Source: Escherichia coli 042 (GTDB taxonomy: Bacteria > Pseudomonadota > Gammaproteobacteria > Enterobacterales > Enterobacteriaceae). Taken from it: a DNA stretch of 64,000 nucleotides. The notes under the pieces are model-generated. The model was not told where the DNA came from. It was given only the letters and a program-made list of their open reading frames with translations, and did no database searches. The stretch is from assembly GCF_000027125.1 (NCBI RefSeq), contig NC_017626.1; one strand, written 5' to 3'. The number at the start of each line of letters is the position of its first letter. Positions within the stretch are counted from its first letter, which is position 1. Both the position numbers and the translations under genes were made by a program. Below are positions 1-64,000 of the stretch, piece after piece.

Positions 1-339
1 GACACATGTCTGAAAGACATTTTTACGATGATACAAAGCAATAATACTTATATGTTCGATGATTTTAAGCACCGATACCATCCGGTCTTTTACCAAATAA
101 TGAAAAAGAATCCCTCCCTGGAAGATAATTGTAAAAAACAACAGAATAAGAATTAATCTTAGGATAAATATTTATTTACCATGGCCTTTTGAACGCTGAA
201 AAGTAGCGCTCTGCAAAGTAAATCCCGCTATAGTTATGCTATGCATTTGTCTTTAATGATATCTCGTCATTGTATTAACAGGCTGAAATTATCATTAATG
301 CACATTTCAATATTAGCAGGGATACCTGAGGAGTTTAAA

Positions 340-1392
340 GTGAACATATATATCGGGTGGCTTTTCAAATTAATCCCTTTAATTATGGGCTTAATTTGTA
401 TCGCGTTAGGTGGCTTTGTGCTGGAAAGTTCTGGGCAAAGTGAGTATTTCGTCGCGGGTCATGTGCTGATTTCTCTGGCAGCCATATGCCTGGCATTATT
501 CACTACCGCATTTATTATCATTTCGCAGCTCACGCGCGGCGTTAATACGTTTTACAATACATTGTTCCCCATTATTGGCTATGCGGGGTCAATTATCACC
601 ATGATATGGGGTTGGGCACTGTTAGCAGGCAATGATGTGATGGCAGACGAGTTTGTTGCCGGCCATGTTATTTTTGGCGTTGGTATGATTGCCGCCTGTG
701 TATCGACAGTGGCAGCGTCATCCGGTCACTTTCTGCTCATTCCCAAAAACGCAGCAGGGAGCAAGAGCGATGGAACACCGGTACAGGCTTATTCTTCATT
801 AATCGGTAATTGCCTCATTGCCGTTCCCGTTTTACTCACCCTGCTCGGTTTCATTTGGTCTATTACGCTGTTACGTAGTGCCGACATAACTCCGCATTAT
901 GTCGCCGGTCACGTATTGCTTGGGTTAACCGCAATCTGTGCCTGTCTAATTGGCCTTGTTGCCACAATTGTCCATCAAACACGTAATACGTTCTCATCCA
1001 AAGAACACTGGCTGTGGTGTTATTGGGTTATTATTCTCGGCTCAATCACGGTGCTGCAGGGCATATACGTGTTAGTCAGCTCCGATGCAAGCGCCCGACT
1101 GGCTCCCGGCATTATCCTCATTTGCCTCGGAATGATCTGTTACAGCATATTCTCAAAAGTCTGGCTACTGGCACTGGTCTGGAGACGTACCTGTTCGTTA
1201 GCCAACAGAATACCGATGATTCCCGTCTTCACCTGCCTGTTTTGCCTTTTCCTGGCATCGTTTCTTGCAGAAATGGCGCAGACCGACATAGGGTATTTTA
1301 TTCCTTCGCGGGTTCTGGTCGGTTTGGGAGCGGTATGCTTTACGTTGTTCTCAATCGTTTCAATATTAGAAGCAGGTTCTGCTAAAAAATAA
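340..1392 (+). CDS. yhiM: Inner membrane protein YhiM (350 aa, GTG start inside the 241..1392 ORF)
   Basis: Multi-TM hydrophobic protein with three internal copies of an (Y/F)VAGHV motif; GTG at 340 preceded by GAGGAG at 328-333; length and position match K-12 YhiM from memory. Confidence 0.75.
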   Translation: MNIYIGWLFKLIPLIMGLICIALGGFVLESSGQSEYFVAGHVLISLAAICLALFTTAFIIISQLTRGVNTFYNTLFPIIGYAGSIITMIWGWALLAGNDVMADEFVAGHVIFGVGMIAACVSTVAASSGHFLLIPKNAAGSKSDGTPVQAYSSLIGNCLIAVPVLLTLLGFIWSITLLRSADITPHYVAGHVLLGLTAICACLIGLVATIVHQTRNTFSSKEHWLWCYWVIILGSITVLQGIYVLVSSDASARLAPGIILICLGMICYSIFSKVWLLALVWRRTCSLANRIPMIPVFTCLFCLFLASFLAEMAQTDIGYFIPSRVLVGLGAVCFTLFSIVSILEAGSAKK

Positions 1393-1706
1393 TTGCAACG
1401 TACCGGATAAAACCAGCGTTGACCATTTGCGTAACGCTGGTTTTTCTCAGGTATCATGAAATAACGCAGAATTAATGCATAGTGGTTAAGTATAAAAAAA
1501 CAGCAAAGTTGCTGATTTTTTCAACCTGTTCATATTTTATAAAGATCTGGCCACTGGGGGAGTTTTAATCACCTTTCCTTCCACCTTATATTAAGCATGG
1601 AGGGTTTCAGTTCACAGGCTCATTAGAAAATAATCACAAGATAACCACTATCAAAATTAGCTCATTTTTAATGCGACTCTAATAATTTTCATCTTTAGGA
1701 AATAGC

Positions 1707-2909
1707 TCAGGACGACTTCGCTGCAATCAAATCCTGCGCACAAGCCCATGCACTCGACCACGCCCACTGGAAGTTATAGCCCCCCAGCCAGCCGGTGACG
1801 TCCATCACTTCGCCGATGAAGTACAGCCCAGGCACTTTGCGCGCTTCCATCGTCCGTGAAGAGAGTTCGTTGGTGTCCACGCCGCCGAGCGTCACTTCGG
1901 CAGTGCGATAGCCTTCAGTGCCGTTGGGTTGTACGCGCCAGTCGGTCAATGTGCTAATCAGTGCCTGTTGGTCACGCACGTTGAGCTGTTTTAGCGAGAC
2001 ATCCGGGATTTGCCCGAGTTGTTGTAAACGTTCAACCAACCGCTTCGGTAGATGAACCGCCAGAGTGTTTTTCAGGCTCTGATTCGGATGTGCATTACGC
2101 TGCTCATTCAGGAAGGTTTCGAGGTCCACATCCGGTAGCAGATTGATACTGACAAATTCACCCGGTTGCCAGTAGCTGGAAATTTGCAACACCGCCGGTC
2201 CAGATAAGCCGCGGTGGGTGAAGAGTAAGTTCTCACGGAAAACGGTGCCGTTTTCAGCGGTAATCACGGAAGGCACCGCCACGCCCGCCAGCACCTGTAA
2301 CTCTTCGAGCAACGGTTTATGCAGAGTGAATGGCACCAGGCCCGCGCGGGTCGGCAGCACGTTGAGGCCAAATTGTTCGGCAATCTTATAACCAAACGGC
2401 GACGCGCCCAGCCCCGGCATTGACAGTCCACCGGTCGCGATGACCAGCTTTTCGCAACCGACAGTCATGCCGTTCAGTTCAAGCGTGAAGCCTGTTTCAT
2501 CCTTCGCCACACTCAGCACTTCGCTACGCAATCTGAAGGCCACATTGCCCTTCTCGCACTCATCCACCAGCATGTCGACAATCTGCTGCGCGGAGTCATC
2601 GCAGAAGAGTTGCCCTAACGTTTTCTCGTGCCAGGCGATGCCGTGTTTATTGACCAGATCAATGAAATCCCACTGGGTAAAACGCGCGAGTGCAGACTTA
2701 CAAAAATGCGGATTCTGGCTCAGATAAGCGCCCGGTTCGACATAAAGGTTGGTAAAGTTGCAGCGCCCACCGCCAGACATGAGGATTTTGCGCCCTGGTT
2801 TTTTACCATTATCGATCAGCAGAACCCGGCATCCTGCCTGACCTGCCAGCGCAGAACAGAACATACCTGCCGCACCAGCGCCTATAATAATGGCATCAAA
2901 CCTTTCCAC
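1707..2909 (-). CDS. yhiN: FAD-dependent oxidoreductase YhiN (400 aa)
   Basis: N-terminal dinucleotide-binding motif IIGAGAAGMF; full-length ORF; convergent with yhiM as in K-12. Confidence 0.85.
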   Translation of the reverse strand: MERFDAIIIGAGAAGMFCSALAGQAGCRVLLIDNGKKPGRKILMSGGGRCNFTNLYVEPGAYLSQNPHFCKSALARFTQWDFIDLVNKHGIAWHEKTLGQLFCDDSAQQIVDMLVDECEKGNVAFRLRSEVLSVAKDETGFTLELNGMTVGCEKLVIATGGLSMPGLGASPFGYKIAEQFGLNVLPTRAGLVPFTLHKPLLEELQVLAGVAVPSVITAENGTVFRENLLFTHRGLSGPAVLQISSYWQPGEFVSINLLPDVDLETFLNEQRNAHPNQSLKNTLAVHLPKRLVERLQQLGQIPDVSLKQLNVRDQQALISTLTDWRVQPNGTEGYRTAEVTLGGVDTNELSSRTMEARKVPGLYFIGEVMDVTGWLGGYNFQWAWSSAWACAQDLIAAKSS

Positions 2910-3140
2910 GTTGCGCTCCTCTAAGAAAAAACGGGCGTGAATTGTAAAGATTCCTCAGTGGTCGCACCAGCATCAATATTACTAAAAGGAAGTATTTACC
3001 TGAATTATATAAGATAATTATTTTTTGAGTGAAATCCATACAGGAGGCAAATCAAAAAAAGTCTATATTTCACTTTGCCCGCGCCGCGAAAGTCACTGAT
3101 AATGCGCCGCGTTCATGTCCTCAAAATGGCGTAACGTCCT

Positions 3141-4640
3141 ATGCTACATTTGTTTGCTGGCCTGGATTTGCATACCGGGCTGTTATTATTGCTTGCACTG
3201 GCTTTTGTGCTGTTCTACGAAGCCATCAATGGTTTCCATGACACAGCCAACGCCGTGGCAACCGTTATCTATACCCGCGCGATGCGTTCTCAGCTCGCCG
3301 TGGTTATGGCGGCGGTGTTCAACTTTTTGGGTGTTTTGCTGGGTGGTCTGAGTGTTGCCTATGCCATTGTGCATATGCTGCCGACGGATCTGCTGCTTAA
3401 TATGGGATCGTCTCATGGCCTTGCCATGGTGTTCTCTATGTTGCTGGCGGCGATTATCTGGAACCTGGGTACCTGGTACTTTGGTTTACCTGCATCCAGC
3501 TCTCATACGCTGATTGGCGCGATCATCGGGATTGGTTTAACCAATGCGTTGATGACCGGGACGTCAGTGGTGGATGCACTCAATATCCCGAAAGTATTAA
3601 GTATTTTCGGTTCTCTGATCGTTTCCCCTATTGTCGGCCTGGTGTTTGCTGGCGGTCTGATTTTCTTGCTGCGTCGCTACTGGAGCGGCACCAAGAAACG
3701 CGCCCGTATCCACCTGACCCCAGCGGAGCGTGAAAAGAAAGACGGCAAGAAAAAGCCGCCGTTCTGGACGCGTATTGCGCTGATCCTTTCCGCTATCGGC
3801 GTGGCGTTTTCGCACGGCGCGAACGATGGTCAGAAAGGCATTGGTCTGGTTATGTTGGTATTGATTGGTGTCGCACCAGCAGGCTTCGTGGTGAACATGA
3901 ATGCCACTGGCTACGAAATCACCCGTACCCGTGATGCCATCAACAACGTGGAAGCTTACTTTGAGCAGCACCCTGCGCTGCTGAAACAGGCTACCGGTGC
4001 TGATCAGTTAGTACCGGCTCCGGAAGCTGGCGCAACGCAACCTGCGGAGTTCCATTGCCATCCGTCGAATACCATTAACGCGCTCAACCGCCTGAAAGGC
4101 ATGTTGACTACCGATGTGGAAAGCTACGACAAGCTGTCGCTTGATCAACGTAGCCAGATGCGCCGCATTATGCTGTGCGTTTCTGACACTATCGACAAAG
4201 TGGTGAAGATGCCTGGTGTGAGTGCTGACGATCAGCGCCTGTTGAAGAAACTGAAGTCCGACATGCTTAGCACCATCGAGTATGCACCGGTGTGGATCAT
4301 CATGGCGGTCGCGCTGGCGTTAGGTATCGGTACGATGATTGGCTGGCGTCGTGTGGCAACGACTATCGGTGAGAAAATCGGTAAGAAAGGCATGACCTAC
4401 GCTCAGGGGATGTCTGCCCAGATGACGGCGGCAGTGTCCATCGGCCTGGCGAGTTATACCGGGATGCCGGTTTCCACCACTCACGTACTCTCCTCTTCTG
4501 TCGCGGGGACGATGGTGGTAGATGGCGGCGGCTTACAGCGTAAAACCGTGACCAGTATTCTGATGGCCTGGGTGTTTACCCTTCCGGCTGCGGTACTGCT
4601 TTCCGGCGGGCTGTACTGGCTCTCCTTGCAGTTCCTGTAA
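3141..4640 (+). CDS. pitA: Low-affinity inorganic phosphate transporter PitA (499 aa)
   Basis: Polytopic membrane protein, PiT family, with a charged central loop; length matches PitA. Confidence 0.9.
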
Positions 4641-4658
4641 TCGCACGCACCAAAACGA

Positions 4659-4688
4659 GCGGGTCAGTTTACTGGCCCGCTTTTTTTA
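4659..4688. terminator. Probable bidirectional rho-independent terminator between pitA and uspB
   Basis: GC-rich hairpin agcgggtcagtttactggcccgct followed by a T7 run, 19 nt after the pitA stop. Confidence 0.6.
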
Positions 4689-4710
4689 TGCGTTATTTTT
4701 GCTGAAGTGC

Positions 4711-5046
4711 TTAATGCCAAATCATCAATGCAATCAGACTGACCACCACCAGACCACACAATGCGCTGGTCAGAATAAACTGCCGACGCACCCGCTCACA
4801 GCGGCGAATAAACTCATCATCGTGATGATCGCGATAACGTTGGGCATAGATATACCAAACGAGACGCACCTGTTTGTTGGGTTGGCCATGTGAGGTAAAA
4901 AAGCCCCCTCCATCAACATATTGATAGAGCAATGGATCGCAGTTACGCAGTACCACTAACAACGCGCGTAGTGATGAGAAATAGCGCGCCATGTTAACAA
5001 TGCAAACGACACATAAAGCCCAAAATAATGCGACGGTGCTTATCAT
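4711..5046 (-). CDS. uspB: Universal stress protein B (111 aa, membrane)
   Basis: Small two-TM protein of the expected length, divergent from uspA. Confidence 0.85.
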
Positions 5047-5273
5047 ACCTCCTCCCCGGCGACCTGCCCGCGGAGTTCCACCCCGGGGCTACCGCTCCCG
5101 ATACGCTGCCAATCAGTTAACACCAGGTCCTGGAGAAACCGCTTTTGTGGTGACCAACATCCGAGCGGCTCTATAGATAGTGTAGGAGATCAGGTTGTTT
5201 TTTTTCCAGAAGGTTAACCACTATCAATATATTCATGTCGAAAATTTGTTTATCTAACGGGTAAGCAAGGCGG

Positions 5274-5301
5274 ATTGACGGATCATCCGGGTCGCTATAA
5301 G
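5274..5301 (+). promoter_or_regulatory. Candidate sigma-70 promoter of uspA (-35 ATTGAC / TTGACG, -10 TATAAG)
   Basis: Hexamers at 5274-5280 and 5296-5301 with a 15-16 bp spacer, about 135 bp upstream of the uspA ATG. Confidence 0.5.
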
Positions 5302-5436
5302 GTAAGGATGGTCTTAACACTGAATCTTTACGGCTGGGTTAGCCCCGCGCACGTAGTTCGCAGGACGCGGGTGACGTAACGGCACAAGAAACGCTAGCTG
5401 GCCAGTCATCGACAACTTTATGGAAGGAGTAACACT

Positions 5437-5871
5437 ATGGCTTATAAACACATTCTCATCGCGGTCGATCTCTCCCCGGAAAGCAAAGTTCTGGTAGAGA
5501 AAGCAGTCTCTATGGCTCGCCCCTACAATGCGAAAGTTTCTCTGATCCACGTAGATGTAAACTACTCTGACCTATACACCGGGCTTATTGATGTGAATCT
5601 GGGTGATATGCAGAAACGCATCTCTGAAGAGACACATCATGCGCTGACCGAGCTTTCCACTAATGCAGGCTACCCAATCACTGAAACCCTGAGCGGCAGC
5701 GGCGACCTGGGCCAGGTTCTGGTCGATGCAATCAAGAAATACGATATGGATTTGGTGGTTTGTGGTCACCACCAGGACTTCTGGAGCAAACTGATGTCTT
5801 CCGCACGTCAGCTGATCAACACCGTTCACGTTGATATGCTGATTGTTCCGCTGCGCGACGAAGAAGAATAA
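5437..5871 (+). CDS. uspA: Universal stress protein A (144 aa)
   Basis: Usp-family sequence [17 protein letters not shown]; RBS GGAGTAAC upstream; length matches UspA. Confidence 0.9.
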
Positions 5872-5897
5872 TCTTCCCTCTACGACGTGTTCCTGAA

Positions 5898-5926
5898 CGC
5901 CCGCATATGCGGGCGTATTGCTTTTT
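5898..5926 (+). terminator. Rho-independent terminator after uspA
   Basis: Perfect hairpin cgcccgcatatgcgggcg followed by tattgcttttt. Confidence 0.6.
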
Positions 5927-6186
5927 GGCGCGCCTTGTTAACTTGCAGCGTAAACACCTTATCTGGCCTACGGTCTGCGTACGCAATCAAAATCCCCTGC
6001 CAATACAACATTTAACACCATCATATTTTCCATCATTAGTGTGATCAGCTGGTTATTTTCTGTTGTAATAGTGTATTAATCTATTCACCGCATCAATATT
6101 AAGAATCTCTGACAGATGTAAACTTTTTCGCGCGTTATCCCTTACGCGTTCATACTTTTCAGGATGGTATTGGAAGGTTAATAAAT

Positions 6187-7656
6187 ATGAATACAACAAC
6201 ACCCATGGGGATGCTGCAGCAACCTCGCCCATTTTTCATGATCTTTTTTGTCGAGTTATGGGAGCGATTCGGCTACTACGGCGTGCAGGGCGTACTGGCG
6301 GTTTTCTTCGTTAAGCAGCTTGGATTCTCGCAAGAACAGGCTTTTGTCACTTTTGGTGCTTTTGCTGCGCTGGTCTATGGCCTCATTTCCATTGGCGGCT
6401 ATGTCGGCGACCACCTGCTGGGGACCAAACGCACCATTGTTCTCGGAGCACTTGTGCTGGCGATTGGCTACTTCATGACCGGCATGTCGCTACTTAAGCC
6501 TGACCTGATTTTCATCGCCCTGGGGACTATCGCTGTCGGTAACGGCCTGTTTAAAGCTAACCCAGCCAGCTTGCTTTCGAAGTGCTATCCACCGAAAGAT
6601 CCGCGGCTTGATGGCGCATTCACCCTGTTCTATATGTCGATCAACATCGGCTCGTTGATAGCGTTATCGCTGGCCCCTGTGATCGCTGATAGATTCGGCT
6701 ATTCAGTCACCTACAACCTGTGCGGTGCGGGATTAATTATCGCGCTATTGGTTTACATCGCCTGTCGCGGAATGGTGAAAGACATTGGTTCTGACCCCGA
6801 CTTCCGGCCGATGAGCTTCAGCAAACTGTTGTACGTGTTACTTGGCAGCGTGGTGATGATCTTCGTCTGTGCATGGCTGATGCACAACGTAGAAGTCGCC
6901 AATCTGGTGCTGATTGTTCTCTCCATCGTCGTCACCATCATTTTCTTTCGTCAGGCATTCAAGCTGGATAAAACCGGGCGCAATAAAATGTTTGTCGCCT
7001 TTGTCCTGATGCTCGAAGCGGTGGTGTTTTACATTCTCTACGCCCAGATGCCAACGTCACTGAACTTCTTTGCCATCAACAACGTGCATCATGAAATTCT
7101 CGGCTTTTCCATCAACCCGGTCAGCTTCCAGGCGCTTAACCCTTTCTGGGTGGTACTCGCCAGTCCAATACTGGCAGGCATTTACACGCATCTGGGTAAC
7201 AAAGGCAAAGACCTCTCGATGCCGATGAAATTTACTCTCGGCATGTTTATGTGCTCGCTGGGCTTTCTTACAGCCGCCGCTGCGGGAATGTGGTTTGCTG
7301 ATGCACAAGGACTGACATCGCCGTGGTTTATTGTGCTGGTTTACTTATTCCAGAGCCTGGGTGAACTGTTTATTAGCGCCCTTGGCCTGGCGATGATTGC
7401 TGCCCTGGTGCCGCAGCATTTGATGGGCTTTATTCTCGGGATGTGGTTCCTGACGCAGGCTGCCGCGTTCTTGCTGGGCGGCTATGTGGCAACATTTACC
7501 GCAGTACCAGACAACATTACCGATCCGCTTGAGACGTTGCCCGTCTATACCAACGTGTTTGGTAAGATTGGCCTGGTTACGCTGGGCGTTGCGGTGGTGA
7601 TGCTGCTGATGGTGCCGTGGCTGAAACGAATGATTGCGACGCCCGAAAGCCATTAA
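6187..7656 (+). CDS. dtpB: Proton-dependent di/tripeptide permease DtpB (POT family, 489 aa)
   Basis: POT/PTR2 N-terminal region [22 protein letters not shown]; about 12-14 TM segments. Confidence 0.9.
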
Positions 7657-7669
7657 TTATTCTTGCAGA

Positions 7670-7706
7670 AAGCAGGGTAGCGATAACGCTACCCTGCTTT
7701 ACTTTT
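7670..7706. terminator. Probable bidirectional terminator between dtpB and rsmJ
   Basis: Hairpin aagcagggtagcgataacgctaccctgctt followed by tactttt; lies between two convergent genes. Confidence 0.55.
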
Positions 7707-8457
7707 ACACCGGCGTTCCGGCATAAATATCAAAGCGATGCCCTTTGGTCACTACCGCGTTTGGCGTGGCGACATTCGCCAGCGGCGGCGCGTAGTCCGG
7801 GCGCTTTACCACCACGCGTTTGGTCGCCAGCAAGCGTGCAGGCTCCAGCAATCCATCAGCGTCGAGATCCGGCCCCACCAGCGACTGGAACACGCGCATC
7901 TCTTTTTTCACCAGCGCGCTTTTCTGCTTATGCGGGAACATCGGGTCGAGATAGACCACCTGCGGGCGTGGGGTAATATCGGTCAGCGCCGTCAGGCTGG
8001 AGGCGTGAATTAACTGCAACCGCTCCTGCAACCAGCCGCCGATTTCCGCATCCGCATAACCACGCGCCAGGCCGTCGTCGAGCAATGCAGCAACCACCGG
8101 ATTACGCTCCAGCATCCGCACGCGGCAGCCGACTGAAGCCAGCACAAAGGCATCGCGCCCCAGCCCTGCGGTGGCGTCCACCACGTCCGGGAGATAATCG
8201 CCTTTAATGCCCACCGCTTTTGCCACCGCCTCACCGCGACCACCGCCGAATTTGCGACGGTGCGCCATCGCTCCGCCAACAAAATCAACAAAGATGCCAC
8301 CAAGCTTCGGCTCATCACGCTTGCGCAGTTCCAGATGCTCCGGTGTTAACACCAGCGCCATCAGGTTGTCTTCATCATGTTCCAGCCCCCAGCGAGCCGC
8401 CAGAACAGATAAGGCACCGTCTCCGGTGCCTGTTTCATCAATTAAGCAGATTTTCAC
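7705..8457 (-). CDS. rsmJ: 16S rRNA m2G1516 methyltransferase RsmJ (250 aa, GTG start)
   Basis: SAM-methyltransferase fold; the 285-aa ORF is trimmed to an internal GTG to give the K-12 length; gene order matches. Confidence 0.75.
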
Positions 8458-8464
8458 TGAATGA

Positions 8465-10507
8465 TCAGCCCTTAATGCCGTAATGCTCCAGCATCGCATC
8501 CAGTTGCGGTTCACGACCACGGAAGCGTTTGAACAGATCCATCGGCTCTTCTGAACCGCCACGGCTCAGAATGTTGTCGAGGAACGACTGTCCGGTTTCA
8601 CGATTGAAAATGCCCTCTTCCTCAAAACGCGAGAAGGCATCTGCCGCCAGCACGTCGGCCCACAGGTAACTGTAGTAACCTGCGGCATAACCACCGGCGA
8701 AAATATGGCTGAAAGCGTGCGGGAAACGGCCCCATGACGGAGAAGGTACCACGGCAACCAGTTTCTTGATTTCTGCCAGAGTTTCGAGGATTTTCGCTCC
8801 CTGATCCGGGCGGAACTCGGCATGGAGGCGGAAATCGAACAGGCCGAACTCCAGCTGGCGCAGAATAAACAGTGCCGCCTGGTAGTTTTTCGCTGCCAGC
8901 ATTTTATCCAGCAGCTCCTTCGGCAGCGGTTCGCCGGTTTCATAGTGACCGGAGATAAACGCCAGCGCCTCAGGCTCCCAGCACCAGTTTTCCATAAACT
9001 GACTCGGCAGTTCGACCGCATCCCACGGCACCCCGCTGATCCCGGAAACACCAGCGGTTTCAATGCGGGTCAGCATATGGTGCAGACCATGACCGAACTC
9101 GTGGAACAGGGTGATCACTTCGTCGTGAGTAAACAGTGCCGGTTTACCATTTACCGGGCGGTTGAAGTTACAGGTCAGATACGCGACCGGTTTTTGCAGC
9201 GAACCGTCGGCTTTACGCATCTGGCCTACGCAGTCATCCATCCACGCCCCGCCGCGCTTGTTTTCACGGGCATACAGGTCGAGGTAGAAGCTGCCGCGCA
9301 GTTCGTTGTTCTCGTCATACAGTTCGAAGAAACGTACATCCGGATGCCAGACATCAACATCTTTACGCTCTTTAGCGGTGATGCCGTAAATACGTTTCAC
9401 CACTTCAAACAAGCCGTTAACCGCTTTGTTTTCCGGGAAGTACGGACGCAGTTGTTCGTCACTGATGCTGTAGAGGTGCTGTTTTTGTTTTTCACTGTAG
9501 TACGCGATATCCCACGGCTGCAACTCATCCACGCCAAATTCGGCTTTAGCGAAGGCACGCAGTTGCGCCAGCTCTTTTTCACCTTGCGGACGCGCGCGTT
9601 TTGCCAGATCGGTTAAGAAATCAAGCACCTGCTGCGGATTTTCTGCCATTTTAGTGGCAAGGGATTTAAAGGCGTAGTTTTCAAAACCCAGCAGTTGCGC
9701 CAGTTCGTGACGCAGCGCGAGGATCTCTTCCATCACCTTGCTGTTGTCCCACTTACCGGCGTTCGGACCTTGATCGGAGGCGCGGGTGCTGTAAGCACGA
9801 TACATCTCTTCGCGCAGAGCCTGGTTGTCGCAGTAGGTCATTACCGGCAGGTAGCTTGGGATATCCAGCGTCAGCAGGTAGCCTTCAAGTTCTTTCGCTT
9901 CAGCCTGGGCTTTTGCCGCAGCCAGCGCGCTTTCTGGCATCCCCGCCAGCTCCGCTTCGTCGGTAACGAGTTTGGTCCAGCCCATTGTCGCATCGAGGAC
10001 GTTGTTGCTGTACTGGTTGCCCAGCTCGGAAAGACGAGTGGCAATCTCACCGTAACGCTGCTGTTTCTCTTTTGGCAGACCGATGCCAGAGAGTTCGAAG
10101 TCGCGCAGTGCGTTATCAACCGCTTTCTTCTGCGCCGTGTTCAGCGTGGCGTAATGATCGCCATCGCGCAGGTCGCGATATGCTTTATACAGCCCTTCAT
10201 GTTGTCCTACCCAGGTGCTGTATTCTGACAGCAGCGGCAGGGTTTGTTCGTACGCTTCACGCAGTTCCGGACTATTTTTCACCGAGTTCAGATGGCTGAC
10301 CGGGGAGAAGATACGCCCCAGCACATCGTCCACTTCCGCCAGCGGCTGGCAGAGATTTTCCCAGGTGTACGGTGCCCCCTGCGCTACTACGCGCTCCACA
10401 TTTTCGCGGCAGTCGTTCAGCGCCTTAGTCACGGCTGGAACGACATGTTCCGGGAGAATTTTAGAAAACGGAGGCAATTCAAAGGGAGTCAGTAACGGAT
10501 TCGTCAT
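8465..10507 (-). CDS. prlC: Oligopeptidase A (M3 family zinc metallopeptidase, 680 aa)
   Basis: HEXXH zinc motif (HEFGHGLHH); start set at [14 protein letters not shown] inside the 693-aa ORF. Confidence 0.9.
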
Positions 10508-10709
10508 TAGCGCAGTCCTGGTTAAAGAGGTTAAGGAAGCGCTCAACAGGCGCTTTACATAATGTTTGTAGCATGGGGTTAAGTGTAGTGAATTTCAATG
10601 AGAAACGTTACGCTTTCGCGGCGGCGGCCTCTTTTCGGTATACTGTCCTGATAGGCTTTTGTGCGCCCCGAATACGGGCCGATTTTTACTTACCGGAACA
10701 CCTTTACCC

Positions 10710-11552
10710 ATGCTCAGTTATCGCCACAGCTTTCACGCTGGCAACCACGCCGACGTCCTTAAACATACCGTTCAGAGCCTGATCATCGAGTCGCTGAAAG
10801 AGAAAGATAAACCGTTTCTCTATCTCGATACCCACGCAGGGGCCGGGCGTTATCAGTTAGGCAGCGAACATGCCGAGCGTACCGGCGAATATCTCGAAGG
10901 CATCGCCCGTATCTGGCAGCAAGACGATTTGCCTGCAGAGCTGGAGGCGTACATCAATGTGGTAAAACACTTTAACCGTAGCGGTCAGTTGCGTTACTAC
11001 CCCGGTTCACCGTTGATTGCCCGTCAGTTACTGCGTGAACAGGACAGCCTGCAACTAACCGAACTGCACCCGAGCGATTACCCGTTGCTACGTTCTGAAT
11101 TTCAGAAAGACAGCCGTGCGCGCGTGGAAAAAGCCGACGGTTTCCAGCAGCTTAAGGCCAAGCTGCCGCCGGTTTCCCGCCGTGGTTTAATCCTTATCGA
11201 CCCGCCGTATGAAATGAAAACCGACTATCAGGCGGTGGTCAGCGGGATAGCAGAAGGTTACAAACGTTTCGCCACTGGCACTTACGCACTGTGGTATCCG
11301 GTGGTGCTGCGCCAGCAAATTAAGCGCATGATCCACGACCTGGAAGCGACCGGCATTCGCAAAATTCTGCAAATTGAACTGGCGGTACTGCCAGACAGCG
11401 ATCGCCGTGGCATGACCGCTTCCGGCATGATTGTGATTAATCCGCCGTGGAAGCTGGAACAGCAGATGAATAACGTGCTGCCGTGGCTGCACAGCAAACT
11501 GGTTCCGGCTGGTACCGGGCACGCCACCGTAAGCTGGATCGTGCCGGAGTAA
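10710..11552 (+). CDS. rlmJ: 23S rRNA m6A2030 methyltransferase RlmJ (280 aa)
   Basis: Start set at MLSYRHSFHAGNHADVLKH inside the 297-aa ORF; catalytic DPPY motif present (LILIDPPYEMK). Confidence 0.8.
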   Translation: MLSYRHSFHAGNHADVLKHTVQSLIIESLKEKDKPFLYLDTHAGAGRYQLGSEHAERTGEYLEGIARIWQQDDLPAELEAYINVVKHFNRSGQLRYYPGSPLIARQLLREQDSLQLTELHPSDYPLLRSEFQKDSRARVEKADGFQQLKAKLPPVSRRGLILIDPPYEMKTDYQAVVSGIAEGYKRFATGTYALWYPVVLRQQIKRMIHDLEATGIRKILQIELAVLPDSDRRGMTASGMIVINPPWKLEQQMNNVLPWLHSKLVPAGTGHATVSWIVPE

Positions 11553-11623
11553 TTGCAGCCATTGCTGGCACCTATTACGTCTCGCGCTACAATCGCGGTA
11601 ATCAACGATAAGGACACTCTGTC

Positions 11624-12976
11624 ATGACTAAACACTATGATTACATCGCCATCGGCGGCGGCAGCGGCGGTATCGCCTCCATCAACCGCGCGGCTATGTA
11701 CGGCCAGAAATGCGCGCTGATTGAAGCCAAAGAGCTGGGCGGCACCTGCGTGAACGTCGGCTGCGTACCGAAGAAAGTGATGTGGCACGCGGCGCAAATC
11801 CGTGAAGCGATCCACATGTACGGTCCGGATTATGGTTTCGATACCACTATAAATAAATTCAACTGGGAAACGTTGATCGCCAGCCGTACCGCCTATATCG
11901 ACCGTATTCATACTTCCTATGAAAACGTGCTCGGTAAAAATAACGTTGATGTAATCAAAGGCTTTGCCCGCTTCGTTGATGCCAAAACGCTGGAGGTAAA
12001 CGGCGAAACCATCACGGCCGATCATATTCTGATCGCCACCGGCGGTCGTCCGAGCCACCCGGATATTCCGGGCGTGGAATACGGTATTGATTCTGATGGC
12101 TTCTTCGCCCTTCCTGCTTTGCCAGAGCGCGTGGCGGTTGTTGGCGCGGGTTACATCGCCGTTGAGCTGGCGGGCGTGATTAACGGCCTCGGCGCGAAAA
12201 CGCATCTGTTTGTGCGTAAACATGCGCCGCTGCGCAGCTTCGACCCGATGATCTCTGAAACGCTGGTCGAAGTGATGAACGCCGAAGGCCCGCAGCTGCA
12301 CACCAACGCCATCCCGAAAGCGGTGGTGAAAAATGCTGATGGCAGCCTGACGCTGGAGCTGGAAGATGGTCGCAGTGAAACGGTAGATTGCCTGATTTGG
12401 GCGATTGGTCGCGAGCCTGCCAATGACAACATCAACCTGGAAGCCGCTGGTGTAAAAACCAACGAAAAAGGCTATATCGTCGTCGATAAATATCAAAACA
12501 CCAACGTTGAAGGTATTTACGCGGTGGGCGATAACACGGGTGCAGTGGAACTGACACCGGTGGCAGTTGCAGCGGGTCGCCGTCTCTCTGAACGCCTGTT
12601 TAATAACAAGCCTGATGAGCATCTGGATTACAGCAACATTCCGACCGTGGTCTTCAGCCATCCGCCGATTGGTACTGTTGGTTTAACGGAACCGCAGGCG
12701 CGCGAGCAGTACGGCGACGATCAGGTGAAAGTGTATAAATCCTCTTTCACCGCGATGTATACCGCCGTCACCACTCACCGCCAGCCGTGCCGCATGAAAC
12801 TGGTATGCGTTGGACCGGAAGAGAAGATTGTCGGAATTCACGGCATTGGTTTTGGTATGGATGAAATGTTGCAGGGCTTCGCGGTGGCGCTGAAGATGGG
12901 GGCGACCAAAAAAGACTTCGACAATACCGTCGCCATTCACCCGACGGCGGCAGAAGAGTTCGTGACCATGCGTTAA
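11624..12976 (+). CDS. gor: Glutathione reductase (450 aa)
   Basis: N-terminal FAD-binding GGGSGG; redox-active disulfide [13 protein letters not shown]; C-terminal dimerisation domain. Confidence 0.9.
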
Positions 12977-12982
12977 ATGTTA

Positions 12983-13013
12983 AAGGGCAAAGAGTGGTGT
13001 GCTCTTTGCCCTT
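12983..13013 (+). terminator. Hairpin after gor (candidate terminator)
   Basis: Inverted repeat aagggcaaagag / ctctttgccctt directly after the gor stop; no strong T-run. Confidence 0.45.
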
Positions 13014-13029
13014 AGTTACGTTTCCGCTA

Positions 13030-13113
13030 TCAGTTCAGAAGCTGAAGCAGAAAGCGGATCAGTTCCAGCAGCGCAATTAACGCCCCAAGAACGATGATTG
13101 CTTTATCAATCAC
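13030..13113 (-). CDS. dinQ: DinQ type I toxin peptide (27 aa, GTG start)
   Basis: Reverse-strand translation gives VIDKAIIVLGALIALLELIRFLLQLLN*, matching DinQ from memory; GGAG 8 nt upstream; missed by the ORF track because of its size. Confidence 0.75.
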   Translation of the reverse strand: MIDKAIIVLGALIALLELIRFLLQLLN

Positions 13114-13306
13114 CCGTTTTCTCCATGCGATGGAGTGAGAATGCATCCGCTTACTCATCCACTGCCTGTCACGGCGCATGTCTCATTGTTAGATAAGAAC
13201 TCTCTCACTCCGGCCAGAGCATCAGTTAACGGCACCACCCGTACTTCTGACCAGGACTTTGAAAGCGTTTATGCGCATTACCAGAGTGAAAATGCCTCAG
13301 AGCTAA

Positions 13307-13322
13307 CTGGATAATCATACAG
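13307..13322. promoter_or_regulatory. Candidate LexA box (CTGG-N8-ACAG) in the dinQ upstream region
   Basis: ctggataatcatacag resembles the CTGT-N8-ACAG SOS box; dinQ is damage-inducible. Confidence 0.45.
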
Positions 13323-13384
13323 TACATGCAGGTTATAAAACCAGCACGTCCTTGCAATAGTTTCAGTATGGTATTAGCATTGAT

Positions 13385-13470
13385 GCGTTAGATGATGGCA
13401 TTCTCACTCCAGCCAGAGCCACCAACTCAGGGCTGAAGAGTAAAAAAACCGACGCAAAGTCGGTTTTTTT
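13385..13470 (+). ncRNA. agrA: agrA-like small RNA (approximate ends)
   Basis: First full copy of the repeat ctctcactccagccagagccaccaactcagggctg ending in the terminator aaaaaaaccgacgcaaagtcggttttttt; the 5' end is a guess. Confidence 0.45.
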
Positions 13471-13616
13471 ACATCCGGATTCGGACAAGGCTTAATATGA
13501 CGATGACCCAGTGAAAGTATATAAATCGTCACTGCGATATATACCGAAGTGCTCCCTCCGCCAGCTGAAGAAACCGCTAATTCTTGCAATGTTAGCCACT
13601 GGCTAATAGTATTGAA

Positions 13617-13701
13617 CCGTTAGATAAGAGCTCTCTCACTCCAGCCAGAGCCACCAACTCAGGGCTGGAAAGTAAAAAACCGACGCAAAGTCGGTTTTTT
13701 T
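13617..13701 (+). ncRNA. agrB: agrB-like antisense small RNA, antitoxin for dinQ (approximate ends)
   Basis: Second copy of the same repeat and terminator (13674-13701); complementary to the partial repeat at 13190-13250 that lies inside the dinQ transcript. Confidence 0.45.
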
Positions 13702-13853
13702 ACGTCCTGATTCAGACCTCCTTTCAAATGAATACCCAACGCTTAATTCACACCTATTACCTTCCTCTGCACATACACATTCGTTAAACCATATATGTTT
13801 TTGACTTATCCGCTTCGAAGAGAGACACTACCTGCAACAATCAGGAGCGCAAT

Positions 13854-14207
13854 ATGTCATTTCTCTTACCCATCCAACTGTTCAAAATTCTTGCTGATGA
13901 GACCCGTCTGGGCATCGTTTTACTGCTAAGCGAGCTGGGAGAGTTATGTGTCTGCGATCTCTGTACTGCCCTCGATCAGTCGCAGCCCAAGATATCCCGC
14001 CACCTGGCGCTTCTTCGTGAAAGCGGGCTATTGCTGGATCGCAAGCAGGGTAAGTGGGTTCATTACCGCTTATCGCCGCATATTCCAGCATGGGCAGCGA
14101 AAATTATTGAGCAAACAAGATTAAGCCAACTGGACGACGTGCAGGCTATCGCCCGTAAGCTGGCCGCAGCCAACTGCTCTGCAGACGGTAAAGCAAGCTG
14201 CAGTTAA
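13854..14207 (+). CDS. arsR: Arsenical resistance operon repressor ArsR (117 aa)
   Basis: ArsR/SmtB HTH with the As(III)-binding ELCVCDLC motif. Confidence 0.9.
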   Translation: MSFLLPIQLFKILADETRLGIVLLLSELGELCVCDLCTALDQSQPKISRHLALLRESGLLLDRKQGKWVHYRLSPHIPAWAAKIIEQTRLSQLDDVQAIARKLAAANCSADGKASCS

Positions 14208-14254
14208 AAAATTTGCCTGGATATATATGATTTTCCGAATGTGAGGTGTCGAAG

Positions 14255-14617
14255 ATGAAGACGTTAACGGTGTTTGATCCGGCGATGTGTTGCAGTACCG
14301 GCGTCTGTGGTTCTGATGTTGATCAGGTGCTGGTCGATTTTTCCGCAGATGTGCAATGGCTGAAAAGCCGCGGTGTTCAGGTCGAACGTTACAATCTCGC
14401 GCAGCAACCGATGAGTTTCGTGCAAAACGAAAAAGCGAAAGCGTTTCTTGAGGCTTCCGGGGCGGAAGGATTGCCCTTGATCTTACTGGGAGGCGAAACC
14501 GTGATGGCGGGCCGTTATCCGAAACGCGCCGAGCTAGCCCGCTGGTTTGGGATCCCGCTGGAGAAGGTGGGGCTGGCACCAACACACTGCTGTGGCGGAA
14601 AAACCGACTGTTGTTGA
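14255..14617 (+). CDS. arsD: Arsenic metallochaperone / secondary regulator ArsD (120 aa)
   Basis: MKTLTVFDPAMCCSTGVCG with Cys12-Cys13-Cys18 and a C-terminal cysteine-rich tail; ATG at 14255 preceded by gaggtg. Confidence 0.85.
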   Translation: MKTLTVFDPAMCCSTGVCGSDVDQVLVDFSADVQWLKSRGVQVERYNLAQQPMSFVQNEKAKAFLEASGAEGLPLILLGGETVMAGRYPKRAELARWFGIPLEKVGLAPTHCCGGKTDCC

Positions 14618-14634
14618 GCCGGTCAGGGGGACAT

Positions 14635-16386
14635 ATGAAATTCTTACAGAATATCCCGCCTTATCTGTTTTTTACCGGTAAGGGAGGTGTAGGTAAAACG
14701 TCAATTTCCTGCGCAACTGCTATCCATCTGGCGGAACAGGGAAAACGGGTTCTGCTTGTCAGCACCGACCCCGCGTCGAATGTCGGTCAGGTATTTAATC
14801 AAACTATTGGTAACGCTATTACTCCTGTGACAGCGGTTCCCGATTTGTCAGCGCTGGAAATTGACCCTCAGCAAGCCGCTGAACAGTATCGGGCCAGAAT
14901 CGTTGACCCTATCAAAGGACTTCTCCCTGAGGAGGTTGTAAATAGTATACGCGAACAACTTTCGGGAGCATGTACGACAGAGATCGCGGCGTTCGATGAG
15001 TTCACCGGTTTACTGACCGATGCCTCTCTGCTGGCCCGCTTTGATCACATCATTTTTGATACCGCGCCAACGGGCCATACCATACGACTTCTGCAGCTCC
15101 CCGGTGCCTGGAGCAGTTTTATTGAAAGTAATCCCGATGGTGCCTCCTGTCTTGGCCCGATGGCTGGGCTGGAAAAACAGCGTGAGCAGTACGCTGATGC
15201 GGTAGAAGCATTATCCGATCCTGAGCGTACCCGCCTGGTGCTGGTTGCACGCCTGCAAAAATCAACATTGCAGGAAGTCGCTCGCACTCATGAAGAACTG
15301 GCAGCGATTGGTCTTAAAAATCAGTATCTGGTGATCAACGGCGTATTGCCTGAGTCCGGGCAGCAAAATGACCCACTAGCAATGGCAATAGTTCAGCGTG
15401 AGCAGGAAGCCCTGGTAAATTTACCCGCCGGTTTATCGACCATTCCAGCAGATACCCTCTTTCTTCAACCGGTGAACATGGTTGGCGTGCCTGCATTAAA
15501 AGGTCTTTTTAATACCCGTTTCGAGCCTGCCCCACTCTCTGGCCAGGTGCGCCAGCAATTCTCTGAAAACATGTCATTCTCTGAGTTAGTGAATGATATT
15601 GCCCGCAGTGAACACGGTCTGATCATGCTGATGGGAAAAGGCGGCGTGGGGAAAACCACAATGGCCGCAGCTATCGCCGTCAGGCTGGCAGATATGGGAT
15701 TCGATGTGCATCTTACAACCTCCGATCCTGCTGCCCACATTAACACTACCCTAAACGGCACACTTAACAACCTACAGGTCAGCAGGATCAATCCGCAGGA
15801 AGAGACCGAGCGCTATCGCCAGCATGTCCTTGAGACAAAGGGAAAAGATCTCGATGAAGCGGGGAAACGACTGCTGGAAGAGGATTTACGCTCTCCCTGC
15901 ACCGAAGAGATTGCTGTATTTCAGGCGTTCTCGCGCGTGATCCGTGAGGCGGGTAAACGTTTTGTGGTGATGGATACCGCACCAACCGGTCACACGCTGT
16001 TACTGCTGGATGCCACCGGGGCTTATCACCGTGAAATTGCGAAAAAAATGGGCGAAAAAGGTCACTTTACTACGCCAATGATGCAACTTCAGGATCCGCA
16101 ACGCACCAAAGTGCTGCTGGTTACGCTGCCTGAAACCACACCCGTACTGGAAGCGGCTAATTTGCAGGCCGATCTTAAACGCGCAGGGATTCATCCCTGG
16201 GGCTGGATAATCAATAACTGCCTTTCTATTGCGGAAACTCGTTCGTCGCTACTGTGTCAGCGAGCAACGCAGGAACGACCACAAATTGAGGCGGTGATGG
16301 CCCGACATGCTAAGCGTGTAGCGCTGGTCCCTCTATTCGCACAAGAACCTACGGGTATCGAAAAACTCAGAAAGCTGGCAAGTTAA
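14635..16386 (+). CDS. arsA: Arsenite-stimulated ATPase ArsA (583 aa)
   Basis: Two homologous halves each with a P-loop (GKGGVGKTS, GKGGVGKTT) and DTAPTGHT signature. Confidence 0.9.
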   Translation: MKFLQNIPPYLFFTGKGGVGKTSISCATAIHLAEQGKRVLLVSTDPASNVGQVFNQTIGNAITPVTAVPDLSALEIDPQQAAEQYRARIVDPIKGLLPEEVVNSIREQLSGACTTEIAAFDEFTGLLTDASLLARFDHIIFDTAPTGHTIRLLQLPGAWSSFIESNPDGASCLGPMAGLEKQREQYADAVEALSDPERTRLVLVARLQKSTLQEVARTHEELAAIGLKNQYLVINGVLPESGQQNDPLAMAIVQREQEALVNLPAGLSTIPADTLFLQPVNMVGVPALKGLFNTRFEPAPLSGQVRQQFSENMSFSELVNDIARSEHGLIMLMGKGGVGKTTMAAAIAVRLADMGFDVHLTTSDPAAHINTTLNGTLNNLQVSRINPQEETERYRQHVLETKGKDLDEAGKRLLEEDLRSPCTEEIAVFQAFSRVIREAGKRFVVMDTAPTGHTLLLLDATGAYHREIAKKMGEKGHFTTPMMQLQDPQRTKVLLVTLPETTPVLEAANLQADLKRAGIHPWGWIINNCLSIAETRSSLLCQRATQERPQIEAVMARHAKRVALVPLFAQEPTGIEKLRKLAS

Positions 16387-16428
16387 TTTTTTATACAGGG
16401 CGACCATGTCGCCCTGTCAGGAGGGTGT

Positions 16429-17718
16429 ATGTTACTGGCAGGCGCTATTTTTGTCCTGACCATCGTATTGGTTATCTGGCAGCCGAAAGGTTTAGGCATC
16501 GGCTGGAGTGCAACGCTCGGCGCGGTACTGGCGTTGCTTACGGGCGTGGTTCATCCGGGTGATATTCCGGTGGTGTGGAATATCGTCTGGAACGCGACGG
16601 CGGCGTTTATTGCCGTCATTATCATCAGCCTGCTGCTGGATGAGTCCGGCTTTTTTGAATGGGCGGCGCTGCACGTCTCACGCTGGGGCAATGGACGCGG
16701 TCGCTTGCTGTTCACCTGGATTGTCCTGCTCGGTGCCGCCGTTGCAGCTCTGTTTGCCAATGATGGCGCGGCGCTGATTTTAACGCCAATTGTCATCGCC
16801 ATGCTGCTGGCTTTAGGATTCAGTAAAGGCACTACGCTTGCGTTTGTGATGGCGGCCGGGTTCATTGCCGATACCGCCAGCCTGCCGCTTATTGTCTCCA
16901 ACCTGGTGAATATCGTTTCCGCAGATTTCTTTGGCCTCGGCTTTCGCGAATACGCATCGGTGATGGTGCCGGTGGATATCGCCGCAATTGTTGCCACGCT
17001 GGTGATGTTGCATCTTTATTTCCGCAAAGATATTCCGCAGAACTACGACATGGCGCTGCTGAAATCGCCCGCAGAAGCGATTAAAGATCCTGCTACGTTC
17101 AAAACTGGCTGGTTTGTTTTACTGTTTCTGCTGGTGGGATTTTTCGTCCTGGAACCGCTCGGCATTCCGGTAAGCGCCATTGCGGCAGTGGGCGCGCTGA
17201 TATTATTTGCCGTCGCTAAACGCGGTCATGCAATTAATACGGGTAAAGTCCTGCGCGGTGCGCCCTGGCAGATTGTCATCTTCTCGCTCGGCATGTATCT
17301 GGTGGTTTATGGCCTGCGCAATGCCGGACTAACGGAATATCTTTCTGGCGTACTCAACGTGCTGGCGGAAAACGGCCTGTGGGCCGCGACGCTCGGCACC
17401 GGATTCCTCACCGCCTTCCTCTCTTCTATTATGAACAATATGCCGACGGTACTGGTTGGCGCGTTGTCCATTGATGGCAGCACGGCATCTGGCGTTATCA
17501 AAGAAGCGATGGTTTATGCCAACGTGATTGGCTGCGATTTGGGACCGAAAATTACCCCAATTGGTAGCCTGGCTACGCTACTCTGGCTGCACGTACTTTC
17601 GCAGAAGAATATGACTATCAGCTGGGGATATTACTTCCGTACAGGAATTATCATGACCCTGCCGGTGCTTTTTGTGACGCTGGCTGCGCTGGCGCTACGC
17701 CTCTCTTTCACTTTGTAA
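16429..17718 (+). CDS. arsB: Arsenite efflux pump ArsB (429 aa)
   Basis: 12-TM membrane protein of ArsB length, immediately after arsA. Confidence 0.9.
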
Positions 17719-17730
17719 TGAGATATTGAT

Positions 17731-18156
17731 ATGAGCAACATTACCATTTATCACAACCCGGCCTGCGGTACGTCGCGTAATACGCTGGAGATGATCCGCA
17801 ACAGCGGTACAGAACCGACCATTATCTATTATCTGGAAACACCGCCAACGCGCGATGAGCTGGTCAAACTCATTGCCGATATGGGGATTTCCGTACGCGC
17901 GCTGTTGCGTAAAAACGTCGAGCCGTATGAGGAACTGGGCCTTGCAGAAGATAAATTTACTGACGATCGGCTAATCGACTTTATGCTTCAGCACCCGATT
18001 CTGATTAATCGCCCGATTGTGGTGACGCCGCTGGGAACTCGCCTGTGCCGCCCTTCAGAAGTGGTGCTGGAAATTCTGCCAGATGCGCAACAACGCGCGT
18101 TCACCAAGGAAGATGGCGAGAAAGTGGTTGATGAAGCGGGTAAACGCCTGAAATAA
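17731..18156 (+). CDS. arsC: Arsenate reductase ArsC (glutaredoxin-coupled, 141 aa)
   Basis: Catalytic Cys12 context HNPACGTSRN; length 141 aa. Confidence 0.9.
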   Translation: MSNITIYHNPACGTSRNTLEMIRNSGTEPTIIYYLETPPTRDELVKLIADMGISVRALLRKNVEPYEELGLAEDKFTDDRLIDFMLQHPILINRPIVVTPLGTRLCRPSEVVLEILPDAQQRAFTKEDGEKVVDEAGKRLK

Positions 18157-18201
18157 AGCGGCGATATCCACTGCCGATAGTTGGTAAAGTGCGCTTCGTT
18201 T

Positions 18202-18296
18202 ATGTCGGATGCGACGCTAACGCGTCTTATCCGACCTACAAAACCGTGCAAATTCAATATATGGCATGAAATCTGTAGCGCGTAGCGCATCAGGCA
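18202..18296. repeat. REP-like palindromic units downstream of arsC
   Basis: atgtcggatgcgacgctaacgcgtcttatccgacctac and gtagcgcgtagcgcatcaggc resemble the REP consensus. Confidence 0.5.
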
Positions 18297-18586
18297 ATTT
18301 TGCTATTTACGCAGCACTCCTCGCGTAAGAATTCAATTATCGCTTCCAGCATTGCGTATTGCGAAACACACATCAGCGTCCGACTCTCACGGTTTTGTTT
18401 GACCAGCCCTACCGATACCAGTGCTGAAATATGGTGACTGAGTGTAGAGCCGGGTATCCCAAGCTGCTTTTGCAACTCACCGACCGGCAAACCTTGTTCC
18501 CCCGCTTTGACCAGGTGTTTGAATATGAACAAACGGGTCGGGTGACCTAGCTCTTTCAGCGCTTTAGCAACTTCTTCCAACTGCAT
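18290..18586 (-). CDS. ArsR/SmtB-family metalloregulator (98 aa), divergent from the downstream permease
   Basis: Winged-helix sequence LGHPTRLFIFKHLVKAGEQGLPVGELQKQLGIPGSTLSHHISALVSVGLV; cysteines near the C-terminus (MCVSQ, ECC). Confidence 0.75.
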   Translation of the reverse strand: MQLEEVAKALKELGHPTRLFIFKHLVKAGEQGLPVGELQKQLGIPGSTLSHHISALVSVGLVKQNRESRTLMCVSQYAMLEAIIEFLREECCVNSKIA

Positions 18587-18693
18587 ATGACACCCCCTTT
18601 GTCTGGTTGATATTTCGATAATACCAGAAATATCTTGATCTGAATTTCATTTCGATTATTCTGGAAATATGGATTCATTCAATGAGGTTACGT

Positions 18694-19695
18694 ATGAGTA
18701 GTTGGCTTGCGATGCTGCAAGATGCCGCAGAGATGTTTGTGTTTCTCGCCGTCGAGCTTTCTTTGCTGTTTATAGTGATTAGTGCCGGTGTCAGCCTGAT
18801 AAGACAAAAGGTGCCAGACCATAAAATCCAGCAGATGATGGGGGCCAGAAAAGGGAGAGGCTATCTCCTGGCGGCTCTGTTGGGAGCCGTTACCCCGTTC
18901 TGTAGTTGCTCGACAATCCCCATGTTACGTGGATTGTTGTCAGCGAAAGCCGGGTTCGGTCCGACCCTCACTTTTTTATTTGTTTCACCGTTACTTAATC
19001 CCATTATCGTCGGACTAATGTGGGTAACCTTTGGCTGGAAAGTTACCTTGTTGTACGCGATTATCGCCGCCGGCATCTCCGTACTTGCCAGTATTATCCT
19101 CGATTCTCTGGGGTTTGAACGTCATATCATTGCCAGTAAAAGCTCATCAGCAAATTGTTGTGCTCCAGCCAAAACTTCGCCAGGGACGACATATACGCCC
19201 ATAAAAGTGAGTTGCTGTAGTCCAGCGGCTAAAGTCATTGAGAAACCCGCAGTTAACTGTTGCAGTACCAAAGCAGTGGCAAGTATTAATCCCATAAAAT
19301 TAGCCATCAAAGATGCATTGCAGCAGTTTAAAGACGTACTGCCATATCTTGTGTTAGGGGTATTACTAGGCTCTTTTATTTATGGCTTTATCCCCTCACA
19401 GTGGATTGCCGCTCATGCAGGGGCAGATAATCCCTTCGCCATCCCATTGAGCGCCGTTGTCGGAATTCCGCTGTATATCCGGGCAGAGGCGGTTATCCCT
19501 CTGGCATCTGTTCTGATGACAAAAGGAATGGGTCTGGGAGCATTAATGGCATTAATCATCGGCAGTGCCGGAGCAAGCCTGACGGAAGTGATATTACTTA
19601 AATCAATGTTCAGAATACCGATGATAGTTGCATTCCTGACGGTTATATTAGGTATGGCTATCTTGATGGGCTATTTGACTCAAATGCTATTTTAA
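18694..19695 (+). CDS. Permease with a cysteine-rich central loop (ArsP / DUF318-like, ~333 aa)
   Basis: TM helices including a TPFCSCS motif flank a hydrophilic loop with three CC pairs (ANCCAP, VSCCSP, VNCCST); start set at the second ATG, which has GAGG upstream. Confidence 0.7.
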   Translation: MSSWLAMLQDAAEMFVFLAVELSLLFIVISAGVSLIRQKVPDHKIQQMMGARKGRGYLLAALLGAVTPFCSCSTIPMLRGLLSAKAGFGPTLTFLFVSPLLNPIIVGLMWVTFGWKVTLLYAIIAAGISVLASIILDSLGFERHIIASKSSSANCCAPAKTSPGTTYTPIKVSCCSPAAKVIEKPAVNCCSTKAVASINPIKLAIKDALQQFKDVLPYLVLGVLLGSFIYGFIPSQWIAAHAGADNPFAIPLSAVVGIPLYIRAEAVIPLASVLMTKGMGLGALMALIIGSAGASLTEVILLKSMFRIPMIVAFLTVILGMAILMGYLTQMLF

Positions 19696-20275
19696 ATAGA
19701 TGCCAGCAGTAAACTATAAGGAGCATTGTGAGTGCCTTATCCTTCTGAGTAGAAAATCATAGATAGGATAATCCTTAAAAATCACAAATAACTTAACTAA
19801 TGCTTTGAGAATGATGACGGATCCGTCAGTAAGTCATCAATCGACAATCACCACGCAATCATGCTTCTCTGACATTTTATCGGAGAAGCAATGTCTCTTT
19901 GTTTCAGTGCTATCCCCCCTTTTAAAGGGCAGATTTCAGTCGCCAATACAACACATTTTTAAATACACTTTAACCTGGTTCATTATTACACATCTAAAAC
20001 ATCACAAAAATATCACTTCACACACTATCGGTGAACATCATAACTTTTTAAAATGAGCGCTTTTTGATAGTTGTTAACGTTTTCCTTTACGATACTATCA
20101 CTGCCCTTTTTTTATACACAAATATTACCGGGTGGAGATAAAAGGGAAATCAAAGGTAATTATATCAGGAAGAGATAACGCATTACATTTATTGTGTGTA
20201 GAAGAAAATCCATTCCTGTTCTAATTATCCAATTTAAACATCTTAGCATAAAACAAATGATGAATAAGGAATTTT

Positions 20276-21499
20276 ATGTCAATTGACTTTACCCCAGGTA
20301 TGATAAATACATATCACGGCGATATTTATAACCGCACAACAGATACCGACAATGTTAAAACACCAGACACACCGATGTGGCCTTGTGATAATCAGGAAGA
20401 ACAGCAGCCCATTAATTTTTCATTGTCTGAAGAAGGATATAACGCTGAACAATTTGATTTAGCGCAACAACAACTCCAACAAATTAATGCGTACCACACG
20501 AACACCACATATACAAATGCAGACTACTCAAAAATTGTGGCTCAAATTGTAAGTCTTATTAATAACATTGAAACGATAAGTTCGACACCACTTACGCAAC
20601 AGACACAATCAATACTTAATCAGATTAATAACATTAGATACGAAAAGAATAAAAATTCTGAATGTCGAATCATTGTTGTCGCTAATCCTAAACCCGACAA
20701 GGCAATCATAACTAAAATTAGCGTAGAAGAGGGAATACCAGTAAGATTCAGTGTCCAAACCATGTTTTCAGATACTAATTTTATTACTGAACAACGAGCT
20801 GACTTACCGACTAATATAAAAGATATTCAAAGCCTGTATCAAAAAATGACGAAGTTATATATTGAGCACAGTGAAAATAAAAACAGGATGAAAGTCTTTG
20901 CCGGAACCAACTTTATTGATTTCAATATGACAGGACAGAACCTGTCCGGGTTCGTTCTAACCTTGTCAAGGTTTTATTTCGAAGATCTACTTAATATAAA
21001 TTTCACTGACGCAAATTTAGGTGACGCTATTTTTTCACATAAAGAACACCCTACCCCAAAATTATATAAAGACGAACAATACCTTGACAAACAAATCGAA
21101 GGTTTATTTTCAACATTATTAACCATTAATGACAACTTTTTACGAGCAAAAGCGGAAATTGCTTCGACAATAATTAAATTCTTAGAGGCCAGGATAACCA
21201 ATATTTCATACAATGACATATTAAAATATCAGAAAGAATTCCAAAAGCAATGTTATAAGCAAGTTAAAGCCTTTACGACACTCTCCCGATACAATAAAAT
21301 TCAAACATGGGCAGAAATGTCTGAATATCAATTCGAAGTATTTCAATACGAGATGCTTAACCCCAAAAAAATGTCATACGCACCTTATTTAAAGAGATCG
21401 CTACCTGATGAAAAAACTATAAATTATGGGGTGGAAATAGAAACACCAACTGGCAAAAGAATTCGCTTATCAAATCATTACCAGAATATAATCCCATAA
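20276..21499 (+). CDS. yhiS: Pentapeptide-repeat protein, intact YhiS-like (407 aa)
   Basis: AT-rich ORF with about 10 consecutive period-5 repeats ([45 protein letters not shown]); position matches yhiS. Confidence 0.7.
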
Positions 21500-21743
21500 T
21501 ATGAACATTAGCACTTTATAATCATTGAATAAAAATAGATTTTATGTACCTTTAAAAAAAGGCTATTTTATGGGGCGATGGATACTCATGTCACGCCCCA
21601 AAATTAACAGAATTAAACTAAACAGAAGGGATATAAACATCAGACAGGTTTACGTTACTATCAGGCATATCGCCTCAGAATCAGATGAAAACTATAAAGA
21701 AATATCTATTATGGTTTTAATATTTGTTGATAAGGATAGTAAC

Positions 21744-22310
21744 ATGAACATGACAAAAGGTGCACTCATCCTCAGCCTTTCATTTTTGCTTGCCGCATGT
21801 AGTTCAATTCCGCAAAATATCAAAGGCAATAACCAACCTGATATTCAAAAAAGTTTTGTTGCTGTTCATAACCAGCCGGGGTTATATGTTGGTCAACAAG
21901 CGCGCTTTGGCGGGAAGGTTATCAACGTTATCAATGGCAAAACGGATACGTTGTTAGAAATCGCTGTATTACCGTTGGATAGCTATGCGAAGCCTGATAT
22001 TGAAGCCAACTATCAGGGCCGACTGCTCGCCAGACAAAGCGGCTTCCTTGATCCAGTGAACTATCGTAATCACTTTGTTACCATCCTCGGTACCATTCAG
22101 GGTGAACAACCTGGCTTTATCAATAAAGTCCCGTATAACTTCCTCGAAGTGAATATGCAGGGCATCCAGGTGTGGCATTTGAGAGAAGTGGTTAATACCA
22201 CCTATAACCTGTGGGATTACGGCTATGGTGCATTCTGGCCGGAACCGGGCTGGGGTGCGCCTTACTACACCAACGCGGTGAGTCAGGTAACACCTGAGCT
22301 GGTCAAATAA
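21744..22310 (+). CDS. slp: Starvation-inducible outer membrane lipoprotein Slp (188 aa)
   Basis: Signal peptide with lipobox LLAACSS; start at the internal ATG of ORF 21525..22310, which has AAGGA upstream. Confidence 0.85.
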   Translation: MNMTKGALILSLSFLLAACSSIPQNIKGNNQPDIQKSFVAVHNQPGLYVGQQARFGGKVINVINGKTDTLLEIAVLPLDSYAKPDIEANYQGRLLARQSGFLDPVNYRNHFVTILGTIQGEQPGFINKVPYNFLEVNMQGIQVWHLREVVNTTYNLWDYGYGAFWPEPGWGAPYYTNAVSQVTPELVK

Positions 22311-22462
22311 CACCACCGAAAGATGCAGATGCTTTCTCAGCATCTGCATCATGCATTACATCAAATTAATACACAGCCAGCTAACTATTATTATAAGCCC
22401 TGTCCTGTTAATTACCTTTGGCAAACTGATTATAAAGTTAATGTCCGCACCAGGAGTCGGTT

Positions 22463-22993
22463 ATGTTTCTTATAATTACCAGGGATACGATGTTCTTCAC
22501 TGCGATGAAAAACATTCTGAGTAAAGGTAATGTCGTTCATATACAGAACGAAGAAGAGATCGACGTAATGTTGCATCAGCATGCCTTCGTCATTATTGAT
22601 ACATTAATGAATAATGTATTTCATTCTAATTTGCTCACTCAAATTGAACGATTAAAACCTGTCCATGTGATTATTTTCTCCCCCTTTAATATTAAACGCT
22701 GCCTGGGGAAAGTACCGGTGACCTTTGTTCCGCGAACTATCACCATCATCGACTTTGTCGCACTCATCAATGGCAGTTACTGCTCTGTGCCTGAAGCGGA
22801 TGTGTCCCTTTCGCGCAAGCAGCATCAGGTTCTGAGCTGCATTGCGAATCAAATGACAACGGAAGATATTCTGGAGAAACTGAAAATATCGCTAAAAACG
22901 TTCTACTGCCATAAACACAATATCATGATGATCCTCAATCTTAAGCGGATCAATGAGTTGGTACGCCATCAGCATATTGATTATCTGGTGTGA
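22463..22993 (+). CDS. dctR: LuxR-family regulator DctR/YhiF (176 aa)
   Basis: C-terminal LuxR-type HTH; length and position match dctR. Confidence 0.8.
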   Translation: MFLIITRDTMFFTAMKNILSKGNVVHIQNEEEIDVMLHQHAFVIIDTLMNNVFHSNLLTQIERLKPVHVIIFSPFNIKRCLGKVPVTFVPRTITIIDFVALINGSYCSVPEADVSLSRKQHQVLSCIANQMTTEDILEKLKISLKTFYCHKHNIMMILNLKRINELVRHQHIDYLV

Positions 22994-23053
22994 TCGATTG
23001 ATTAATATAAAGAGGCCCAGCAATAAATAGCCAGACCTCCCGTTAATTATACG

Positions 23054-24082
23054 TTATGCAGTAACGACTTCCGGTATCAGCGAAGCAATTTGCTTACGCC
23101 ATTGCGCTTGCTCCTGTTCGCCTTCTGTACGTTGACCATAAAGTTGCGCTATCTGCGTACCATCATGGGCAAACAATTCCAGACTGGTCACATAACCGTC
23201 ACTAGCAGGCTTACGGGTTACCCAGGTTTCAGCAATGCTCTCTTCTAATAGATGAAGAGTAAACGTCGGGTTAAAAATATTCAGCCAACCTTTCAGTGGC
23301 ACCACTTTTTCTACCACGCCAGTGAAAATCTGTACGCAGCCACGGTTGCCAACAAACACCATGATTTCATTACCATCCTGCTGTGCAGATTCAAGAATTT
23401 GCGCCAACGCACTGTTGGATACTTTGCAGGCCAAATCGTCTGCCACCAGATTGAACGCCTGTTGGCGCGTCAGGTTGTGGCGCTTGAGCAACGTAAAAAA
23501 CTGATGAACGTCGGTCATCGCCCGCCACTCTTGCTCGACCACACTGGCATCGGCTCGCATTTGAACGACTGGCGCATCAACGGCTTTTAACTCAAGCGGC
23601 GTATTCTCATCGGTGATAAACCGTGCCAGAAGCTCACTCCATGCCGCCATATCGGTATTGTCGGTGGCATAAACTTTTAGTAATGCATCGCCCTGATGAT
23701 CAAAGAACTGAATACTCTGGCGTTCGCCACGAGTCGTATTTTCTTTAATGTGAAAAACACTGGCCCATTGATTGAGAAACAGACGCAAATCCAGCGCGCG
23801 TGGATTGAGGATCAATCCGGCATGTCCGTTCAAATGCTGGTTTGTGAACGCACCAACTTGCTCATGGACTGCATATTCATTACGGCAAATACATTTGGTC
23901 TCGCCAACACTTTCGAGCGCCGCCAGAATGTCACGGATATCGCCGCACATCCGCCACGCATCGTGCGTGACGCGCGCAAATGCCAGTTCTGCTTCGCTAA
24001 TATTCATTAAACCTGCGATGTCACGCGCGTACTTTCCGGGATTTTGTTCTTTTAACTCAAGCCAGCGTGTGTAGTGGTTCAT
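23054..24082 (-). CDS. chuS: Haem oxygenase / haem utilisation protein ChuS (342 aa)
   Basis: HemS/ChuS-family two-domain protein; start set at MNHYTRWLELKEQ. Confidence 0.85.
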   Translation of the reverse strand: MNHYTRWLELKEQNPGKYARDIAGLMNISEAELAFARVTHDAWRMCGDIRDILAALESVGETKCICRNEYAVHEQVGAFTNQHLNGHAGLILNPRALDLRLFLNQWASVFHIKENTTRGERQSIQFFDHQGDALLKVYATDNTDMAAWSELLARFITDENTPLELKAVDAPVVQMRADASVVEQEWRAMTDVHQFFTLLKRHNLTRQQAFNLVADDLACKVSNSALAQILESAQQDGNEIMVFVGNRGCVQIFTGVVEKVVPLKGWLNIFNPTFTLHLLEESIAETWVTRKPASDGYVTSLELFAHDGTQIAQLYGQRTEGEQEQAQWRKQIASLIPEVVTA

Positions 24083-24130
24083 TGTCTCTCTTCCTTCCAT
24101 ATAAATGCCCCGAAATATCGGGGCAGATGA

Positions 24131-26113
24131 TTACCATTGATAACTCACGAAAATTTTTCCATTACGACCATCCTGTGGGATGCCTTGTGGCGACCAGTAC
24201 TCTTTGTCGAAAGCGTTACCCAACACCAAAGTAGTGGTCATACCTTTGAGCGCCTGCTGCCCTTGATAACTGACGTAGAAATCATTCACGCCATAGCCTG
24301 GTTGTTTGCTGTAACTGCTGCTGATATGTGTTGAGCGATCGGCAAACGTACCAACCCACCCAACAGAGAAGCCACTGTGAGCGATCGGAATATTCAGGGT
24401 GCTGGTAACGGTATCCGGGTTAATACTGGAGATATATTCGCCGGTATCGGTGTCTTTGCCGCGGGTACGGTTATAGGCCACATCAAGGCTAAACAGATCA
24501 GTGGTATATTTCGTCATCACATCCCAACCCCAGATTTTGGCGTTCGGGACGTTATACGACATAGTTGTCGCCGCCGCGAAATCGACGGTCGTGGAGATGT
24601 AATCCTTCGCTTTGGTATCAAAGTAGCTGGCTTTAAATTCCAGAGCATCATTGGACAACATCAGATCATCAAAACGCAGCCCAAAACCGTACTCCTGAGT
24701 TTCGTTAGTTTCCGGACGTAAGTTCGGGTTTGGCACCCAATAGTTGGTATAGAAGCGACCAATCGAGAAGTGCTTAGAATCGTTATACATTTCGCCCATC
24801 GTCGGGGCGCGGAATGCCTGGGCATATGAGCCAAATAACATCAGCCAGTTAGCCGGGTTGATAGTCATCCCCGCGCGAGATGACCATTTGTCGGCATCAA
24901 CATCTTTGTAGCCGTCGCTGCTACCGCGATAACTGTCATAGCGGGTTCCGCCAAGCAGGGTAATCGGCAGATCGCGTAAGGTGATCTCATCCTGTAGCCA
25001 GCCGGAGCTAAAATCGATTTTTGCTTGCGGGAAGCCCGTCGTCGCGCCGCCCGGATGTTGTTCCTGACGATAATACTCACCGCCATATGTCAGTAAGTGA
25101 GAAGCGAAACTGTCGGCAAATAGAGTGGAACGGTTCTCCAGTTTGGCTCCTTTTGTTATCTGTTCACGATACTCGCCGGAACTCCCCGTGTTTTGCGCAT
25201 TAATACGGACTTCCGACCAGTAAATTTTTGCATCTGCATTTAACCAGTCGTTGCCCTGCGGGGCGAGTTTATAAGAAAGCTGCGCATCGCGTTGAATTGT
25301 TGAACGATCAACCATCGGGTTGCTGCTATCAGAAGCTTCAACGGTCTGCGGATTTTTTGGTTCACGCGCGTCGTTGTTGTAGTAACGCACTAAACCGCTC
25401 AGAGACTGGGCTGAATCAATTTGCCAGGTCCCTTTCGCCAGCATGTTATTAATGGACTCGTCATTCGGCGCGGTTTCACCATTGCTCTGGCGTAAATCAC
25501 CCCGATCGCGACTGGACCAGGCCACAATACCATCCAGATTTTCAGTTCGCCCAAACGCGCTCGCGCCTAATCCCAGGCTATGGTCCCCCGTGCCGCCAGT
25601 ACCAAAGACACGAAAACCACTACTTTGTCCTTCCTGCAATAAATCTTTTGCATCGACCGTATCGTAGGAGATCACCCCACCCAGCGCGCCACTGCCATAC
25701 AGTAATGCTGAAGGTCCGCGAACAATCTCAACACGCTTGATCAGCGCCGGATCAAGAAAAGTACCATTCAGGTGTCCGGTATCCGTTCCCTGGCGAACAC
25801 CATCGACAAGAACCAGCACGCCGCGATGATCATAGCCACGCATATTTACATCCTGACCGTTGGTTCGTCCGGTACCATCAAGAGTAATTCCAGGAACATG
25901 ACGCAGCAGATCGGTGGCTGAAGTAGCCGTTTGATTTTCAGGAGCGGAAGTGTCGATGACGCTGACCATCATAGGCGCTTCGAAGGAACTACGGGCATTC
26001 CCCGTTGCCGTAACGGTCATGGTTTCAGTAGCAAAAGCAAACGTTGGCAAGGTGGCAGAAACAGCCAAAGCCAACAAACTCAAACGCAACGAGGTAAATT
26101 GCGGACGTGACAT
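24131..26113 (-). CDS. chuA: TonB-dependent outer membrane haem/haemoglobin receptor ChuA (660 aa)
   Basis: Signal peptide, TonB-box region, plug and beta-barrel, C-terminal aromatic residue. Confidence 0.9.
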   Translation of the reverse strand: MSRPQFTSLRLSLLALAVSATLPTFAFATETMTVTATGNARSSFEAPMMVSVIDTSAPENQTATSATDLLRHVPGITLDGTGRTNGQDVNMRGYDHRGVLVLVDGVRQGTDTGHLNGTFLDPALIKRVEIVRGPSALLYGSGALGGVISYDTVDAKDLLQEGQSSGFRVFGTGGTGDHSLGLGASAFGRTENLDGIVAWSSRDRGDLRQSNGETAPNDESINNMLAKGTWQIDSAQSLSGLVRYYNNDAREPKNPQTVEASDSSNPMVDRSTIQRDAQLSYKLAPQGNDWLNADAKIYWSEVRINAQNTGSSGEYREQITKGAKLENRSTLFADSFASHLLTYGGEYYRQEQHPGGATTGFPQAKIDFSSGWLQDEITLRDLPITLLGGTRYDSYRGSSDGYKDVDADKWSSRAGMTINPANWLMLFGSYAQAFRAPTMGEMYNDSKHFSIGRFYTNYWVPNPNLRPETNETQEYGFGLRFDDLMLSNDALEFKASYFDTKAKDYISTTVDFAAATTMSYNVPNAKIWGWDVMTKYTTDLFSLDVAYNRTRGKDTDTGEYISSINPDTVTSTLNIPIAHSGFSVGWVGTFADRSTHISSSYSKQPGYGVNDFYVSYQGQQALKGMTTTLVLGNAFDKEYWSPQGIPQDGRNGKIFVSYQW

Positions 26114-26118
26114 AGCGA

Positions 26119-26134
26119 TTCTCCATGAGGAAAA
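26119..26134 (-). promoter_or_regulatory. FourU-type RNA thermometer hairpin masking the chuA Shine-Dalgarno
   Basis: In chuA orientation 5'-UUUUCC-UCAU-GGAGAA-3' forms a 6-bp stem over the SD, 5 nt before the ATG; such a thermometer has been described for shuA/chuA. Confidence 0.5.
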
Positions 26135-26402
26135 TAAAAAATGCTGGCTGCCTGGGTTAATACCGGGGTGGCTGGCGAAAAATAAATTTATTTAAAATTC
26201 AGAGCGATAATATTCGCCGGGTGAGTTTACAGGCGTTTATATCCCATGAAATTGCCTGGTATCTCGGCAAATACGCAAAAGCACGCCCTCTTTGTCAGGC
26301 AAAACGATATGCCCCATCAGGAGTGAAGAGCGCTGTGCGTTACCCCTTGTAAATGATATGGCTTTGTTATCCATATGGCCGTATTTTGTTAAATGCAAAC
26401 GT

Positions 26403-26421
26403 GATAATGAGAATTATTATC
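26403..26421. promoter_or_regulatory. Fur box (17/19 match) in the chuA-chuT divergent region
   Basis: gataatgagaattattatc against consensus GATAATGATAATCATTATC. Confidence 0.55.
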
Positions 26422-26754
26422 GATCAATTTTTTATGATCAAGCTTTTTTTTAACCGCCATTAACACAATAAACAGAGGGTTATGAAACTTATCCTGCGCC
26501 CTGGAAACCACTTTATTTTTATGGTTATTCCCCCATGACCTCATCACTAAACTTTGTCGTTAACAGTGATAATTTTCTCTTCGCTTTGCTCTGCAAGCCT
26601 CGATATCTCTGGGTTCTCAGCTTTTTCCCGCGCTGAAATTTAGTCGGTAACAAGAACGTTAGCTGACGAAGCATCTTGATAAAAATCAAAAATAAATACG
26701 CTTGTAACGCCTTGCGTATTGAATCGACGGTTGTATTTCATATATAACTCAAAT

Positions 26755-26773
26755 GATAATCATGATCATTCTC
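26755..26773. promoter_or_regulatory. Fur box (16/19 match) just upstream of chuT
   Basis: gataatcatgatcattctc, 24 bp before the chuT ATG. Confidence 0.5.
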
Positions 26774-26796
26774 AATTTGATAAGAGTTCTCATATT

Positions 26797-27711
26797 ATGC
26801 CAAGGATCATCACCAGGCCGTTTCTTTTTTCCCCACTGACGTTATGTATTTCAGCCGTGGCCTCTGCTGCGAAGACCGCGGTAAAACGAAAAAAATTGTT
26901 TACGGCAGTACTGGCTCTTAGCTGGGCTTTTAGCGTAACGGCTGCCGAACGTATCGTGGTCGCAGGAGGATCGCTGACGGAGCTAATCTACGCGATGGGC
27001 GCTGGCGAACGCGTGGTTGGTGTCGATGAAACGACATCTTATCCACCAGAAACCGCCAAACTGCCGCATATTGGCTACTGGAAACAACTCAGCAGCGAAG
27101 GCATTTTGTCACTTCGCCCGGATAGCGTAATTACCTGGCAGGATGCCGGGCCACAAATTGTGCTCGACCAACTACGAGCGCAGAAAGTCAACGTCGTCAC
27201 CCTGCCGCGTGTGCCTGCCACCCTTGAGCAGATGTACGCCAACATTCGCCAACTGGCAAAAACGTTACAGGTTCCTGAACAAGGGGACGCGCTGGTGACA
27301 CAAATCAGCCAACGCCTGGAGCGAGTACAGCAAAACGTGGCGGCCAAAAAAGCCCCGGTTAAAGCCATGTTTATTCTCTCCGCAGGCGGAAGTGCGCCAC
27401 AGGTTGCCGGTAAAGGCAGCGTCGCGGACGCCATTCTTTCGCTTGCCGGAGCAGAAAACGTCGCTACCCACCAGCAGTACAAAAGCTACAGCGCGGAATC
27501 GCTGATTGCGGCTAACCCTGAAGTGATTGTCGTAACCTCACAAATGGTCGATGGCGATATTAATCGGCTACGTTCTATTGCCGGAATTACCCACACTGCC
27601 GCATGGAAAAACCAGCGCATTGTCACCGTTGATCAAAACCTGATTCTGGGAATGGGTCCGCGTATTGCTGATGTCGTTGAGTCTTTACACCAGCAGCTTT
27701 GGCCGCAATAA
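26797..27711 (+). CDS. chuT: Periplasmic haem-binding protein ChuT (~304 aa)
   Basis: Signal peptide and class III periplasmic binding-protein fold; start chosen at the ATG after the Fur box, alternative starts are possible. Confidence 0.75.
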   Translation: MPRIITRPFLFSPLTLCISAVASAAKTAVKRKKLFTAVLALSWAFSVTAAERIVVAGGSLTELIYAMGAGERVVGVDETTSYPPETAKLPHIGYWKQLSSEGILSLRPDSVITWQDAGPQIVLDQLRAQKVNVVTLPRVPATLEQMYANIRQLAKTLQVPEQGDALVTQISQRLERVQQNVAAKKAPVKAMFILSAGGSAPQVAGKGSVADAILSLAGAENVATHQQYKSYSAESLIAANPEVIVVTSQMVDGDINRLRSIAGITHTAAWKNQRIVTVDQNLILGMGPRIADVVESLHQQLWPQ

Positions 27712-27730
27712 ATGGATTTAAATCAGACGA

Positions 27731-29068
27731 ATGAACACAAATAACACCCTGGATCTCACGCCACATTTTGCTTTAGACGGTGATCAGCCATTTAAAGACA
27801 GGCGCGCCATGATGCCGTTTCGTGGGGCCATTCCAGTTGCCAAAGAGCAACTGGCACAGACCTGGCAAGAGATGCTCAATCAAACGGTATCACCACGTAA
27901 GCGACTGGTTTATCTACACATTCCTTTTTGTGCAACACACTGCACGTTTTGTGGTTTTTATCAGAACCGTTTTAATGAAGATGCGTGTGCTCATTATACC
28001 GACGCCCTGATTCGTGAAATAGAAATGGAAGCGGACAGCGTATTGCATCAGTCAGCCCCCATCCACGCGGTCTATTTCGGTGGCGGCACGCCTTCCGCGC
28101 TTTCGGCACACGATTTGGCCAGAATTATCACCACATTACGAGAAAAGCTGCCACTGGCCCCTGATTGTGAAATCACTATCGAAGGCCGGGTACTGAATTT
28201 TGACGCTGAGCGAATCGATGCTTGCCTTGATGCAGGAGCAAACCGCTTCTCAATTGGTATTCAGTCGTTTAACAGCAAAATCCGCAAGAAAATGGCCCGC
28301 ACCTCGGATGGCCCAACCGCCATTGCGTTTATGGAAAGCCTGGTCAAACGCGACCGTGCAGCGGTGGTCTGTGACCTGCTGTTTGGCCTGCCGGGTCAGG
28401 ATGCGCAAACCTGGGGAGAAGATCTGACTATTGCCCGCGATATCGGTCTCGACGGCGTCGATCTCTATGCGCTCAATGTCCTGCCCAATACACCGCTGGG
28501 CAAAGCCGTGGAAAATGGGCGCACTACCGTGCCCTCTCCGGCAGAACGTCGCGATCTTTATCTGCAAGGGTGTGATTTTATGGACGATGCCGGTTGGCGC
28601 TGCATCAGTAACAGCCACTGGGGCCGTACCACACGCGAACGCAATCTCTATAACCTGCTGATAAAACAAGGTGCCGATTGTCTGGCCTTTGGTTCCGGAG
28701 CCGGCGGTTCGATTAATGGTTACTCCTGGATGAACGAACGCAATCTGCAGACCTGGCATGAATCCGTCGCGGCAGGCAAAAAACCGCTGATGATGATCAT
28801 GCGTAACGCCGAACGTAATGCGCAATGGCGTCATACCTTGCAGTCAGGTGTTGAAACAGCGCGTGTACCGCTGGATGAACTTACGCCACATGCCGAAAAA
28901 CTCGCGCCGTTACTGGCTCAATGGCACCAAAAAGGCTTAAGCCGCGATGCGTCAACTTGCCTGCGGCTGACTAATGAAGGTCGTTTCTGGGCAAGCAATA
29001 TTTTGCAGTCTCTTAATGAACTAATTCAGGTACTTAATGCGCCAGCGATTGTGCGTGAAAAACCATAA
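27731..29068 (+). CDS. chuW: Radical SAM haem-degrading enzyme ChuW (445 aa)
   Basis: Radical-SAM cluster motif C-x3-C-x2-C (CATHCTFCGF). Confidence 0.85.
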   Translation: MNTNNTLDLTPHFALDGDQPFKDRRAMMPFRGAIPVAKEQLAQTWQEMLNQTVSPRKRLVYLHIPFCATHCTFCGFYQNRFNEDACAHYTDALIREIEMEADSVLHQSAPIHAVYFGGGTPSALSAHDLARIITTLREKLPLAPDCEITIEGRVLNFDAERIDACLDAGANRFSIGIQSFNSKIRKKMARTSDGPTAIAFMESLVKRDRAAVVCDLLFGLPGQDAQTWGEDLTIARDIGLDGVDLYALNVLPNTPLGKAVENGRTTVPSPAERRDLYLQGCDFMDDAGWRCISNSHWGRTTRERNLYNLLIKQGADCLAFGSGAGGSINGYSWMNERNLQTWHESVAAGKKPLMMIMRNAERNAQWRHTLQSGVETARVPLDELTPHAEKLAPLLAQWHQKGLSRDASTCLRLTNEGRFWASNILQSLNELIQVLNAPAIVREKP

Positions 29069-29080
29069 CAGGAGTGATTT

Positions 29081-29575
29081 ATGAGCCATGTCTCGTTACA
29101 AGAATTTTTGAAAACGGAGCCGGACGGTACGCTGGAGGTGGTAGCCGAACAATACAACACCACACTGCTGGAAGTAGTGAAAAATCTGCCCTCCTCTACC
29201 ATAGTGTCAGGCGATAAATTCGATACTGTCTGGGATACCGTCTGCGAATGGGGCAACGTCACCACGTTAGTACATACTGCCGATGTCATCCTCGAATTTA
29301 GCGGCGAACTGCCTTCGGGTTTCCACCGCCACGGCTATTTCAACCTACGCGGAAAGCACGGCATGTCCGGGCATATCAAAGCAGAAAACTGCACACATAT
29401 TGCCTTGATCGGACGTAAATTTATGGGCATGGACACCGCATCCATTCTCTTTTTCAACAAAGAAGGCAGCGCAATGCTGAAAATCTTCCTCGGCAGGGAT
29501 GACCATCGTCAGCTCCTGAGCGAACAAGTCAGCGCCTTCCATGCTCTGGCAGCATCGTTAAAGGAACACGCCTGA
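29081..29575 (+). CDS. chuX: Haem-binding / haem utilisation protein ChuX (164 aa)
   Basis: Position between chuW and chuY; size matches ChuX. Confidence 0.8.
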   Translation: MSHVSLQEFLKTEPDGTLEVVAEQYNTTLLEVVKNLPSSTIVSGDKFDTVWDTVCEWGNVTTLVHTADVILEFSGELPSGFHRHGYFNLRGKHGMSGHIKAENCTHIALIGRKFMGMDTASILFFNKEGSAMLKIFLGRDDHRQLLSEQVSAFHALAASLKEHA

Positions 29576-30198
29576 TGACGCCGTGGCTACTCTTTGGCGC
29601 AGGCGGAAAAGGTATGGGTGCCAGAACGCTTGAACTGGCGCTGGCGGAACAACGTCCGGTCGTTGCTGTCGTTCGTCATGCCGATGCCGCTACGAAACTG
29701 GCGCAACAAGGCGTACAGGTTTTTACAGGCGACGCCTGTGATGCCAGCGTAGTCGCGAATGCTTGCCGCGCAGCTGGCCCGGATGCGCTTATCATCTCAA
29801 CAATGGGCGGAGCTCAGGATTATCTGGCGCACAGAACAGTGATTGATGAGGCCGAAAAGGCCGGCATCAGTCGCATGATTCTGGTGACCTCTTTGGGATG
29901 CGGCGATAGCTGGCCGTTTTTATCGGAGCGGGCAAAGGCTGCGTTTGGTCAGGCGGTACGGGAAAAAACGCTGGCGGAAAGCTGGTTGCAAACCAGCCAG
30001 CTTGATTACGCCATTCTCCGCCCTGGCGGTCTGCTTGATGGGGCGGCAACGGGCAAAGCACAACGGATACAAAATCAGGAGTGTCATGGTTTTGTTCACC
30101 GTGCCGATGTCGCCGCACATATCCATGAACTGGCAAATGCGCCAGCACTTAACCAGCAGGTCTACAGTCTGATTGAACCGGACCTGAAACCGGCGTGA
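29575..30198 (+). CDS. chuY: NAD(P)-binding reductase ChuY (207 aa)
   Basis: N-terminal Rossmann motif LLFGAGGKGMGA; start overlaps the chuX stop. Confidence 0.8.
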   Translation: MTPWLLFGAGGKGMGARTLELALAEQRPVVAVVRHADAATKLAQQGVQVFTGDACDASVVANACRAAGPDALIISTMGGAQDYLAHRTVIDEAEKAGISRMILVTSLGCGDSWPFLSERAKAAFGQAVREKTLAESWLQTSQLDYAILRPGGLLDGAATGKAQRIQNQECHGFVHRADVAAHIHELANAPALNQQVYSLIEPDLKPA

Positions 30199-30246
30199 TA
30201 CCCCGGCGCGGCATGTCCGCGCCGTAATGTCGTAACGGAGTTTTGC

Positions 30247-31239
30247 GTGCTCAAGGATTCACTCTCTTCCGCCAGGGTCTTTATGGGGCTATCACTATTA
30301 TTGCTAGCTCTGGTGCTGTTCGGTGCCAGTCAGGGAGCGTTAAAGATCAGTTTTGATGCCCTTTTTGATGAGGAATACCGCGATATTTGGCTCAATATTC
30401 GTCTACCACGGGTTTTGTTGGCGGTGCTGGTAGGTGCAGCGTTGGCAACCGCAGGGGTAATTATGCAGGGGCTTTTTCGCAACCCAATGGCTGACCCTGG
30501 ATTACTCGGCGTCAGTAGCGGTTCTGCATTAATGGTTGGCGTTGCTATTGTACTGCCCTTTTCGTTCCCCGTGGTGCTGGTGCTTTATGAACAAATGGTG
30601 TTTGCCATCGCCGGAAGTTTAGTGGTCTGCACCATCATTTTTCTCATCACGCAGCGCCATCGCGATGGCAGCATGATGCAATTGTTACTCGCCGGTATCG
30701 CCATCAATGCCCTGTGCGGCGCAGCGATCGGCATCCTGAGCTATATCGGCGATGAGCAACAGCTACGACAACTCACGTTGTGGATGATGGGCAATCTCGG
30801 TCAGGCGCAATGGCCAACGTTATTGGTTGCCAGTTCCTTCATTCTGCCCGCCATTATGGCAACAACGTGTCTCGCCGGAACGCTGAATTTGCTGCAGCTC
30901 GGTGATGAAGAAGCCCATTACCTCGGCGTGAACGTAAAGCGTAAACGCCAGCAATTACTGTTAGTGAGCTCACTGCTCGTTGGTGCCGCCGTATCGGTAA
31001 GCGGCATTATCGGCTTTATTGGCCTGGTGATCCCGCATCTGATTCGTATGACTACCGGGGCAAATCACCGCTGGCTAATCCCTTGCTCCGCCCTCGCCGG
31101 AGCCTGTTTATTGCTGATGGCAGACACGCTTGCCCGCACGCTGGTACAGCCAGCAGAAATGCCCGTGGGATTATTAACCAGCCTGCTTGGCGGTCCTTAT
31201 TTTATGTGGTTGATTCTGCGCAACCGGAGGATCACATGA
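30247..31239 (+). CDS. chuU: Haem ABC transporter permease ChuU (FecCD family, 330 aa)
   Basis: FecCD-type permease with about 9-10 TM segments. Confidence 0.85.
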
Positions 31240-32006
31240 TCAGCGCCCAGAATCTGGTTTATAGCCTTCAGGGGCGGCGTCTGACTGACAATGTCTCGCT
31301 GACTTTTCCCGGTGGGGAAATTGTTGCCATTCTCGGCCCTAATGGTGCGGGAAAATCTACGCTGCTTCGCCAGTTAACCGGCTATCTTCAACCTGATAGC
31401 GGCGAATGTCGGTTGTTTAATAAGCCATTAAATGAATGGTCGATTACTGAACTGGCGAAACACCGGGCCGTGATGCGTCAAAATAGCCACATGGCGTTTC
31501 CATTCAGCGTACAAGAAGTTATCCAGATGGGGCGGCATCCGCATCGTACTGGTAATCAGGATAATGAAACAGCACAAATAATGGCGTTATGTGACTGTCA
31601 GGCGTTAGCAAACCGCGACTATCGGCAATTATCCGGTGGTGAACAACAGCGCGTGCAATTAGCGCGCCTGCTGGTGCAACTCTGGGAACCTACTCCCTCA
31701 CCGAAATGGTTATTTCTTGATGAGCCAACTTCGGCGCTGGATATTCACCATCAGCAGCACTTGTTCCGTTTATTACGCCAGTTAGTTCACGAACGGCAGT
31801 TCAATGTTTGCTGCGTATTGCACGATCTAAATCTTGCCGCGCGTTATGCAGACCGTGTTGTATTAATGCAAAAAGGAAAGGTTATCGCAAATGGTAAACC
31901 TCAGGACGTATTGACACAGCAGGCGCTGACAATGCTCTACGGCGCGGATATTACCGTACTTAAAGATCCTGCCAACCATTCACCACTGATCGTCCTCGAT
32001 CATTAA
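31236..32006 (+). CDS. chuV: Haem ABC transporter ATP-binding protein ChuV/HmuV (256 aa)
   Basis: Walker [13 protein letters not shown] signature LSGGEQQR, Walker B LFLDEP; ATGA start/stop overlap with chuU. Confidence 0.85.
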
Positions 32007-32012
32007 AAGCAA

Positions 32013-32037
32013 CAGGAGTACCGCACTGGTACTCCTG
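32013..32037 (+). terminator. Hairpin after chuV (candidate terminator)
   Basis: caggagtaccgcactggtactcctg, 6 nt after the chuV stop. Confidence 0.45.
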
Positions 32038-32057
32038 CGAATAAATAACTATACAGA

Positions 32058-32705
32058 TTAGCTAATTGAAACGCCTTTCACCCCTGCCATACCTTTTAAT
32101 AATCGCAACAGATCTTCTATCGACGTTGTGGCATGAAGCTGGATATCAATGGCGACCACTTCATGATCTTCATTTTCCTGCAACGAAACTAAATCAGTTT
32201 TTATTTTTTGCTGCTTAAACCAGTCGAGCATTGACACCGTATTACCGTTCACTAATGTCAGCTGTAAATGGTAATTTTTGTTCATCAGGCGGAAGGTTAA
32301 TTGATGGAAGACTTCCAGCACCAGTAAGGTCATCACTGAACCATAAATGCCCAGTTCGTACATACCGCTACCAATAACCATACCAATGGCGGCGGTCACC
32401 CAGATATCCGCTGCCGTCGTCAGACCTACAATATTTTGGTTACGAACGAGAATGTTACCTGCACCGATAAACCCGACGCCCGTCACCACCTGAGCAGCAA
32501 TACGGCTGGGGTCCAGTCCGACGTGATCTAAAGACAGCACGTCAGCAAAACCATATTTCGAAACAATCATAAACAGGGCGCTTCCCATGCCAATTAATAC
32601 ATGTGTGCGTAACCCTGCTCCTTTGCCGCGCATTTGCCTTTCCATGCCAATAGCGCCACAGGCAATTGCTGCGAGTATAAGACGTATAATAAATTCTGCT
32701 GTCAT
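32058..32705 (-). CDS. yhiD: MgtC-family inner membrane protein YhiD (215 aa)
   Basis: MgtC/SapB-type TM domain; start set at MTAEFIIRLILAAIACGAIGMERQ. Confidence 0.8.
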   Translation of the reverse strand: MTAEFIIRLILAAIACGAIGMERQMRGKGAGLRTHVLIGMGSALFMIVSKYGFADVLSLDHVGLDPSRIAAQVVTGVGFIGAGNILVRNQNIVGLTTAADIWVTAAIGMVIGSGMYELGIYGSVMTLLVLEVFHQLTFRLMNKNYHLQLTLVNGNTVSMLDWFKQQKIKTDLVSLQENEDHEVVAIDIQLHATTSIEDLLRLLKGMAGVKGVSIS

Positions 32706-32768
32706 ATAAAAATGCAAAAAGGAGCAGCAAGATGGCTCAACTTGCTACTCCTTTTTACTTGTACCTCA

Positions 32769-33095
32769 TTAATTCGGCAAGTCATTAGATGCTTGATTTT
32801 TGAAGGTATACAAATTTTTCTGCGGGTTTTTCTTGCAGTATTCGATCACTTTAGGAATTTGAGTGAGATCGGTTTCATTTAAAGTAACGGTATCGCCACC
32901 TTTATATACTGTTTCTTCATGCAGCATCCACCATGCAACCGGTGTCATGGCTTTTGGATTCAGATCAATAAATTCCTGGCAGGTCATATCTTTAGCGGAT
33001 TCATTGGCTGCCAGCGCAGATTGTGCGTTCACCAGTGACAAAGCCGCTACAGCGCCCATAAAAATAAACGCTTTACGGAGAGATGAAATATTCAT
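32769..33095 (-). CDS. hdeB: Periplasmic acid-stress chaperone HdeB (108 aa)
   Basis: Signal peptide and HdeB sequence (MNISSLRKAFIFMGAVAALSLVNAQSALA...). Confidence 0.85.
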   Translation of the reverse strand: MNISSLRKAFIFMGAVAALSLVNAQSALAANESAKDMTCQEFIDLNPKAMTPVAWWMLHEETVYKGGDTVTLNETDLTQIPKVIEYCKKNPQKNLYTFKNQASNDLPN

Positions 33096-33210
33096 TTTGT
33101 AACCCATTCAATATAGAGATTATATATGAACAGGAGGAATAGCTGCTTTTAAAGAAGATATTCCGGCCTGTTCAATATGCAAGGAAGTACGATGTAACGC
33201 ATTCCCGGAA

Positions 33211-33543
33211 TTACATATCTTTCTTAATTTTGTCCCATTCGCCTTTAACTTTATCTTTAAAGTTGGCTTGTTTATCCTGAGTACAAGCCTGAACGATAGC
33301 TGGGGTTACGGTTGCAATACCCTGAACATCTAAAACCGCATCTTCTGGTTTATCTTTGTTGTTCAGCGCTTCAGCAAAACCAACTGCAGTTGGCTGGAAG
33401 GATTCGTCCACAGCCAGGAAATCTTCACAGGTCCAGGAGTTGACCGGTTTTTTGTTATCAGCTGCTTTTTGCGCATCCGCTGCATTGCTCACAACTGGCA
33501 GAAGAAGCAGACCACCAAGAATAACGCCTAATACTTTTTTCAT
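33211..33543 (-). CDS. hdeA: Periplasmic acid-stress chaperone HdeA (110 aa)
   Basis: Signal peptide MKKVLGVILGGLLLLPVVSNA and the conserved Cys pair. Confidence 0.9.
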   Translation of the reverse strand: MKKVLGVILGGLLLLPVVSNAADAQKAADNKKPVNSWTCEDFLAVDESFQPTAVGFAEALNNKDKPEDAVLDVQGIATVTPAIVQACTQDKQANFKDKVKGEWDKIKKDM

Positions 33544-33797
33544 CGTAATATCCTCAACTATAAAGTGAAAGAGCCGTCACGAATCAATTTCGACACTGAG
33601 GTTATAACCTGGTTTTCTGTATATGTCATGTTGATGGAAAATATCAAAATCAGATATTTTTATTTCAATACAATGAGTTACAGATGCATCAGATACTGTA
33701 ATTAGGAAATTTTTATTAAATCGACTGCATTCTTAGACGCGTTTTTGGCATAGATTGATAGCAGGGGATTTTCTTCTTAATTTTATAGGGTGGTTCT

Positions 33798-34370
33798 ATG
33801 TTATATATAGATAAGGCAACAATTTTGAAGTTTGATCTGGAGATGCTGAAAAAGCATCGCAGAGCAATCCAGTTTATTGCCGTGTTGCTGTTTATCGTCG
33901 GGTTGCTGTGTATCAGTTTCCCGTTCGTCTCTGGCGATATTTTAAGCACGGTAGTGGGTGCATTATTAATATGCTCGGGCGTTGCGCTTATTGTTGGATT
34001 ATTCAGCAACCGCAGTCATAATTTCTGGCCGGTATTATCCGGTTTCCTCGTCGCAGTCGCCTATTTATTGATCGGCTATTTCTTCATCCGCGCACCGGAG
34101 CTGGGCATTTTTGCCATTGCGGCATTTATTGCCGGTTTGTTCTGTGTTGCAGGGGTTATTCGCCTGATGAGTTGGTATCGTCAGCGTTCAATGAAAGGCA
34201 GCTGGCTACAGCTCGTTATTGGTGTGCTGGATATCGTCATTGCCTGGATATTCCTTGGTGCAACGCCGATGGTGTCTGTAACTTTGGTTTCCACACTGGT
34301 GGGTATTGAACTGATATTTAGCGCCGCCAGCCTGTTCAGCTTCGCCAGTTTGTTCGTTAAGCAGCAATAA
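33798..34370 (+). CDS. hdeD: Acid-resistance membrane protein HdeD (190 aa)
   Basis: Six-TM small membrane protein, divergent from hdeAB. Confidence 0.85.
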   Translation: MLYIDKATILKFDLEMLKKHRRAIQFIAVLLFIVGLLCISFPFVSGDILSTVVGALLICSGVALIVGLFSNRSHNFWPVLSGFLVAVAYLLIGYFFIRAPELGIFAIAAFIAGLFCVAGVIRLMSWYRQRSMKGSWLQLVIGVLDIVIAWIFLGATPMVSVTLVSTLVGIELIFSAASLFSFASLFVKQQ

Positions 34371-35166
34371 TTATCCCAGTTGTCACCCGGATCATAGTCA
34401 CTTGATGTGACTATGATCCGATTAATACTCTCTCCGCTACACAGCGTTGTAGATCAATTGCGCACTATCATTGAAATAATTACCTGCTGATGATTATTTC
34501 AACCTACTGAATTTCATCTGATTTTTTCATTCCATGGCAAATTAGCCATTTCAAACATTATCATGGCTGATATTTTCCGTAGTCAGGTTTAATGTTTTAA
34601 AAGTGCTGTGGGAAAGTGAACAAAGAGTTCCGTAAGCGTTGATGCTATGGGCGGTTAAATAAGTAATCCGGGTTCATTTTTTGCAACAGGCGTTGATTAC
34701 ATTGCATAAATATCCGTGTCTCCAGACGCTATATAAAAACCTGAAGACATGAATGAGTTATTTACTCAGGTAATTTCAATGCGTTAAAAGAAAGCTGGCA
34801 ATCCAATTGCCAGCTTAAGTCGAAACAAGGAGACTCGATATTTAAATCGGATTACATTTTAACTTTAGTAATATTCTTCAGAGATCACAAACTGGTTATT
34901 GATAACTTATTCTTGGGCAGTAATCCGCAAACGTTAACTTTTTGTTTACTATTTACAAACTGTTAACAACCAGGAATCTTACTTAGGATCAATATATGGA
35001 GTGCGTGATGGATAAATCTGAAGTATTGATTAGTGTTAATAAACGTATTAGTTCACGAAGGGCAAAGTTCTTATAGGCGTTTACTATATTGAACAACGAT
35101 TCGGACAAGGATGTAAATAATGAAAAGGATGACATGTGCGAAACGATAACGGCTAAGGAGCAAGTT

Positions 35167-35694
35167 ATGATTTTTCTCATGACGAAAGATTCTTTTCTTT
35201 TACAGGGCTTTTGGCAGTTGAAAGATAATCACGAAATGATAAAAATCAATTCCCTGTCAGAGATCAAAAAAGTAGGCAATAAACCCTTCAAGGTTATCAT
35301 TGATACCTATCACAATCATATCCTTGATGAAGAAGCGATTAAATTTCTGGAGAAATTAGATGCCGAGAGAATTATTGTTTTGGCACCTTATCACATCAGT
35401 AAACTAAAAGCTAAAGCGCCTATTTATTTTGTCAGCCGCAAAGAAAGTATCAAAAATCTTCTTGAGATTACTTATGGTAAACACTTGCCCCATAAGAATT
35501 CACAATTATGTTTTTCACATAATCAGTTCAAAATTATGCAACTGATTCTGAAAAATAAAAATGAAAGCAATATCACGTCGACGCTCAATATTTCGCAACA
35601 AACATTAAAGATTCAGAAATTCAACATTATGTACAAGCTGAAACTAAGACGTATGAGCGACATCGTCACCCTGGGTATCACATCTTATTTTTAG
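35167..35694 (+). CDS. gadE: LuxR-family acid-resistance activator GadE (175 aa)
   Basis: Sequence MIFLMTKDSFLLQGFWQL... with C-terminal LuxR HTH; preceded by the ~800 bp regulatory region typical of gadE. Confidence 0.85.
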   Translation: MIFLMTKDSFLLQGFWQLKDNHEMIKINSLSEIKKVGNKPFKVIIDTYHNHILDEEAIKFLEKLDAERIIVLAPYHISKLKAKAPIYFVSRKESIKNLLEITYGKHLPHKNSQLCFSHNQFKIMQLILKNKNESNITSTLNISQQTLKIQKFNIMYKLKLRRMSDIVTLGITSYF

Positions 35695-36032
35695 TCAGGA
35701 CATAAGCAACTGAAATTGATGGCTGGCATGACGAGGGATGCAGATGCTGATTTCATTACCCCCGGTGATTACTAAAGGAGAGGCGAAAACGACTTTATTC
35801 CCCTGGTATGTGTATCCACCAGTAGAACCCTTCGTTGCCCGAATGCTGGCAGGAACTGTTGGCAGAACGGCAACATTTTTTTTGTCGTTGACCTCACCAT
35901 GTCGATCACTATGCCTGTATCCCACCTTACTGGCTGACAACCCCACTATGCCGCTGGTCTGTAAATCCCTCATATCTCTCCTCGCGCGCAATTTAAAGAA
36001 CCGTTATTTCTCAAGAATTTTCAGGGACTAAA

Positions 36033-37190
36033 ATGAACAGAAGAAGAAAGCTGTTAATACCGTTGTTATTCTGCGGCGCGATGCTCACCGCCTGCGATGA
36101 CAAATCGGCGGAAAACGCCGCCGCCATGACGCCTGAGGTCGGTGTCGTCACGCTCTCCCCCGGTTCGGTCAATGTGTTGAGCGAATTACCCGGTAGAACC
36201 GTTCCTTATGAAGTTGCCGAGATACGTCCCCAGGTGGGCGGTATTATCATTAAACGCAACTTTATCGAAGGCGATAAAGTGAACCAGGGCGATTCGCTGT
36301 ATCAGATTGATCCTGCACCTTTACAGGCCGAGCTGAACTCCGCCAAAGGCACGCTGGCGAAAGCGCTCTCTACCGCCAGCAATGCCCGCATCACCTTTAA
36401 CCGCCAGGCATCGTTGCTGAAGACCAACTACGTTAGCCGTCAGGATTACGACACCGCGCGCACCCAGTTGAATGAAGCAGAAGCCAATGTCACCGTCGCC
36501 AAAGCGGCTGTTGAACAGGCGACTATCAACCTGCAATACGCAAATGTCACCTCGCCGATTACGGGCGTCAGCGGGAAATCGTCGGTGACCGTCGGCGCAC
36601 TCGTTACCGCTAATCAGGCAGATTCGCTGGTTACCGTACAACGTCTGGACCCGATTTATGTCGATCTCACGCAGTCGGTGCAGGATTTCTTGCGTATGAA
36701 AGAAGAGGTCGCCAGTGGGCAAATCAAACAGGTTCAGGGCAGTACGCCAGTACAGCTCAATCTGGAAAATGGTAAACGTTACAGCCAGACCGGCACGCTG
36801 AAATTCTCCGACCCGACGGTGGATGAAACCACGGGCTCCGTGACGTTACGGGCGATTTTCCCCAACCCAAATGGTGACTTGCTGCCTGGCATGTATGTCA
36901 CGGCATTAGTGGATGAAGGTAGCCGCCAGAATGTATTACTGGTGCCGCAGGAAGGTGTCACCCACAACGCCCAGGGTAAAGCAACGGCGCTCATTCTGGA
37001 TAAAGACGATGTTGTGCAGCTACGCGAAATTGAAGCCAGCAAAGCCATCGGCGACCAGTGGGTCGTCACCTCTGGCTTACAGGCTGGCGATCGGGTGATT
37101 GTTTCCGGTTTGCAACGCATTCGTCCGGGTATCAAAGCACGAGCAATTTCCTCCAGCCAGGAAAACGCCAGCACCGAATCGAAACAATAA
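36033..37190 (+). CDS. mdtE: RND efflux membrane fusion lipoprotein MdtE (385 aa)
   Basis: Lipobox MLTAC; HlyD/AcrA-like coiled-coil and barrel domains. Confidence 0.9.
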   Translation: MNRRRKLLIPLLFCGAMLTACDDKSAENAAAMTPEVGVVTLSPGSVNVLSELPGRTVPYEVAEIRPQVGGIIIKRNFIEGDKVNQGDSLYQIDPAPLQAELNSAKGTLAKALSTASNARITFNRQASLLKTNYVSRQDYDTARTQLNEAEANVTVAKAAVEQATINLQYANVTSPITGVSGKSSVTVGALVTANQADSLVTVQRLDPIYVDLTQSVQDFLRMKEEVASGQIKQVQGSTPVQLNLENGKRYSQTGTLKFSDPTVDETTGSVTLRAIFPNPNGDLLPGMYVTALVDEGSRQNVLLVPQEGVTHNAQGKATALILDKDDVVQLREIEASKAIGDQWVVTSGLQAGDRVIVSGLQRIRPGIKARAISSSQENASTESKQ

Positions 37191-37214
37191 CGTTGCAGGC
37201 TTAAGGGGACTTTC

Positions 37215-40200
37215 ATGGCTAACTATTTTATTGATCGCCCGGTTTTTGCCTGGGTACTTGCCATTATTATGATGCTTGCAGGCGGTCTGGCGATCATGAA
37301 CTTACCGGTTGCGCAGTATCCGCAGATTGCGCCACCGACCATTACCATCAGCGCTACCTATCCAGGTGCCGATGCGCAAACGGTAGAAGACTCGGTCACT
37401 CAGGTGATTGAGCAAAATATGAATGGGCTTGATGGCCTGATGTACATGTCTTCAACCAGTGATGCGGCGGGTAATGCCTCTATTACTCTGACCTTCGAGA
37501 CTGGGACATCTCCTGATATCGCACAGGTTCAGGTGCAAAATAAACTGCAGCTCGCTATGCCTTCATTACCTGAAGCGGTGCAGCAGCAGGGGATTAGCGT
37601 CGATAAGTCGAGCAGTAATATCCTGATGGTAGCGGCGTTTATTTCTGATAACGGCAGCCTCAACCAGTACGATATCGCGGACTATGTAGCGTCTAATATC
37701 AAAGACCCGCTAAGCCGTACCGCGGGCGTTGGTAGCGTACAGCTCTTTGGTTCCGAGTACGCCATGCGTATCTGGCTGGACCCGCAAAAACTCAATAAAT
37801 ACAATCTGGTACCTTCCGATGTTATTTCCCAGATTAAGGTGCAGAACAACCAGATTTCTGGTGGGCAATTGGGTGGCATGCCACAGGCGGCAGACCAGCA
37901 GCTAAACGCCTCGATCATTGTGCAGACGCGTCTGCAAACGCCGGAAGAATTTGGCAAAATCCTGTTGAAAGTTCAGCAAGATGGTTCGCAAGTGCTGCTG
38001 CGTGATGTCGCCCGCGTCGAACTTGGAGCGGAAGATTATTCCACCGTGGCGCGCTATAACGGCAAACCTGCTGCCGGGATCGCCATCAAACTGGCTACCG
38101 GAGCAAACGCCCTGGATACCTCGCGGGCAGTCAAAGAGGAGCTGAACCGCTTATCAGCCTATTTCCCCGCAAGTCTGAAGACGGTTTATCCTTACGACAC
38201 CACGCCGTTTATCGAAATTTCTATTCAGGAAGTTTTTAAAACACTGGTTGAGGCTATCATCCTCGTCTTCCTGGTCATGTATCTGTTTTTGCAGAATTTC
38301 CGTGCCACAATCATCCCGACGATTGCCGTACCGGTGGTTATTCTCGGGACGTTTGCGATCTTGTCGGCGGTCGGTTTCACCATCAACACGTTAACTATGT
38401 TCGGGATGGTGCTGGCGATAGGGTTACTGGTGGATGACGCCATCGTGGTGGTGGAGAACGTCGAGCGTGTCATTGCGGAAGATAAGCTACCGCCGAAGGA
38501 AGCAACGCATAAATCGATGGGGCAGATCCAACGTGCGCTGGTCGGGATTGCCGTTGTTCTTTCCGCAGTGTTTATGCCGATGGCCTTTATGAGCGGTGCA
38601 ACCGGGGAGATCTACCGCCAGTTCTCCATCACGCTGATCTCCTCCATGCTGCTTTCAGTATTTGTGGCAATGAGCCTGACCCCTGCCCTGTGCGCCACCA
38701 TTCTGAAAGCCGCGCCGGAAGGCGGTCATAAACCTAACGCCCTGTTCGCACGCTTCAACACGCTGTTTGAAAAATCAACTCAGCACTATACCAATAGCAC
38801 CCGCTCGCTGTTGCGTTGTACCGGTCGCTACATGGTGGTCTACCTGCTGATTTGCGCCGGGATGGCGGTGCTGTTCCTGCGTACGCCGACCTCTTTCTTA
38901 CCAGAAGAGGATCAGGGGGTATTTATGACCACCGCGCAGTTACCTTCCGGTGCCACCATGGTTAACACCACGAAAGTGCTGCAACAGGTGACGGATTATT
39001 ATCTGACTAAAGAGAAAGATAATGTTCAGTCGGTGTTTACCGTTGGCGGCTTTGGCTTCAGCGGCCAGGGGCAAAACAACGGTCTGGCGTTTATCAGCCT
39101 CAAACCGTGGTCTGAACGTGTCGGTGAGGAAAACTCGGTTACCGCGATCATTCAGCGGGCAATGATTGCGTTAAGCAGTATCAATAAAGCCGTCGTCTTC
39201 CCGTTCAACTTACCCGCGGTGGCTGAACTGGGTACCGCGTCAGGTTTTGATATGGAACTGCTGGACAACGGCAACCTGGGGCACGAAAAACTGACCCAGG
39301 CGCGAAACGAGCTATTATCACTGGCAGCGCAATCACCGAATCAAGTCACCGGGGTACGTCCGAACGGACTGGAAGATACGCCGATGTTCAAAGTGAACGT
39401 CAACGCCGCGAAAGCTGAGGCAATGGGTGTGGCGCTGTCTGATATCAACCAGACAATTTCCACCGCCTTCGGCAGCAGCTACGTGAACGACTTCCTCAAC
39501 CAGGGGCGGGTGAAAAAAGTGTATGTCCAGGCAGGCACGCCGTTCCGTATGTTGCCGGATAACATCAACCAATGGTATGTACGCAACGCCTCTGGCACGA
39601 TGGCACCGCTTTCGGCCTATTCGTCTACCGAATGGACCTATGGTTCACCGCGACTGGAACGCTACAACGGCATCCCGTCAATGGAGATTTTAGGTGAAGC
39701 GGCGGCCGGGAAAAGTACCGGTGACGCCATGAAATTTATGGCAGACCTGGTCGCTAAACTTCCGGCAGGCGTCGGCTACTCATGGACCGGACTGTCGTAT
39801 CAGGAAGCGTTATCCTCAAATCAGGCTCCCGCGCTGTATGCCATTTCACTGGTCGTGGTGTTCCTCGCCCTCGCCGCACTTTATGAGAGCTGGTCAATTC
39901 CGTTCTCGGTGATGTTGGTTGTACCGTTAGGCGTCGTTGGCGCATTACTGGCCACCGATCTACGCGGCTTAAGTAATGACGTCTACTTCCAGGTTGGTTT
40001 GCTGACCACCATCGGGCTTTCCGCCAAAAACGCCATCCTGATTGTCGAATTTGCCGTTGAGATGATGCAGAAAGAAGGGAAAACGCCGATAGAGGCGATC
40101 ATCGAAGCGGCGCGAATGCGTTTACGCCCAATCCTGATGACCTCTCTGGCCTTTATTCTCGGCCTGCTGCCGCTGGTTATCAGTCATGGTGCCGGTTCTG

Positions 40201-40328
40201 GCGCGCAAAACGCGGTAGGTACCGGCGTGATGGGCGGGATGTTTGCCGCAACAGTGCTGGCAATTTACTTCGTTCCGGTCTTTTTCGTTGTAGTGGAACA
40301 TCTCTTTGCCCGCTTTAAAAAAGCGTAA
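37215..40328 (+). CDS. mdtF: RND multidrug efflux transporter MdtF (1037 aa)
   Basis: AcrB-family 12-TM protein with two large periplasmic loops. Confidence 0.9.
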
Positions 40329-40338
40329 CGTGTAAATG

Positions 40339-40379
40339 AGAGTAAGGTTGAACGTGAGGGTTCAGCCTTACTCTTTCCT
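40339..40379 (+). terminator. Hairpin after mdtF (candidate terminator)
   Basis: gagtaaggttgaac / gttcagccttactc inverted repeat followed by tttcc. Confidence 0.45.
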
Positions 40380-40690
40380 GCCAACCATTCACCACTCAAC
40401 AACCAGCTAACCGTCAGGAATACCAGGCTTAGTACACAGCACTGAAAGTAGAAACCACTCCAGCCATTCGTCATCAATTTGAATAACACAATAGTGACCC
40501 ACATTCCCGTAATCGTATGAATTGTCAGCTTAATAATCCCAAACATGCCGAGTCTTTTCCTCCTGAAAATACCTATACCGCCTGGCAAACTGCGAAAGAG
40601 AACTAGCCGGTAGCCCGGCAGAAATCATCAGGGAAGAGTTTCACATGAAGCAGGTGTGAGATCCTGACCAATATTCAAATGCAAAATATG

Positions 40691-41419
40691 TCAGGAAAAG
40701 GTACCTGGCGAATGTTGCGCAAACTGATGTGGCGTTACACCATAATATTGTCGAAATGTGTTTATAAAGTACGATGTACTGCTATAGCCACATTTTTCCG
40801 CAATAGTATGCAGAGGAATTTGACGTAACTCGAGTAATCGTCTGGCCATCGACATCCTGGAGGCGAGTAATATTTTACTGAAACAGGTATTTTCATCCTG
40901 CAACTTTTTTTTGATTAGACTCTCGCTGGTATACATTCTTTCCGCGATATCGCGCAGATACCAACGTTTAGCGATATCAAAGCTAATAAGGCGTTCAACT
41001 TTTCCTGAAACAGTACTGATACTATTGAAAAGTAAGGGGATCAGTTCTTTCTTATGAGAAAACATCGATAAACAGGAAAGATAGAGCATTTTGCTCAGTA
41101 TCGGCGAATTTACCCCGGAGTCATTGAAACTATCAAAAATCGCCGTCACCAGCGGCATGGGGGGTGACTGGTTAATTAACAGACGGTCTTTGCTATGTAA
41201 CCCTAAATTGCGTGGTATCTGACGAATATTTTGTAAGTAATGGCAAACTGTCAGCTCATCGATATCCAGTCGTCGCGTATCCGGTGAACAAAACGCAAAA
41301 TCGTCTGCCAAATTTTTATCCAGTAACAGGATACTCTCGTTGTGCAACGATATTTTTTGCTGTTCATGATAAATATCGAATGAACGACGAACGAGGATCA
41401 CCGAGCAGACATGAGTCAT
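40691..41419 (-). CDS. gadW: AraC-family regulator GadW (242 aa)
   Basis: C-terminal AraC-type double HTH. Confidence 0.85.
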   Translation of the reverse strand: MTHVCSVILVRRSFDIYHEQQKISLHNESILLLDKNLADDFAFCSPDTRRLDIDELTVCHYLQNIRQIPRNLGLHSKDRLLINQSPPMPLVTAIFDSFNDSGVNSPILSKMLYLSCLSMFSHKKELIPLLFNSISTVSGKVERLISFDIAKRWYLRDIAERMYTSESLIKKKLQDENTCFSKILLASRMSMARRLLELRQIPLHTIAEKCGYSSTSYFINTFRQYYGVTPHQFAQHSPGTFS

Positions 41420-41665
41420 GACTATCCCTTATATTTCATTACTGCGATTATTTCAATTTCAGTATACTAATGAAATGATGCCAGACTGTTTCTTAGCGCA
41501 AAAACTGCCAGATTTGGTAGGACCAAAATTTATCCACAAAGTAGTTTTGCATAACAGTTAATTGATAATAAGTAAATGCAACACGAATATATTTTCGCAC
41601 AGCGTATAGCTTATGTTTATAAAAAAATGGCTGATCTTATTTCCAGTAAAAGTTATATTTAACTT

Positions 41666-41771
41666 ACTGAGAGCACAAAGTTTCCCGTGCCAACAGGGAG
41701 TGTTATAACGGTTTATTAGTCTGGAGACGGCAGACTATCCTCTTCCCGGTCCCCTATGCCGGGTTTTTTTT
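41666..41771 (+). ncRNA. gadY: GadY small RNA, antisense to the gadX 3' UTR
   Basis: Plus-strand segment starting actgagagcacaaag and ending in the terminator ccggtcccctatgccggg plus T8, between gadW and gadX. Confidence 0.65.
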
Positions 41772-41787
41772 ATGTCTGAGTAAAACT

Positions 41788-42612
41788 CTATAATCTTATT
41801 CCTTCCGCAGAACAGTCAGTGCCGTAAAAATTCCCTTGCGCAACAATACTTGCCGCCGAGTCACGGTTCGACAATCCCTGCGCCGATCGCTCCTGATACT
41901 CTGTGGGCGTCATCCCATAATAATTTCGAAAGACGTAAATGAAATACGACACGCTGTGATATCCACAGGACACTGCGACTCGCTTAATTGAAAAGCCATG
42001 TATAACAATAAGTTGCAAAGCATGTTGCATTCTACACTCAGTAAGCAACTGTGAATATGAAGTCTCTTCTTCGCGCAATTTTTTCTTTAACAGGCTTGGA
42101 CTCATCAACAGCTCGCTGGCGATTCGGGCTAGTGTCCACTCATGGGCGATATTATTATTGATAACCGTACAAACTCGTGTTCGCATGTTCGGTTGCAAAA
42201 CGTTCAGAAGTAGCGGTATAAACTGCTCATCCTCCAGAAAAACAGATAACAGCGCAAAGATTAATGCTCTTTTACGTAGCGTTTCTGCATAGCGAAGATT
42301 CTTATTCTGCGATAGTTGCGCAACTTCCTGAAAAACAGGAATATCTCTGGTACAGTGATGAACGAGTAATGAAGGAACTTTTTTATGTGCATGAAGTTTT
42401 AATGCCTCCTCCTTGAGCATCGGGAGAAATAATGAAAGCGTATCCCTTGAAACTAATATGAAATGTTCACCACACTTATCTACTCGAATTTGGCTTGCAT
42501 CCGCAAAAACCAGGTCACCGCCATTAAAATAGCGATATTCACCATTAACCATGGTGAGAATATATTTATGTCTTGCGTACGCAATTAGACAATTCCCATG
42601 TAGTGATTGCAT
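41788..42612 (-). CDS. gadX: AraC-family regulator GadX (274 aa)
   Basis: C-terminal AraC-type HTH; position upstream of gadA on the same strand. Confidence 0.85.
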   Translation of the reverse strand: MQSLHGNCLIAYARHKYILTMVNGEYRYFNGGDLVFADASQIRVDKCGEHFILVSRDTLSLFLPMLKEEALKLHAHKKVPSLLVHHCTRDIPVFQEVAQLSQNKNLRYAETLRKRALIFALLSVFLEDEQFIPLLLNVLQPNMRTRVCTVINNNIAHEWTLARIASELLMSPSLLKKKLREEETSYSQLLTECRMQHALQLIVIHGFSIKRVAVSCGYHSVSYFIYVFRNYYGMTPTEYQERSAQGLSNRDSAASIVAQGNFYGTDCSAEGIRL

Positions 42613-42971
42613 AGTTGGCTTAATATTACATAAACATATTACTGTTTATTAATGTAGCACGCCGCCCTCTTAAGTCAAATTGATTGATAAATAAATTTTA
42701 ACGAAGCGGGAAAACAGGATGATAATCTACGGGCAGGATGACTGGATTTATAATACAAAAGGCGCGCTTAAGAACGCAGTGAAATTAATAATAAGCAAAT
42801 AATACCTTGTAGTGACATGAAAAATATCCGTTACATTGAATAAACATTCATATAACATATATCTTATCAACACGATGAATAGACAGCCAATATATTATTG
42901 CGATTAATAAGCAACCGAATGCCCAACTGTTTTTTAAAGGTTGGGCATTCGGTTTTTACAACGTTATGTTA

Positions 42972-44372
42972 TCAGGTGTGTTTAAAGCTGTTCTGCTGGG
43001 CAATACCCTGCAGTTTCGGGTGATCGCTGAGATATTTCAGGGAGGCTTTGTAGTCTTCCAGCAACAGTTCAGCAAAGTCCATTTCGAAGCCGCGACGACA
43101 CATAATGCGCATCACCACGATGTCGGTGGCTTCACCGCCGAGAGTGAAGGCCGGAACCTGCCAGCCGCGCAGACGCAGACGTTCAGAGAGGTCGTACAGG
43201 GTGTATCCCGGATCTTCACCATCTTTCAGTTTGAAGCAAACCGCCGGGATGCCTTCGTCCGGGCGACCGGTACAGATGAACTCATACGGCCCCAGTTTGG
43301 CGATTTCATCCGCCAGATAGGCAGCGACCTGGTAGGAAGCATTCTGTACTTTGGTATAGCCTTCACGACCGAGGCGCAGGAATTCATAGTACTGTGCAAT
43401 TACCTGACCCGCCGGGCGGGAGAAGTTGATGGCGAAAGTCCCAATCTGACCACCGAGATAGTCAACGTTGAACACCAGTTCCTGCGGCAGCGCTTCTTCA
43501 TCACGCCAGATAACCCAGCCGCAGCCCAGCGGAGCCAGACCGAATTTATGGCCTGAAGCACTGATCGATTTCACACGCGGCAGGCGGAAGTCCCAGACGA
43601 TATCCGGGGCGACGAACGGTGCCAGGAAGCCACCGCTGGCGGCGTCGATGTGCATGTCGATGTCGATGCCGGTGTCGGCCTGGAATTTATCCAGCGCATC
43701 GTGCAGCGGCTGCGGGAACTCATAGTTACCGGTGTAGGTCACGCCGAAAGTCGGCACCACGCCGATGGTGTTTTCGTCGCAGGCTTCAATCATGCGTTTC
43801 GGGTCCATAAACAACTGACCGGGGCGCATAGGGATCTCACGCAGCTCCACATCCCAGTAGCGGGCAAATTTATGCCAGCAGATTTGTACCGGACCGCACA
43901 CCAGGTTTGGTTTGTTGGTCGGCTTACCTGCGGCTTCCATACGCTTGCGCCAACGCCATTTCATCGCCATCCCGCCGAGCATACAGGCCTCGGAAGAACC
44001 AATGGTGTTGGTGCCAACGGCCTGACCATTTTTCGGCGCAGGCGCATGCCACAGATCGGCAACCATGTTTACGCAACGCAGGTCGATGGCTGCAGATTGC
44101 GGATATTCTTCTTTGTCGATCCAGTTTTTATTGATCGACAAATCCATCAATTTATGGACGTTTTCGTCGTCCCAGGTCTGGCAGAAAGTGGCCAGGTTCT
44201 GACGAGCGTTGCCATCAAGATATAATTCATCATTGATAATCTGGAATGCGACATCATCGCGCATTTCGTGCAGCGGAAATCGTTTTGACTCCGCGATAGT
44301 AGAAATGGCCTTTGCGCCAAAACGTGAATCGAGTAGTTCTGAGCGGAAATCCGTTAACAGCTTCTGGTCCAT
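42972..44372 (-). CDS. gadA: Glutamate decarboxylase GadA (PLP-dependent, 466 aa)
   Basis: Start at [19 protein letters not shown]; PLP-lysine motif [10 protein letters not shown]; called gadA rather than gadB from its genomic context. Confidence 0.9.
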
Positions 44373-44451
44373 TTCGAACTCCTTAAATTTATTTGAAGGC
44401 AATAAAAAAGTAGGATTTATCCGCAATGGAAGCAAGGCATTACAGGCTTAA

Positions 44452-44471
44452 TTTAAATAACAAAATCCTAA
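44452..44471 (-). promoter_or_regulatory. GAD box (GadE/GadX binding site) upstream of gadA
   Basis: Reverse complement reads ttaggattttgttatttaaa, an exact match to the 20-bp GAD box, about 80 bp before the gadA start. Confidence 0.7.
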
Positions 44472-44582
44472 GCAGAAAAACGACTTTTTATAATATAAAC
44501 ATTTAACATGATAATATTAAAAACAGACTTTATTATCGTAATGAAAATCGCCCAAACATTCCTGTTCGGGCGATTAAATTAA

Positions 44583-45980
44583 TTATTGTTTATCCTGCAT
44601 ATACGGCGTGTAAACCCCGTTCAGACTGTGCAGGAAAGCTACGATATCATCCACATCCTCCTGCGGCAGCTCTTTGCCTACCTGATAGCGCAACATCAGT
44701 TTCACCGCCCCGTCCAGCGTCGGCACATCACCGCGATGGAAGTACGGTGCCGTTAGTGCAACGTTACGTAAACCGGGTACTTTCTGACGCAATTTATCGC
44801 GCTCTTCTTTAGTAACATTCATACGACCAATATCCGCCGCCGTAATTTCACCAAAGTTAAAGTCTTTTTTCAGCCCCAACGGTTCGAAGGAACGTCCGCC
44901 GAGAATAATACCACCATGACAAGTTGCACATTTATTATCTTTAAATAATTGATAGCCTTTTTTCTGTTGTGCCGTCAGCGCATTCTCATCTCCACGCAAC
45001 CATTTATCAAATGGGGAATCCGGCGTAATTAATGTTTTCTCAAATTCAGCAATGGCATCAGTAATATTTTCGCCACTGAAACCTTGCGGATAGACTTCGA
45101 GGAACTGCGCTTTAAGCTGCGGATCTTTTTCCAGCTTAGCAATAATTTCGTCCCAGGATTTCGACGCCATTTCAATCGGATTCAACGGCGGTCCACCAGC
45201 CTGATCCTGCAATGTTGCCGCACGACCATCCCAGAACTGCTCAACGTTAAATACTGAGTTAAATACCGTCGGCGCGTTAATCGGGCCCACTGCGCCACCA
45301 ACACCAATCGATGTTTTTCTGCCATCGACGCCCCCCGCATTCAACGCATGGCAATGAGCGCATGAAATGGTGCTATCAGCCGATAAACGGGGATCGTGAT
45401 ACAGCGCAAAACCCAACTCCACTTTTTGCGCATCGGTAGGCAGTTTTTGCGGGATGGGCTGCACCGGTTCATTGCGATGCTCCGGAGCAGTATCATTGCT
45501 GGCGTAATATTCCGCGCGCTGTTTTGCAATCCAGGCCAGTATTTCCGCCCGCTCTTCATCACTCACCTTACCCGCCCAGTGTAGCGCGGTATAACGCGTT
45601 GGCGGCATAGTTTCATACTGCATCACCCATTCAATCTTATTCAGATCGCTTTGCGAAACGGGTTTATCAGCCAACAGAGCCGCACGCACGGCCTCGAGGT
45701 TAAAAGATTTATATCCAAGCTTTATGTCGTAATCCATCAACTGTTTCGCGCCGGGAATATAATAATAGGCAGGTAATTCTGCCGAAGGCGTATGGCAATA
45801 ATCGCATCCTTTTTCGCGGAGAAAGCCTAAAACCTGATTATTTTCACTGACAGCAGATGCCTGAACATCGGCCTGTTTACTGCGTTTATTATCGTGGTAC
45901 CACACATAACCAGATAACCCTAAATAGCAAATCGCGACGCCAGCCAGGCCGATCGCGGTAATACGTGAGACCATTTTCAT
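44583..45980 (-). CDS. yhjA: Cytochrome c peroxidase YhjA/Ccp (465 aa)
   Basis: Three CxxCH haem-binding motifs (CDYCH, CAHCH, CATCH); N-terminal membrane anchor. Confidence 0.85.
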   Translation of the reverse strand: MKMVSRITAIGLAGVAICYLGLSGYVWYHDNKRSKQADVQASAVSENNQVLGFLREKGCDYCHTPSAELPAYYYIPGAKQLMDYDIKLGYKSFNLEAVRAALLADKPVSQSDLNKIEWVMQYETMPPTRYTALHWAGKVSDEERAEILAWIAKQRAEYYASNDTAPEHRNEPVQPIPQKLPTDAQKVELGFALYHDPRLSADSTISCAHCHALNAGGVDGRKTSIGVGGAVGPINAPTVFNSVFNVEQFWDGRAATLQDQAGGPPLNPIEMASKSWDEIIAKLEKDPQLKAQFLEVYPQGFSGENITDAIAEFEKTLITPDSPFDKWLRGDENALTAQQKKGYQLFKDNKCATCHGGIILGGRSFEPLGLKKDFNFGEITAADIGRMNVTKEERDKLRQKVPGLRNVALTAPYFHRGDVPTLDGAVKLMLRYQVGKELPQEDVDDIVAFLHSLNGVYTPYMQDKQ

Positions 45981-46354
45981 TATTCTTCCCTCACGGTGGT
46001 GAGTTATTGTGACCCAGAAAATTTTCCAGAATGCTGCAAACGTCTCTGCGAGACAAAGCCATCATAAAAAACAGGGAGATACGCTTTTTGATAGGAATCA
46101 ATCAATTACATGAATATAAACTATCAATAAGATAGCCTGTGCCTATTACCCAGATCAGAAATGGCATATCATGATTGCGGCGAGAGCAGGATTGAATGTT
46201 CTGAAAATGAAAAACAAAACCAAATCCGTATTTTTATAAATTCCATTGATATTAGTGCGTTATATTTTTTGACAAGTTAATAAACGTGATCTACCGCACG
46301 CTTTGTCGCCCACCAGGCGGAGCGAATGACTACCCTTAAAGAAAAGCCCGATAA

Positions 46355-48034
<1,680 letters not shown>

Positions 48035-48037
48035 TAT

Positions 48038-48074
48038 TTTTACAGCCAGCCGCTAACTTCCTGCTGGCTGTAAA
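48038..48074. terminator. Probable bidirectional terminator between treF and yhjB
   Basis: tttacagccagc / gctggctgtaaa inverted repeat flanked by T/A runs. Confidence 0.5.
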
Positions 48075-48084
48075 ATTATCCTCT

Positions 48085-48687
48085 TCAGGAGGAGATATTT
48101 AACATCATTGCCGCCTGGGTGCGATTTTTCACTTCCAGACGGCGATACAGGGATTCCAGATGCGCTTTTACCGTTCCGGTACTGATATTCAGCGCCCTGC
48201 CGATCTCTTTATTTGATTCGCCCGCCGCTAACATGGTTAAAATCTCCCGCTGGCGGGCGCTTAACGATTTGAGATCTTTAATGTCCTTTTCCGGCGTCGT
48301 CCGCCAGTCTCCAGGCAGAAACATCATCCCCATCGCCGCACTATTTACCGCCAACGCAAATGTCTCGACGGTTGAATCACGAGGCACAATGGCCAGCACA
48401 TTAAAATGGATAACTTCCTGTAACCACCGTTTATTACAATCCGTCGCCGTAATTAACACCTTAACCTCAGGAAATTGCACCACGGTTTTTTGCAGCAACC
48501 AGTAGCAAAACTCACCATCCTGATCGCCATCGAGCATCACTAAGGCTTCAGGGTAACTTTCCAGCTTTTGCCATAACTCGTCTGCCTGACCGGCCCCCTG
48601 AATACTCACTCCTGGAATACGCTGCTGTAAACTGATTTTCATTCCATGAATAAATATTGACTGCCTGTCAAACATGACTATTTGCAT
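48085..48687 (-). CDS. yhjB: LuxR-family response-regulator-like protein YhjB (200 aa)
   Basis: Receiver-like N-terminus and C-terminal LuxR HTH (LSARQREILTMLAAGESNKEIGRALNIS). Confidence 0.8.
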   Translation of the reverse strand: MQIVMFDRQSIFIHGMKISLQQRIPGVSIQGAGQADELWQKLESYPEALVMLDGDQDGEFCYWLLQKTVVQFPEVKVLITATDCNKRWLQEVIHFNVLAIVPRDSTVETFALAVNSAAMGMMFLPGDWRTTPEKDIKDLKSLSARQREILTMLAAGESNKEIGRALNISTGTVKAHLESLYRRLEVKNRTQAAMMLNISS

Positions 48688-49206
48688 AACTGAATCTCCA
48701 CCTGAATACGTTAAAAAGACTTAAGTAGTGGAAGGGTATTACCCGCGAGAAAAAATAAGAATTCGCCATTTGGCGGTGGCCATTCTACAGAGATGACGCG
48801 TAGAAAATAGTTACCGATATAAATAGTTACAGCTAAACGCCTGAAATTACATGTCGAGGGCACTATTTAAAACAATTTTGAGGATTTCCTTATATTGATG
48901 GTTAGTACGCATGCAATTAAAAATGAAACTCCGCGACCACAAGCAAAAATAACAAACGGCAATGAGACAAAAATAAGCACAAATAGCCAACACGTCCTCT
49001 GTTCACTTTAAAGGGAATCGCTGAAAAAAACGCTCTGTTTAGGGAAATTCACCTTTCTCATAAAGCTATTCCGCCCTTTTCCTGCTGAGAAATCGCCACA
49101 TTCGTCATGACAACATTGTGAAACCCGGCATAAGATGTTAGAAAAAACAATAAACAATGCGATATGCGCGCTACTGTTTCGCTGTGAACAACAATCGGTC
49201 AAAGAA

Positions 49207-50106
49207 ATGGATAAAATTCACGCAATGCAGTTGTTCATCAAAGTCGCTGAGCTGGAAAGTTTTTCCCGCGCAGCGGATTTCTTTGCTTTGCCAAAGGGAA
49301 GTGTTTCGCGCCAGATACAGGCACTGGAACATCAACTTGGCACCCAGCTTCTCCAGCGCACCACGCGGCGGGTCAAACTCACGCCAGAAGGCATGACCTA
49401 TTATCAACGGGCAAAAGATGTGTTGAGTAATCTCAACGAACTGGACGGTCTGTTTCAACAGGATGCCACCAGTATCAGCGGTAAATTACGCATCGACATC
49501 CCGCCAGGAATCGCGAAAAGCCTGTTACTGCCGCGTCTGTCGGAATTTCTCTATCTGCATCCGGGAATTGAGCTGGAGCTGAGTAGCCATGACCGTCCGG
49601 TAGATATTCTTCACGATGGTTTTGATTGCGTGATACGCACTGGCGCGTCACCGGAAGATGGCGTTATCGCCCGTCCCCTCGGCAAACTGACCGTGGTCAA
49701 TTGTGCCAGTCCACACTATCTGACGCGCTTTGGTTATCCTCAAAGCCCCGACGATCTGACTTCGCACGCAATAGTGCGTTACACACCGCACCTGGGTGTA
49801 CATCCGTTAGGTTTTGAGGTTGCCAGCGTTAATGGCGTCCAGTGGTTTAAGTCTGGCGGCATGTTGACGGTAAACAGTCGCGAAAACTATCTCGCCGCCG
49901 GTCTTGCCGGTCTGGGGATTATTCAGATCCCGCGCATTGCCGTGCGCGAAGCCCTGCGTGCCGGGCGGCTTATTGAAGTGTTGCCTGGCTACCGTGCCGA
50001 GCCGCTCTCCCTTTCGCTGATTTATCCGCAGCGTCGGGAGCTTTCCCGGCGTGTAAACCTGTTTATGCAGTGGCTGGCTGGCGTAATGAAAGAGTACCTG
50101 GACTGA
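49207..50106 (+). CDS. yhjC: LysR-family transcriptional regulator YhjC (299 aa)
   Basis: N-terminal LysR HTH (MQLFIKVAELESFSRAADFFALPKGSVSRQIQALE); start set at MDKIHAMQLF. Confidence 0.8.
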   Translation: MDKIHAMQLFIKVAELESFSRAADFFALPKGSVSRQIQALEHQLGTQLLQRTTRRVKLTPEGMTYYQRAKDVLSNLNELDGLFQQDATSISGKLRIDIPPGIAKSLLLPRLSEFLYLHPGIELELSSHDRPVDILHDGFDCVIRTGASPEDGVIARPLGKLTVVNCASPHYLTRFGYPQSPDDLTSHAIVRYTPHLGVHPLGFEVASVNGVQWFKSGGMLTVNSRENYLAAGLAGLGIIQIPRIAVREALRAGRLIEVLPGYRAEPLSLSLIYPQRRELSRRVNLFMQWLAGVMKEYLD

Positions 50107-50154
50107 CCGACTATACTTTTTAAGAATGACCACGACAGAAGGACAAAAGAGCGG

Positions 50155-51168
50155 ATGACGCAGGAAAACGAGATCAAACGTCCCACCCAGGATCTGGAGC
50201 ACGAGCCGATTAAGCAGTTGGATAATAGCGAGAAAGGCGGCAAAGTTAGCCAGGCGCTGGAAACCGTCACCACCACTGCCGAAAAAGTCCAACGCCAACC
50301 GGTTATTGCGCACCTGATTCGCGCAACAGAACGCTTTAACGATCGGCTGGGTAACCAGTTTGGTGCGGCTATCACCTATTTCTCATTTTTATCGATGATC
50401 CCGATTTTGATGGTGTCGTTTGCCGCAGGGGGCTTTGTGCTGGCCTCCCATCCGATGTTGCTACAGGATATCTTCGACAAAATTCTGCAAAACATCAGCG
50501 ATCCGACGCTAGCCGCCACGTTGAAAAACACCATCAACACCGCCGTTCAGCAGCGTACTACCGTAGGGCTTGTCGGCCTGGCGGTGGCGCTTTATTCCGG
50601 CATCAACTGGATGGGTAACCTGCGTGAAGCGATTCGCGCCCAGTCGCGCGATGTCTGGGAACGCTCGCCGCAAGATCAGGAGAAGTTCTGGGTAAAATAT
50701 CTGCGTGATTTTATTTCGCTGATTGGTTTGTTGATTGCACTGATTGTGACGCTTTCGATCACCTCGGTTGCCGGTTCGGCGCAGCAAATGATTATTAGCG
50801 CCCTGCACCTGAACAGCATTGAGTGGCTGAAACCGACGTGGCGGTTGATTGGCCTGGCGATTTCCATCTTCGCCAACTATCTGCTTTTCTTCTGGATCTT
50901 CTGGCGCTTGCCGCGCCACCGTCCGCGCAAAAAAGCCCTGATTCGCGGAACATTTCTGGCTGCGATTGGTTTTGAAGTGATTAAAATCGTGATGACCTAC
51001 ACCCTGCCATCGCTGATGAAATCCCCCTCTGGCGCAGCATTTGGTTCCGTGCTGGGACTGATGGCGTTTTTCTACTTCTTCGCCCGTTTGACGCTGTTTT
51101 GCGCGGCGTGGATTGCCACCGCCGAATATAAAGATGACCCGCGAATGCCGGGGAAAACGCAGCGGTAA
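50155..51168 (+). CDS. yhjD: YihY/BrkB-family inner membrane protein YhjD (337 aa)
   Basis: Six-TM protein with hydrophilic N-terminus. Confidence 0.8.
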   Translation: MTQENEIKRPTQDLEHEPIKQLDNSEKGGKVSQALETVTTTAEKVQRQPVIAHLIRATERFNDRLGNQFGAAITYFSFLSMIPILMVSFAAGGFVLASHPMLLQDIFDKILQNISDPTLAATLKNTINTAVQQRTTVGLVGLAVALYSGINWMGNLREAIRAQSRDVWERSPQDQEKFWVKYLRDFISLIGLLIALIVTLSITSVAGSAQQMIISALHLNSIEWLKPTWRLIGLAISIFANYLLFFWIFWRLPRHRPRKKALIRGTFLAAIGFEVIKIVMTYTLPSLMKSPSGAAFGSVLGLMAFFYFFARLTLFCAAWIATAEYKDDPRMPGKTQR

Positions 51169-51559
51169 TTCAATGGTTTATAATGCCTGATAAACGCACG
51201 GTCGATCCCCTCGCCCCTTCGGGGAGAGGATTAGGGTGAGGGGGTACAAGCCAGCCAGAGACCAGGCAATGACATGCACATAACCACCTGAAACTACATT
51301 TCTTCAGGAGCAAACAATTTCATACCAACTCATAACCCCAGCATATAAATCCAGTTGGTAACTTTTATTTAACCTGAAACCAGTTTTATCCACTATTTAT
51401 AAAATTATGTGAAGCATTTCATAGAAGAAAAATCACTGGCCTAAACATTATCCCCTTTTTGCCTGGTTTTTGACCATTTCCGCGATTTGTTACACATTGA
51501 AATATCACTTTTGCTGTGCGTAATATGGCTATTCGTTAGCCAAAAAATAAGAAAAGATT

Positions 51560-52882
51560 ATGCAAGCAACAGCCACAACACTCGACCACGAGCAAGAATA
51601 CACGCCGATCAACTCGCGTAATAAAGTCCTTGTCGCCTCTCTCATTGGCACGGCCATTGAGTTTTTCGACTTTTACATTTACGCCACTGCGGCCGTTATT
51701 GTGTTTCCGCATATCTTCTTCCCGCAGGGCGATCCTACGGCAGCAACGCTCCAGTCGCTCGCCACCTTCGCCATCGCCTTCGTCGCGCGCCCCATTGGCT
51801 CTGCCGTTTTTGGTCATTTTGGCGATCGCGTTGGGCGTAAAGCGACGCTGGTCGCCTCGTTGCTAACGATGGGGATTTCGACCGTGGTGATTGGTCTGCT
51901 GCCGGGCTATGCCACGATTGGTATTTTCGCCCCGCTGCTGCTGGCGCTGGCTCGATTTGGTCAGGGTCTGGGCTTAGGCGGTGAATGGGGCGGCGCGGCG
52001 CTGCTGGCGACTGAAAACGCCCCACCGCGCAAACGTGCACTGTATGGCTCCTTCCCGCAGCTGGGCGCACCGATTGGCTTCTTCTTTGCCAACGGCACTT
52101 TCTTGCTGCTTTCCTGGCTACTGACCGACGAGCAGTTTATGAGCTGGGGCTGGCGTGTGCCATTTATCTTCTCAGCGGTGCTGGTCATTATCGGCCTGTA
52201 TGTTCGCGTGTCGCTGCATGAGTCGCCGGTGTTTGAGAAAGTCGCTAAAGCGAAAAAGCAGGTGAAGATCCCGCTGGGTACGCTGCTGACCAAACACGTA
52301 CGCGTCACGGTGCTCGGTACCTTCATCATGCTGGCAACCTATACGCTGTTTTACATCATGACGGTCTACTCTATGACCTTTAGTACCGCCGCCGCGCCAG
52401 TTGGGCTTGGCCTGCCGCGTAACGAAGTGTTGTGGATGCTGATGATGGCAGTTATTGGTTTTGGCGTGATGGTGCCAGTCGCCGGATTACTGGCTGATGC
52501 CTTTGGTCGCCGTAAAAGCATGGTAATCATCACCACGCTGATCATCCTGTTCGCGCTGTTCGCCTTTAACCCGCTGCTCGGTTCTGGCAACCCGATTCTG
52601 GTTTTTGCCTTCCTGCTGCTGGGGTTAAGTCTGATGGGACTGACCTTCGGGCCGATGGGCGCGCTGTTACCAGAGCTGTTCCCGACAGAAGTGCGTTACA
52701 CCGGAGCATCGTTCTCTTACAACGTAGCGTCGATTCTCGGGGCTTCCGTTGCGCCGTATATCGCAGCCTGGTTGCAGACTAACTACGGGTTAGGTGCGGT
52801 GGGGTTATATCTGGCGGCGATGGCTGGCTTGACCTTAATCGCCCTACTGCTGACCCATGAGACGCGACATCAATCGTTGTAA
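51560..52882 (+). CDS. yhjE: MFS transporter YhjE (440 aa)
   Basis: 12-TM MFS with motif GHFGDRVGRK. Confidence 0.85.
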   Translation: MQATATTLDHEQEYTPINSRNKVLVASLIGTAIEFFDFYIYATAAVIVFPHIFFPQGDPTAATLQSLATFAIAFVARPIGSAVFGHFGDRVGRKATLVASLLTMGISTVVIGLLPGYATIGIFAPLLLALARFGQGLGLGGEWGGAALLATENAPPRKRALYGSFPQLGAPIGFFFANGTFLLLSWLLTDEQFMSWGWRVPFIFSAVLVIIGLYVRVSLHESPVFEKVAKAKKQVKIPLGTLLTKHVRVTVLGTFIMLATYTLFYIMTVYSMTFSTAAAPVGLGLPRNEVLWMLMMAVIGFGVMVPVAGLLADAFGRRKSMVIITTLIILFALFAFNPLLGSGNPILVFAFLLLGLSLMGLTFGPMGALLPELFPTEVRYTGASFSYNVASILGASVAPYIAAWLQTNYGLGAVGLYLAAMAGLTLIALLLTHETRHQSL

Positions 52883-52894
52883 TAAGAGTGAAAA

Positions 52895-52991
52895 GCCTGA
52901 TGCGCTACGCTTATCAGGCCTGAATTTCCATACAATATATTGAATTCGCAAAGATTTGTAGGACGGATAAGGCGTTCACGCCGCATCCGGC
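52895..52991. repeat. REP/BIME-like palindromic units between yhjE and yhjG
   Basis: gcctgatgcgctacgcttatcaggcc and gtaggacggataaggcgttcacgccgcatccggca match the REP consensus; a further hairpin gccggatgtcagacatccggc lies at 53034-53054. Confidence 0.55.
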
Positions 52992-53063
52992 ATGAACAAA
53001 GCACACTTTGCCAACACTCTAAATCTGTTTAATTGCCGGATGTCAGACATCCGGCAATTATCA

Positions 53064-55124
53064 TCACTTCTTCATCTGCGACAATATCGTCCGACACTGA
53101 TTAGCCTCCCCTTCGGAAGGTGAGATCAGCGCCAGTAACGCCGCCGCTGGCGTAACCAGCGTTGCCAGTGCCGCCGCAACGGCTCCGCGAGCAATCAACG
53201 GCCCGGCTTTCACCCCAGCCTGCGGATTTTTAAACGTCCCACGCACATACAGCGGCGAACGCAGTGTGATAATCCGAATTCCTTTACTCTCCGGATCAAT
53301 AGTCAAATCCAGCTGTTCCGAAGCAAAACTTGCCGTGCCGGTAATGTTAATCAACGCGTTCTCAGTATCGAAAGCAAAAATCTGCGGACGCGCCACGCCG
53401 TTGGCAATATCCAGATTCGCCGCCGCACAGTTCACCCGCACCTCATCGTCACCAAATATCGCACCGACAATGTAGTTACCGACATTCAGCCCGACAATCT
53501 CCATCAGGTTGCGGCTCACCAGCCCGTCATTCATCAGCAGTTTCAGGTTGCCGTTACTGTTGCCTAAAAGCGCCGCCACCGAGTTACCGCTACCGCGTAG
53601 TTCCGCGTCACCGTTCATTTCCCCCAGCGTCTTCTGCATCAGTTCTACATCGGGCATCAGTTCTTTCAGTTTCAGCCGACGAGCCTGAATATCCGCCCGC
53701 CCCTGCATCGGTTTTTTATCGCCCTCCAGATGAATATTCGCCGCAATGCTGCCGCCCGCCATGCCAAATTTCAGCGGTTGCAGGCGCAGGTCAGCATTTT
53801 TGAGGATGATATGAGTAGAAAGATCGCTAATCGGCAGGCTACTGCCATGCTCAATGCGCCGCCCTTTGAAGCGAACATCGGCATCCATAACGTCCCATTT
53901 ATCGGTTTCGAAGCGGTCATAAGGCAGCACTTTGCCCGCAGGCTGAATGCTTTTTTCACCCTTCTTCTGTTCAGACCGTTTCGACTTTTCAGCTCCTTTC
54001 CCGGAATCAACGCCAATCAACGGTCCCAGGTCCACCAGCCGCAATTGCCGCGACTCGACATCACCTTCTAGTTTTGGTCGTGGCTTGCCGGTGGTGTAGA
54101 CCAGAGAACCGTGGATATCGCTATCGCCAATGCGCCCATTAAAACCGCGATAATCAAAGACCGACGATTTTTCAGTGTCGATTTTCGCTACCAGCCGACC
54201 ATCCGTTTCAAACGGCGGGGTATCGGGCAGCAGAACGCCCGTCAGTTCATAGAGATCACCCAGCGAATCGCCAGAAAATTTAAGCCGTAAATCGACACCA
54301 CCCATCTTCATTGGGTCATTCACAACGCCATCAAAAGCAACACGGGTGTTACCAGAGCGGAAATCAGCCTGTACCGGAAACGGCGTCCCTTCGCCACGCA
54401 GCGCCAGCATACCGCCAATTTTCCCCTTACCCGCGAGCGGCTCTCCGTTATAACGTCCCTGCGCCTTCAGGCCAAAAACGTAATCGCCCACCTTTTCTTT
54501 ATCCGCTTTACCTTTCGATCCAGTAACTTCGCTGAACGGCAGCGGCTTGCCTAACGGATCGACAAAAATTTCCAGATCCGCTTTGCTTACTTTGTCATCA
54601 ATGGCGATCCGCCCTTGATCGAACAGAATATTATCCAGCCGAAACGACCATGCCGACGGCTTTGCATTCGTGTCTTTGTTGTCATCGTTGGCGAGATTAA
54701 AGGTCCAGTTATTGTTCTTTTCAGAGAGGCGAATCAGGCGTGCGTCGGGCTTTTCCAGTTTGATCCACGGTAGCCAGACCGTTTTGGTCAGCAGCGCCAA
54801 CGGTGCCAGCGTTGCCTCTACGCGTGGCAAATGCACCATCGTGACTTCGGGAATATCCGGTGGATTGCCAAGAATGATGTCTTCCGCGTGTACATGGGGC
54901 CACGGCACCCAGCTGCGCCAGCCAGTTTCTTGTTTTTGTCGCTCCCACTCCACGCCCAGATCGCCACGGATAGCGAACGGACGATTCAGTTCAGTAGAGA
55001 CTTTCTGGTTGATGGTCGGTTTAAGGCGATTCCAGTCAAAAGTTGCAATCAAAATGATCGCCACGACAATCAACAACAAGAAAGCCCCTGAAATCGCAGC
55101 GGTTATTTTGCCTGCCTTGCTCAT
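53064..55124 (-). CDS. yhjG: AsmA-family protein YhjG (686 aa)
   Basis: N-terminal TM anchor then large periplasmic AsmA-like domain; start set at MSKAGKITAAISGAF. Confidence 0.8.
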   Translation of the reverse strand: MSKAGKITAAISGAFLLLIVVAIILIATFDWNRLKPTINQKVSTELNRPFAIRGDLGVEWERQKQETGWRSWVPWPHVHAEDIILGNPPDIPEVTMVHLPRVEATLAPLALLTKTVWLPWIKLEKPDARLIRLSEKNNNWTFNLANDDNKDTNAKPSAWSFRLDNILFDQGRIAIDDKVSKADLEIFVDPLGKPLPFSEVTGSKGKADKEKVGDYVFGLKAQGRYNGEPLAGKGKIGGMLALRGEGTPFPVQADFRSGNTRVAFDGVVNDPMKMGGVDLRLKFSGDSLGDLYELTGVLLPDTPPFETDGRLVAKIDTEKSSVFDYRGFNGRIGDSDIHGSLVYTTGKPRPKLEGDVESRQLRLVDLGPLIGVDSGKGAEKSKRSEQKKGEKSIQPAGKVLPYDRFETDKWDVMDADVRFKGRRIEHGSSLPISDLSTHIILKNADLRLQPLKFGMAGGSIAANIHLEGDKKPMQGRADIQARRLKLKELMPDVELMQKTLGEMNGDAELRGSGNSVAALLGNSNGNLKLLMNDGLVSRNLMEIVGLNVGNYIVGAIFGDDEVRVNCAAANLDIANGVARPQIFAFDTENALINITGTASFASEQLDLTIDPESKGIRIITLRSPLYVRGTFKNPQAGVKAGPLIARGAVAAALATLVTPAAALLALISPSEGEANQCRTILSQMKK

Positions 55125-55193
55125 CGTTCGCTTCCTCATATTCTTCCTGTGCCAGTCCTAAAGATAGTCCAGCCAGGCGGAAAATGAGGCAGC

Positions 55194-55961
55194 TTATAGC
55201 GCCAGAACCGCCGTATTCAGCGTTTCTATCGGTGCCGGGCGTGAAAGAAACCAGCCTTGTGCGGCGAATGCGGGCGAGTTCTGAACATCACGCCACTCTT
55301 CCGGCGTTTCTACGCCCTCGACGATCACCCCGCGACAATAGCGATTCATGAGATGTAAAAGCTGAGAAAAGAGTGTGCGTCCTTCCGGCGACTGACGCAG
55401 CATCACAAACAGCTCTCGCGCGATTTTGATGTAGTCATAACGCACTTCACTTAGCGCAGAGAAATTTGCCATCCCGGTGCCAAAATCATCCAGCCACAGC
55501 GGGCCAAATTCACACATCGAGGCAAAGGTTGAATCTTTCGGCAGACGGATGTGTTCCACCAGTTCGAAACGCAGCCAGGGAAGACGCTCAATCTGGCGCA
55601 GGATTTTTGGTTGCTGACGCAGGGCGATGAGCGTAGGGCCATCAATATTGACCGATGCCAGCAGGTCGTGCTCTACAAAGAAGTCGGCTTTTTGCGCCAG
55701 CAAATCAATCTGCTCTTTCACAACCTCCATCCGATAGCTGACGGTGATTTCAGTAAAATAGCGATCCGGCGGCAGGCGTTGCGAAGGGTTCAAGGGATGC
55801 GTGACCACCGTTAATAGCTCCACGGCCATTAACCGCCCGCATGTTTGATAGATCGGCTGCCAGGTGTAAGCACGCTCACACTGCAACCAAAAACGCCGTT
55901 CCTGCAAGCTCTCGATGCTTGCTTCAGGGTTGCTTATTCGCTGGATAACCTGCCTTATCAT
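55194..55961 (-). CDS. pdeH: c-di-GMP phosphodiesterase PdeH/YhjH (EAL domain, 255 aa)
   Basis: Stand-alone EAL domain; start set at MIRQVIQRISNPEAS. Confidence 0.85.
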   Translation of the reverse strand: MIRQVIQRISNPEASIESLQERRFWLQCERAYTWQPIYQTCGRLMAVELLTVVTHPLNPSQRLPPDRYFTEITVSYRMEVVKEQIDLLAQKADFFVEHDLLASVNIDGPTLIALRQQPKILRQIERLPWLRFELVEHIRLPKDSTFASMCEFGPLWLDDFGTGMANFSALSEVRYDYIKIARELFVMLRQSPEGRTLFSQLLHLMNRYCRGVIVEGVETPEEWRDVQNSPAFAAQGWFLSRPAPIETLNTAVLAL

Positions 55962-56192
55962 CAAAGATGTCCTGTGTTTAAAAGTGATGCTGCCCGGACT
56001 CGACAAAGATTATCGGCGCGCAAGGGCAGAACTTTACCGCCTGGCCGGGTTAAATTTCCCCACTCCACAACGGAATCTTTCAGGAATACGTTCTGGCTCA
56101 AAAAAATAATGGAACACTGTTTTAATATGGTTGACCAGCAAACCACCACAGCGCAAACTAACGCTAATTTTTTACAGATCAGGTTCACGACT

Positions 56193-57122
56193 ATGTCCAA
56201 AAAGATTGCCGTGATTGGCGAATGCATGATTGAGCTTTCCGAGAAAGGCGCGGACGTTAAGCGCGGTTTCGGCGGCGATACCCTGAACACCTCCGTCTAT
56301 ATCGCCCGTCAGGTCGATCCTGCGGCATTAACCGTTCATTACGTAACGGCGCTGGGAACGGACAGTTTTAGCCAGCAAATGCTGGACGCCTGGCACGGCG
56401 AGAACGTTGATACTTCCCTGACCCAACGGATGGAAAACCGTCTTCCGGGCCTTTACTACATTGAAACCGACAGCACCGGCGAACGTACGTTCTACTACTG
56501 GCGTAACGAAGCCGCCGCCAAATTCTGGCTGGAGAGCGAGCAGTCTGCGGCGATTTGCGAAGAGCTGGCGAATTTCGATTATCTCTACCTGAGCGGGATT
56601 AGCCTGGCGATCTTAAGCCCGACCAGCCGCGAGAAACTGCTTTCTTTGTTGCGCGAATGCCGCGCCAACGGCGGAAAAGTAATTTTCGACAATAACTATC
56701 GTCCGCGCCTGTGGGCCAGCAAAGAAGAGACACAGCAGGTGTACCAGCAAATGCTGGAATGCACGGATATCGCCTTCCTGACGCTGGACGACGAAGACGC
56801 GCTATGGGGTCAACAGCCGGTGGAAGACGTCATTGCGCGCACCCATAACGCGGGCGTGAAAGAAGTGGTGGTGAAACGCGGGGCGGATTCTTGCCTGGTG
56901 TCCATTGCTGGCGAAGGGTTAGTGGATGTTCCGGCGGTGAAACTGCCGAAAGAAAAAGTGATCGATACCACCGCAGCTGGCGACTCTTTCAGTGCCGGTT
57001 ATCTGGCGGTACGTTTGACGGGCGGCAGTGCGGAAAACGCGGCGAAACGCGGGCACCTGACCGCAAGTACCGTTATTCAGTATCGCGGCGCGATTATCCC
57101 GCGTGAGGCAATGCCGGAATAA
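56193..57122 (+). CDS. kdgK: 2-dehydro-3-deoxygluconokinase KdgK (309 aa)
   Basis: pfkB-family sugar kinase with C-terminal TAAGDSFSAGY motif; start set at MSKKIAVIGECMIEL. Confidence 0.9.
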   Translation: MSKKIAVIGECMIELSEKGADVKRGFGGDTLNTSVYIARQVDPAALTVHYVTALGTDSFSQQMLDAWHGENVDTSLTQRMENRLPGLYYIETDSTGERTFYYWRNEAAAKFWLESEQSAAICEELANFDYLYLSGISLAILSPTSREKLLSLLRECRANGGKVIFDNNYRPRLWASKEETQQVYQQMLECTDIAFLTLDDEDALWGQQPVEDVIARTHNAGVKEVVVKRGADSCLVSIAGEGLVDVPAVKLPKEKVIDTTAAGDSFSAGYLAVRLTGGSAENAAKRGHLTASTVIQYRGAIIPREAMPE

Positions 57123-57678
57123 TGGTTTTTGACGGAGAACGGGTAGATATTCGTTCTCCGTTAATCGCCTTGCAGGGGTGAACCGAACTATGCTGATAAT
57201 TTGAAGTAAACTGCTGACGCATATCATTCAAACTACGCGTAAATTTAAGCGGGTTCTCACCTTTAATTTCGACCGTGACGAAGACATTCCCATTGTTGTT
57301 AAAGAAGCCAAAATAATAGTCATGTTGATGACGACGATTGGTTTTAAATTGACGAAATGATAAATAGCAGCGGTTATCGTAGGTAATTAAAAAATCATTT
57401 TCTCCGTATTCGTTTATCATCTTATTTTTCAGGCTACCATCGAAGAGCACTGCATACTTATCTTTGTCAGCAAATAATTCGGCATCAGTTTCTCGGTTGA
57501 TCGTGTTGACGCTGATACCGAATTCTATTTTTACCTTGTCTTTATCGATATTATTTCTTGTGCTGACATACATATTATTGGCATCCCAGAGTAAGAGAAA
57601 GTTTTTGTTGCAGGAATAAAGACCTGTTAAGCAAAGAATGACTGTTAGCAAGAATAGTATGCGTTTTTTGTTACGCAT
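57094..57678 (-). CDS. Hypothetical secreted or lipoprotein-like protein (194 aa), islet gene 5
   Basis: N-terminal signal peptide MRNKKRILFLLTVILCLTGLYSC with RBS caggag; Asn/Lys/Asp-rich and AT-rich; the 3' end reads through the kdgK terminator and 29 bp into kdgK. Confidence 0.55.
   Translation of the reverse strand: MRNKKRILFLLTVILCLTGLYSCNKNFLLLWDANNMYVSTRNNIDKDKVKIEFGISVNTINRETDAELFADKDKYAVLFDGSLKNKMINEYGENDFLITYDNRCYLSFRQFKTNRRHQHDYYFGFFNNNGNVFVTVEIKGENPLKFTRSLNDMRQQFTSNYQHSSVHPCKAINGERISTRSPSKTIIPALPHAG
57132..57161 (+). terminator. Hairpin after kdgK (candidate terminator)
   Basis: acggagaacg ggtagatatt cgttctccgt, 10 nt after the kdgK stop. Confidence 0.5.
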
Positions 57679-57739
57679 TTATACTCCTGAAAATGCGTTG
57701 AGGTCGCAAATATAATTAAATAGTCTGACATAAATAAAA

Positions 57740-58060
57740 TTAATTCCCTATCAATAATACATCTGCGACTTTTCTTGGTCCTTCGTAGATCTCAAATGCC
57801 TCGTACTTAGTCATCCATTGTTCAGGGGCGGTATCGAAAAGGAACTGAACGCACCCCATTGAAACGATACGTCCATCGGTTACATTAGGTTTTTCCAATT
57901 CAAAAACAACGCTCCATGCATTATTTTGCCAGTCAGTTTTCTCCTCTGGAAACCTGGAGACGGGATAATATCTACCGATAGGAGGTGCGCTCCTTCTGCC
58001 ACCTTCATTTTCTGTAAGCCAAACAACCTTTACACGATACATATGTTTCCATTCATTCAT
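57740..58060 (-). CDS. Hypothetical protein resembling EF-Tu domain III (106 aa), islet gene 4
   Basis: VVWLTENEGGRRSAPPIGRYYP and C-terminal FEIYEGPRKVADVLL align with EF-Tu domain III ([36 protein letters not shown]); starts 3 nt after the gene 3 stop. Confidence 0.6.
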   Translation of the reverse strand: MNEWKHMYRVKVVWLTENEGGRRSAPPIGRYYPVSRFPEEKTDWQNNAWSVVFELEKPNVTDGRIVSMGCVQFLFDTAPEQWMTKYEAFEIYEGPRKVADVLLIGN

Positions 58061-58063
58061 TAA

Positions 58064-58543
58064 TTAAATTAAGTGTGAATTATATAATATTGCCACCCCA
58101 TGCGATCTTTCCCATTTTAGTCCATCAACTAATAATGATAGAAAAGAATACTGGAAGCTTATATTTTTAATCACTTCTATTTTTTCATCATCTAATGACA
58201 AGATTACCCACCCCCCGTAATTTTTGCTAACCAGGTTGTTAATAAATTTAATTATAGGATTGGTTGAAATATCCTTTCCTTTATTCACAGCCATTTCCAG
58301 GTCATCGACTAAAGAACCATTGAAGTTGTAAACATGATATTCATTAAAGTCTATGTGCTCATCTAAAGGTGGGCCATAAGTAATCGGTAGATTGCATCTC
58401 TGCAAAAGATGATGATTACACCAGGCGTATACCGGAGGGTCGCGATGAAAGGTTTCCCCACCCCAGTGAACCATAACCTCTTGTAGATCTAGTTCCTCTG
58501 GAGCGAATCGTGTAGGGAGTAAAATATCCAAGTGAAAATCCAT
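58064..58543 (-). CDS. Hypothetical protein (159 aa), islet gene 3
   Basis: AT-rich ORF with no motif I recognise; translationally coupled to gene 4. Confidence 0.55.
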   Translation of the reverse strand: MDFHLDILLPTRFAPEELDLQEVMVHWGGETFHRDPPVYAWCNHHLLQRCNLPITYGPPLDEHIDFNEYHVYNFNGSLVDDLEMAVNKGKDISTNPIIKFINNLVSKNYGGWVILSLDDEKIEVIKNISFQYSFLSLLVDGLKWERSHGVAILYNSHLI

Positions 58544-58642
58544 AGCCTATCCTAAATTTGGCACCCATAACATAAACTGTGTAAGAATCAACGACTGCCC
58601 CCCCAAAAATGGGAAAATTTACTTATTATGCAAAGTTACTTA

Positions 58643-58897
58643 TTAAGAAGCCCATTCCTCATTTTTTGGCAAATAGCCCTTTCGCCAACAGGTCAGAATC
58701 TTAAAACTCGCTCGCAAATAAAATTTATTAGCCGAATCGTTTTTAACCATTCTGACTAATGTCATCTCACCCGTTCTTTTATCTATCACGAACTCGCCGT
58801 AATCAGATCTACAATAGTCAGAAGATGTAGGTCCAAATTCATATTTTACTACTTTATCAGTTTCTTCAATTTTCAATATTTCTATATGATAGGCCAT
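58643..58897 (-). CDS. Hypothetical small protein (84 aa), islet gene 2
   Basis: Start codon overlaps the stop of gene 1 by one nucleotide (TAATG); no recognised motif. Confidence 0.5.
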   Translation of the reverse strand: MAYHIEILKIEETDKVVKYEFGPTSSDYCRSDYGEFVIDKRTGEMTLVRMVKNDSANKFYLRASFKILTCWRKGYLPKNEEWAS

Positions 58898-59322
58898 TAT
58901 TTAACACCATCTATTGCCTGGCATCGTATACAGCTAAAACCAGTAGCTAAAATCTCAACATAACTATCATAACCTGCTATAATATAATGTTTTAACTTTA
59001 ACCGTTTTTTAGGGTCATATAATCTCTCTTTTTCTTCAAGCGGTACAGAATTCATTACTTGATATATACCGGAGTCCAGATTTTCACCATCAACCTTCTT
59101 AATAACAATATTGTTATAGTTGGCTTCATGAAAATTGACGGTAGCACACTTAACTTCAGCAACTGTAGTGAAGACCAGTTCAATTTGAACATAATCTTTC
59201 TCTGTTGATATTAACTCCAGAGCATCTACTTTAATGTTGACGCCATCAGACTCTGTATATGTTAAAGATAAATAAGTTGTGGAAATCCTGAATCCAATCG
59301 ATTGTGATTTTAACACAAGCAT
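58897..59322 (-). CDS. Hypothetical protein (141 aa), islet gene 1
   Basis: Start at the second ATG (MLVLKSQSIG), which has AAGGAG 7 nt upstream; C-terminal CIRC (CxxC); AT-rich. Confidence 0.55.
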   Translation of the reverse strand: MLVLKSQSIGFRISTTYLSLTYTESDGVNIKVDALELISTEKDYVQIELVFTTVAEVKCATVNFHEANYNNIVIKKVDGENLDSGIYQVMNSVPLEEKERLYDPKKRLKLKHYIIAGYDSYVEILATGFSCIRCQAIDGVK

Positions 59323-59525
59323 AAACTCACTCCTTCCAGTAGGCACAGGTATAATTTATTCAGCTAATAAATAATTAAACCCACTCTACGGTAAGTTTAT
59401 TTTAATAATGAATGGTTATCTGCGCGCTACCGCCGTGCCCGGAAAAATATCTGCGGTTATATCACGGTAACTAATTTATTACCGTTAATCCCGGCAGCGC
59501 AGAAGAAACGCTGCCGGGTTATTTA

Positions 59526-61022
59526 TTACTGTGCGGGGGGAATATCCGTCACTTCAGGATGTACGTCATCCGTGGCGACAGAGGTGGTCGCAGCGGCGGT
59601 AGATGGGGTCATGATTTGATCCCAGGCCGCCTGCAACGCTTTCATGTTAAATTCCGGCTCGCCTTTCGGCTGCAGAAGTATTAACGCCATATCATTCGAC
59701 AACTGCTGACGCAGATCCTGATTTAACATCTCCACCGTCAGGCTGTTAAGGAAGTCCTGGCGCAGTTTCTGATATTGCTCCGGCGCGATATCAACGACCT
59801 GATTTTGCAACGAACGCATCCGCTGACCCATCAGAATATCGGTATCAGCTCGCGCATAGGCGGCAAACAGTTTCTGCAGCTCCAGTTTCTTTTGCGCCAC
59901 TAACGCATTGAACTCTTCTTCCGGCAGACCTTTATCGCGAACCTTCGCCAGTTCACGCGCCACCAGATTAAGGTTGCTGCTCAGCTTGTCGTTTGGTGAT
60001 TCGATGTTAATGGCACACTGCGCACGCAGATACAGCACACGACAGTCAAATCCAAGACCGATATCTTTGCTGTTACTGGCGCTTAACGCTTGCTGAACAT
60101 GCCAGAACAGCGCCTCACGGGCCAGGTCCGCACGCCAGTAGCGCAGCAGTGCGGCTGATTCACGAATCGGCTGCCACGGCGTATCCCACATGATTGATAA
60201 CCGGTCCTGACGCACCGCGTCAGTCATAATACTCACCGCTTCCGCACGCAGCGGAGAAAGCGTCGGCACCGGAGCCGGTGTTTCACGTTTGCCTTTCAGT
60301 TCGCCAAACGTTTTATTGATTTGGTCGACGACCGAGCGCGCATCCACGTTTCCCACCACCAGCAGCGTCATTGCATCCGGGGTATACCATTTCTGATAGA
60401 AATCTTTAATCTTTTCCGCTTCAACGGGTTGTTTCAGCGGATCGGCAGGATCGTGACCTAACAAGGTTGATCCTTTCAGACGATAGCGCCACCAGCCCTC
60501 TTTAGTATCGGCAGGCCAGGTTGCCACCATGTCCTGACTTTGCAGCGCGTGGTTGATGGTTTCTGGCGTGATAGTCAGTTTGCCAGTGGCATTTGCCAGA
60601 TAAGAGAGCGCTTCTTTCAGCAAGTCGTTACGGTTATTGGGCAAACTCAGATTAAACAGCGTGGTGTCATAAGAGACAATTACCGGCGGCATCGGGCGTT
60701 TAGGGTCGATCCCCTGCTGCCACAATGAACGCGCCTGTGCTGCTTCAAGGCCACCGCTTTGCGTTAACGCAATACGAGGGATGGCGTGGCTGTAACCGCT
60801 CTGTTGTGTACTTTCGGCGAGCGAACCGGTATTAACCAGCAGGCGAATTTCAACACGATCGCTGGGACGCTGGGGTGTGGTCAGCACTTGCCACTGTAAA
60901 CCGTTGGAAAGCGTCCCCTGTTGCCATGCTGGATCAGGCTGGAGCGCATCTGCCTGCACATAGCCAGCAGTGGCCATCATCAGCAAACCGCCCGCTAAAA
61001 GTCGAATTTTTGTGCCCTGCAT
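59526..61022 (-). CDS. yhjJ: Periplasmic M16-family peptidase-like protein YhjJ (498 aa)
   Basis: Signal peptide MQGTKIRLLAGGLLMMATAGYVQA; length and position match yhjJ. Confidence 0.85.
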   Translation of the reverse strand: MQGTKIRLLAGGLLMMATAGYVQADALQPDPAWQQGTLSNGLQWQVLTTPQRPSDRVEIRLLVNTGSLAESTQQSGYSHAIPRIALTQSGGLEAAQARSLWQQGIDPKRPMPPVIVSYDTTLFNLSLPNNRNDLLKEALSYLANATGKLTITPETINHALQSQDMVATWPADTKEGWWRYRLKGSTLLGHDPADPLKQPVEAEKIKDFYQKWYTPDAMTLLVVGNVDARSVVDQINKTFGELKGKRETPAPVPTLSPLRAEAVSIMTDAVRQDRLSIMWDTPWQPIRESAALLRYWRADLAREALFWHVQQALSASNSKDIGLGFDCRVLYLRAQCAINIESPNDKLSSNLNLVARELAKVRDKGLPEEEFNALVAQKKLELQKLFAAYARADTDILMGQRMRSLQNQVVDIAPEQYQKLRQDFLNSLTVEMLNQDLRQQLSNDMALILLQPKGEPEFNMKALQAAWDQIMTPSTAAATTSVATDDVHPEVTDIPPAQ

Positions 61023-61241
61023 GTGAACCCCTGATCAACTATCCTGGTAATAAAAAACTGCCCGTTGTCGGTCAGTCTAAATGACGTTAAAAACACTTCG
61101 TGTTAGACCGCAAGAACATGAAAATGTCACGGAAGAAGTGAAATAAACCTGAACTCACCCAGGTGGTAAGTTCAGGCACAGGGGTCAATTATGCGCAAAC
61201 ACCCGCACTCGGGGAAGGGAGTGCGGGCATAAGTGATGAGA

Positions 61242-62564
<1,323 letters not shown>

Positions 62565-62710
62565 TTATGGGGTACCTGCGGCCTTAAAATAACACCCAGA
62601 CAACATCACAGAAATGTACCTGGATCATAATTGAAACAAAAAGGTTAAAAAGTTTGAGCTGGCTCGCACAAACCAGCACTTTTTAAAGTTTTGTAATCAG
62701 TTTGGGGTAG

Positions 62711-64000
62711 CTACTTTTCTTCCAGGTAACTCTCTTCGAAGATTTCAATAGGGAGTGGGCGAGCAAAAAGGAAGCCCTGGGCAATACCAACGCCCGCTTT
62801 TGCCAGCCAGTCGCGTTGTGCTTCAGTCTCCACGCCTTCGGCAATCATTTGTAAGTTCAGGCTTTGCGCCAACATGATAATTGCAGCAATCATGCTGCTA
62901 TCTTCCGGCAAGCCTTCAACAAACATTTTGTCGATTTTTAACACGTCGATTGGCAACGATTTCATATGCTGCAGCTGACGCAGCCCTGCGTAGCCCATGC
63001 CGAAATCATCCAGCGCCACCCGAACTCCGGCATTGCGCAGCGGACGGAGGATTGCCACCGCAGCATGAGGGTCGTCAATACGTCGGCTTTCTGTCACTTC
63101 CAGAATCAGTGTTCCCGGCTGAATGCGATAGCGGGTTAACAGTTCCAGCATATCCGCCACCATATTCGGGTGCATCAGTTGCAGCGCAGAGAGGTTTACC
63201 GACAAGGGCAGCATAATGCCGCGCTCTTGCCAGGCTGCAAGCAATCGACAGGACTCTTCCAGCACCCAGTGACCGACGGTAACCATCAGCCCACAGCACT
63301 CAATGCGATCGATTAAGCCATCCGGCAGATCCCAACTGCCATCCGGTTGCTGGATACGCAGTAACACTTCCGCACTGACCAGTTTACCGCTGTTCATCTC
63401 GACCTGTGGCTGTAACCAAATCGCAAACTGATGATTTTCCAGCGCATTAAGGATATCGCTCTCTTCCGTCAACCGCTGCTGGGCGGCTTCCATCTGCTGC
63501 GGATCAAAGAACTGAATCTGATTCTTGCCTTTATGGCGAGCGGTAAATGCCGCAGAAATAGCGCGACTGTAAAGCTGTTCGGCGGTGAGATCGCCGTAGA
63601 ACATCGCCACGCCAATGCTACAGTGCGGACGGAGTTGAATACGTTCAATCGGCAGGCGCTCGCTCATGATAGTGAGCACTTGCTGACCTAAAGTGATTGC
63701 GTGCCACGGTTCCTGTACACCATTGGCAATGACAGCAAAGTCATAACCACTAATCTGCGCGAGGATCATACGTGGCGACAGTACCGATTTGAGTTTTTCC
63801 ACCAGCGTCAGCAGCAGAATTTCTCGTTGCGCCTCTTTCAGCACGCCCGCAGTATCACGCAGGGTTTCACAGGTGATGATCATCAGCGCGGTGGTTTGTT
63901 TACGCGCGACAACCTGCTCCAGCATCTCCATCAGCAAGGCTTTGTTCGGCAAATCCGACACCGGGAAGCGCATCGCGTTTTCGTTCTGTTCTTCATAATG
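62711..64000 (-). CDS. pdeK: c-di-GMP phosphodiesterase PdeK/YhjK, 3' part only (N-terminus lies beyond the window)
   Basis: C-terminal EAL domain preceded by a degenerate GGDEF-like region; the reading frame stays open to position 64000. Confidence 0.8.

Follow-up and report, generated by a model that had tools for sequence, protein, structure and literature searches.

A five-fold repeat of a two-helix transmembrane hairpin in the Escherichia coli inner-membrane protein YhiM (DUF2776)

Introduction

The MscL pentamer is a homo-oligomeric channel made of 2-TM subunits, that is, subunits with two transmembrane (TM) helices. The TehA/SLAC1/Mae1 proteins (the tellurite-resistance/dicarboxylate transporter family, TDT, PF03595) have five hairpins around a five-helix pore. 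For TehA, 10 TM helices are described, set in hairpin pairs with an inner five-helix pore (PMC3509319). One systematic search so far has found no natural parallel barrels of this kind beyond TehA/SLAC1-type transporters (PMC11288890). That search belongs to a 2024 design study, in which the AlphaFold2 model of the E. coli protein YhiM (P37630) was called "based on five central helices" and the most striking natural match; in the supplementary tables of the same study (Albanese et al. 2024), P37630 stands in first place (PMC11288890). The five-central-helix architecture of YhiM is therefore already on record through this passing remark. It was the only literature that we found to pair YhiM with symmetry. 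We found no description of an internal repeat in YhiM or DUF2776 in the literature searched, including papers that name DUF2776.

YhiM has been linked to several stress phenotypes. At pH 5, GABA export was impaired in a yhiM mutant; overexpression raised export over pH 2.5-5.5 (PMC6604978). In the uropathogenic strain CFT073, deletion of yhiM led to lower Cu accumulation under Cu stress, higher Cu resistance and constitutive activation of the Cpx (CpxAR) system (PMC11005409). The authors accounted for the lower Cu load by Cpx activation and copA induction, and they reported that Cu import persisted without YhiM and that Fe, Mn and Zn levels were unaffected (PMC11005409). The Cu phenotype, which was strain-specific and absent in K-12, was ascribed to an N-terminal MXXXM motif as well (PMC11005409). 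This motif is absent from the YhiM allele studied here. Further phenotypes, concerning acid, heat and low osmolarity, are cited in PMC6604978 and PMC11288890.

Here we analyzed the yhiM gene of Escherichia coli 042 and its product. Earlier work had established the gene and the family and had touched on the five-helix-barrel model. The five-fold repeat at the sequence level, its consensus and its belts of Gly, Cys and Pro are a useful refinement.

Results

The yhiM gene and its surroundings

The window analyzed is a stretch of 64,000 nucleotides from contig NC_017626.1, and all coordinates refer to it (Table 1). RefSeq labels the coding sequence yhiM, as in other E. coli RefSeq genomes. Experiments in K-12 have mapped the GTG start as well as a transcription start, which lies 22 nt upstream of it and corresponds to the A at position 318 of the window (PMC6604978). 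The terminator-like hairpin 3' of the gene has a predicted RNA folding energy of -20.5 kcal/mol (z = -4.4 against shuffles), and inverted repeats downstream of yhiM were also remarked on in a 2017 paper (PMC6604978).

In E. coli RefSeq genomes, yhiM is flanked by a DUF4049 gene on one side and by the convergent yhiN on the other, followed by pitA, uspB and uspA. In the neighbourhoods of homologues in Bordetella, Nonomuraea, a member of the Alistipes group and two short metagenome contigs, we found no partner gene kept beside yhiM; the homologue was a stand-alone gene in each of the five. These gene neighbourhoods give no hint of function.

The Pfam family DUF2776 (PF10951) matched residues 1-347 of the 350 in YhiM with E = 5e-158 and 526 bits, the cut-off being 26.1. 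YhiM is thus a full-length match above the gathering score, and it has the length of about 350 aa, the 10 TM helices and the cytoplasmic termini (both predicted) of the family. The family comprises more than 900 clusters. No NCBIfam model matched YhiM.

Table 1 Features of yhiM and its product, with coordinates in the window.
Feature	Coordinates	Strand	Residues (aa)	Evidence or remarks
yhiM CDS, DUF2776 inner-membrane protein, 10 TM helices	340..1392	+	350 aa + stop	GTG start; translation, Pfam, RefSeq
Repeat unit 1 (U1), helices H1 + H2	340..549	+	1-70	hhalign vs U2-U5 96-99 %, E 1.6e-10 to 1.5e-16
Motif copy 1, FVAGHV	448..465	+	37-42	periplasmic end of H2
Repeat unit 2 (U2), helices H3 + H4	550..777	+	71-146	longer cytoplasmic linker with short helix; hhalign, model
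Motif copy 2, FVAGHV	652..669	+	105-110	periplasmic end of H4
Repeat unit 3 (U3), helices H5 + H6	778..999	+	147-220	best pair with U1, E 1.5e-16, 69 columns
Motif copy 3, YVAGHV	898..915	+	187-192	periplasmic end of H6
Repeat unit 4 (U4), helices H7 + H8, degenerate motif	1000..1191	+	221-284	hhalign vs U1, U2, U3, U5 93-97 %
Degenerate motif copy 4, LAPGII	1099..1116	+	254-259	His-equivalent I258; gap-free even-helix alignment, weighted frequencies
Repeat unit 5 (U5), helices H9 + H10, degenerate motif	1192..1389	+	285-350	hhalign vs U1-U4 88-98 %
Degenerate motif copy 5, FIPSRV	1297..1314	+	320-325	His-equivalent R324; gap-free even-helix alignment, weighted frequencies
Terminator-like hairpin 3' of yhiM	1409..1446	+		A-tract, 13-bp-class stem, U-run

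A motif occurring three times at the start of TM helices

A reading of the sequence alone had proposed that YhiM carries three copies of a [YF]VAGHV motif, each followed by a TM helix. The three copies were confirmed: the pattern matched exactly three times, and the 12-residue strings quoted for them were right. From YhiM's own composition, the chance of the motif is 9.4e-8 per site, corresponding to about 3e-5 expected copies, and only 5 of 20000 shuffled sequences contained any exact 5-mer three times. Each copy is tied to a predicted TM helix, as had been proposed. However, the motif forms the first two turns of that helix itself and is not a segment preceding it. In the AlphaFold2 model, the DSSP helices that open with the motif copies span residues 34-65, 102-130 and 184-214, and each copy adjoins a short acidic periplasmic loop.

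Over 54 nt of DNA, the three copies share only 44-56 % identity. It follows that the repeat is old and has been preserved at the protein level, and that it does not reflect recent duplication or gene conversion.

YhiM consists of five tandem hairpins

We cut YhiM after every second helix into five units and built a sub-alignment for each from 19 diverse family members, which are 24-50 % identical to YhiM. All ten pairs of units matched in register in hhalign (88-99 %, E 1e-6 to 1e-16), and the alignments were gap-free over 48-69 columns, spanning both helices. The helices of unit 1 cover residues 3-29 and 34-65 in the model. Comparison of the family profile with itself gave strong off-diagonal alignments at every shift: 254 columns with E = 3e-23 for one unit, 187 columns with E = 6e-23 for two units, E = 3e-9 for three units and E = 3e-8 for four units. 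A profile self-comparison had been named beforehand as the test that could refute an internal repeat, and it was positive throughout. The same signal was seen in the single sequence, always in register, with Smith-Waterman z-scores of about 11 for unit 1 against units 3, 4 and 5 and z = 6 against unit 2. These results show that YhiM is built from one two-helix TM hairpin repeated five times in tandem, with the hairpin tip on the periplasmic side and both ends in the cytoplasm. The five-unit architecture was kept in all full-length DUF2776 members that we examined, from Proteobacteria, Actinobacteria and Bacteroidota. One further predicted protein appeared to be a variant with four hairpins.

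The three motif copies had been read as a sign that a two-helix unit was triplicated to give the protein. The unit was identified correctly, and the internal repeat is significant, but the repeat is five-fold. If only helices 1-6 were repeats and the C-terminal four helices were unrelated, the exact string would be expected three times only, as is found; the single-sequence scores of U2-U5 and U2-U4 are also not significant (z = 1.3 and 1.8). Against this, units 4 and 5 matched every other unit in register in the family profiles, H8 and H10 matched the other even helices at 84-96 % and 81-97 %, respectively, and the self-comparison extended to shifts of three and four units. The columns of Gly, G-L-G, Ile and Cys are moreover common to all five even helices, which align column by column without gaps. 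The unit, helix and whole-family profile comparisons thus refute a triplication restricted to the first six helices.

We also considered that the units share no common origin and that their similarity comes from the compositional and hydrophobic bias of TM helices or from convergent packing motifs. Shuffle-based z-scores do overstate significance for TM segments, and convergence does bring about packing motifs of small residues such as the GxxxG type again and again. However, reversed profiles, which have the same composition and hydrophobic blocks, scored at most 5.4 % in hhalign for every unit pair, and reversed single sequences also scored low. Odd helices against even helices reached at most 3.8 %, compared with 81-98 % for even against even, and the corresponding single-sequence scores averaged 19 and 45. 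The odd helices compared with each other gave mixed values, from 0.3 to 94.5 %. The TehA family, an unrelated family with 10 TM helices, scored 0.1 % against the YhiM family; the TehA alignment was shallow, with >80 % identity. A bias shared by TM segments would also not be expected to yield gap-free, in-register alignments over both helices.

Unit 3 gave a marginal match to DUF4079 (E = 0.0017, 19 bits against a cut-off of 31.4). We dropped it as chance because it was not reproduced in ten diverse family members.

Anatomy and conservation of the repeat unit

The five even helices (H2, H4, H6, H8 and H10) share the signature Φ-V-[AP]-G-[H/H/H/aromatic/R]-V-L-x-G-L-[GA]-A-I-C (Table 2). The helix scaffold (G/A, V, L, G-L-G, I, C) is retained in units 4 and 5, which have Ile or an aromatic residue and Arg, respectively, in place of the His of units 1-3. 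In the first helix of every hairpin there is a conserved Pro or Gly, namely P13 (0.95), P77 (0.95), P163 (0.86), G234 of unit 4 (0.89) and P295 (1.00).

Table 2 Residues of the even helices by offset from the His position (0), in the order H2/H4/H6/H8/H10.
Offset	Residues
-4	aromatic or aliphatic
-3	V/V/V/A/I
-2	A/A/A/P/P
-1	G/G/G/G/A
0	H/H/H/(I in E. coli; C, F, Y or W in family)/R
+1	V or I
+2	L
+4	S/G/G/G/G
+5	L
+6	small
+8	I or V
+9	C/A/C/C/C; H4 Cys at +11 instead
+12	L/V/L/I/L

The His had been called conserved, as a residue that may line a channel or metal site. By the sequence-weighted frequencies, it is not strongly conserved and is the least conserved part of the motif: 0.38 for H41, 0.81 for H109 and 0.66 for H191, compared with 0.85, 0.98, 0.95 and 0.86 for the Gly at -1 and 0.86, 0.95, 1.00, 0.95 and 0.95 for the one Cys per motif helix (C50, C120, C200, C267 and C333). 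Position 258, which is Ile in E. coli, is aromatic (F/Y/W) in most of the family (0.76), and R324 is Arg at 0.75. From the Gly and His frequencies, the strictly conserved core of the motif is therefore Ala-Gly, and His is a variable specialisation of three units. We infer that the Ala-Gly of the motif serves mainly for packing, as do the downstream G-x-G and the Cys, so that five parallel helices can approach one another closely. The position after the Gly would then be the specialised one.

Topology and predicted three-dimensional architecture

The YhiM sequence contains ten hydrophobic segments. The segments on the cytoplasmic side carry 10 Lys+Arg and 3 Asp+Glu and those on the periplasmic side 2 and 9, in keeping with the positive-inside rule. 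A published topology prediction likewise gives 10 TM helices with the N- and C-termini both cytoplasmic (PMC6604978). By this topology, the motif helices therefore run inwards from the periplasm, with the motifs at their periplasmic ends.

The AlphaFold2 model, built from a 76-sequence alignment, consists of ten long helices (pLDDT 94.3, pTM 0.93). In Foldseek, it matched designed parallel barrels that have 6-8 inner helices, with a probability of 1.0. No solved structure of a YhiM relative came up in searches with the sequence or with the family profile; the sole match was a designed barrel with E = 0.24. Based on the model, the fold matches, conservation and covariation, the five hairpins probably close into a single-chain pseudo-five-fold ring. 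In this arrangement, the five parallel motif helices would stand side by side as a central barrel, and the five odd helices would buttress them on the lipid side.

Assignment of the inner and outer helices

The assignment of the even helices to the inner layer and the orientation of the His rest on sequence statistics, namely conservation periodicity, composition and mean-field DCA. Conservation is higher in the even than in the odd helices (2.66-2.94 vs 2.12-2.70 bits). The even helices are conserved all round, with weaker helical periodicity, whereas the odd helices are conserved on one face only and have a higher periodicity amplitude. Small and polar residues make up a fraction of 0.38-0.57 of the even and 0.29-0.35 of the odd helices. 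Trp is on average scarcer in even helices and is found mostly on the odd helices H3, H5 and H7.

The DCA was performed on 243 near-full-length sequences (Neff 83), including 120 added Bacteroidota sequences of the Alistipes clade. It recovered the antiparallel hairpin ladders. In the top 0.1 % (60 pairs), seven pairs joined neighbouring even helices in parallel register, compared with 1.26 expected (p = 3e-4), and none joined even helices across the ring; neighbouring odd helices contributed two pairs, with one expected. The even-even contacts were H2-H4, H4-H6, H8-H10 and the ring-closing H10-H2 pair I44-S323. In an earlier run (Neff 54), even-even and odd-odd neighbours were not separated at loose thresholds, and the addition of the Bacteroidota sequences sharpened the signal. 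At the loose 1 % threshold, odd-odd neighbours were enriched too (19 vs 10 expected), which counts against placing the even helices inside. Overall, these statistics point to the motif helices as a closed central ring.

On the helical wheel, the even helices covary with odd helices through a face at about 260 degrees (P <= 0.001). Covariation with the even helix on either side points to about 350 and 146 degrees, and neither direction is significant by itself (P 0.08-0.22). On this basis, the His position (0 degrees) would be on the inward half of the ring helices, near the interface with the next helix, and most of the Cys (+9, 180 degrees) would point to the interface or the outward side. 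H41, H109, H191, residue 258 and R324 would lie at one depth on the inward half, about two turns below the periplasmic surface. The centre of the predicted inward face is occupied by conserved Val, Ile and Leu (offsets -3, +1, +8 and +12). Instead of an aqueous pore, the lumen may therefore be a hydrophobic core that is packed or narrow.

Comparison with TehA/SLAC1, designed barrels and 2-TM channels

Among natural structures, TehA/SLAC1 appeared to be the best structural match of the YhiM model. YhiM, like TehA, has ten TM helices as five tandem hairpins. The pore helices of TehA are reportedly the odd ones. The ring helices of YhiM appear from the statistics above to be the even ones, which would run from periplasm to cytoplasm, so that the hairpin order would be opposite, outer-inner in YhiM and inner-outer in TehA. 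The repeats are obvious in the sequence of YhiM, but the self-comparison of the TehA family gave no detectable repeats in its shallow alignment. We identified no equivalent in YhiM of the conserved pore Phe that gates TehA, and homotrimeric assembly and anion conductance are features of TehA. PF03595 was not matched at E <= 1 in YhiM or ten relatives, and TehA was absent among the best 50 Foldseek matches of the YhiM model. YhiM is thus like TehA/SLAC1 in architecture, and membership in the PF03595 family is not supported.

Other matches were proteins of de novo design. They include the single-chain parallel alpha-helical barrels sc-CC-6, sc-CC-7 and sc-CC-8 (PDB 8qag, 8qai and 8qah) and the helical toroids and repeat proteins 8u1a, DHR81 and dTor_9x57R. 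These designs are soluble, have 6-9 repeats, are 4-13 % identical to YhiM and have no evolutionary relationship to it, whereas YhiM is a membrane protein with five repeats. By its predicted geometry, YhiM fits the class of single-chain parallel alpha-helical barrels, as judged from the fold matches, the DCA contacts between neighbours with ring closure, and the statement in the design study (PMC11288890).

If the presumed ancestral YhiM unit formed a homopentamer, it would be expected to resemble a ring of the MscL type, in which each of five 2-TM hairpins contributes one helix to the lining of the centre. In YhiM, unlike in such channels, all five hairpins are in one chain and have diverged (H/H/H/aromatic/R). 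To our knowledge, 2-TM channels of the MscL type have no sequence similarity to YhiM. Among the best 120-150 matches listed per search, which were taken up by full-length DUF2776 proteins, there was no standalone 2-TM relative.

Discussion

The account that we favour combines a five-hairpin repeat, a closed ring, a channel-like mechanism and an ancient duplication, and as a whole we consider it somewhat probable. As to origin, an ancient tandem duplication of a 2-TM unit, which presumably once worked as a homo-oligomer, would have given rise to the protein. The comparatively good match at a shift of two units hints at a 4-TM intermediate. As to mechanism, YhiM may facilitate the passage of small solutes across the inner membrane in the manner of a channel, and a titratable His/Arg ring (H/H/H/aromatic/R) at the periplasmic mouth could tune its activity in the mildly acidic range where YhiM matters. 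Taken on its own, this mechanism is tentative, and we would call it possible without expecting it.

The main rival holds that there is no conduit. YhiM would serve in the membrane as a compact scaffold or sensor whose hydrophobic core is plugged, and the motif would be purely structural; loss of YhiM would perturb the envelope and activate Cpx, so that the transport-like phenotypes would be indirect. This would agree with the activation of CpxAR upon loss of YhiM (PMC11005409), with phenotypes as diverse as acid, heat and low osmolarity, Cu and GABA, with the abundance of conserved Val, Ile and Leu on the predicted inward face, and with the higher conservation of Gly and Cys than of His. However, overexpression of YhiM raises GABA export over pH 2.5-5.5 (PMC6604978), and packing alone hardly accounts for an asymmetric H/H/H/aromatic/R ring that is conserved. 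TehA/SLAC1, apparently the closest natural fold, is moreover a bona fide channel, with a hydrophobic pore that is gated by one Phe (PMC3509319). A scaffold or sensor without a conduit is, in our judgement, a serious contender that is nonetheless rather unlikely.

Alternatively, the repeated His together with the five conserved intramembrane Cys could form a metal site or conduction path, with Cu(I) as the candidate, and YhiM would be primarily a copper-handling protein. One Cys per motif helix at 0.86-1.00 is beyond the needs of packing alone, three His and one Arg are placed at one depth, and the deletion in CFT073 lowers the Cu load and raises Cu resistance (PMC11005409). Yet the His are only partly conserved, with H41 at 0.38, and four of the Cys are at offset +9, about 180 degrees from the His and towards the outward or interface side. 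The Cu phenotype is also strain-specific and was ascribed by its authors to Cpx, copA and an MXXXM motif that is missing here, with Fe, Mn and Zn unaffected and Cu import persisting without YhiM (PMC11005409). A dedicated Cu site is less likely on three counts: the merely partial conservation of the His, the orientation of the Cys away from the His face and the strain specificity of the Cu phenotype. We regard such a site as improbable. The two readings that deny a five-fold repeat of common origin, one limiting it to helices 1-6 and the other invoking bias or convergence, are each extremely improbable after the profile comparisons above.

The reported GABA-export and copper-load phenotypes would fit a channel-like facilitator. 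The pleiotropy of the phenotypes and the partial conservation of His, with H41 at 0.38, count against the channel reading.

The favoured account can be extended further. YhiM could represent a second natural family of single-chain pseudo-pentameric channels, unrelated in sequence to the first, in which a homopentameric 2-TM channel has been fused and the repeats can still be read. The His/His/His/aromatic/Arg ring and the five-Cys belt might then act as a pH-gated, possibly thiol- or Cu-sensitive gate for GABA or small solutes in acid and envelope stress. This extension is speculative, and we think it unlikely to hold in full.

What the five-fold repeat adds to the structural picture of this little-understood protein is real but modest. 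YhiM recurs in acid, heat and low-osmolarity, copper and envelope-stress screens without a mechanism, and its family is still a "domain of unknown function". Five diverged copies of a hairpin that would close into a TehA/SLAC1-like ring turn this 350-residue unknown into a 70-residue problem. The repeat also provides a shortlist of residues, namely H41, H109, H191, position 258 and R324, the cysteines C50, C120, C200, C267 and C333, and the Gly beside each His. For protein designers and evolutionary biologists, YhiM would offer a natural five-helix parallel barrel whose history of duplication is still visible in its sequence.

Start codon and genomic surroundings of yhiM

We analyzed the reading frame 5' of the GTG start at 340 and found that it is open (window 241-339) back to ATG 241, which would give 383 aa, and also contains ATG 298. 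The latter is the start of P0151, a 364-aa family protein from a database cluster of 4700 member sequences. The transcription start mapped in K-12 (a318; PMC6604978) lies downstream of the ATG 298 used by P0151. P0152 (354 aa), an allele at 90 % identity, has the N-terminus MGFKM, which looks like the N-terminal 'MXXXM' motif that was tied to copper in uropathogenic strains in a 2024 mBio study (PMC11005409). The window sequence at this position reads E-E-F-K-V(GTG) and is without the motif.

yhiM and yhiN are convergent and two terminator-like hairpins were found between them, both of which look bidirectional. In strain CB6837, yhiJ and a paralogue of 529 aa form an adjacent pair of DUF4049 genes immediately before the window start (L001:484-3957), upstream of yhiM and on the opposite strand. 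Coverage of the window's first 3 kb reached ≥ 80 % in only 3569 out of 5422 matching E. coli genomes.

Terminator-like hairpins and shortened DUF2776 genes
Feature	Position	Length	Remarks
Hairpin 1	window 1409-1446		A-tract 5', U-run 3'; -20.5 kcal/mol, z = -4.4
Hairpin 2	window 1501-1514		T-runs flank it on both strands
P0017	L012:315-1169	284 aa	metagenome contig
P0002	L013:1334-2209	291 aa	metagenome contig
P0090		113 aa	metagenome contig

Conserved cysteines and repeat history

Across the DUF2776 family, each motif helix was found to carry one cysteine (C50, C120, C200, C267, and C333). These residues are conserved at 0.86-1.00, more strongly than each of the three histidines, and are located at repeat offset +9 in four of the motif helices and at +11 in H4. 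Five near-invariant cysteines inside the membrane are unusual.

Three complete-looking DUF2776 genes are short of whole repeat pieces. In P0017, the YFVA of unit 3 is fused straight onto the even helix of unit 4, with H6 and H7 gone, leaving four hairpins, while in P0090 unit 1 is fused to the end of unit 5. All three, including P0002, occur once each, on single metagenome contigs, and could be true inter-repeat deletions or assembly artefacts.

In the family self-comparison, shifting by two units gave a score of 168 across 187 columns and shifting by one unit gave 170 across 254 columns, so that the two-unit shift aligned better per column. The top-scoring pair of units was U1-U3. Together, the better two-unit shift and this top pair hint that the duplication history may have passed through a 4-TM (two-hairpin) intermediate.

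Follow-up and report, generated by a model that had tools for sequence, protein, structure and literature searches.

The dinQ-agrAB type I toxin-antitoxin locus of Escherichia coli 042 and the variation of its agr repeats among lineages

Genes and repeats of the gor-arsR intergenic region

Within the 64,000-nucleotide stretch of DNA analysed here (the window), the intergenic region separating gor from arsR (12977-13853) carries dinQ, a small toxin gene on the minus strand, and two paralogous small RNA (sRNA) genes, agrA and agrB, on the plus strand (Table 1). When aligned with the corresponding region of E. coli K-12 MG1655, it shows 99% column identity over 880 nt, and the K-12 annotations of dinQ (b4613), agrA (b4712) and agrB (b4713) land on the features predicted in the window. 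The wood-wren isolate E. coli A10 is 100% identical across the region and PGAP places dinQ under the match. As searched by megablast, the region is found in 5,422 of the 5,426 complete E. coli genomes, eight of them at 100% identity including A10. The locus has gor upstream and arsR downstream, as at a true dinQ site, and no further copy of dinQ or agr was found elsewhere in the 64-kb window.

Translation of the minus strand over the dinQ coding sequence gives V/M-IDKAIIVLGALIALLELIRFLLQLLN followed by a stop codon, a peptide identical to K-12 b4613 and encoded with a single synonymous difference. Pfam holds no DinQ family model and NCBIfam was taken in its place, where the equivalog model NF041472 (toxin_DinQ) matches at 54 bits for a cut-off of 30. 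The 27-aa DinQ ORF that an earlier sequence-only reading had pointed out is thus the K-12 peptide exactly.

Besides the toxin gene, the region is marked by a 33-nt repeat family in three direct copies, at 13188-13220, 13387-13419 (79%) and 13619-13651 (94%). The similarity between the two sRNA genes reaches further, since the sRNA bodies (13372-13447 vs. 13604-13679) are 86% identical over 76 nt and the terminators (13443-13486 vs. 13674-13717) 93% identical over 44 nt; altogether, agrA and agrB are 90.6% identical over the lengths of the RNAs and 81% over the whole unit with the promoters, and both finish in the hairpin AAAAAACCGACGCAAAGTCGGTTTTTTT. Each matches the Rfam AgrB model RF02891 over its full length, far above the gathering score of 40. 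With respect to K-12, agrA exhibits about seven differences, one of which is an extra A in the terminator run. In the predicted folds (z = -5.55 for agrA and -4.95 for agrB), the 5' tail is open and precedes a short internal hairpin and then the terminator; in agrB, complementarity to the dinQ leader extends over the 5' 32-33 nt, after which come the internal hairpin and the rho-independent terminator. The promoters read upstream of the two genes match the consensus at 8 of 12 positions, below the threshold of a generic promoter scan, and the -10 and -35 elements of the agr genes have been described as consensus-like (PMC3567139). The generic promoter and terminator scan missed the promoters of agrA and agrB as well as the agr terminators and returned the gor/dinQ hairpin together with an irrelevant promoter-like site.

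The third copy, in the dinQ 5' untranslated region (UTR), shares 94% identity with the agrB repeat and 79% with that of agrA. A sub-threshold match to the Rfam AgrB model at 13189-13274 (22.7 bits, E = 0.33) suggests that this partial copy may be what is left of a longer, decayed agr copy. The two near-identical plus-strand repeats sharing one terminator, as well as the third partial copy, had all been recognised from the letters alone, every listed element being present in place or within a few bases of it; what needs refining is their meaning, as the full copies correspond to agrA (non-cognate here) and agrB (cognate), and the leader copy is the antisense target and not a third sRNA. Generic REP or terminator repeats were considered as an explanation for these copies and discarded in view of the full-length Rfam family matches at the positions of annotated K-12 genes.

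Table 1. Features of the dinQ-agrAB locus and its flanks in the window
Feature	Position	Strand	Basis or remark
gor (glutathione reductase) CDS, left flank	11624..12976	+	450-aa ORF; gorA in A10, gor in K-12
Hairpin between convergent gor and dinQ, shared terminator, dinQ mRNA 3' end	12983..13013	.	Inverted repeat, terminator-like match
Full-length (+1) dinQ mRNA, about 325 nt	12983..13307	-	Published length, +1 by numbering, fold
dinQ CDS, 27-aa single-transmembrane type I toxin	13030..13113	-	Identical to K-12 b4613; NF041472; PGAP in A10
dinQ GTG start	13113-13111	-	Mapped from sequence
Shine-Dalgarno GGAG	13121-13124	-	Mapped from numbering of PMC5066626
Element 4, holds Shine-Dalgarno	13121-13126	-	Published A182-G187
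Element 3, forms sequestering hairpin 3:4 with element 4	13130-13141	-	Published U167-U178
Third, partial agr repeat in dinQ 5' UTR, AgrB target	13188..13220	-	Repeat family, pairing; G88-A119 = 13220..13189
Element 2	13202-13214	-	Inside AgrB target repeat of dinQ leader
+44 processing site, yields translatable dinQ-b mRNA	13264	-	Inferred by numbering; sequence identical to K-12
Element 1 (U16-28)	13280-13292	-	Pairs with element 2, locking the +1 transcript
LexA operator AACTGGATAATCATACAGTA	13308-13327	.	Identical to K-12; CTG-N10-CAG core
Inferred dinQ -10, TATGAT	13319..13314	-	Overlapped by LexA operator
Putative agrA promoter, TTGCAA (13352-13357), 17-nt spacer, TAGCAT (13375-13380)	13352..13380	+	Read from sequence
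agrA sRNA, agrB paralogue, poor match to dinQ here	13388..13472	+	RF02891, 94.1 bits; K-12 b4712
Decayed gor 3' fragment between agrA and agrB	13496..13575	+	Homologous to gor 12710-12795
Putative agrB promoter, TTGCAA (13584-13589), 17-nt spacer, TAGTAT (13607-13612)	13584..13612	+	Sequence; aligned with K-12
agrB sRNA, cognate antisense antitoxin	13620..13703	+	RF02891, 108.1 bits, model 1-84; K-12 b4713
arsR, right flank	13854..14207	+	117-aa ORF; 86.6% aa identity to K-12 ArsR

The three-copy 33-mer, the Rfam scores (108 and 94 bits) and the 99% identity to K-12 over 880 nt together exclude chance, and nothing in the sequence was found to contradict the identity of the locus. On the strength of its sequence it is almost certainly the dinQ-agrAB type I toxin-antitoxin of the E. 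coli chromosome, in an intact state and with an allele of the same type as K-12. The suggestion that the region holds the SOS-inducible dinQ toxin with its agrB antisense RNA is accordingly well founded, the K-12 alignment and the duplex prediction being both positive; the locus is already known in detail, however, and the finding is correct but ordinary.

Leader switch, LexA operator and antisense pairing

In K-12, the dinQ-agrAB system was studied by Weel-Sneve 2013 (PMC3567139) and Kristiansen 2016 (PMC5066626). The published transcript is of about 330 nt and its terminator lies a few nt past the gor stop codon (PMC3567139), while the AgrB target (G88-A119), the Shine-Dalgarno (SD) sequence (G184-G187) and the four switch elements, including A182-G187 and U167-U178, were numbered from its 5' end (PMC5066626). 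With G88 falling on 13220 and GGAG on 13124-13121, the +1 of dinQ is placed at 13307 on the minus strand, which the LexA operator directly abuts. This operator, noticed beforehand as a candidate LexA box, is the published K-12 operator with a heterology index (HI) of 4.83 (PMC3567139), and among the 16 other loci scanned that bear the promoter only E69 departs from it, by one substitution. The locus would accordingly belong to the SOS (LexA) regulon, as the operator indicates, binding and induction being known from K-12. A second, weak operator (HI 13.82 in the literature) found no confident placement in the window.

The four leader elements match those of K-12 with the exception of position 28, which is U here and C in K-12 (A vs. 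G on the plus strand) and gives a G·U pair with G94; C28U is the only difference in the leader, where the target segment is identical to that of K-12. The minimum free energy (MFE) structure of the +1 transcript agrees with the published one in showing the 1:2 duplex as well as the 3:4 hairpin that holds the SD, with 182-187 paired to 173-178, and the SD has an ensemble probability of no more than 0.07 of being unpaired. In the +44 form, G185-G187 are unpaired in the MFE structure, from which the published 2:3 duplex is absent, and the ensemble probability of an unpaired SD is only about 0.25. These folding predictions lend partial support to the published leader switch.

The mechanism envisaged here is that of the published K-12 work, of which the sequence prerequisites were verified in this strain. 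LexA control, processing at +44, initiation at GTG, membrane localisation and depolarisation, as well as the AgrB-dependent closure of the SD and the cleavage of dinQ by RNase III, were all demonstrated experimentally in K-12 (PMC3567139; PMC5066626). Following this scheme, LexA bound at the operator overlapping the promoter would restrict dinQ transcription to the SOS response, and the resulting +1 mRNA would be translationally inert, with element 1 paired to element 2 and elements 3 and 4 sequestering the SD. Removal of the first 43 nt would leave the +44 form, where element 2 could pair with element 3 and thereby free the SD, so that the 27-aa DinQ would be made from its GTG codon and enter the inner membrane, overproduction leading to depolarisation and lower ATP. 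AgrB, a presumably constitutive sRNA transcribed from a duplicated and oppositely oriented copy of the leader segment, would pair with nt 88-119 of the +44 mRNA, re-close the SD hairpin and bring about cleavage by RNase III. As for AgrA, its 5' patch and the leader of this strain do not match; like its K-12 counterpart, it is predicted to be non-cognate. Both the toxicity of DinQ and its neutralisation by the sRNA come from K-12 experiments and would extend to this strain by virtue of sequence identity.

The pairing predicted for the two sRNAs agrees with these assignments. The agrB 33-mer forms 31 Watson-Crick pairs, one G·U pair and one A·C mismatch with the dinQ leader (-59.6 kcal/mol), when the agrA 33-mer forms 26 Watson-Crick pairs and four G·U pairs with three mismatches (-46.6 kcal/mol). 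Over its first 45 nt, agrB reaches -66.6 kcal/mol with the dinQ transcript as partner (shuffled sequences, -29.8 +/- 3.4), and its 5' end possesses the near-perfect complementarity to the dinQ 5' UTR, over about 31-34 nt, that is expected in the family. Position 13630 in agrB is G vs. A in K-12, which turns one Watson-Crick pair into a G·U pair. The complementarity between repeat and dinQ transcript on which the sequence-only reading depended is therefore present, and the agrB duplex is the more stable of the two.

That agrA could regulate dinQ here too, e.g. as a second antitoxin in reserve or through an action on the full-length transcript, appears improbable, though less so than the other alternatives. 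As a full-length match to the AgrB family (94 bits) with a promoter and a terminator that look intact, a stable fold and a duplex that is still substantial, agrA has the attributes of a working gene; the primary, inactive dinQ transcript is repressed by both sRNAs (PMC3567139), and in E69, H3 and O157:H7 the first agr copy is the better match, so that this copy is not generally dead. However, the three mismatches and four G·U pairs of agrA in this strain are grouped in the 5' patch, and K-12 agrA, whose pairing is comparable (-44.1 kcal/mol), is described in the literature as leaving the SD structure unchanged, not inhibiting translation of the +44 form in vitro and not countering toxicity. 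AgrB thus stands as the probable cognate antitoxin of this locus.

It is very improbable that the locus is an inactive relic with a toxin that is unexpressed or non-toxic. In favour of this view, 819 of the 5,426 complete genomes have lost the dinQ promoter and leader by deletion and still have dinQ annotated by PGAP, so that annotation alone is no proof of function; DinQ also went undetected in earlier proteomic screens (PMC3567139). In the window, however, the operator, the -10 hexamer, elements 1-4, the SD, the GTG codon, the ORF, the terminator and the two agr genes, promoters included, are intact, the region is 99% identical to that of K-12, where function was shown, and the sole leader difference, C28U, retains its pairing. 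Scarcely credible at all is the original prediction by which the product would be the 49-aa ORF starting at ATG (13030-13179), which exists mechanically and has the 27-aa dinQ as its 3' part, since published mutagenesis (PMC3567139) puts translation at the internal GTG, the GGAG sequence lies 6 nt upstream of this codon, the NCBIfam model aligns to residues 24-45 only of the longer form, and the RefSeq annotation is the 27-aa form.

The hypervariable patch and a possible history of the module

Positions 8-15 of the repeat form a hypervariable 8-nt patch. In the dinQ leader, the commonest allele is AATGGCAT, found in 1918 complete E. coli genomes (e.g. H3 and VTB97432v), followed by AAGAACTC in 1681 genomes, including the window and K-12, GACGACTA in 418 genomes (e.g. 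E69 and 536) and AATGGTAT in 308 genomes (e.g. O157:H7). The allele of PCN033, GTGGGCAT, is present in about 119 genomes, a figure derived from the usable high-identity bands alone as this query is confounded by a 28-mer shared with the AATGGCAT allele. In a scan of contigs, the loci of E. albertii, E. whittamii and the divergent 'E. coli' SCPM were also found to carry GACGACTA, outside the count of 418. A scan of genome contigs with CTCACTCCNGCCAGAGC returned at least 120 loci, which are mostly chance matches, since a pattern with 16 specified bases is expected about 140 times over the two strands of 298 Gb; only 16 Enterobacterales loci among the matches listed were used, and the taxonomic distribution that they give is incomplete.

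In 12 sequenced E. coli as well as in E. albertii, E. whittamii and SCPM, the leader patch was found to have its match on one agr copy, imperfect cases existing. The matching copy is agrB in the window, K-12, EC2202095, PCN033 (33/33) and OkiPb01695, and it is the first copy, agrA, in E69, H3 and O157:H7; in O111:NM, the single agr copy within the sequence fetched carries the matching patch, and in HH97 the single agr has three mismatches to the leader. With the allele of the window and K-12 (1681 genomes), agrB is the better match; considering the five inspected genomes with AATGGCAT or GACGACTA, the first copy, agrA, matches in four, HH97 being the fifth and poorly matched one. As an observation in its own right, changes in the 8-nt patch of the dinQ leader go together with changes in one agr copy, and E. 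coli lineages differ in which copy that is. Beyond E. coli, quite different patches are found in Leminorella, Citrobacter amalonaticus (two modules) and Hafnia, each of them present both in the leader of the toxin gene and in the agr-like copy next to it.

When the 33 intermolecular pairs are counted in 13 modules (E. coli, Leminorella, Citrobacter and Hafnia), 96.5% of the cells are paired vs. 86.5% in shuffles, a count biased upwards by the choice of the better-pairing agr copy in two-copy genomes. None of the 500 partner shuffles reached the observed pairing, 11 of the 33 pairs are changed on both sides, and sliding the partner by 1-3 columns lowers pairing to 34-39%. These comparisons support the register of the pairing and suggest that specificity is determined by the 5' patch, though the covariation itself may stem from gene conversion or recent duplication among direct repeats and not from selection on pairing.

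A further feature, a decayed gor 3' end, lies between agrA and agrB, aligned with a Smith-Waterman score of 45 when shuffled sequences give 18.9 +/- 2.0 with a maximum of 28, and reading VKVYKSS in one frame. This remnant lies behind the first agr copy in E. coli (including E69), in E. whittamii, where it is 87% identical to gor, and in SCPM; the significant alignment in E. albertii is limited to the final 30 nt of gor, stop codon included. By the simplest reading, entry of the dinQ-agr module would have duplicated the 3' end of gor, e.g. through single-crossover integration of DNA bearing a 3' segment of gor, the displaced copy then decaying, and agrB would have arisen later from a duplication of the agr unit into this remnant in an ancestor of E. 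coli and E. whittamii.

Structural variants also occur at the locus. Strains 536 and VTB97432v have one agr and are devoid of a 232-bp unit, which is consistent with unequal recombination between agrA and agrB. In DA61218 and Nissle 1917, a single hybrid repeat is found and the 199 nt between the leader and agr copies are gone, a segment that holds the promoters of dinQ and agr, the LexA box and leader nt 1-87; judging from the sequence, this leader-to-agr deletion is repeat-mediated. Its junction is present in 819/5,426 complete genomes, dinQ being still annotated there. In one O169:H41 strain, a tnpB of the IS200/605 family sits beside the agr genes in place of dinQ.

Taken as a whole, the leader, agrA and agrB repeats may swap their 8-nt patch, probably by gene conversion, and thereby switch the cognate antitoxin between the agr paralogues across lineages, the same repeats causing loss of the system and the gor remnant marking the entry of the module; we give this reading an even chance of being right. 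Should it hold, the view of agrA as degenerate and non-functional would be a statement about the K-12 lineage only. A prior description of allele switching, of the promoter deletion or of the gor remnant was not found in the searchable literature, which is incomplete for subscription journals.

Related type I systems and significance

The closest relative is the K-12 dinQ-agrAB system itself, with the same site, gene order, orientation, DinQ peptide, LexA operator and leader target segment; the two genomes differ next to the locus, where K-12 has the ars operon arsRBC and the window arsRDABC, the divergence beginning within arsR near 14100. Like dinQ, the tisB/istR-1 system of E. coli consists of an SOS-induced, LexA-controlled small inner-membrane toxin, with an inert primary transcript that is activated by 5' processing (+42 vs. 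+44 for dinQ) and a divergently encoded antisense RNA that acts in trans to prevent translation and to bring about RNase III cleavage (PMC5066626). The sequences are nonetheless unrelated, tisB relies on a ribosome standby site where dinQ uses a four-element switch opening the SD, and tisB has a single antisense gene where dinQ has two paralogues. Similarly, in shoB/ohsC and zorO/orzO, the antisense RNA gene lies beside the toxin gene without overlapping it and its product pairs with a long structured 5' UTR, but these systems are not LexA-regulated in the same way and their sequences are also unrelated.

The dinQ-like (dql) genes of the Enterobacteriaceae (Kristiansen 2016), for which antisense RNAs are predicted in T1TAdb (PMC8594479), have homologous 5' UTR elements and a homologous peptide, and in the loci of Leminorella, C. 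amalonaticus and Hafnia the toxin leader finds its match in the 5' patch of an agr-like repeat close by. They differ from dinQ by their other genomic contexts, some being plasmid-borne, and by divergent peptides; in most of the dql slices examined, the CTG-N10-CAG box was not found. The locus in the window is a true dinQ and not a dql.

By itself, the window matters as annotation only, namely for the gene of a 27-aa toxin and those of two sRNAs, all intact, which ORF callers overlook. The comparison, for its part, brings support from natural covariation for AgrB-dinQ pairing, of modest interest for the type I toxin-antitoxin field, and suggests that the K-12 experiments on agrA do not generalise across E. 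coli. Besides, common lineages, including that of the probiotic Nissle 1917, carry a promoterless dinQ ORF that is still annotated as dinQ.

Repeat patch and leader pairing

Within the 33-nt repeat lies an 8-nt hypervariable patch whose sequence in the dinQ leader varies in step with that in one of the agr copies, as compared in the window and in loci L002, L034, L123-L128, L131-L133, L003, L021 and L088 from other genomes. In K-12/window-type strains it is agrB that matches the leader patch; in the E69, H3 and O157 types it is agrA. The leader patch alleles are found in 1918, 1681, 418, 308 and ~119 of the 5,426 complete E. coli genomes. In the window, 13131-13144 and 13398-13411 form a perfect 14-nt inverted repeat, so that the agrA RNA and the element-3 region of the dinQ mRNA have the 14-mer GCAUUCUCACUCCA in common. 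In a leader carrying the AATGGCAT patch, the predicted 'ON' duplex between elements 2 and 3 would reach ~13 bp, i.e. longer than in K-12-type strains.

Coordinates of features in the window and, where a locus is named, in other genomes
Feature	Position	Strand	Evidence
Hypervariable patch, dinQ leader copy	13195-13202		
Hypervariable patch, agrA copy	13394-13401		
Hypervariable patch, agrB copy	13626-13633		
gor 3' fragment, L003	4093-4122		
gor 3' fragment, L021	1412-1493		
gor 3' fragment, L088	12855-12909		
arsD	~14255-14617		
arsA	ends 16386		
arsB	16429-17718		
arsC	17731-18156		
shuA/chuA 5' UTR thermoregulator	26111-26142	-	Rfam, 60 bits
ES205 sRNA	35812-35883	+	Rfam, 105 bits
GadY	41663-41776	+	Rfam, 150 bits

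Deleted, toxin-less and tandem modules

In E. coli DA61218 (L130, 470-530), the repeat in the dinQ leader has recombined with an agr repeat, removing the promoters of both dinQ and agr together with the LexA box and the 5' leader. Nissle 1917 (H103) has the same junction, which is present in 819 of the 5,426 complete genomes, where dinQ is still annotated by PGAP. At another locus, from E. coli O169:H41 F6326-C1 (L129, 1-557), an IS200/605-family InsQ/TnpB gene occupies the expected gor-dinQ site, with the LexA box and the agr genes directly downstream of it; the toxin ORF is absent and its antitoxin genes are kept. On a separate contig from the Citrobacter locus described below, L108 (3300-3760) has a CTG-N10-CAG box at an agr-like gene for which no toxin ORF was detected; the gene may be an orphan antitoxin. 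Citrobacter amalonaticus (L109, 7000-8350) harbours two dinQ-like modules in tandem and three agr-like copies, with a matching patch particular to each module.

Flanking regions

Directly after agrA, window 13496-13575 is a decayed piece of gor 3' coding sequence. Its location is shared by the Escherichia species compared (window, L003, L021 and L088), and in E. albertii it retains the gor stop codon. This suggests that the dinQ-agr module came in together with a duplicated gor 3' end. Further downstream, the chromosomal ars operon (13854-18156) comprises the five genes arsRDABC, whereas that of K-12 is arsRBC. Similarity to K-12 falls sharply inside arsR near 14100, suggesting a recombination breakpoint there. 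Elsewhere in the window, the three Rfam matches listed all pass the gathering threshold, and the chuA element fits a phylogroup other than that of K-12.

Follow-up and report, generated by a model that had tools for sequence, protein, structure and literature searches.

A five-gene arsRDABC operon at the native chromosomal ars locus of Escherichia coli has a mosaic arsR gene

Introduction

The arsRDABC operon of R773 is the reference system for five-gene arsenic resistance operons and is borne on a plasmid. It is established that ArsB can be energized in two ways and that ArsD acts as a chaperone (reviewed in PMC6205960), and arsRDABC operons in general are stated in reviews to give higher resistance (PMC6205960). 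The chromosome of E. coli K-12 MG1655 has a three-gene form, arsR-arsB-arsC (b3501-b3503), in the gor-dinQ-agrAB...yhiS-slp locus, and has neither arsD nor arsA there. A chromosomal arsRDABC operon has been described by Sütterlin et al. (2018, Antimicrob Agents Chemother, PMC5923176). That operon belongs to the ST69 complex and ST1836, in phylogroup D, and lies between gor and slp, approximately 5 kb upstream of heme-uptake genes.

The native ars locus is thus known to be polymorphic in E. coli, with arsC only in phylogroup B2 and arsRBC in most other strains; arsRDABC is found in approximately 3% of complete genomes. Here, we analyze the ars operon in a stretch of 64,000 nucleotides from E. 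coli 042 (contig NC_017626.1), referred to as the window, and compare it to the plasmid, K-12, and ST69-complex operons.

Results

An intact arsRDABC operon lies on the + strand at positions 13854-18156 of the window, and five open reading frames on that strand fall exactly within this interval, in agreement with an earlier note on this DNA that had called a five-gene chromosomal form. All five genes are intact. They are arsR (13854-14207; 117 aa), for an As(III)-responsive repressor; arsD (14255-14617; 120 aa), for an arsenite metallochaperone and weak repressor; arsA (14635-16386; 583 aa), for an arsenite-stimulated ATPase with two homologous halves; arsB (16429-17718; 429 aa), for an arsenite/antimonite efflux membrane protein; and arsC (17731-18156; 141 aa), for a glutaredoxin-dependent arsenate reductase. 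The start of arsA was set at the ATG at 14635, in agreement with R773 ArsA and RefSeq; the mechanically called reading frame began at a TTG at 14611. The genes are tightly spaced on one strand downstream of one putative promoter, with intergenic spacers of 47, 17, 42, and 12 nt in the order R-D-A-B-C, which is the arrangement of R773-type arsRDABC operons. None of the four spacers contained a terminator-like hairpin in a scan for such structures.

Protein families were assigned using the curated NCBIfam cut-offs with a cross-check against Pfam. Every protein of the operon scores above its cut-off along its entire length, and the Pfam results agree. ArsR, a member of the ArsR/SmtB family with a helix-turn-helix domain, matches PRK10141 (219 bits; cut-off 97) over residues 1-117 and keeps Cys32, Cys34, and Cys37 of the inducer site (ELCVCDLC); RefSeq names the window-type protein only 'transcriptional regulator'. 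ArsD matches chaperon_ArsD (NF033727; 132 bits; cut-off 90) and Pfam ArsD (PF06953; 158 bits). It is 88% identical to R773 ArsD (PDB 3MWH) over 109 aa, and it retains Cys12, Cys13, and Cys18 of the As(III) site as well as the C-terminal pairs Cys112/113 and Cys119/120. Residues 8-571 of ArsA align with positions 2-564 of the 565 in TIGR04291 (939 bits; cut-off 650), and the protein is 84.5% identical, ungapped over 582 aa, to R773 ArsA (PDB 1F48). The two P-loops that had been noticed earlier are both present, one per half, as GKGGVGKT at residues 15-22 and 334-341. The DTAPTGH signal-transduction motifs are at residues 142-148 and 447-453, and the metalloid-binding Cys113, Cys172, and Cys422 (R773 numbering) are kept in the alignment with 1F48. 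ArsB matches PRK15445 over residues 1-427 (729 bits; cut-off 457) and Pfam ArsB (PF02040; 529 bits). ArsC matches PRK10026 (/TIGR00014) with 305 bits (cut-off 242), is 93.6% identical in amino acid sequence to R773 ArsC (PDB 1I9D), and has the catalytic Cys12 and the Arg60/Arg94/Arg107 triad. The window operon shares with R773 both the gene order, as had been proposed, and the functional residues.

The operon occupies the native ars locus of the E. coli chromosome. In a 100% identical RefSeq E. coli chromosome, the order of genes is gor-dinQ-agrAB-ars-(arsR-like/permease)-yhiS-slp-dctR-chuS/chuA. K-12 has the same locus and promoter region, and its arsB and arsC are 96% identical in nucleotide sequence to those of the window. 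It differs in having no arsD or arsA, as the earlier note had stated and as the MG1655 reference sequence between gor and slp confirms; in the 3' end of arsR and the adjoining spacer, which are only 60-68% identical; and in having no arsR-like/permease pair 3' of arsC, which the window-type locus has.

The ars promoter/operator region (13700-13853, + strand) lies upstream of arsR. An alignment of positions 13700-13860 to K-12 has 7 differences in 161 columns, and the final 71 columns, which run into the start of arsR and include TTGACT at 13801-13806, match K-12 exactly. Because of this near-identity we call the promoter K-12-type; a consensus promoter scan did not flag it. In contrast, the upstream region of a Klebsiella plasmid ars operon is largely unrelated to that of the window. 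A GT-to-AC change at 13788-13789 was considered as a marker of the five-gene form and rejected: UTME-7, which has five genes, has GT, and strain O17_K12a, which has three, has AA. The dinucleotide differs from strain to strain, independently of the five-gene form.

A gene order shared with R773 and with many IncF/IncH plasmid operons could indicate that a whole R773-type arsRDABC operon was recently captured from a plasmid, by a transposon, an insertion sequence, or plasmid integration. The identities of the individual genes favor K-12 over plasmids. The window arsB is 96.4% identical to K-12 in nucleotide sequence (98.8% in amino acid sequence) and 98.7% identical to that of O17_K12a at the nucleotide level, compared to 82.7% for a Klebsiella plasmid arsB; arsC is 96.2% identical to K-12. 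For the two genes together, the ranges are 96-99% to K-12 and O17_K12a and 83-86% to plasmid copies, and on these nucleotide identities arsB and arsC are E. coli-native alleles. When the promoter and the 5' part of arsR are included, K-12 shares 93-100% identity with the window and the plasmid copy about 64-86%. A search of 72,556 plasmid records, with E. coli chromosomes misfiled as plasmids set aside, gave a best match of approximately 81.5% identity. For arsD and arsA, identity to plasmid copies is no more than about 80%, even for the best ones, and present-day plasmid operons of the R773 type are likewise about 80% identical to the window operon in nucleotide sequence. The GC content of the operon (0.51-0.53) is not distinct from that of its surroundings, and, unlike the plasmid-borne R773 operon, the window operon is at its native chromosomal locus with no flanking repeats or insertion sequences found. 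We consider capture of the whole operon from a plasmid to be effectively refuted.

The five-gene and three-gene alleles are distinguished by one segment, positions 14095-16428 on the + strand, comprising the 3' end of arsR, the arsR-arsD spacer, arsD, arsA, and the arsA-arsB spacer. In a sliding comparison with K-12 and O17_K12a, identity is 84-98% up to about 14095 and 58-70% beyond it; it is back at 98-100% once arsB begins (16429). The breakpoint splits arsR: over its 5' 232 bp, identity to the K-12 and O17_K12a genes is 93-96%, whereas its last ~110 bp are 60-68% identical to the K-12-type allele. Strain O17_K12a has arsRBC, yet its flanks are 99-100% identical to those of the window. The arsR-arsB spacer of K-12 matches the window in two parts: its beginning aligns with the arsR-arsD spacer, and its later part with the end of the arsA-arsB spacer.

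Because the last ~110 bp of arsR are divergent, the two alleles differ by allelic (recombinational) replacement and not by a clean insertion or deletion, as judged from these alignments. A repeat search over positions 13000-19900 found neither repeats, direct or inverted, nor insertion sequences beside the arsDA segment, and insertion of arsDA by a mobile element was rejected on this basis. The only real repeats within that interval are those of dinQ/agrA/agrB, upstream of ars. The mosaic arsR of the five-gene allele is a modest new point beyond the published work; the divergent 3' end is not mentioned in the parts of PMC5923176 considered here.

We found arsDA at ≥95% identity in 187 of 5,426 complete E. 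coli genomes, and each of the 187 copies was within a place covering ≥80% of a 6.8-kb query for the locus. Three of these genomes (ECA64, UTME-7, and GPEC1337) were inspected, and all three have the five-gene operon at the same gor-slp locus. The window operon is 99-100% identical to the operons of 177 complete E. coli chromosomes, and the divergence of arsDA between E. coli strains is up to 1.1%. Like the window operon, the published ST69-complex/ST1836 operon has its five genes on the chromosome between gor and slp, and chu/hem genes follow a few kb further on; we detected no difference between the two. The window contains no MLST loci, and its tie to phylogroup D comes from chuA (phylogroup B2/D/E/F) and the published description. 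These comparisons give us high confidence that the operon is the already described, lineage-specific five-gene allele of the native ars locus, associated with the ST69 complex of phylogroup D, and not a captured plasmid operon. The novelty that the earlier note implied for a chromosomal arsRDABC operon does not stand, since the allele was published in PMC5923176.

Discussion

Two histories could account for the replacement. In the first, an arsRBC ancestor gained the 3' end of arsR, arsD, and arsA from an unsampled five-gene donor, with crossovers near 14095 and at the start of arsB, and the product then spread to a few lineages. The sharp identity breakpoints, the near-identical flanks around arsRBC in O17_K12a, and the rarity of the five-gene form, reported only in one sub-lineage of phylogroup D and ST1836 (PMC5923176), are consistent with such a gain, and arsDA is regarded in reviews as a later-acquired unit (PMC6205960). 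No donor was found, however, among 100,044 species representatives, in which the best non-E. coli ArsA is 88% identical in amino acid sequence. The single 100% match to ArsA outside E. coli comes from a Collinsella MAG, on a contig of 2.7 kb that we take to be contamination from E. coli. Furthermore, in comparison with other Enterobacterales operons, arsD and arsA of the window stand apart just as much as the native arsB and arsC do, and the arsDA copies of different E. coli strains already differ to the extent given above. We put the chance of a gain at slightly below even.

In the second history, the operon of the E. coli lineage was originally arsRDABC, the window preserves this older state, and the K-12 arsRBC is derived, with arsDA lost and the 3' end of arsR foreign or highly diverged. 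Every segment of the window operon, including the 3' end of arsR, lies at roughly the same distance (77-86% identity in nucleotide sequence) from 27 other Enterobacterales five-gene operons, whereas the K-12 arsR 3' end and spacer have no blastn match to any of those 27. The best identity of this 3' end and spacer to a true plasmid is ≤73.7% for the K-12 version and 80.5% for the window version. The identity of arsB exceeds that of arsA by 0.041 in pairs that include the window, similar to the 0.059 in pairs of other operons whose arsB genes are 80-85% identical. In Citrobacter gillenii, too, the arsR-like/permease pair comes after an arsRDABC operon. The two-part match of the K-12 arsR-arsB spacer also counts toward retention, although this symmetric pattern would suit an insertion just as well. 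Divergence this near to saturation fits an unsampled donor and vertical descent alike. Within the flanks retrieved, neither gor nor rlmJ is near ars in any of the 27 Enterobacterales loci, a result that is uninformative on ancestry. Retention of an older operon is, in our judgment, not quite an even prospect. The fuller form of this history, in which the five-gene allele is the original E. coli state and recombination later carried the derived K-12 arsRBC into most of the species, is one we put forward tentatively and consider somewhat less likely than not.

The expression, ATPase activity, and phenotype of the operon can be predicted from the R773 paradigm. By analogy, ArsR would keep the K-12-type promoter repressed, and binding of As(III) or Sb(III) at the Cys32/34/37 site would lift the repression. 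ArsC would then convert arsenate to arsenite with glutaredoxin as the reductant, and ArsD, which is reported to be important at low As(III) (sub-micromolar to micromolar), would take up arsenite at Cys12/13/18 and pass it to ArsA. Docking of ArsA on ArsB would change ArsB from a carrier driven by the proton motive force into an ATP-driven ArsAB pump. ATP-driven arsenite efflux, which the earlier note took the five genes to imply, is a reasonable expectation for the window operon because ArsA and ArsD are intact with all the known functional residues.

The same note expected probably higher resistance, and this is not supported by the published isolate data: in Sütterlin et al. (2018, PMC5923176), the arsenite MICs of isolates with arsRDABC and isolates with arsRBC are not significantly different. 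Given these MICs, arsDA can be credited only with a putative practical contribution in this background. Both the polymorphism of the locus and the null MIC result are already in the literature, and we regard the finding as ordinary and its importance as small. The five-gene allele does provide a natural setting for studying the contribution of ArsD and ArsA in a wild strain. In addition, the mosaic arsR may explain why this allele is treated differently by PCR and annotation schemes that are keyed to the K-12 arsR.

An intact arsRDABC operon

An ORF scan of the window found exactly five plus-strand ORFs in succession at 13854-18156: arsR (13854-14207, 117 aa), arsD (14255-14617, 120 aa), arsA (14635-16386, 583 aa), arsB (16429-17718, 429 aa) and arsC (17731-18156, 141 aa), separated in order by 47, 17, 42 and 12 nt. 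The lengths of ArsD and ArsA are counted from ATG; the mechanical ORF starts are GTG at 14246 and TTG at 14611, respectively. For arsA, the ATG was chosen in agreement with R773 ArsA and the RefSeq annotation. All five products are full-length matches above the curated NCBIfam cut-offs (ArsR: PRK10141, 219 bits, cut-off 97; ArsD: NF033727, 132, cut-off 90; ArsA: TIGR04291, 939, cut-off 650; ArsB: PRK15445, 729, cut-off 457; ArsC: PRK10026, 305, cut-off 242), with consistent Pfam assignments. The operon coordinates and gene content in the earlier note were correct, as was its mention of two P-loops in ArsA (GKGGVGKT at residues 15-22 and 334-341).

Compared with R773, the complete set of residues known to be required for function is present in ArsA (DTAPTGH at 142-148 and 447-453; metalloid-site Cys113/172/422), ArsD (Cys12/13/18 and the C-terminal vicinal pairs), ArsR (Cys32/34/37, within ELCVCDLC) and ArsC (Cys12 and Arg60/94/107). 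No signs of pseudogenes were seen in the window's ars genes. Identity to the R773 proteins is 84.5% for ArsA (1F48; gap-free over 582 residues), 88% for ArsD (3MWH; over 109 residues) and 93.6% for ArsC (1I9D).

By analogy with R773, ArsR would hold the promoter repressed until it binds As(III) or Sb(III), ArsC would reduce arsenate, ArsD would hand arsenite to ArsA, and ArsA would turn the carrier ArsB, otherwise driven by membrane potential, into a pump powered by ATP. At the level of sequence, every structural prerequisite of this mechanism is supported in the window. A review (PMC6205960) describes the dual energy coupling and ArsD as a chaperone, and regards arsDA as a later acquisition that gives resistance to higher arsenic levels. 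The suggestion in the earlier note of probably higher resistance is at odds with the sole phenotypic measurements on this allele, in which arsenite MICs did not differ significantly from those of arsRBC isolates (Sütterlin et al. 2018, PMC5923176). Overall, its observation was confirmed and its interpretation is partly supported.

A published allele of the chromosomal ars locus

The chromosome of E. coli ECA64 (RefSeq) is 100% identical to window 13000-19800. Its gene order is dtpB, rsmJ, prlC, rlmJ, gorA, dinQ, arsR, arsD, arsA, arsB and arsC, followed by an ArsR/SmtB regulator, a permease, a yhiS-like gene, slp, dctR, chuS and chuA. K-12 MG1655 has gor, dinQ, agrA, agrB, arsR, arsB, arsC, yhiS and slp at the same position. 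The K-12 locus has neither arsD nor arsA, whose presence there would have refuted the earlier note; its statement that K-12 carries arsRBC is borne out.

A 6.8-kb locus query was at least 80% covered at one place in 187 of 5,426 complete E. coli genomes. In the same set, the arsDA segment alone was found at ≥95% identity in 187 records (177 at ≥99% and 10 at 95-99%); 76 further records had arsDA at only 60-90% identity, located on plasmids or elsewhere in chromosomes. The operon likewise lies at the gor-slp locus in UTME-7 (98.9%) and GPEC1337 (99.2%). PMC5923176 reports complete arsRDABC in two groups of phylogroup D, the ST69 complex (n = 7) and ST1836 (one isolate), arsC alone remaining between gor and slp in B2 strains, and heme-transport genes ~5 kb downstream of ars. 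Judged by its sequence, which includes no MLST locus, the window fits this description, including chuA (24131-26113). The operon is an intact, ordinary ars-locus allele of E. coli that has already been published (PMC5923176).

The alleles differ by a replaced segment

Sliding identity between the window and both K-12 and the arsRBC strain O17_K12a is 84-98% over the first two-thirds of arsR, falls abruptly to 58-70% between ~14095 and the last base of the arsR-arsD spacer, and is back at 98-100% from the first base of arsB. Therefore, what separates the two E. coli alleles is a replaced segment that takes in the 3' end of arsR, the spacer and both arsD and arsA; arsDA has not simply been inserted or deleted. 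The mosaic arsR is a small addition to the published picture of the allele. In K-12, the first part of the arsR-arsB spacer aligns with the arsR-arsD spacer of the window and the rest with the end of the window's arsA-arsB spacer, a pattern that fits either direction of change.

RefSeq/PGAP labels the arsR of the five-gene allele only 'transcriptional regulator' (window 13854-14207; 6855-7208 in comparison locus L001), and the K-12 type 'As(III)-sensing metalloregulatory transcriptional repressor ArsR'. The generic label is probably due to the divergent C-terminal third, and surveys by gene name could therefore miss arsR in five-gene strains.

Two AgrB-family sRNA genes lie upstream of arsR in the window (Rfam matches at 13388-13472 and 13620-13703), and the dinQ/agrA/agrB repeat region (13188-13717) contains a 33-nt core three times. 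O17_K12a, but not K-12, diverges sharply from the window at 13474-13570 (66-88% identity), which points to another small patch of recombination immediately before the ars operon.

Origin of the five-gene form

Capture of a plasmid operon into the chromosome was effectively ruled out by comparison gene by gene. The window's arsB is 96.4% identical in nucleotides to K-12 and 98.7% to O17_K12a, compared to 82.7% for a Klebsiella IncF plasmid operon; the values for arsC are 96.2%, 96.9% and 85.9%. For arsD and arsA, absent from K-12 and O17_K12a, identity to the Klebsiella operon is 79.6% and 80.4%. The best match among 72,556 plasmid records, with misfiled E. coli chromosomes set aside, was ~81.5%. 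Upstream (13700-13860), 7 of 161 columns differ from K-12 and the final 71 are identical, whereas the Klebsiella upstream region is mostly unrelated. A repeat search found no repeats or insertion sequences flanking arsDA, and GC content is unremarkable. Three PLSDB records of 4.8-4.9 Mb (NZ_CP141089.1, NZ_OL790696.1 and NZ_CP134663.1) are evidently E. coli chromosomes, and give spurious 'plasmid' matches of 92-100% identity to the chromosomal locus.

We compared the operon with 27 other Enterobacterales five-gene operons, obtained by scanning one genome of each species for ArsA. Each segment is about equally distant from these operons (nucleotide identity: arsR 5' part, 77-85%; arsR 3' end and spacer, 72-84%; arsD, 78-83%; arsA, 73-81%; arsB, 81-84%; arsC, 79-86%), and each of the four structural genes places the window as an outlier lineage. 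The K-12 arsR 3' end matched none of the 27 (blastn); its best identity on true plasmids was ≤73.7%, compared to 80.5% for the window version. The window's arsB-minus-arsA identity gap of 0.041 is similar to the 0.059 of other operon pairs whose arsB identity is 80-85%, as would be expected if arsDA had diverged vertically together with native arsB and arsC. At one Citrobacter gillenii locus, arsRDABC is directly followed by the same pair of ArsR-like regulator and permease genes as in the window (88% and 68% aa identity). These observations lean towards a long history of the five-gene form in the E. coli lineage. However, the allele is rare and phylogenetically restricted, O17_K12a carries arsRBC despite flanks that are 99-100% identical, the breakpoints are sharp, and the same numbers would be expected from a similarly diverged donor that has not been sampled. 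Later acquisition from such a donor is about as probable as an old five-gene form. The ArsA scan found no donor of arsDA; the closest non-E. coli ArsA was 88% identical, with one 'Collinsella' contig set aside. This 2.7-kb contig (L005; JAIJJM010000447.1, recorded as a Collinsella sp. MAG) matches the window at 100% identity from arsR (3') through arsD and arsA to arsB (5'), and we read it as E. coli sequence mis-binned in an actinobacterial MAG.

Genes downstream of arsC

Directly downstream of arsC is a divergently transcribed pair, an ArsR/SmtB regulator (18290-18586, minus strand, 98 aa) and a permease (18682-19695, plus strand, 337 aa; Pfam ArsP_1, 176 bits). K-12 lacks the pair and many arsRBC strains of E. 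coli have it. The permease scores too low for either the SO_0444 or the SaoE efflux family by the NCBIfam cut-offs; its sequence contains TPFCSCS and a loop in which three vicinal Cys-Cys pairs occur. Together, regulator and permease may form an ars-linked module for efflux of organoarsenicals or metals.

An intact yhiS-like ORF of 407 aa (20276-21499, plus strand), without a match in Pfam or NCBIfam, lies in an AT-rich region (GC 0.32-0.35). The gene is interrupted by IS5 in K-12 MG1655 and carries a frameshift according to the annotations of ECA64, O17_K12a and GPEC1337. The window copy has only 76% aa identity to that of UTME-7, so the gene is unusually variable.

What the first reader, a model, noticed from the sequence alone, without database searches (positions are those of the whole stretch)
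18290..19695. Extra ArsR-family regulator and Cys-rich permease downstream of arsC
Between arsC and yhiS, where I recall no genes in K-12, lie a 98-aa ArsR/SmtB regulator and a divergent permease with a TPFCSCS motif and a loop containing three vicinal Cys pairs. This looks like a second metal or organoarsenical sensing and efflux module, separated from arsRDABC by REP elements.
Basis: partly seen in the sequence, partly recalled or inferred. Interest (0 to 1): 0.5.

Follow-up and report, generated by a model that had tools for sequence, protein, structure and literature searches.

The report
Methylarsenite-type sensor and efflux gene pair
Next to the E. coli arsenic operon lies a real two-gene unit, a repressor and the membrane exporter it controls, whose closest studied relative in Shewanella switches on with methylarsenite; it is a known kind of system that is unnamed and untested in E. 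coli.

Summary
A 98-aa ArsR/SmtB regulator (18290-18586, minus strand) and a divergent 333-aa PF03773 (ArsP family) permease (18694-19695) lie between arsC and yhiS. The permease has TPFCSCS and three CC pairs in a disordered loop. K-12 keeps only deletion scars. Of 5426 complete E. coli genomes, 2223 hold the intact pair, as do about 800 plasmid records. The regulator is 54% identical to SpArsR of Shewanella putrefaciens 200, a published methylarsenite-selective repressor. It shares SpArsR's vicinal Cys pair and lacks the third Cys of arsenite sensors. Its operator shares 22 identical bases with the S. putrefaciens arsP promoter. The orthologous Shewanella ANA-3 permease is 51% identical. The operator TTTC-N10-GAAA precedes the permease in 67 of 80 species, and the regulator is adjacent in about 58. 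In several lineages the permease sits inside ars operons. The most likely function is a self-regulated efflux unit for trivalent organoarsenicals. This is inferred by orthology and is not tested in E. coli. It is a new member of a known kind, of moderate interest.

The parts
18204..18239 (+). REP-like element, first of a pair between arsC and the regulator
   Evidence: The sequence GTCGGATGCGACGCTAACGCGTCTTATCCGACCTAC was read. Its core matches REP-like copies elsewhere in the window.
18271..18296 (-). Second REP-like element, in inverted orientation; it overlaps the regulator's stop codon and last two codons
   Evidence: TGCCTGATGCGCTACGC lies at 18280-18296 on the minus strand. A one-mismatch copy lies at 52894-52910, against 0.03 expected by chance.
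18290..18586 (-). SpArsR-type ArsR/SmtB repressor, 98 aa. Cys73 is at nt 18368-18370, Cys91 at 18314-18316 and Cys92 at 18311-18313.
   Evidence: Searches give the ORF and family matches. The best solved homologue is AfArsR 6J05, with the CC pair aligned on its C95/C96. It is 54% identical to SpArsR. All three Cys are invariant in 60 of 60 sequences.
18613..18630 (.). Operator site 1, TTTCGATAATACCAGAAA. It lies in the spacer and -10 region of the permease promoter-like site (-35 at 18607-18612, -10 at 18631-18636).
   Evidence: Searches give the repeat and the promoter-like site. It is conserved across genera. The 22-nt stretch 18614-18635 is identical to the S. putrefaciens arsP promoter.
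18650..18667 (.). Operator site 2, TTTCGATTATTCTGGAAA. It overlaps the -10 of the regulator's own promoter-like site (-35 at 18682-18677, -10 at 18660-18655, minus strand).
   Evidence: It is the second copy of a 37-nt direct repeat (18597-18633 and 18634-18670).
18694..19695 (+). ArsP-family (PF03773, TC 2.A.119) permease, 333 aa
18892..18912 (+). TPFCSCS motif (Cys70, Cys72), at the break between two short helices (residues 55-66 and 71-83)
   Evidence: One search gives the position. TPFCSCST is invariant in the clade alignment. The helix break is seen in the model.
19108..19290 (+). Central loop (residues 139-199), disordered, with three CC pairs; predicted to be cytoplasmic
   Evidence: pLDDT is about 50. 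Loop length (29-120 aa) and CC count (0-7) vary among homologues. The topology follows from the K/R distribution.
19862..19890 (+). Terminator-like hairpin about 170 nt downstream of the permease stop codon
   Evidence: a consensus match only.

Best explanation
This is a self-contained, self-regulated resistance unit for trivalent organoarsenicals, chiefly methylarsenite, MAs(III).

**Proposed mechanism**
1. The dimeric winged-helix repressor binds two 18-bp TTTC-N10-GAAA operators. These overlap the two divergent promoters, so both its own gene and the permease gene are kept off. This step is inferred from operator conservation and position.
2. MAs(III), which needs only two sulfur ligands, binds the vicinal pair Cys91-Cys92 at the C-terminal end of helix alpha5 and releases the repressor. 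This step is inferred by orthology to SpArsR, for which the MAs(III) selectivity has been published.
3. The permease then exports the arsenical. It is a two-fold inverted-repeat protein with broken helices. Its conserved Cys70-x-Cys72 lies at a helix break in mid-membrane, and it carries a cytoplasmic Cys-rich loop. Export is presumably driven by the proton-motive force. This step rests on family membership and on the published dependence of C. jejuni ArsP on its two conserved cysteines.
4. The CC-rich loop may capture thiophilic substrate near the entrance, as ArsD does for ArsA. This step is speculative.
For: **Link to the characterised regulator**
- The regulator's best solved homologue is AfArsR 6J05 (E = 4.7e-10). 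Its CC pair falls exactly on AfArsR C95/C96, and the protein ends CCVNSKIA with no C102 equivalent.
- SpArsR (Sput200_1227), taken from the supplement of PMC12124457, is 54% identical to the regulator, including Cys73 and the CC pair. It is about 90% identical to the Shewanella ANA-3 orthologue.
- The S. putrefaciens arsP (Sput200_1226) promoter aligns to the ANA-3 intergenic region just upstream of the permease orthologue. It shares 22 identical bases with operator site 1.
- A biosensor built from SpArsR and that promoter reached 73% of the derepressed signal with 1 uM MAs(III). It reached 9% with 50 uM As(III) (the original report is cited).

**Conservation of the unit**
- An orthologous regulator is adjacent in about 58 of 80 species loci.
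- The operator lies upstream of the permease in 67 of 80 loci, 104 sites in all. The background is 0.018 per 350 nt.
- C73, C91 and C92 are invariant in 60 of 60 sequences.

**Arsenic context in independent arrangements**
- E. whittamii has arsRBC next to the pair.
- Citrobacter has arsRDABC next to the pair.
- Aeromonas tecta has arsR-D-A-gapdh-arsJ next to the pair.
- Craterilacuibacter has arsD-arsA-permease-acr3.
- Endozoicomonas has acr3-arsD-arsA-permease-regulator.
- Shewanella ANA-3 carries the pair in its arr/ars island.

**Permease**
- It matches PF03773 at 1.4e-51.
- TPFCSCST is invariant in the clade.
- C. jejuni ArsP exports MAs(III) and Rox(III) but not As(III) (review text).
Against: - No experiment exists for the E. 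coli genes, and no paper mentions their accessions.
- I could not obtain the C. jejuni ArsP sequence, so the distance to the only transport-tested ArsP is unknown.
- ArsP-like paralogues found in ars operons are only 29-32% identical to this clade. They co-occur with it in tandem or in one island, so the two clades may differ in substrate.
- PF03773 also contains Zn/Cu exporters, SO_0444 and Shew_3410.
- Most loci (about 70 of 80), and the plasmid and Aeromonas veronii copies, have no ars genes nearby.
- Cys73 is invariant, yet the two-cysteine model gives it no role.
- Vibrio-clade regulators carry an extra Cys97 (CC-x4-C) resembling the AfArsR triad. Specificity may therefore vary within the family.
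- The SpArsR sequence came from machine-read PDF text with frame breaks.
Confidence: 0.62

Rival explanations
1. The pair is an inorganic arsenite/antimonite module. The repressor senses As(III)/Sb(III) and the permease is a second As(III) exporter, possibly able to work with the ArsA ATPase in the way ArsB does.
For: - The permease lies directly after arsD-arsA in Craterilacuibacter and Endozoicomonas.
- Castillo and Saier proposed ArsA-ArsP coupling and listed an E. coli ArsP homologue beside ArsA.
- Vicinal CC pairs in the loop recall ArsD.
- Some orthologous regulators have a third Cys (CC-x4-C) like AfArsR.
Against: - The orthologue SpArsR gives only 9% derepression at 50 uM As(III), against 73% at 1 uM MAs(III).
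- The E. coli regulator has no Cys after the CC pair.
- C. jejuni ArsP does not transport As(III).
- The host already has ArsAB for As(III).
Confidence: 0.17
2. The pair is a soft-metal cation module (Cd, Zn, Cu, Hg or Pb) of the SO_0444 kind. The three-Cys regulator would sense a thiophilic metal, and the Cys-rich loop would act as a metal-binding loop.
For: - The nearest NCBIfam model is SO_0444 Cu/Zn efflux (109 bits), slightly ahead of SaoE (86 bits).
- SO_0444 and Shew_3410 mutants are Zn/Cu sensitive.
- Most loci have no ars neighbours.
- Cys-rich and His-rich loops alternate among homologues.
Against: - The score is far below the 300-bit cut-off, and every subfamily tested scores about 55-120 bits.
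- SO_0444 is paired with a MerR/ZntR regulator, not an ArsR type.
- The regulator has no alpha5 His/Asp ligands, no alpha3N Cys and no alpha4 Cys (sequence).
- Its characterised orthologue senses MAs(III).
- Clustering of the neighbouring ORFs found no recurrent third gene family of any kind in the 80 loci. The neighbours were not annotated family by family, so metal-resistance genes were not specifically excluded.
Confidence: 0.13
3. The pair has a function unrelated to metals or metalloids. The Cys residues of the regulator would act as a redox, persulfide or electrophile switch (BigR/YgaV-like), and the permease would export a sulfur compound or thiol.
For: - YgaV and BigR are the next-best solved homologues (E about 2e-07).
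- NCBIfam BigR scores 38.5 bits.
- A eukaryotic-type glutathione synthase homologue lies beside the permease in a few genomes.
Against: - The BigR/SqrR-type N-terminal Cys partner is absent (sequence).
- The BigR score is far below its 155-bit cut-off.
- The arsenic context and the SpArsR orthology point elsewhere.
Confidence: 0.05

Closest known systems
SpArsR (Sput200_1227) with arsP (Sput200_1226) of Shewanella putrefaciens 200: MAs(III)-selective repressor and its target promoter (Chen, Nadar and Rosen 2017; reused in PMC12124457)
   Same: - The regulator is 54% identical and has the same three Cys positions (C83/C101/C102 there, C73/C91/C92 here).
- The genes have the same divergent arrangement.
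- The operator core is the same, with 22 identical bases.
- The permease orthologue in the near-identical ANA-3 island is 51% identical.
   Different: - The E. coli regulator lacks the 10-residue N-terminal extension.
- The intergenic region is 107 bp rather than about 240 bp.
- The Shewanella pair sits in an arr/ars island beside a second, more distant ArsP-like gene, while the E. coli pair sits after arsC behind a REP pair.
- The E. coli genes are untested.
ArsP of Campylobacter jejuni (TC 2.A.119.1.1), efflux permease for MAs(III) and Rox(III)
   Same: - It belongs to the same Pfam family, PF03773.
- It has a conserved Cys-x-Cys pair that is required for transport (from my recollection of Chen et al. 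2015; the review text covers its substrates).
   Different: - Its sequence could not be compared here.
- From my recollection it is a short form of about 315 aa, and it lies inside an ars operon under a conventional ArsR.
- This protein has a 61-aa CC-rich loop and its own dedicated regulator.
AfArsR of Acidithiobacillus ferrooxidans (PDB 6J05), type 2 As(III) sensor
   Same: It is the best solved homologue (E = 4.7e-10), and its vicinal Cys95-Cys96 align with Cys91-Cys92.
   Different: - AfArsR uses a third Cys (C102) for three-coordinate As(III) binding, and the E. coli protein has none downstream.
- AfArsR-type regulators seen in L020 and L024 lack the beta-strand Cys equivalent to C73.
SO_0444 / Shew_3410 Cu/Zn efflux proteins of Shewanella (NCBIfam NF033936)
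   Same: They share the PF03773 fold family and the CSC motif.
   Different: - The score is 109 bits against a 300-bit cut-off.
- They are regulated by a ZntR-like MerR protein.
- Their phenotypes concern Zn and Cu.
ArsB and the DASS/Pho90 transporters of the Ion Transporter superfamily
   Different: - There is no detectable sequence similarity.
- This protein is much smaller, 333 aa against 430-540 aa.
- Foldseek found nothing significant.

Membership tests
ArsR/SmtB transcription factors | Winged helix-turn-helix of the HTH_20/HTH_5 type, about 100 aa | tested here: met
   HTH_20 matches at 2.4e-14 and HTH_5 at 1.3e-06. NF033788 scores 61.9 bits, above its 55-bit cut-off.
SpArsR-type (MAs(III)-selective) ArsR | Vicinal Cys pair at the C-terminal end of alpha5, aligned with AfArsR C95/C96 | tested here: met
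   EECC aligns on ENCC of 6J05 and on DQCC of SpArsR.
SpArsR-type (MAs(III)-selective) ArsR | No third Cys equivalent to AfArsR C102 | tested here: met
   The protein ends CCVNSKIA. Some Vibrio-clade orthologues do carry C97.
SpArsR-type (MAs(III)-selective) ArsR | Sequence orthology to SpArsR, and control of an adjacent arsP through a shared operator | tested here: met
   It is 54% identical to SpArsR and 58% to the ANA-3 orthologue. A 22-nt operator core is identical. The operator is present in 67 of 80 loci.
SpArsR-type (MAs(III)-selective) ArsR | Derepression by MAs(III) and not by As(III) | not testable with these tools
   This is shown only for SpArsR. It needs a reporter assay with the E. 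coli protein.
R773-type (type 1) ArsR | C32-V-C34-x2-C37 in helix alpha3 | tested here: not met
   The corresponding segment is LPVGELQKQLG, with no Cys. The window's own ArsR has ELCVCDL.
AfArsR-type (type 2) As(III) sensor | Three-Cys site C95/C96/C102 | tested here: not met
   Two of the three are present, and there is no Cys after the pair.
ArsP family (TC 2.A.119, PF03773) | PF03773 domain across the whole protein, as two homologous halves | tested here: met
   ArsP_1 matches at 1.4e-51 over residues 13-334. The C-terminal half aligns with the N-terminal half of YraQ. The model shows two repeats.
ArsP family (TC 2.A.119, PF03773) | Conserved Cys-x-Cys pair in the first half, needed for transport in C. 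jejuni ArsP | tested here: met
   TPFCSCS lies at residues 67-73 and is invariant in the clade. Equivalence to CjArsP C65/C67 rests on my recollection and was not aligned.
ArsP family (TC 2.A.119, PF03773) | Close relationship to the transport-tested C. jejuni ArsP | not tested
ArsP-like genes found in ars operons are 29-32% identical.
ArsP family (TC 2.A.119, PF03773) | Efflux of MAs(III) and Rox(III) | not testable with these tools
   This needs MIC, accumulation or everted-vesicle assays.
SO_0444 family Cu/Zn efflux transporter (NF033936) | Score above the curated cut-off of 300 bits | tested here: not met
   The score is 109.2 bits. Related clade members score 55-122 bits.
SaoE efflux transporter (NF040736) | Score above 325 bits, and co-occurrence with the SAO ABC importer genes | tested here: not met
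   The score is 86 bits. No such neighbours are present.

The most novel reading that the evidence does not exclude
This unnamed pair may be a widespread, overlooked determinant of tolerance to trivalent organoarsenicals in Enterobacteriaceae. These compounds include methylarsenite made by gut and soil anaerobes and the active forms of roxarsone-type feed additives. The pair is kept in about 41% of E. coli chromosomes, deleted in K-12-like and O157 lineages, and spread on about 800 mostly conjugative IncF-type plasmids of E. coli, Salmonella and Klebsiella. In addition, the invariant Cys73 and the CC-rich cytoplasmic loop may reveal a sensing or substrate-capture step not described for SpArsR or ArsP.
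Probability: 0.25. Interest if true: 0.6.

Novelty: new member of a known kind. Interest (0 to 1): 0.35.

Why it matters
If the inference holds, about two in five E. coli strains and hundreds of resistance plasmids carry an inducible defence against methylarsenite. Methylarsenite is a natural antibiotic-like compound, and related aromatic arsenicals have been used in animal feed.

- The genes are annotated only as 'permease' and 'ArsR/SmtB family transcription factor'.
- Strain-to-strain differences in organoarsenical tolerance would gain a simple genetic explanation.
- The pair could be added to the metal and metalloid resistance determinants that are tracked in genomes.
- It would supply a native E. 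coli MAs(III)-responsive promoter and repressor for biosensors.
- K-12, the usual biosensor host, lacks the pair.

The system itself is of a known type, so the gain is in annotation and ecology rather than in principle.

Tried and rejected
**Literature searches that found nothing**
- The RefSeq accessions of the two proteins returned no papers.
- Guessed O157 locus tags returned no papers. The guess was wrong, because O157 Sakai has the K-12-type gap and lacks the pair.
- Guessed Shewanella ANA-3 locus tags returned no papers.

**Structure searches**
- The PDB sequence search for the permease gave only a chance hit.

**Hypotheses dropped**
- I first supposed that Cys73 supplies a third sulfur to make an As(III) S3 site across the dimer. 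I dropped this as the main model because SpArsR has the same Cys yet barely responds to As(III). Cys73 remains unexplained.

**Searches for further components**
- I looked for a third conserved gene of the unit by clustering neighbours across 80 loci. Only lineage-specific synteny appeared: LysR in 18 loci, SigZ in 12, and a glutathione synthase homologue in 4 or more.
- Loci without an adjacent regulator showed no alternative regulator but mostly keep the operator.

**Sources not available**
- Chen et al. 2015, Chen et al. 2017 and Zhang et al. 2022 are not held.
- No supplement is held for the mutant-fitness preprint.

**Other checks**
- Rfam found no RNA family in 18157-20400.
Full report
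**What is there**

The window is an E. coli chromosome segment with the gene order gor, dinQ/agrAB, arsR, arsD, arsA, arsB, arsC, then the region in question, then a yhiS-like gene, slp, dctR and chuS.

- The regulator is a 98-aa ORF at 18290-18586 on the minus strand. It matches Pfam HTH_20 and HTH_5. It passes the NCBIfam cut-off for ArsR/SmtB metalloregulators.
- The permease lies on the plus strand, 107 bp away and divergent. It ends at 19695.
- The start at 18694 (333 aa) is preferred over 18682. It follows a GAGG Shine-Dalgarno sequence, is the PGAP start, and matches the N-termini of orthologues.
- The permease matches PF03773 (ArsP_1) from end to end, E = 1.4e-51.
- TPFCSCS is at residues 67-73.
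- All six remaining cysteines form three vicinal pairs, at residues 155-156, 174-175 and 189-190.
- Two REP-like sequences separate arsC from the regulator. The second overlaps the regulator's last two codons and stop.

**Presence and absence in E. coli**

- K-12 has 628 bp and no gene between arsC and yhiS.
- Alignment shows that K-12 keeps window positions up to 18359 (the last ~23 codons of the regulator). It also keeps a 42-bp fragment matching 19300-19341 and everything from 19967 onward. K-12 therefore carries a deletion scar of an ancestral pair.
- Among 5426 complete E. coli genomes, 2223 carry at least 80% of 18157-20275.
- Another 3166 carry the K-12-type junction. The two states are nearly a clean split.
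- O157 Sakai has the deleted state.
- PGAP names the genes only 'permease' and 'ArsR/SmtB family transcription factor'.
- A copy about 79% identical in DNA lies on 801 plasmid records. These are mostly conjugative and come from E. coli, Salmonella and Klebsiella. In the two records examined (both IncFIA/IncN, one also IncFII) it sits between an IS26 copy and a ProQ/FinO-like gene, with no ars genes nearby.

**The pair is a conserved two-gene unit**

- Close orthologues (67-90% identical) occur in E. fergusonii, Citrobacter, Salmonella plasmids and Aeromonas.
- A scan of one genome per species returned 80 loci at 47-84% identity. Most are marine Gammaproteobacteria, with some Alphaproteobacteria and Halobacteriovorax.
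- An orthologue of the regulator (46-99% identical) is adjacent in about 58 of the 80 loci, usually divergent.
- Cys73, Cys91 and Cys92 are invariant in 60 of 60 sequences.
- The intergenic region holds two copies of a 37-nt repeat. Each contains an 18-bp TTTC-N10-GAAA element, at 18613-18630 and 18650-18667.
- These elements are conserved between genera while the flanking intergenic sequence diverges.
- The motif occurs within 330 nt upstream of the permease in 67 of 80 loci, 104 sites in all. The background is 0.018 per 350 nt. It is present even where no regulator gene is adjacent.
- Site 1 lies between the -35 and -10 of a promoter-like site facing the permease. Site 2 overlaps the -10 of one facing the regulator.
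- No third gene family is consistently linked.

**What the regulator senses**

- The best solved homologue is AfArsR (6J05), an As(III) sensor. Its ligands C95-C96 align exactly with C91-C92 here, but the E. coli protein ends seven residues later without a C102 equivalent.
- It has no Cys in helix alpha3 (no CVC), none in the recognition helix, and no His/Asp ligands in alpha5 (sequence). The known As(III) type 1, Cd/Pb and Zn/Ni sites are therefore absent.
- The literature describes SpArsR of S. putrefaciens 200 as AfArsR-like, lacking the third Cys, and selective for MAs(III).
- The supplement of PMC12124457 prints the SpArsR gene (Sput200_1227) and the 222-bp promoter of the adjacent arsP (Sput200_1226).
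- Translated comparison shows SpArsR is about 90% identical to the regulator orthologue in the Shewanella ANA-3 arsenic island. It is 54% identical to the E. coli regulator.
- That alignment includes the beta-strand Cys and the CC pair. A 10-residue N-terminal extension explains the C101/C102 numbering.
- The arsP promoter aligns to the ANA-3 intergenic region ending at the start of the permease orthologue, which is 51% identical to the E. coli permease. Conservation is concentrated on two operator-like sites.
- One of those sites shares 22 identical bases with E. coli site 1.
- In that paper's biosensor, 1 uM MAs(III) gave 73% of the fully derepressed signal. 50 uM As(III) gave 9%. Pentavalent species and DMAs(III) gave none.

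The E. coli pair is therefore an orthologue of a characterised MAs(III)-responsive regulator and its target.

**Arsenic context**

The permease clade lies next to or inside ars clusters in several independent arrangements.

- E. whittamii has arsRBC followed by the pair.
- Citrobacter has arsRDABC followed by the pair.
- Aeromonas tecta has arsR-arsD-arsA-phosphatase-gapdh-arsJ beside it.
- Craterilacuibacter has arsD-arsA-permease-acr3 with short gaps.
- Endozoicomonas has acr3-arsD-arsA-permease-regulator.
- Shewanella ANA-3 carries it in the arr/ars island.
- Two metagenome-assembled genomes have the permease following a more distant ArsP-like paralogue and an AfArsR-type regulator.

Castillo and Saier (2010) had already listed ArsP homologues beside ArsA in E. 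coli, Aeromonas and Yersinia. They also distinguished a form with a hydrophilic insert between TMS 4 and 5. About 70 of the 80 loci show no ars genes within 6 kb, which fits an autonomous unit.

**The permease**

- An AlphaFold2 model built on 76 homologues is confident (pLDDT 88, pTM 0.84), except for residues about 145-199.
- It shows two homologous halves. Each has a long helix, a short helix, two pairs of short helices broken at conserved motifs, and a final helix. The breaks are at TPFC 67-70, PLLNP 99-103, the PLY region near 261-263, and GAS 293-295.
- The C-terminal half also aligns with the N-terminal half of YraQ, the K-12 paralogue, which is only 24% identical overall.
- Foldseek found no significant solved structure.
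- The first loop (residues 40-54) averages 3.5 Lys+Arg in the clade. Its counterpart in the second half (233-248) averages 0.5.
- I infer from this that the halves are inverted in the membrane, that one helix pair per half is re-entrant, and that the Cys-rich loop is cytoplasmic.
- The loop varies from 29 to 120 residues and from 0 to 7 CC pairs among homologues, while the membrane parts are highly conserved.
- The Cys70-x-Cys72 pair at a helix break is the likely translocation site. This is by analogy with the two conserved cysteines required in C. jejuni ArsP, and that analogy is from my knowledge of Chen et al. 2015, which I could not read here.

**Rivals**

- PF03773 also holds Zn/Cu exporters, SO_0444 and Shew_3410. 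This protein scores 109 bits against a 300-bit cut-off, as do all subfamilies tested. Those exporters are paired with a ZntR-type regulator.
- An inorganic As(III)/Sb(III) role has some support from the arsD-arsA-permease operons and from an extra Cys97 in Vibrio-clade regulators. The SpArsR data argue against it for this type of regulator.
- A redox or sulfur role is weakly suggested by YgaV/BigR similarity. The partner Cys is missing.

**Verdict**

It is a new, unnamed member of a known kind, the SpArsR-type repressor with an ArsP-family permease.

Open points:
- The invariant Cys73.
- The function of the CC-rich loop.
- The relation to C. jejuni ArsP.
- The absence of any experiment in E. 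coli.

Noticed in passing
window 14246-16386: The chromosomal ars operon here is arsRDABC. The arsD-arsA segment is found in only 258 of 5426 complete E. coli genomes, 222 places chromosomal and 43 on plasmids. In the strains listed it lies beside the regulator-permease pair.
   Followed up: partly
window 13388-13472 and 13620-13703: Two Rfam AgrB-family small RNAs lie between gor/dinQ and arsR (108 and 94 bits), as at the K-12 agrA/agrB locus.
   Followed up: no
L006-L008 and L021 (Citrobacter), about 1230-7092: The seven-gene block arsRDABC plus regulator plus permease sits inside a lambdoid prophage. It lies between lambda-P/DnaT-like replication genes and DinI, RusA and lysis genes, which suggests phage-borne transfer of the whole block.
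   Followed up: no
window 20276-21499: The yhiS-like ORF is intact here (407 aa) and very AT-rich (about 33% GC). In K-12 it is split by IS5, and in strain GN25 it is frameshifted.
   Followed up: no
[not shown]
   Followed up: partly
L040 7087-8649; also L034 9602-11119 and L069 3448-4902: A eukaryotic-type glutathione synthase homologue (TIGR01986, 205 bits, below its cut-off) lies directly downstream of the permease in Shewanella ANA-3. It lies near the permease in Endozoicomonas and Psychromonas. A published figure of Shewanella/Aeromonas arsenic modules also shows 'permease' and 'glutathione synthetase' genes.
   Followed up: partly
window 18368-18370 (regulator Cys73): Cys73, in the beta-hairpin, is invariant in 60 of 60 orthologues, and a cysteine aligns with it in NdArsR. 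The published model for SpArsR uses only the vicinal pair. Its role is unexplained.
   Followed up: partly
window 18280-18296: The regulator's last two codons and stop lie inside a REP element. The E. coli and Citrobacter chromosomal proteins are 98 aa. Plasmid, E. whittamii and some Aeromonas orthologues are 106-108 aa, so the REP may have replaced the native C-terminal tail.
   Followed up: no
L024 4924-7116; L025 2168-4214; L040 2922-3959 and 5986-7062: Two distant PF03773 paralogues (29-32% identical) occur in tandem in one operon, or together in one arsenic island. This suggests the two clades have different substrates.
   Followed up: partly
window 18694-19695 versus the plasmid copies (e.g. 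L016 7394-8431): Many of the plasmids listed as carrying the pair come from chicken, pig, turkey and duck isolates as well as from humans. I ran no statistics, so a link to feed arsenicals is only a thought.
   Followed up: no

What the first reader, a model, noticed from the sequence alone, without database searches (positions are those of the whole stretch)
20276..21499. Intact pentapeptide-repeat YhiS with no adjacent IS element
The ORF is uninterrupted at 407 aa and very AT-rich, with about 10 tandem pentapeptide repeats; the K-12 copy is IS-disrupted as I recall. Pentapeptide-repeat proteins include DNA-mimic and effector-like proteins, and the function here is unknown.
Basis: partly seen in the sequence, partly recalled or inferred. 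Interest (0 to 1): 0.4.

Follow-up and report, generated by a model that had tools for sequence, protein, structure and literature searches.

The report
Intact copy of orphan gene yhiS
This is an undamaged copy of yhiS, an Escherichia-only gene of unknown function that is broken by a mobile element in the K-12 lab strain; undamaged copies occur in roughly four of ten E. coli genomes, so the finding is ordinary, although the gene varies unusually between strains and is often lost.

Summary
The ORF is real: 20276-21499 (+), 407 aa, 34% GC against about 50% in the flanks, with no IS element nearby. It is the orthologue of K-12 yhiS (b3504), which sits between the ars operon and slp at the edge of the acid fitness island. 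In K-12, IS5 splits the gene at a TTAG that is intact here.

An intact copy is not special. In an even sample of 60 of 5,414 complete E. coli genomes with a match, 26 carry an uninterrupted-length copy, and 8 of 8 checked translate to 407 aa. The remainder carry at least seven different lesions.

"Pentapeptide-repeat protein" is only partly right. Ten tandem A(D/N)LXX-like units occupy residues 206-255, which is 12% of the protein. The period-5 pattern is non-random and aligns without gaps to true pentapeptide-repeat proteins, but it scores below Pfam's cutoff. At about 2.5 coils it is too short for a Qnr/MfpA-type DNA mimic. The other 88% has no detectable relative among 1.8 billion representative proteins, or in Pfam, NCBIfam, PADLOC, PHROGs or the PDB.

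Beyond the original finding:
- Alleles within E. coli fall to 62% amino-acid identity and are mosaic.
- dS is 0.3-0.6, against 0.03 for the adjacent slp.
- omega is 0.25-0.5, so intact copies remain under purifying selection.

Function remains unknown. My best guess is an H-NS-silenced, dispensable binding protein.

The parts
20276..21499 (+). yhiS ORF: 407 aa plus stop, intact. Predicted soluble acidic protein of 47.3 kDa, pI 5.7, with no signal peptide and no transmembrane segment.
   Evidence: ORF listing. Composition, hydropathy and pI, with a maximum 19-residue Kyte-Doolittle value of 0.9. A 100% identical protein, P0001, is deposited at NCBI. Synteny with annotated E. coli loci.
20266..20270 (+). 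Shine-Dalgarno-like AAGGA, 5 nt upstream of the ATG.
   Evidence: Read directly from the sequence. The N-terminus MSI.FTP is invariant across alleles, which supports this start codon.
20891..21040 (+). Pentapeptide-repeat-like segment, residues 206-255: ten tandem A(D/N)LXX-like units, about 2.5 coils if folded as a quadrilateral beta-helix.
   Evidence: The period-5 run of L/F/M was equalled in 0 of 20,000 shuffles. Gapless, in-register alignment with 33 segments from canonical pentapeptide-repeat proteins. Profile hits to true pentapeptide-repeat proteins at E=7e-9 to 6e-4 map only to residues ~204-256. The family profile hits Rfr 2f3l at E=0.0077. Pfam itself is below threshold.
21017..21020 (+). 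TTAG that is the IS5 insertion target in K-12, unoccupied here. It lies in pentapeptide unit 9 (A246-N-L-G-D250).
   Evidence: K-12 junctions read ...AAATTTAG|GGAAGGTGCGAA...IS5...TTCGCACCTTCC|TTAGGTGAC. Window sequence.
21030..21036 (+). TTTTTTC tract. Loss of the C in several lineages shifts the frame, giving a stop at codon 282.
   Evidence: Alignment of L008, L009, L010 and L012 with the window. Sequence.
21365..21371 (+). A7 homopolymer. It is A6 in O157:H7, which truncates the protein to 371 aa.
   Evidence: Alignment with L007. A 371-aa CDS is annotated in O157:H7. The 371-aa clusters P0043, P0045 and P0050. Sequence.
19750..21700 (.). AT-rich islet (GC 0.32-0.36) holding the yhiS upstream region, yhiS itself and the start of the yhiS-slp spacer. 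It coincides with the hypervariable block.
   Evidence: Composition profile. In 100-nt windows, identity to other strains falls to 68-90% inside about 19930-21630 and returns to 99-100% from 21631 onward. In K-12 the arsC/yhiS and insH11/slp intergenic regions are listed as H-NS-bound 'promoter islands' linked to predicted foreign genes (PMC3661553).

Best explanation
This is an ordinary, intact allele of yhiS. The gene is known only from Escherichia and Shigella and appears to have been acquired horizontally. It sits between the ars operon and slp, at the left border of the acid fitness island.

Shown here: it encodes a soluble 47-kDa protein with no signal peptide and no membrane segment. 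No part of the protein has a detectable relative except a short central stretch of ten pentapeptide units (residues 206-255). The gene is hypervariable and mosaic within the species. Intact alleles are under moderate purifying selection. More than half of sampled genomes have lost it through independent lesions, and the IS5 in K-12 is just one of these.

Taken from K-12 literature: the AT-rich locus is bound by H-NS and StpA.

Inferred: the gene is mostly transcriptionally silent, and the pentapeptide segment forms about 2.5 coils of a right-handed beta-helix. That helix would act as a rigid spacer or binding surface between the N-terminal region (modelled with low confidence as alpha/beta, residues ~57-200) and the C-terminal helical region (~267-361). 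The protein would work by binding a partner rather than by catalysis or DNA mimicry. It would be dispensable in most niches.
For: Identity and context:
- The ORF is at the stated coordinates.
- It has the same position and neighbours as annotated E. coli loci.
- K-12 carries IS5 at a TTAG that is intact here.

Frequency of intact copies:
- 5,414 of 5,426 complete genomes have a match.
- In 60 evenly spaced rows, 26 span exactly 1,224 nt, and 8 of 8 fetched translate to 407 aa.

Independent lesions: IS5, IS1, a deletion that leaves only nt 1-380/388, loss of a C after the T6 tract, A7 to A6, A7 to A8, and a nonsense codon at position 105.

Orphan status:
- An exhaustive profile search of 1.84 billion representatives found one full-length cluster, fragments of it, and true pentapeptide-repeat proteins that match only residues ~204-256.
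- Every named homologue is from Escherichia or Shigella.
- There are no phage or genuine plasmid copies.
- There are no PADLOC or PHROGs hits.

Foreign origin and silencing:
- GC is 0.34 and GC3 0.32, against about 0.5 in neighbours.
- In K-12, the arsC/yhiS region is H-NS-bound in all ChIP studies and is linked to predicted foreign genes (PMC3661553).
- yhiS is named as a high-affinity StpA site (bioRxiv 10.64898/2026.02.10.705075).
- yhiS does not respond to YdeO overexpression (PMC4222967).

Selection:
- dS is 0.31-0.60 and omega 0.25-0.5 for yhiS.
- For slp, dS is 0.033. For arsC and dctR, omega is 0.07-0.11.
- By segment, omega is 0.10 for residues 256-300 and 0.13-0.37 for the repeat, the two most constrained segments in the deepest allele comparisons.

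Protein properties: no transmembrane segment or signal peptide.
Against: - No expression, localisation or phenotype data exist for an intact allele. The K-12 literature treats only the pseudogene, for example reporting no chlorhexidine phenotype (PMC8170033).
- The beta-helix is not independently supported. AlphaFold2 on family sequences alone gave pLDDT 43.9 with helices across residues 206-255. The coil-like model depended on adding pentapeptide-repeat fragments to the alignment.
- H-NS silencing is taken from K-12 data on a disrupted allele and was not tested for this strain.
- Synonymous divergence ten times that of the flanks is not explained by a merely dispensable silent gene. It suggests balancing selection or repeated import of alleles.
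Confidence: 0.7

Rival explanations
1. YhiS is a conflict gene, for example an anti-phage or anti-plasmid defence protein or a factor in competition between strains. Balancing or diversifying selection keeps its deep, recombining allele classes, and its cost explains repeated loss.
For: - dS of 0.3-0.6 within one species, next to slp at dS 0.033, with sharp boundaries to the divergent block.
- Mosaic alleles: P0044 and P0051 are reciprocal chimeras.
- At least seven independent inactivating lesions.
- Residues 301-365 show omega up to 0.94.
- AT-rich single-gene islet bound by H-NS.
Against: - No hit to 5,027 PADLOC models or to PHROGs.
- No nuclease, ATPase or other effector domain.
- A fixed chromosomal position in 5,414 of 5,426 genomes, with no mobile-element neighbours.
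- Overall omega is below 0.5.
- The most divergent allele is also carried by strains named only 'Escherichia sp.' (which I take, from recall, to be cryptic-clade isolates), so import from sister clades could explain the depth without balancing selection.
Confidence: 0.12
2. The ORF is a functionless relic. It would be a silenced foreign gene drifting towards loss, and the intact copies are simply those not yet hit.
For: - About 57% of sampled genomes carry a lesion.
- H-NS and StpA bind the locus.
- No phenotype is reported for the K-12 gene.
- No homologue exists outside Escherichia and Shigella.
Against: - omega is consistently 0.25-0.5 across deeply diverged intact alleles, and 0.10 for residues 256-300. 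Neutral drift would give about 1.
- A 407-codon open frame is kept in 34% GC DNA, where the chance expectation is 5.5e-14.
- Allele classes with dS up to 0.6 all keep the same 407-410 aa length.
Confidence: 0.13
3. YhiS is a secreted, effector-like pentapeptide-repeat protein, comparable to Salmonella PipB/PipB2 or E. coli EspX, delivered by a type III secretion system.
For: - AT-rich, horizontally acquired and H-NS-bound, as many effector genes are.
- The first ~55 residues are T/N/D/I/P-rich and modelled at pLDDT 21-35, so they may be disordered.
- It contains pentapeptide units.
- Comparison with PipB2 and EspX rests on my recollection of their architecture.
Against: - No NCBIfam or Pfam effector model matched, even at E<=10.
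- The gene is chromosomal in essentially all E. coli, including strains without LEE, and no secretion-system or chaperone gene is adjacent.
- The repeat is central and short, not a long C-terminal array.
- No type III signal predictor was available, so the signal itself is untested.
Confidence: 0.04
4. YhiS is a Qnr/MfpA/AlbG-type DNA mimic that protects gyrase or another DNA-binding enzyme.
For: Weak similarity of residues 206-255 to QnrB (NCBIfam E=0.038; PDB QnrB1 E=2.8).
Against: - Only ten units, about 2.5 coils. By my recollection of published Qnr and MfpA structures, those proteins are almost entirely repeat, with roughly 8-10 coils per monomer, and they dimerise into a DNA-sized rod.
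- The QnrB model scores 14 bits against a cutoff of 460.
- 88% of the protein is non-repeat.
Confidence: 0.01

Closest known systems
E. coli K-12 yhiS (b3504, UniProt P37635; pseudogene fragments yhiS-1/yhiS-2 split by IS5 insH11)
   Same: Same gene at the same position, downstream of arsC and upstream of slp-dctR. The K-12 5' part is 94.6% identical in nucleotides over nt 1-746. The IS5 target TTAG is present here.
   Different: This copy is uninterrupted. It belongs to a different allele class and has an extra ArsR-like regulator plus permease insert upstream. Its downstream flank continues into the chu genes, not straight into yhiD-hdeBA as in K-12.
[not shown]
   Same: Orthologue, with about 95% nucleotide identity (PMC9729726).
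   Different: O157 has A6 where this window has A7 (21365-21371). That truncates its protein and removes the conserved C-terminal 36 residues.
Pentapeptide-repeat protein family (Pfam PF00805; e.g. Rfr 2f3l, alr1298 6uvi, QnrB1 2xtw)
   Same: Residues 206-255 follow the A(D/N)LXX pattern in ten consecutive units and align without gaps to canonical repeats.
   Different: The segment scores below Pfam's gathering score and covers only 12% of the protein. The beta-helix fold is not independently confirmed. Canonical members are mostly or entirely repeat.
Large multi-module pentapeptide-repeat proteins (P0149, P0155, P0162, P0173 and others), several ending in a PEP-CTERM-like hydrophobic tail as judged by eye
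   Same: These are the best non-family hits. One of their ~50-residue modules (…DLTGWNFxGQNLTxAxFxxAxLTxANFTDAxI…) matches YhiS 204-256 at domain E about 1e-9 to 1e-7.
   Different: They carry 4-12 such modules and Pfam scores of 109-263 bits. They share nothing with YhiS outside the module.

Membership tests
YhiS orthologous group (Escherichia/Shigella) | Full-length sequence similarity to proteins annotated at the yhiS locus | tested here: met
   100% identical to P0001. Identity of 62-99% over 100% of the length to 90+ proteins of 405-411 aa (almost all 407 or 410) from E. coli and Shigella. UniRef names one of them YhiS.
YhiS orthologous group (Escherichia/Shigella) | Conserved position between the ars operon and slp-dctR | tested here: met
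   Same neighbours in GN25, K-12, O157 and three further assemblies.
Pentapeptide-repeat proteins (Pfam PF00805 / clan) | Tandem A(D/N)LXX units with a hydrophobic centre every fifth residue | tested here: met
   Ten consecutive units at residues 206-255. A run this long appeared in 0 of 20,000 shuffles. Gapless alignment to 33 canonical segments.
Pentapeptide-repeat proteins (Pfam PF00805 / clan) | Score at or above Pfam's gathering threshold | tested here: not met
   PF00805 scores 11.9 bits against 20.2 (E=0.18). PF13599 scores 9.7 bits against 38.
Pentapeptide-repeat proteins (Pfam PF00805 / clan) | Right-handed quadrilateral beta-helix fold | tested here: inconclusive
   The model from family sequences alone has pLDDT 30-36 in this segment and predicts helices. 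With pentapeptide-repeat fragments in the alignment, pLDDT is 55-80 with beta-bridges every five residues, but that result is partly circular. The best-probability PDB hit is the pentapeptide-repeat protein 6uvi, at E=0.76 only.
Qnr/MfpA/AlbG DNA-mimic pentapeptide-repeat proteins | Protein made almost wholly of repeats and long enough to mimic a DNA duplex | tested here: not met
   Repeats cover 50 of 407 residues. The QnrB model scores 14 bits against a cutoff of 460. The length requirement comes from my recollection of published Qnr and MfpA structures.
Qnr/MfpA/AlbG DNA-mimic pentapeptide-repeat proteins | Protection of gyrase or topoisomerase from inhibitors | not testable with these tools
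   This needs MIC or gyrase assays with an intact allele.
Type III secreted pentapeptide-repeat effectors (PipB/PipB2, EspX) | Sequence similarity to known effector families | tested here: not met
   No effector family appears in the NCBIfam or Pfam scans at E<=10. The exhaustive search found no such relatives.
Type III secreted pentapeptide-repeat effectors (PipB/PipB2, EspX) | N-terminal secretion signal and demonstrated translocation | not testable with these tools
   No type III signal predictor was available. All that can be said is that there is no Sec signal or transmembrane segment.
Known anti-phage defence systems (PADLOC-DB 2.0) | Match to a defence-protein model | tested here: not met
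   No families matched at E<=1.

The most novel reading that the evidence does not exclude
yhiS is a single-gene conflict locus, for example a new kind of defence or competition factor. It would be built from two orphan domains joined by a minimal pentapeptide beta-helix. Long-term balancing selection and intragenic recombination would keep its ancient allele classes in E. coli, while its cost would drive repeated loss.
Probability: 0.1. Interest if true: 0.6.

Novelty: already known. Interest (0 to 1): 0.2.

Why it matters
As submitted, it matters little. The intact gene is common, this exact protein is already deposited, and K-12's IS5 disruption is a strain peculiarity.

Two side results may be useful.

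First, yhiS is a clear case of a species-restricted orphan gene that combines three features:
- deep, recombining alleles (dS ten times that of the next gene);
- continuing purifying selection on intact copies;
- at least seven independent routes to loss.

That combination is seen in genes involved in biological conflict. It makes yhiS a reasonable candidate for a small experimental screen.

Second, NCBI's annotation pipeline marks several truly intact copies as 'frameshifted'. This is probably because the truncated O157 protein serves as the reference, although I did not verify that cause. Pseudogene counts for this locus taken from annotation will therefore be wrong.

Tried and rejected
Domain and family scans:
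- Pfam and NCBIfam returned only sub-threshold pentapeptide and QnrB hits. The PorH and methyltransferase hits are noise.
- PADLOC and PHROGs returned nothing.
- The family profile against PDB sequences found only pentapeptide-repeat proteins, with the best at E=0.0077.

Homology searches:
- The exhaustive profile search of 1.84 billion representatives found no relative of the N- or C-terminal regions.
- The scan of 100,044 species-representative genomes returned only a 409-bp contaminant contig in an Ensifer assembly. That scan relies on two exact peptide patterns and did not even recover E. coli's own representative, so it says little about other species.
- tblastn against phages found nothing. 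The three 'plasmid' hits are mislabelled 4.8-4.9 Mb chromosomes.

Structure:
- The first AlphaFold2 run was poor (pLDDT 43.9).
- The second run, with pentapeptide-repeat fragments added, reached pLDDT 52.3.
- Foldseek against the PDB gave no hit at E<=0.001.
- AFDB50 was not available.

Sequence-level scans:
- The promoter and terminator scan gave counts no higher than in shuffles.
- The DNA repeat search found no nucleotide-level tandem repeat under the pentapeptide segment.
- Rfam found nothing inside the locus.

Literature: the papers read from three searches treat yhiS only as a pseudogene, as an 'unknown gene', or as an H-NS/StpA-bound region. None of those read addresses the function of the protein.

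Full report
**Observation.** An AAGGA Shine-Dalgarno sequence lies 5 nt upstream. The gene is 33.9% GC with GC3 of 31.6%. The window overall is 48.9% GC, and the neighbouring arsC, permease, slp and dctR have GC3 of 48-57%. At this base composition, 407 stop-free codons have a chance probability of 5.5e-14, and the other five frames carry 18-49 stops each. This is a real coding frame.

**Identity and setting.** The region matches annotated E. coli chromosomes with the gene order arsR-D-A-B-C, an ArsR/SmtB-like regulator, an ArsP-type permease, this gene, slp, dctR, chuS, chuA. In K-12 the same gene is annotated as two pseudogene pieces flanking an IS5. The K-12 junctions show IS5 inserted at a duplicated TTAG. 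That TTAG is unoccupied here at 21017-21020. The literature knows the gene only in three ways:
- as the uncharacterised K-12 pseudogene yhiS (b3504, P37635; PMC8170033);
- as an H-NS/StpA-bound AT-rich region (PMC3661553; bioRxiv 10.64898/2026.02.10.705075).

yhiS did not respond to YdeO overexpression (PMC4222967). No transposase or IS lies near the gene in this window.

**Is an intact copy unusual? No.** The gene alone matches 5,414 of 5,426 complete E. coli genomes, always on the chromosome. The tool listed 60 rows at even steps down the ranking. They break down as follows:

| Match type | Rows (of 60) |
|---|---|
| Spans exactly 1,224 nt | 26 |
| Spans 1,223 nt | 14 |
| Spans 1,222, 1,225 or 1,226 nt | 4 |
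| K-12-type IS5 split | 4 |
| Keeps only nt 1-380/388 | 11 |
| Carries IS1 | 1 |

I fetched eight of the 1,224-nt copies from across the identity bands, and all eight translate to 407 uninterrupted residues. About 43% of complete genomes therefore hold an intact gene. A protein 100% identical to this one is already in NCBI (P0001).

The damaged copies carry at least seven distinct lesions:
- IS5 insertion;
- IS1 insertion;
- a large internal deletion;
- loss of the C after the T6 tract (window 21030-21036), giving a stop at codon 282;
- A7 to A6 at 21365-21371, which gives the 371-aa O157:H7 form;
- A7 to A8 in another allele class, giving a stop at codon 328;
- a nonsense codon at position 105 in an O111 strain.

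**The pentapeptide claim.** Residues 206-255 read [52 protein letters not shown] or M fills the central position in all ten units, and six of the ten have N or D just before it. A period-5 run this long occurred in 0 of 20,000 shuffles of the protein. Pfam nevertheless scores the segment below threshold (PF00805, 11.9 bits against 20.2), and NCBIfam's QnrB model gives 14 bits against a cutoff of 460.

A profile built from 14 diverse alleles finds the cyanobacterial Rfr domain 2f3l at E=0.0077. In the exhaustive search it also finds long canonical pentapeptide-repeat proteins at E=7e-9 to 6e-4. Every such hit maps to residues ~204-256. Thirty-three segments from those proteins align to 206-255 in register without a gap in YhiS.

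It amounts to 12% of the protein and about 2.5 coils of a 20-residue-per-turn helix. By my recollection of the published structures, that is far shorter than the Qnr and MfpA rods that imitate DNA.

**The rest of the protein is an orphan.** The profile search of 1.84 billion representative proteins found a single full-length cluster plus fragments of it. All named members are E. coli, Shigella or 'Escherichia sp.'. There are no phage copies, and the three 'plasmid' hits are mislabelled chromosomes. PADLOC and PHROGs give nothing. The protein is acidic (pI 5.7) and hydrophilic, with no signal peptide and no membrane segment.

**Unexpected variability.** Full-length alleles within E. coli fall to 76% amino-acid identity, and to 62% in a 410-aa class also carried by strains named only 'Escherichia sp.'. 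From recall, I take those to be cryptic-clade isolates. Between the window and two such alleles, synonymous divergence compares as follows:

| Gene | dS | omega |
|---|---|---|
| yhiS | 0.31 and 0.58 | 0.36-0.42 |
| slp (adjacent) | 0.033 | no non-synonymous change |
| dctR | 0.03-0.11 | 0.07-0.09 |
| arsC | 0.12-0.17 | 0.07-0.11 |

In 100-nt windows, identity drops to 68-90% between about 19930 and 21630 and returns to 99-100% from 21631 onward. The divergent block therefore coincides with the AT-rich islet. The alleles are mosaics. P0044 is 96-99% identical to the P0098 class over residues 1-255 and 95-96% identical to the window class over 256-365. P0051 is roughly the reverse.

Across all divergent pairs, omega is 0.25-0.5. 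In the deepest allele comparisons it falls to 0.10 for residues 256-300 and 0.13-0.37 for the repeat, and it rises to 0.94 for residues 301-365. Intact alleles are therefore still constrained as a protein, though weakly.

**Interpretation.** The best-supported account is this. yhiS is a horizontally acquired, Escherichia-restricted accessory gene in an H-NS-bound AT-rich islet. It encodes a soluble protein whose only recognisable element is a minimal pentapeptide-repeat segment, and most lineages can lose it without harm. I infer, but have not shown, that the repeat forms a short rigid beta-helix linking two orphan regions, and that the protein acts by binding a partner.

The deep, recombining alleles combined with repeated loss are not fully explained by this account. 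They leave room for a conflict-type function (probability about 0.1), or for import of alleles from sister clades. A pure relic is argued against by omega well below 1. A DNA mimic is argued against by the length of the repeat. A type III effector is argued against by the lack of similarity to any effector family and by the gene's near-universal chromosomal presence.

**Verdict.** The intact gene is common and already deposited, so novelty is 'already known' and interest is low (0.2). The population-genetic pattern is the only aspect worth following up.

Noticed in passing
L001 6577-7800; L014 31-1254; L015 31-1254 (orthologues of window 20276-21499): NCBI's PGAP pipeline flags these copies 'frameshifted' with a CDS of 1,117 nt, yet all three translate to 407 uninterrupted residues. 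The cause may be that the truncated 371-aa O157 protein serves as the reference, but I did not verify this. Pseudogene counts for this locus taken from annotation will be unreliable.
   Followed up: yes
window ~18200-19900: A 1.7-kb insert carrying an ArsR/SmtB-like regulator (18290-18586, - strand) and an ArsP_1-type permease (18682-19695, + strand) lies between arsC and yhiS. It is present in this window, GN25 and L005, and absent in K-12, O157:H7 and L004. It is a presence/absence polymorphism beside the variable gene.
   Followed up: partly
window 14611-17718: The ars operon here includes arsD and arsA (arsRDABC), as in strain GN25. K-12 has only arsRBC.
   Followed up: no
window 13388-13472, 13620-13703, 26111-26142 (-), 35812-35883, 41663-41776: Rfam hits above gathering score: two AgrB antisense RNAs, the shuA/chuA 5'-UTR thermoregulator, ES205 sRNA and GadY. 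All are expected for the dinQ-ars / chu / acid-fitness-island region.
   Followed up: no
L021 (NZ_SRXN01000179.1, 409 bp): A 409-bp contig at coverage 0.77 in an 'Ensifer sp. MPMI2T' assembly encodes the last 93 residues of YhiS at 89% identity. This is almost certainly E. coli contamination of that assembly.
   Followed up: no
PLSDB records NZ_CP134663.1, NZ_CP141089.1, NZ_OL790696.1: Three records of 4.8-4.9 Mb held in the plasmid collection carry yhiS. They are chromosomes filed as plasmids.
   Followed up: no
window 21030-21036 and 21365-21371: Two of the recurrent frameshifts in other strains fall at short homopolymer tracts (T6 followed by C, and A7), and a third at an A7 tract in another allele class. 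This suggests slippage-prone hot spots. I did not test whether the changes are reversible or phase-variable.
   Followed up: partly
window 21500-21743 (yhiS-slp spacer) and 19696-20275 (upstream spacer): The right edge of the divergent block falls inside the yhiS-slp spacer at about 21630, just upstream of slp. In K-12, both spacers are listed as H-NS-bound 'promoter islands' (PMC3661553). The same table lists yjbI, which from recall I believe to be another K-12 pentapeptide-repeat pseudogene.
   Followed up: no
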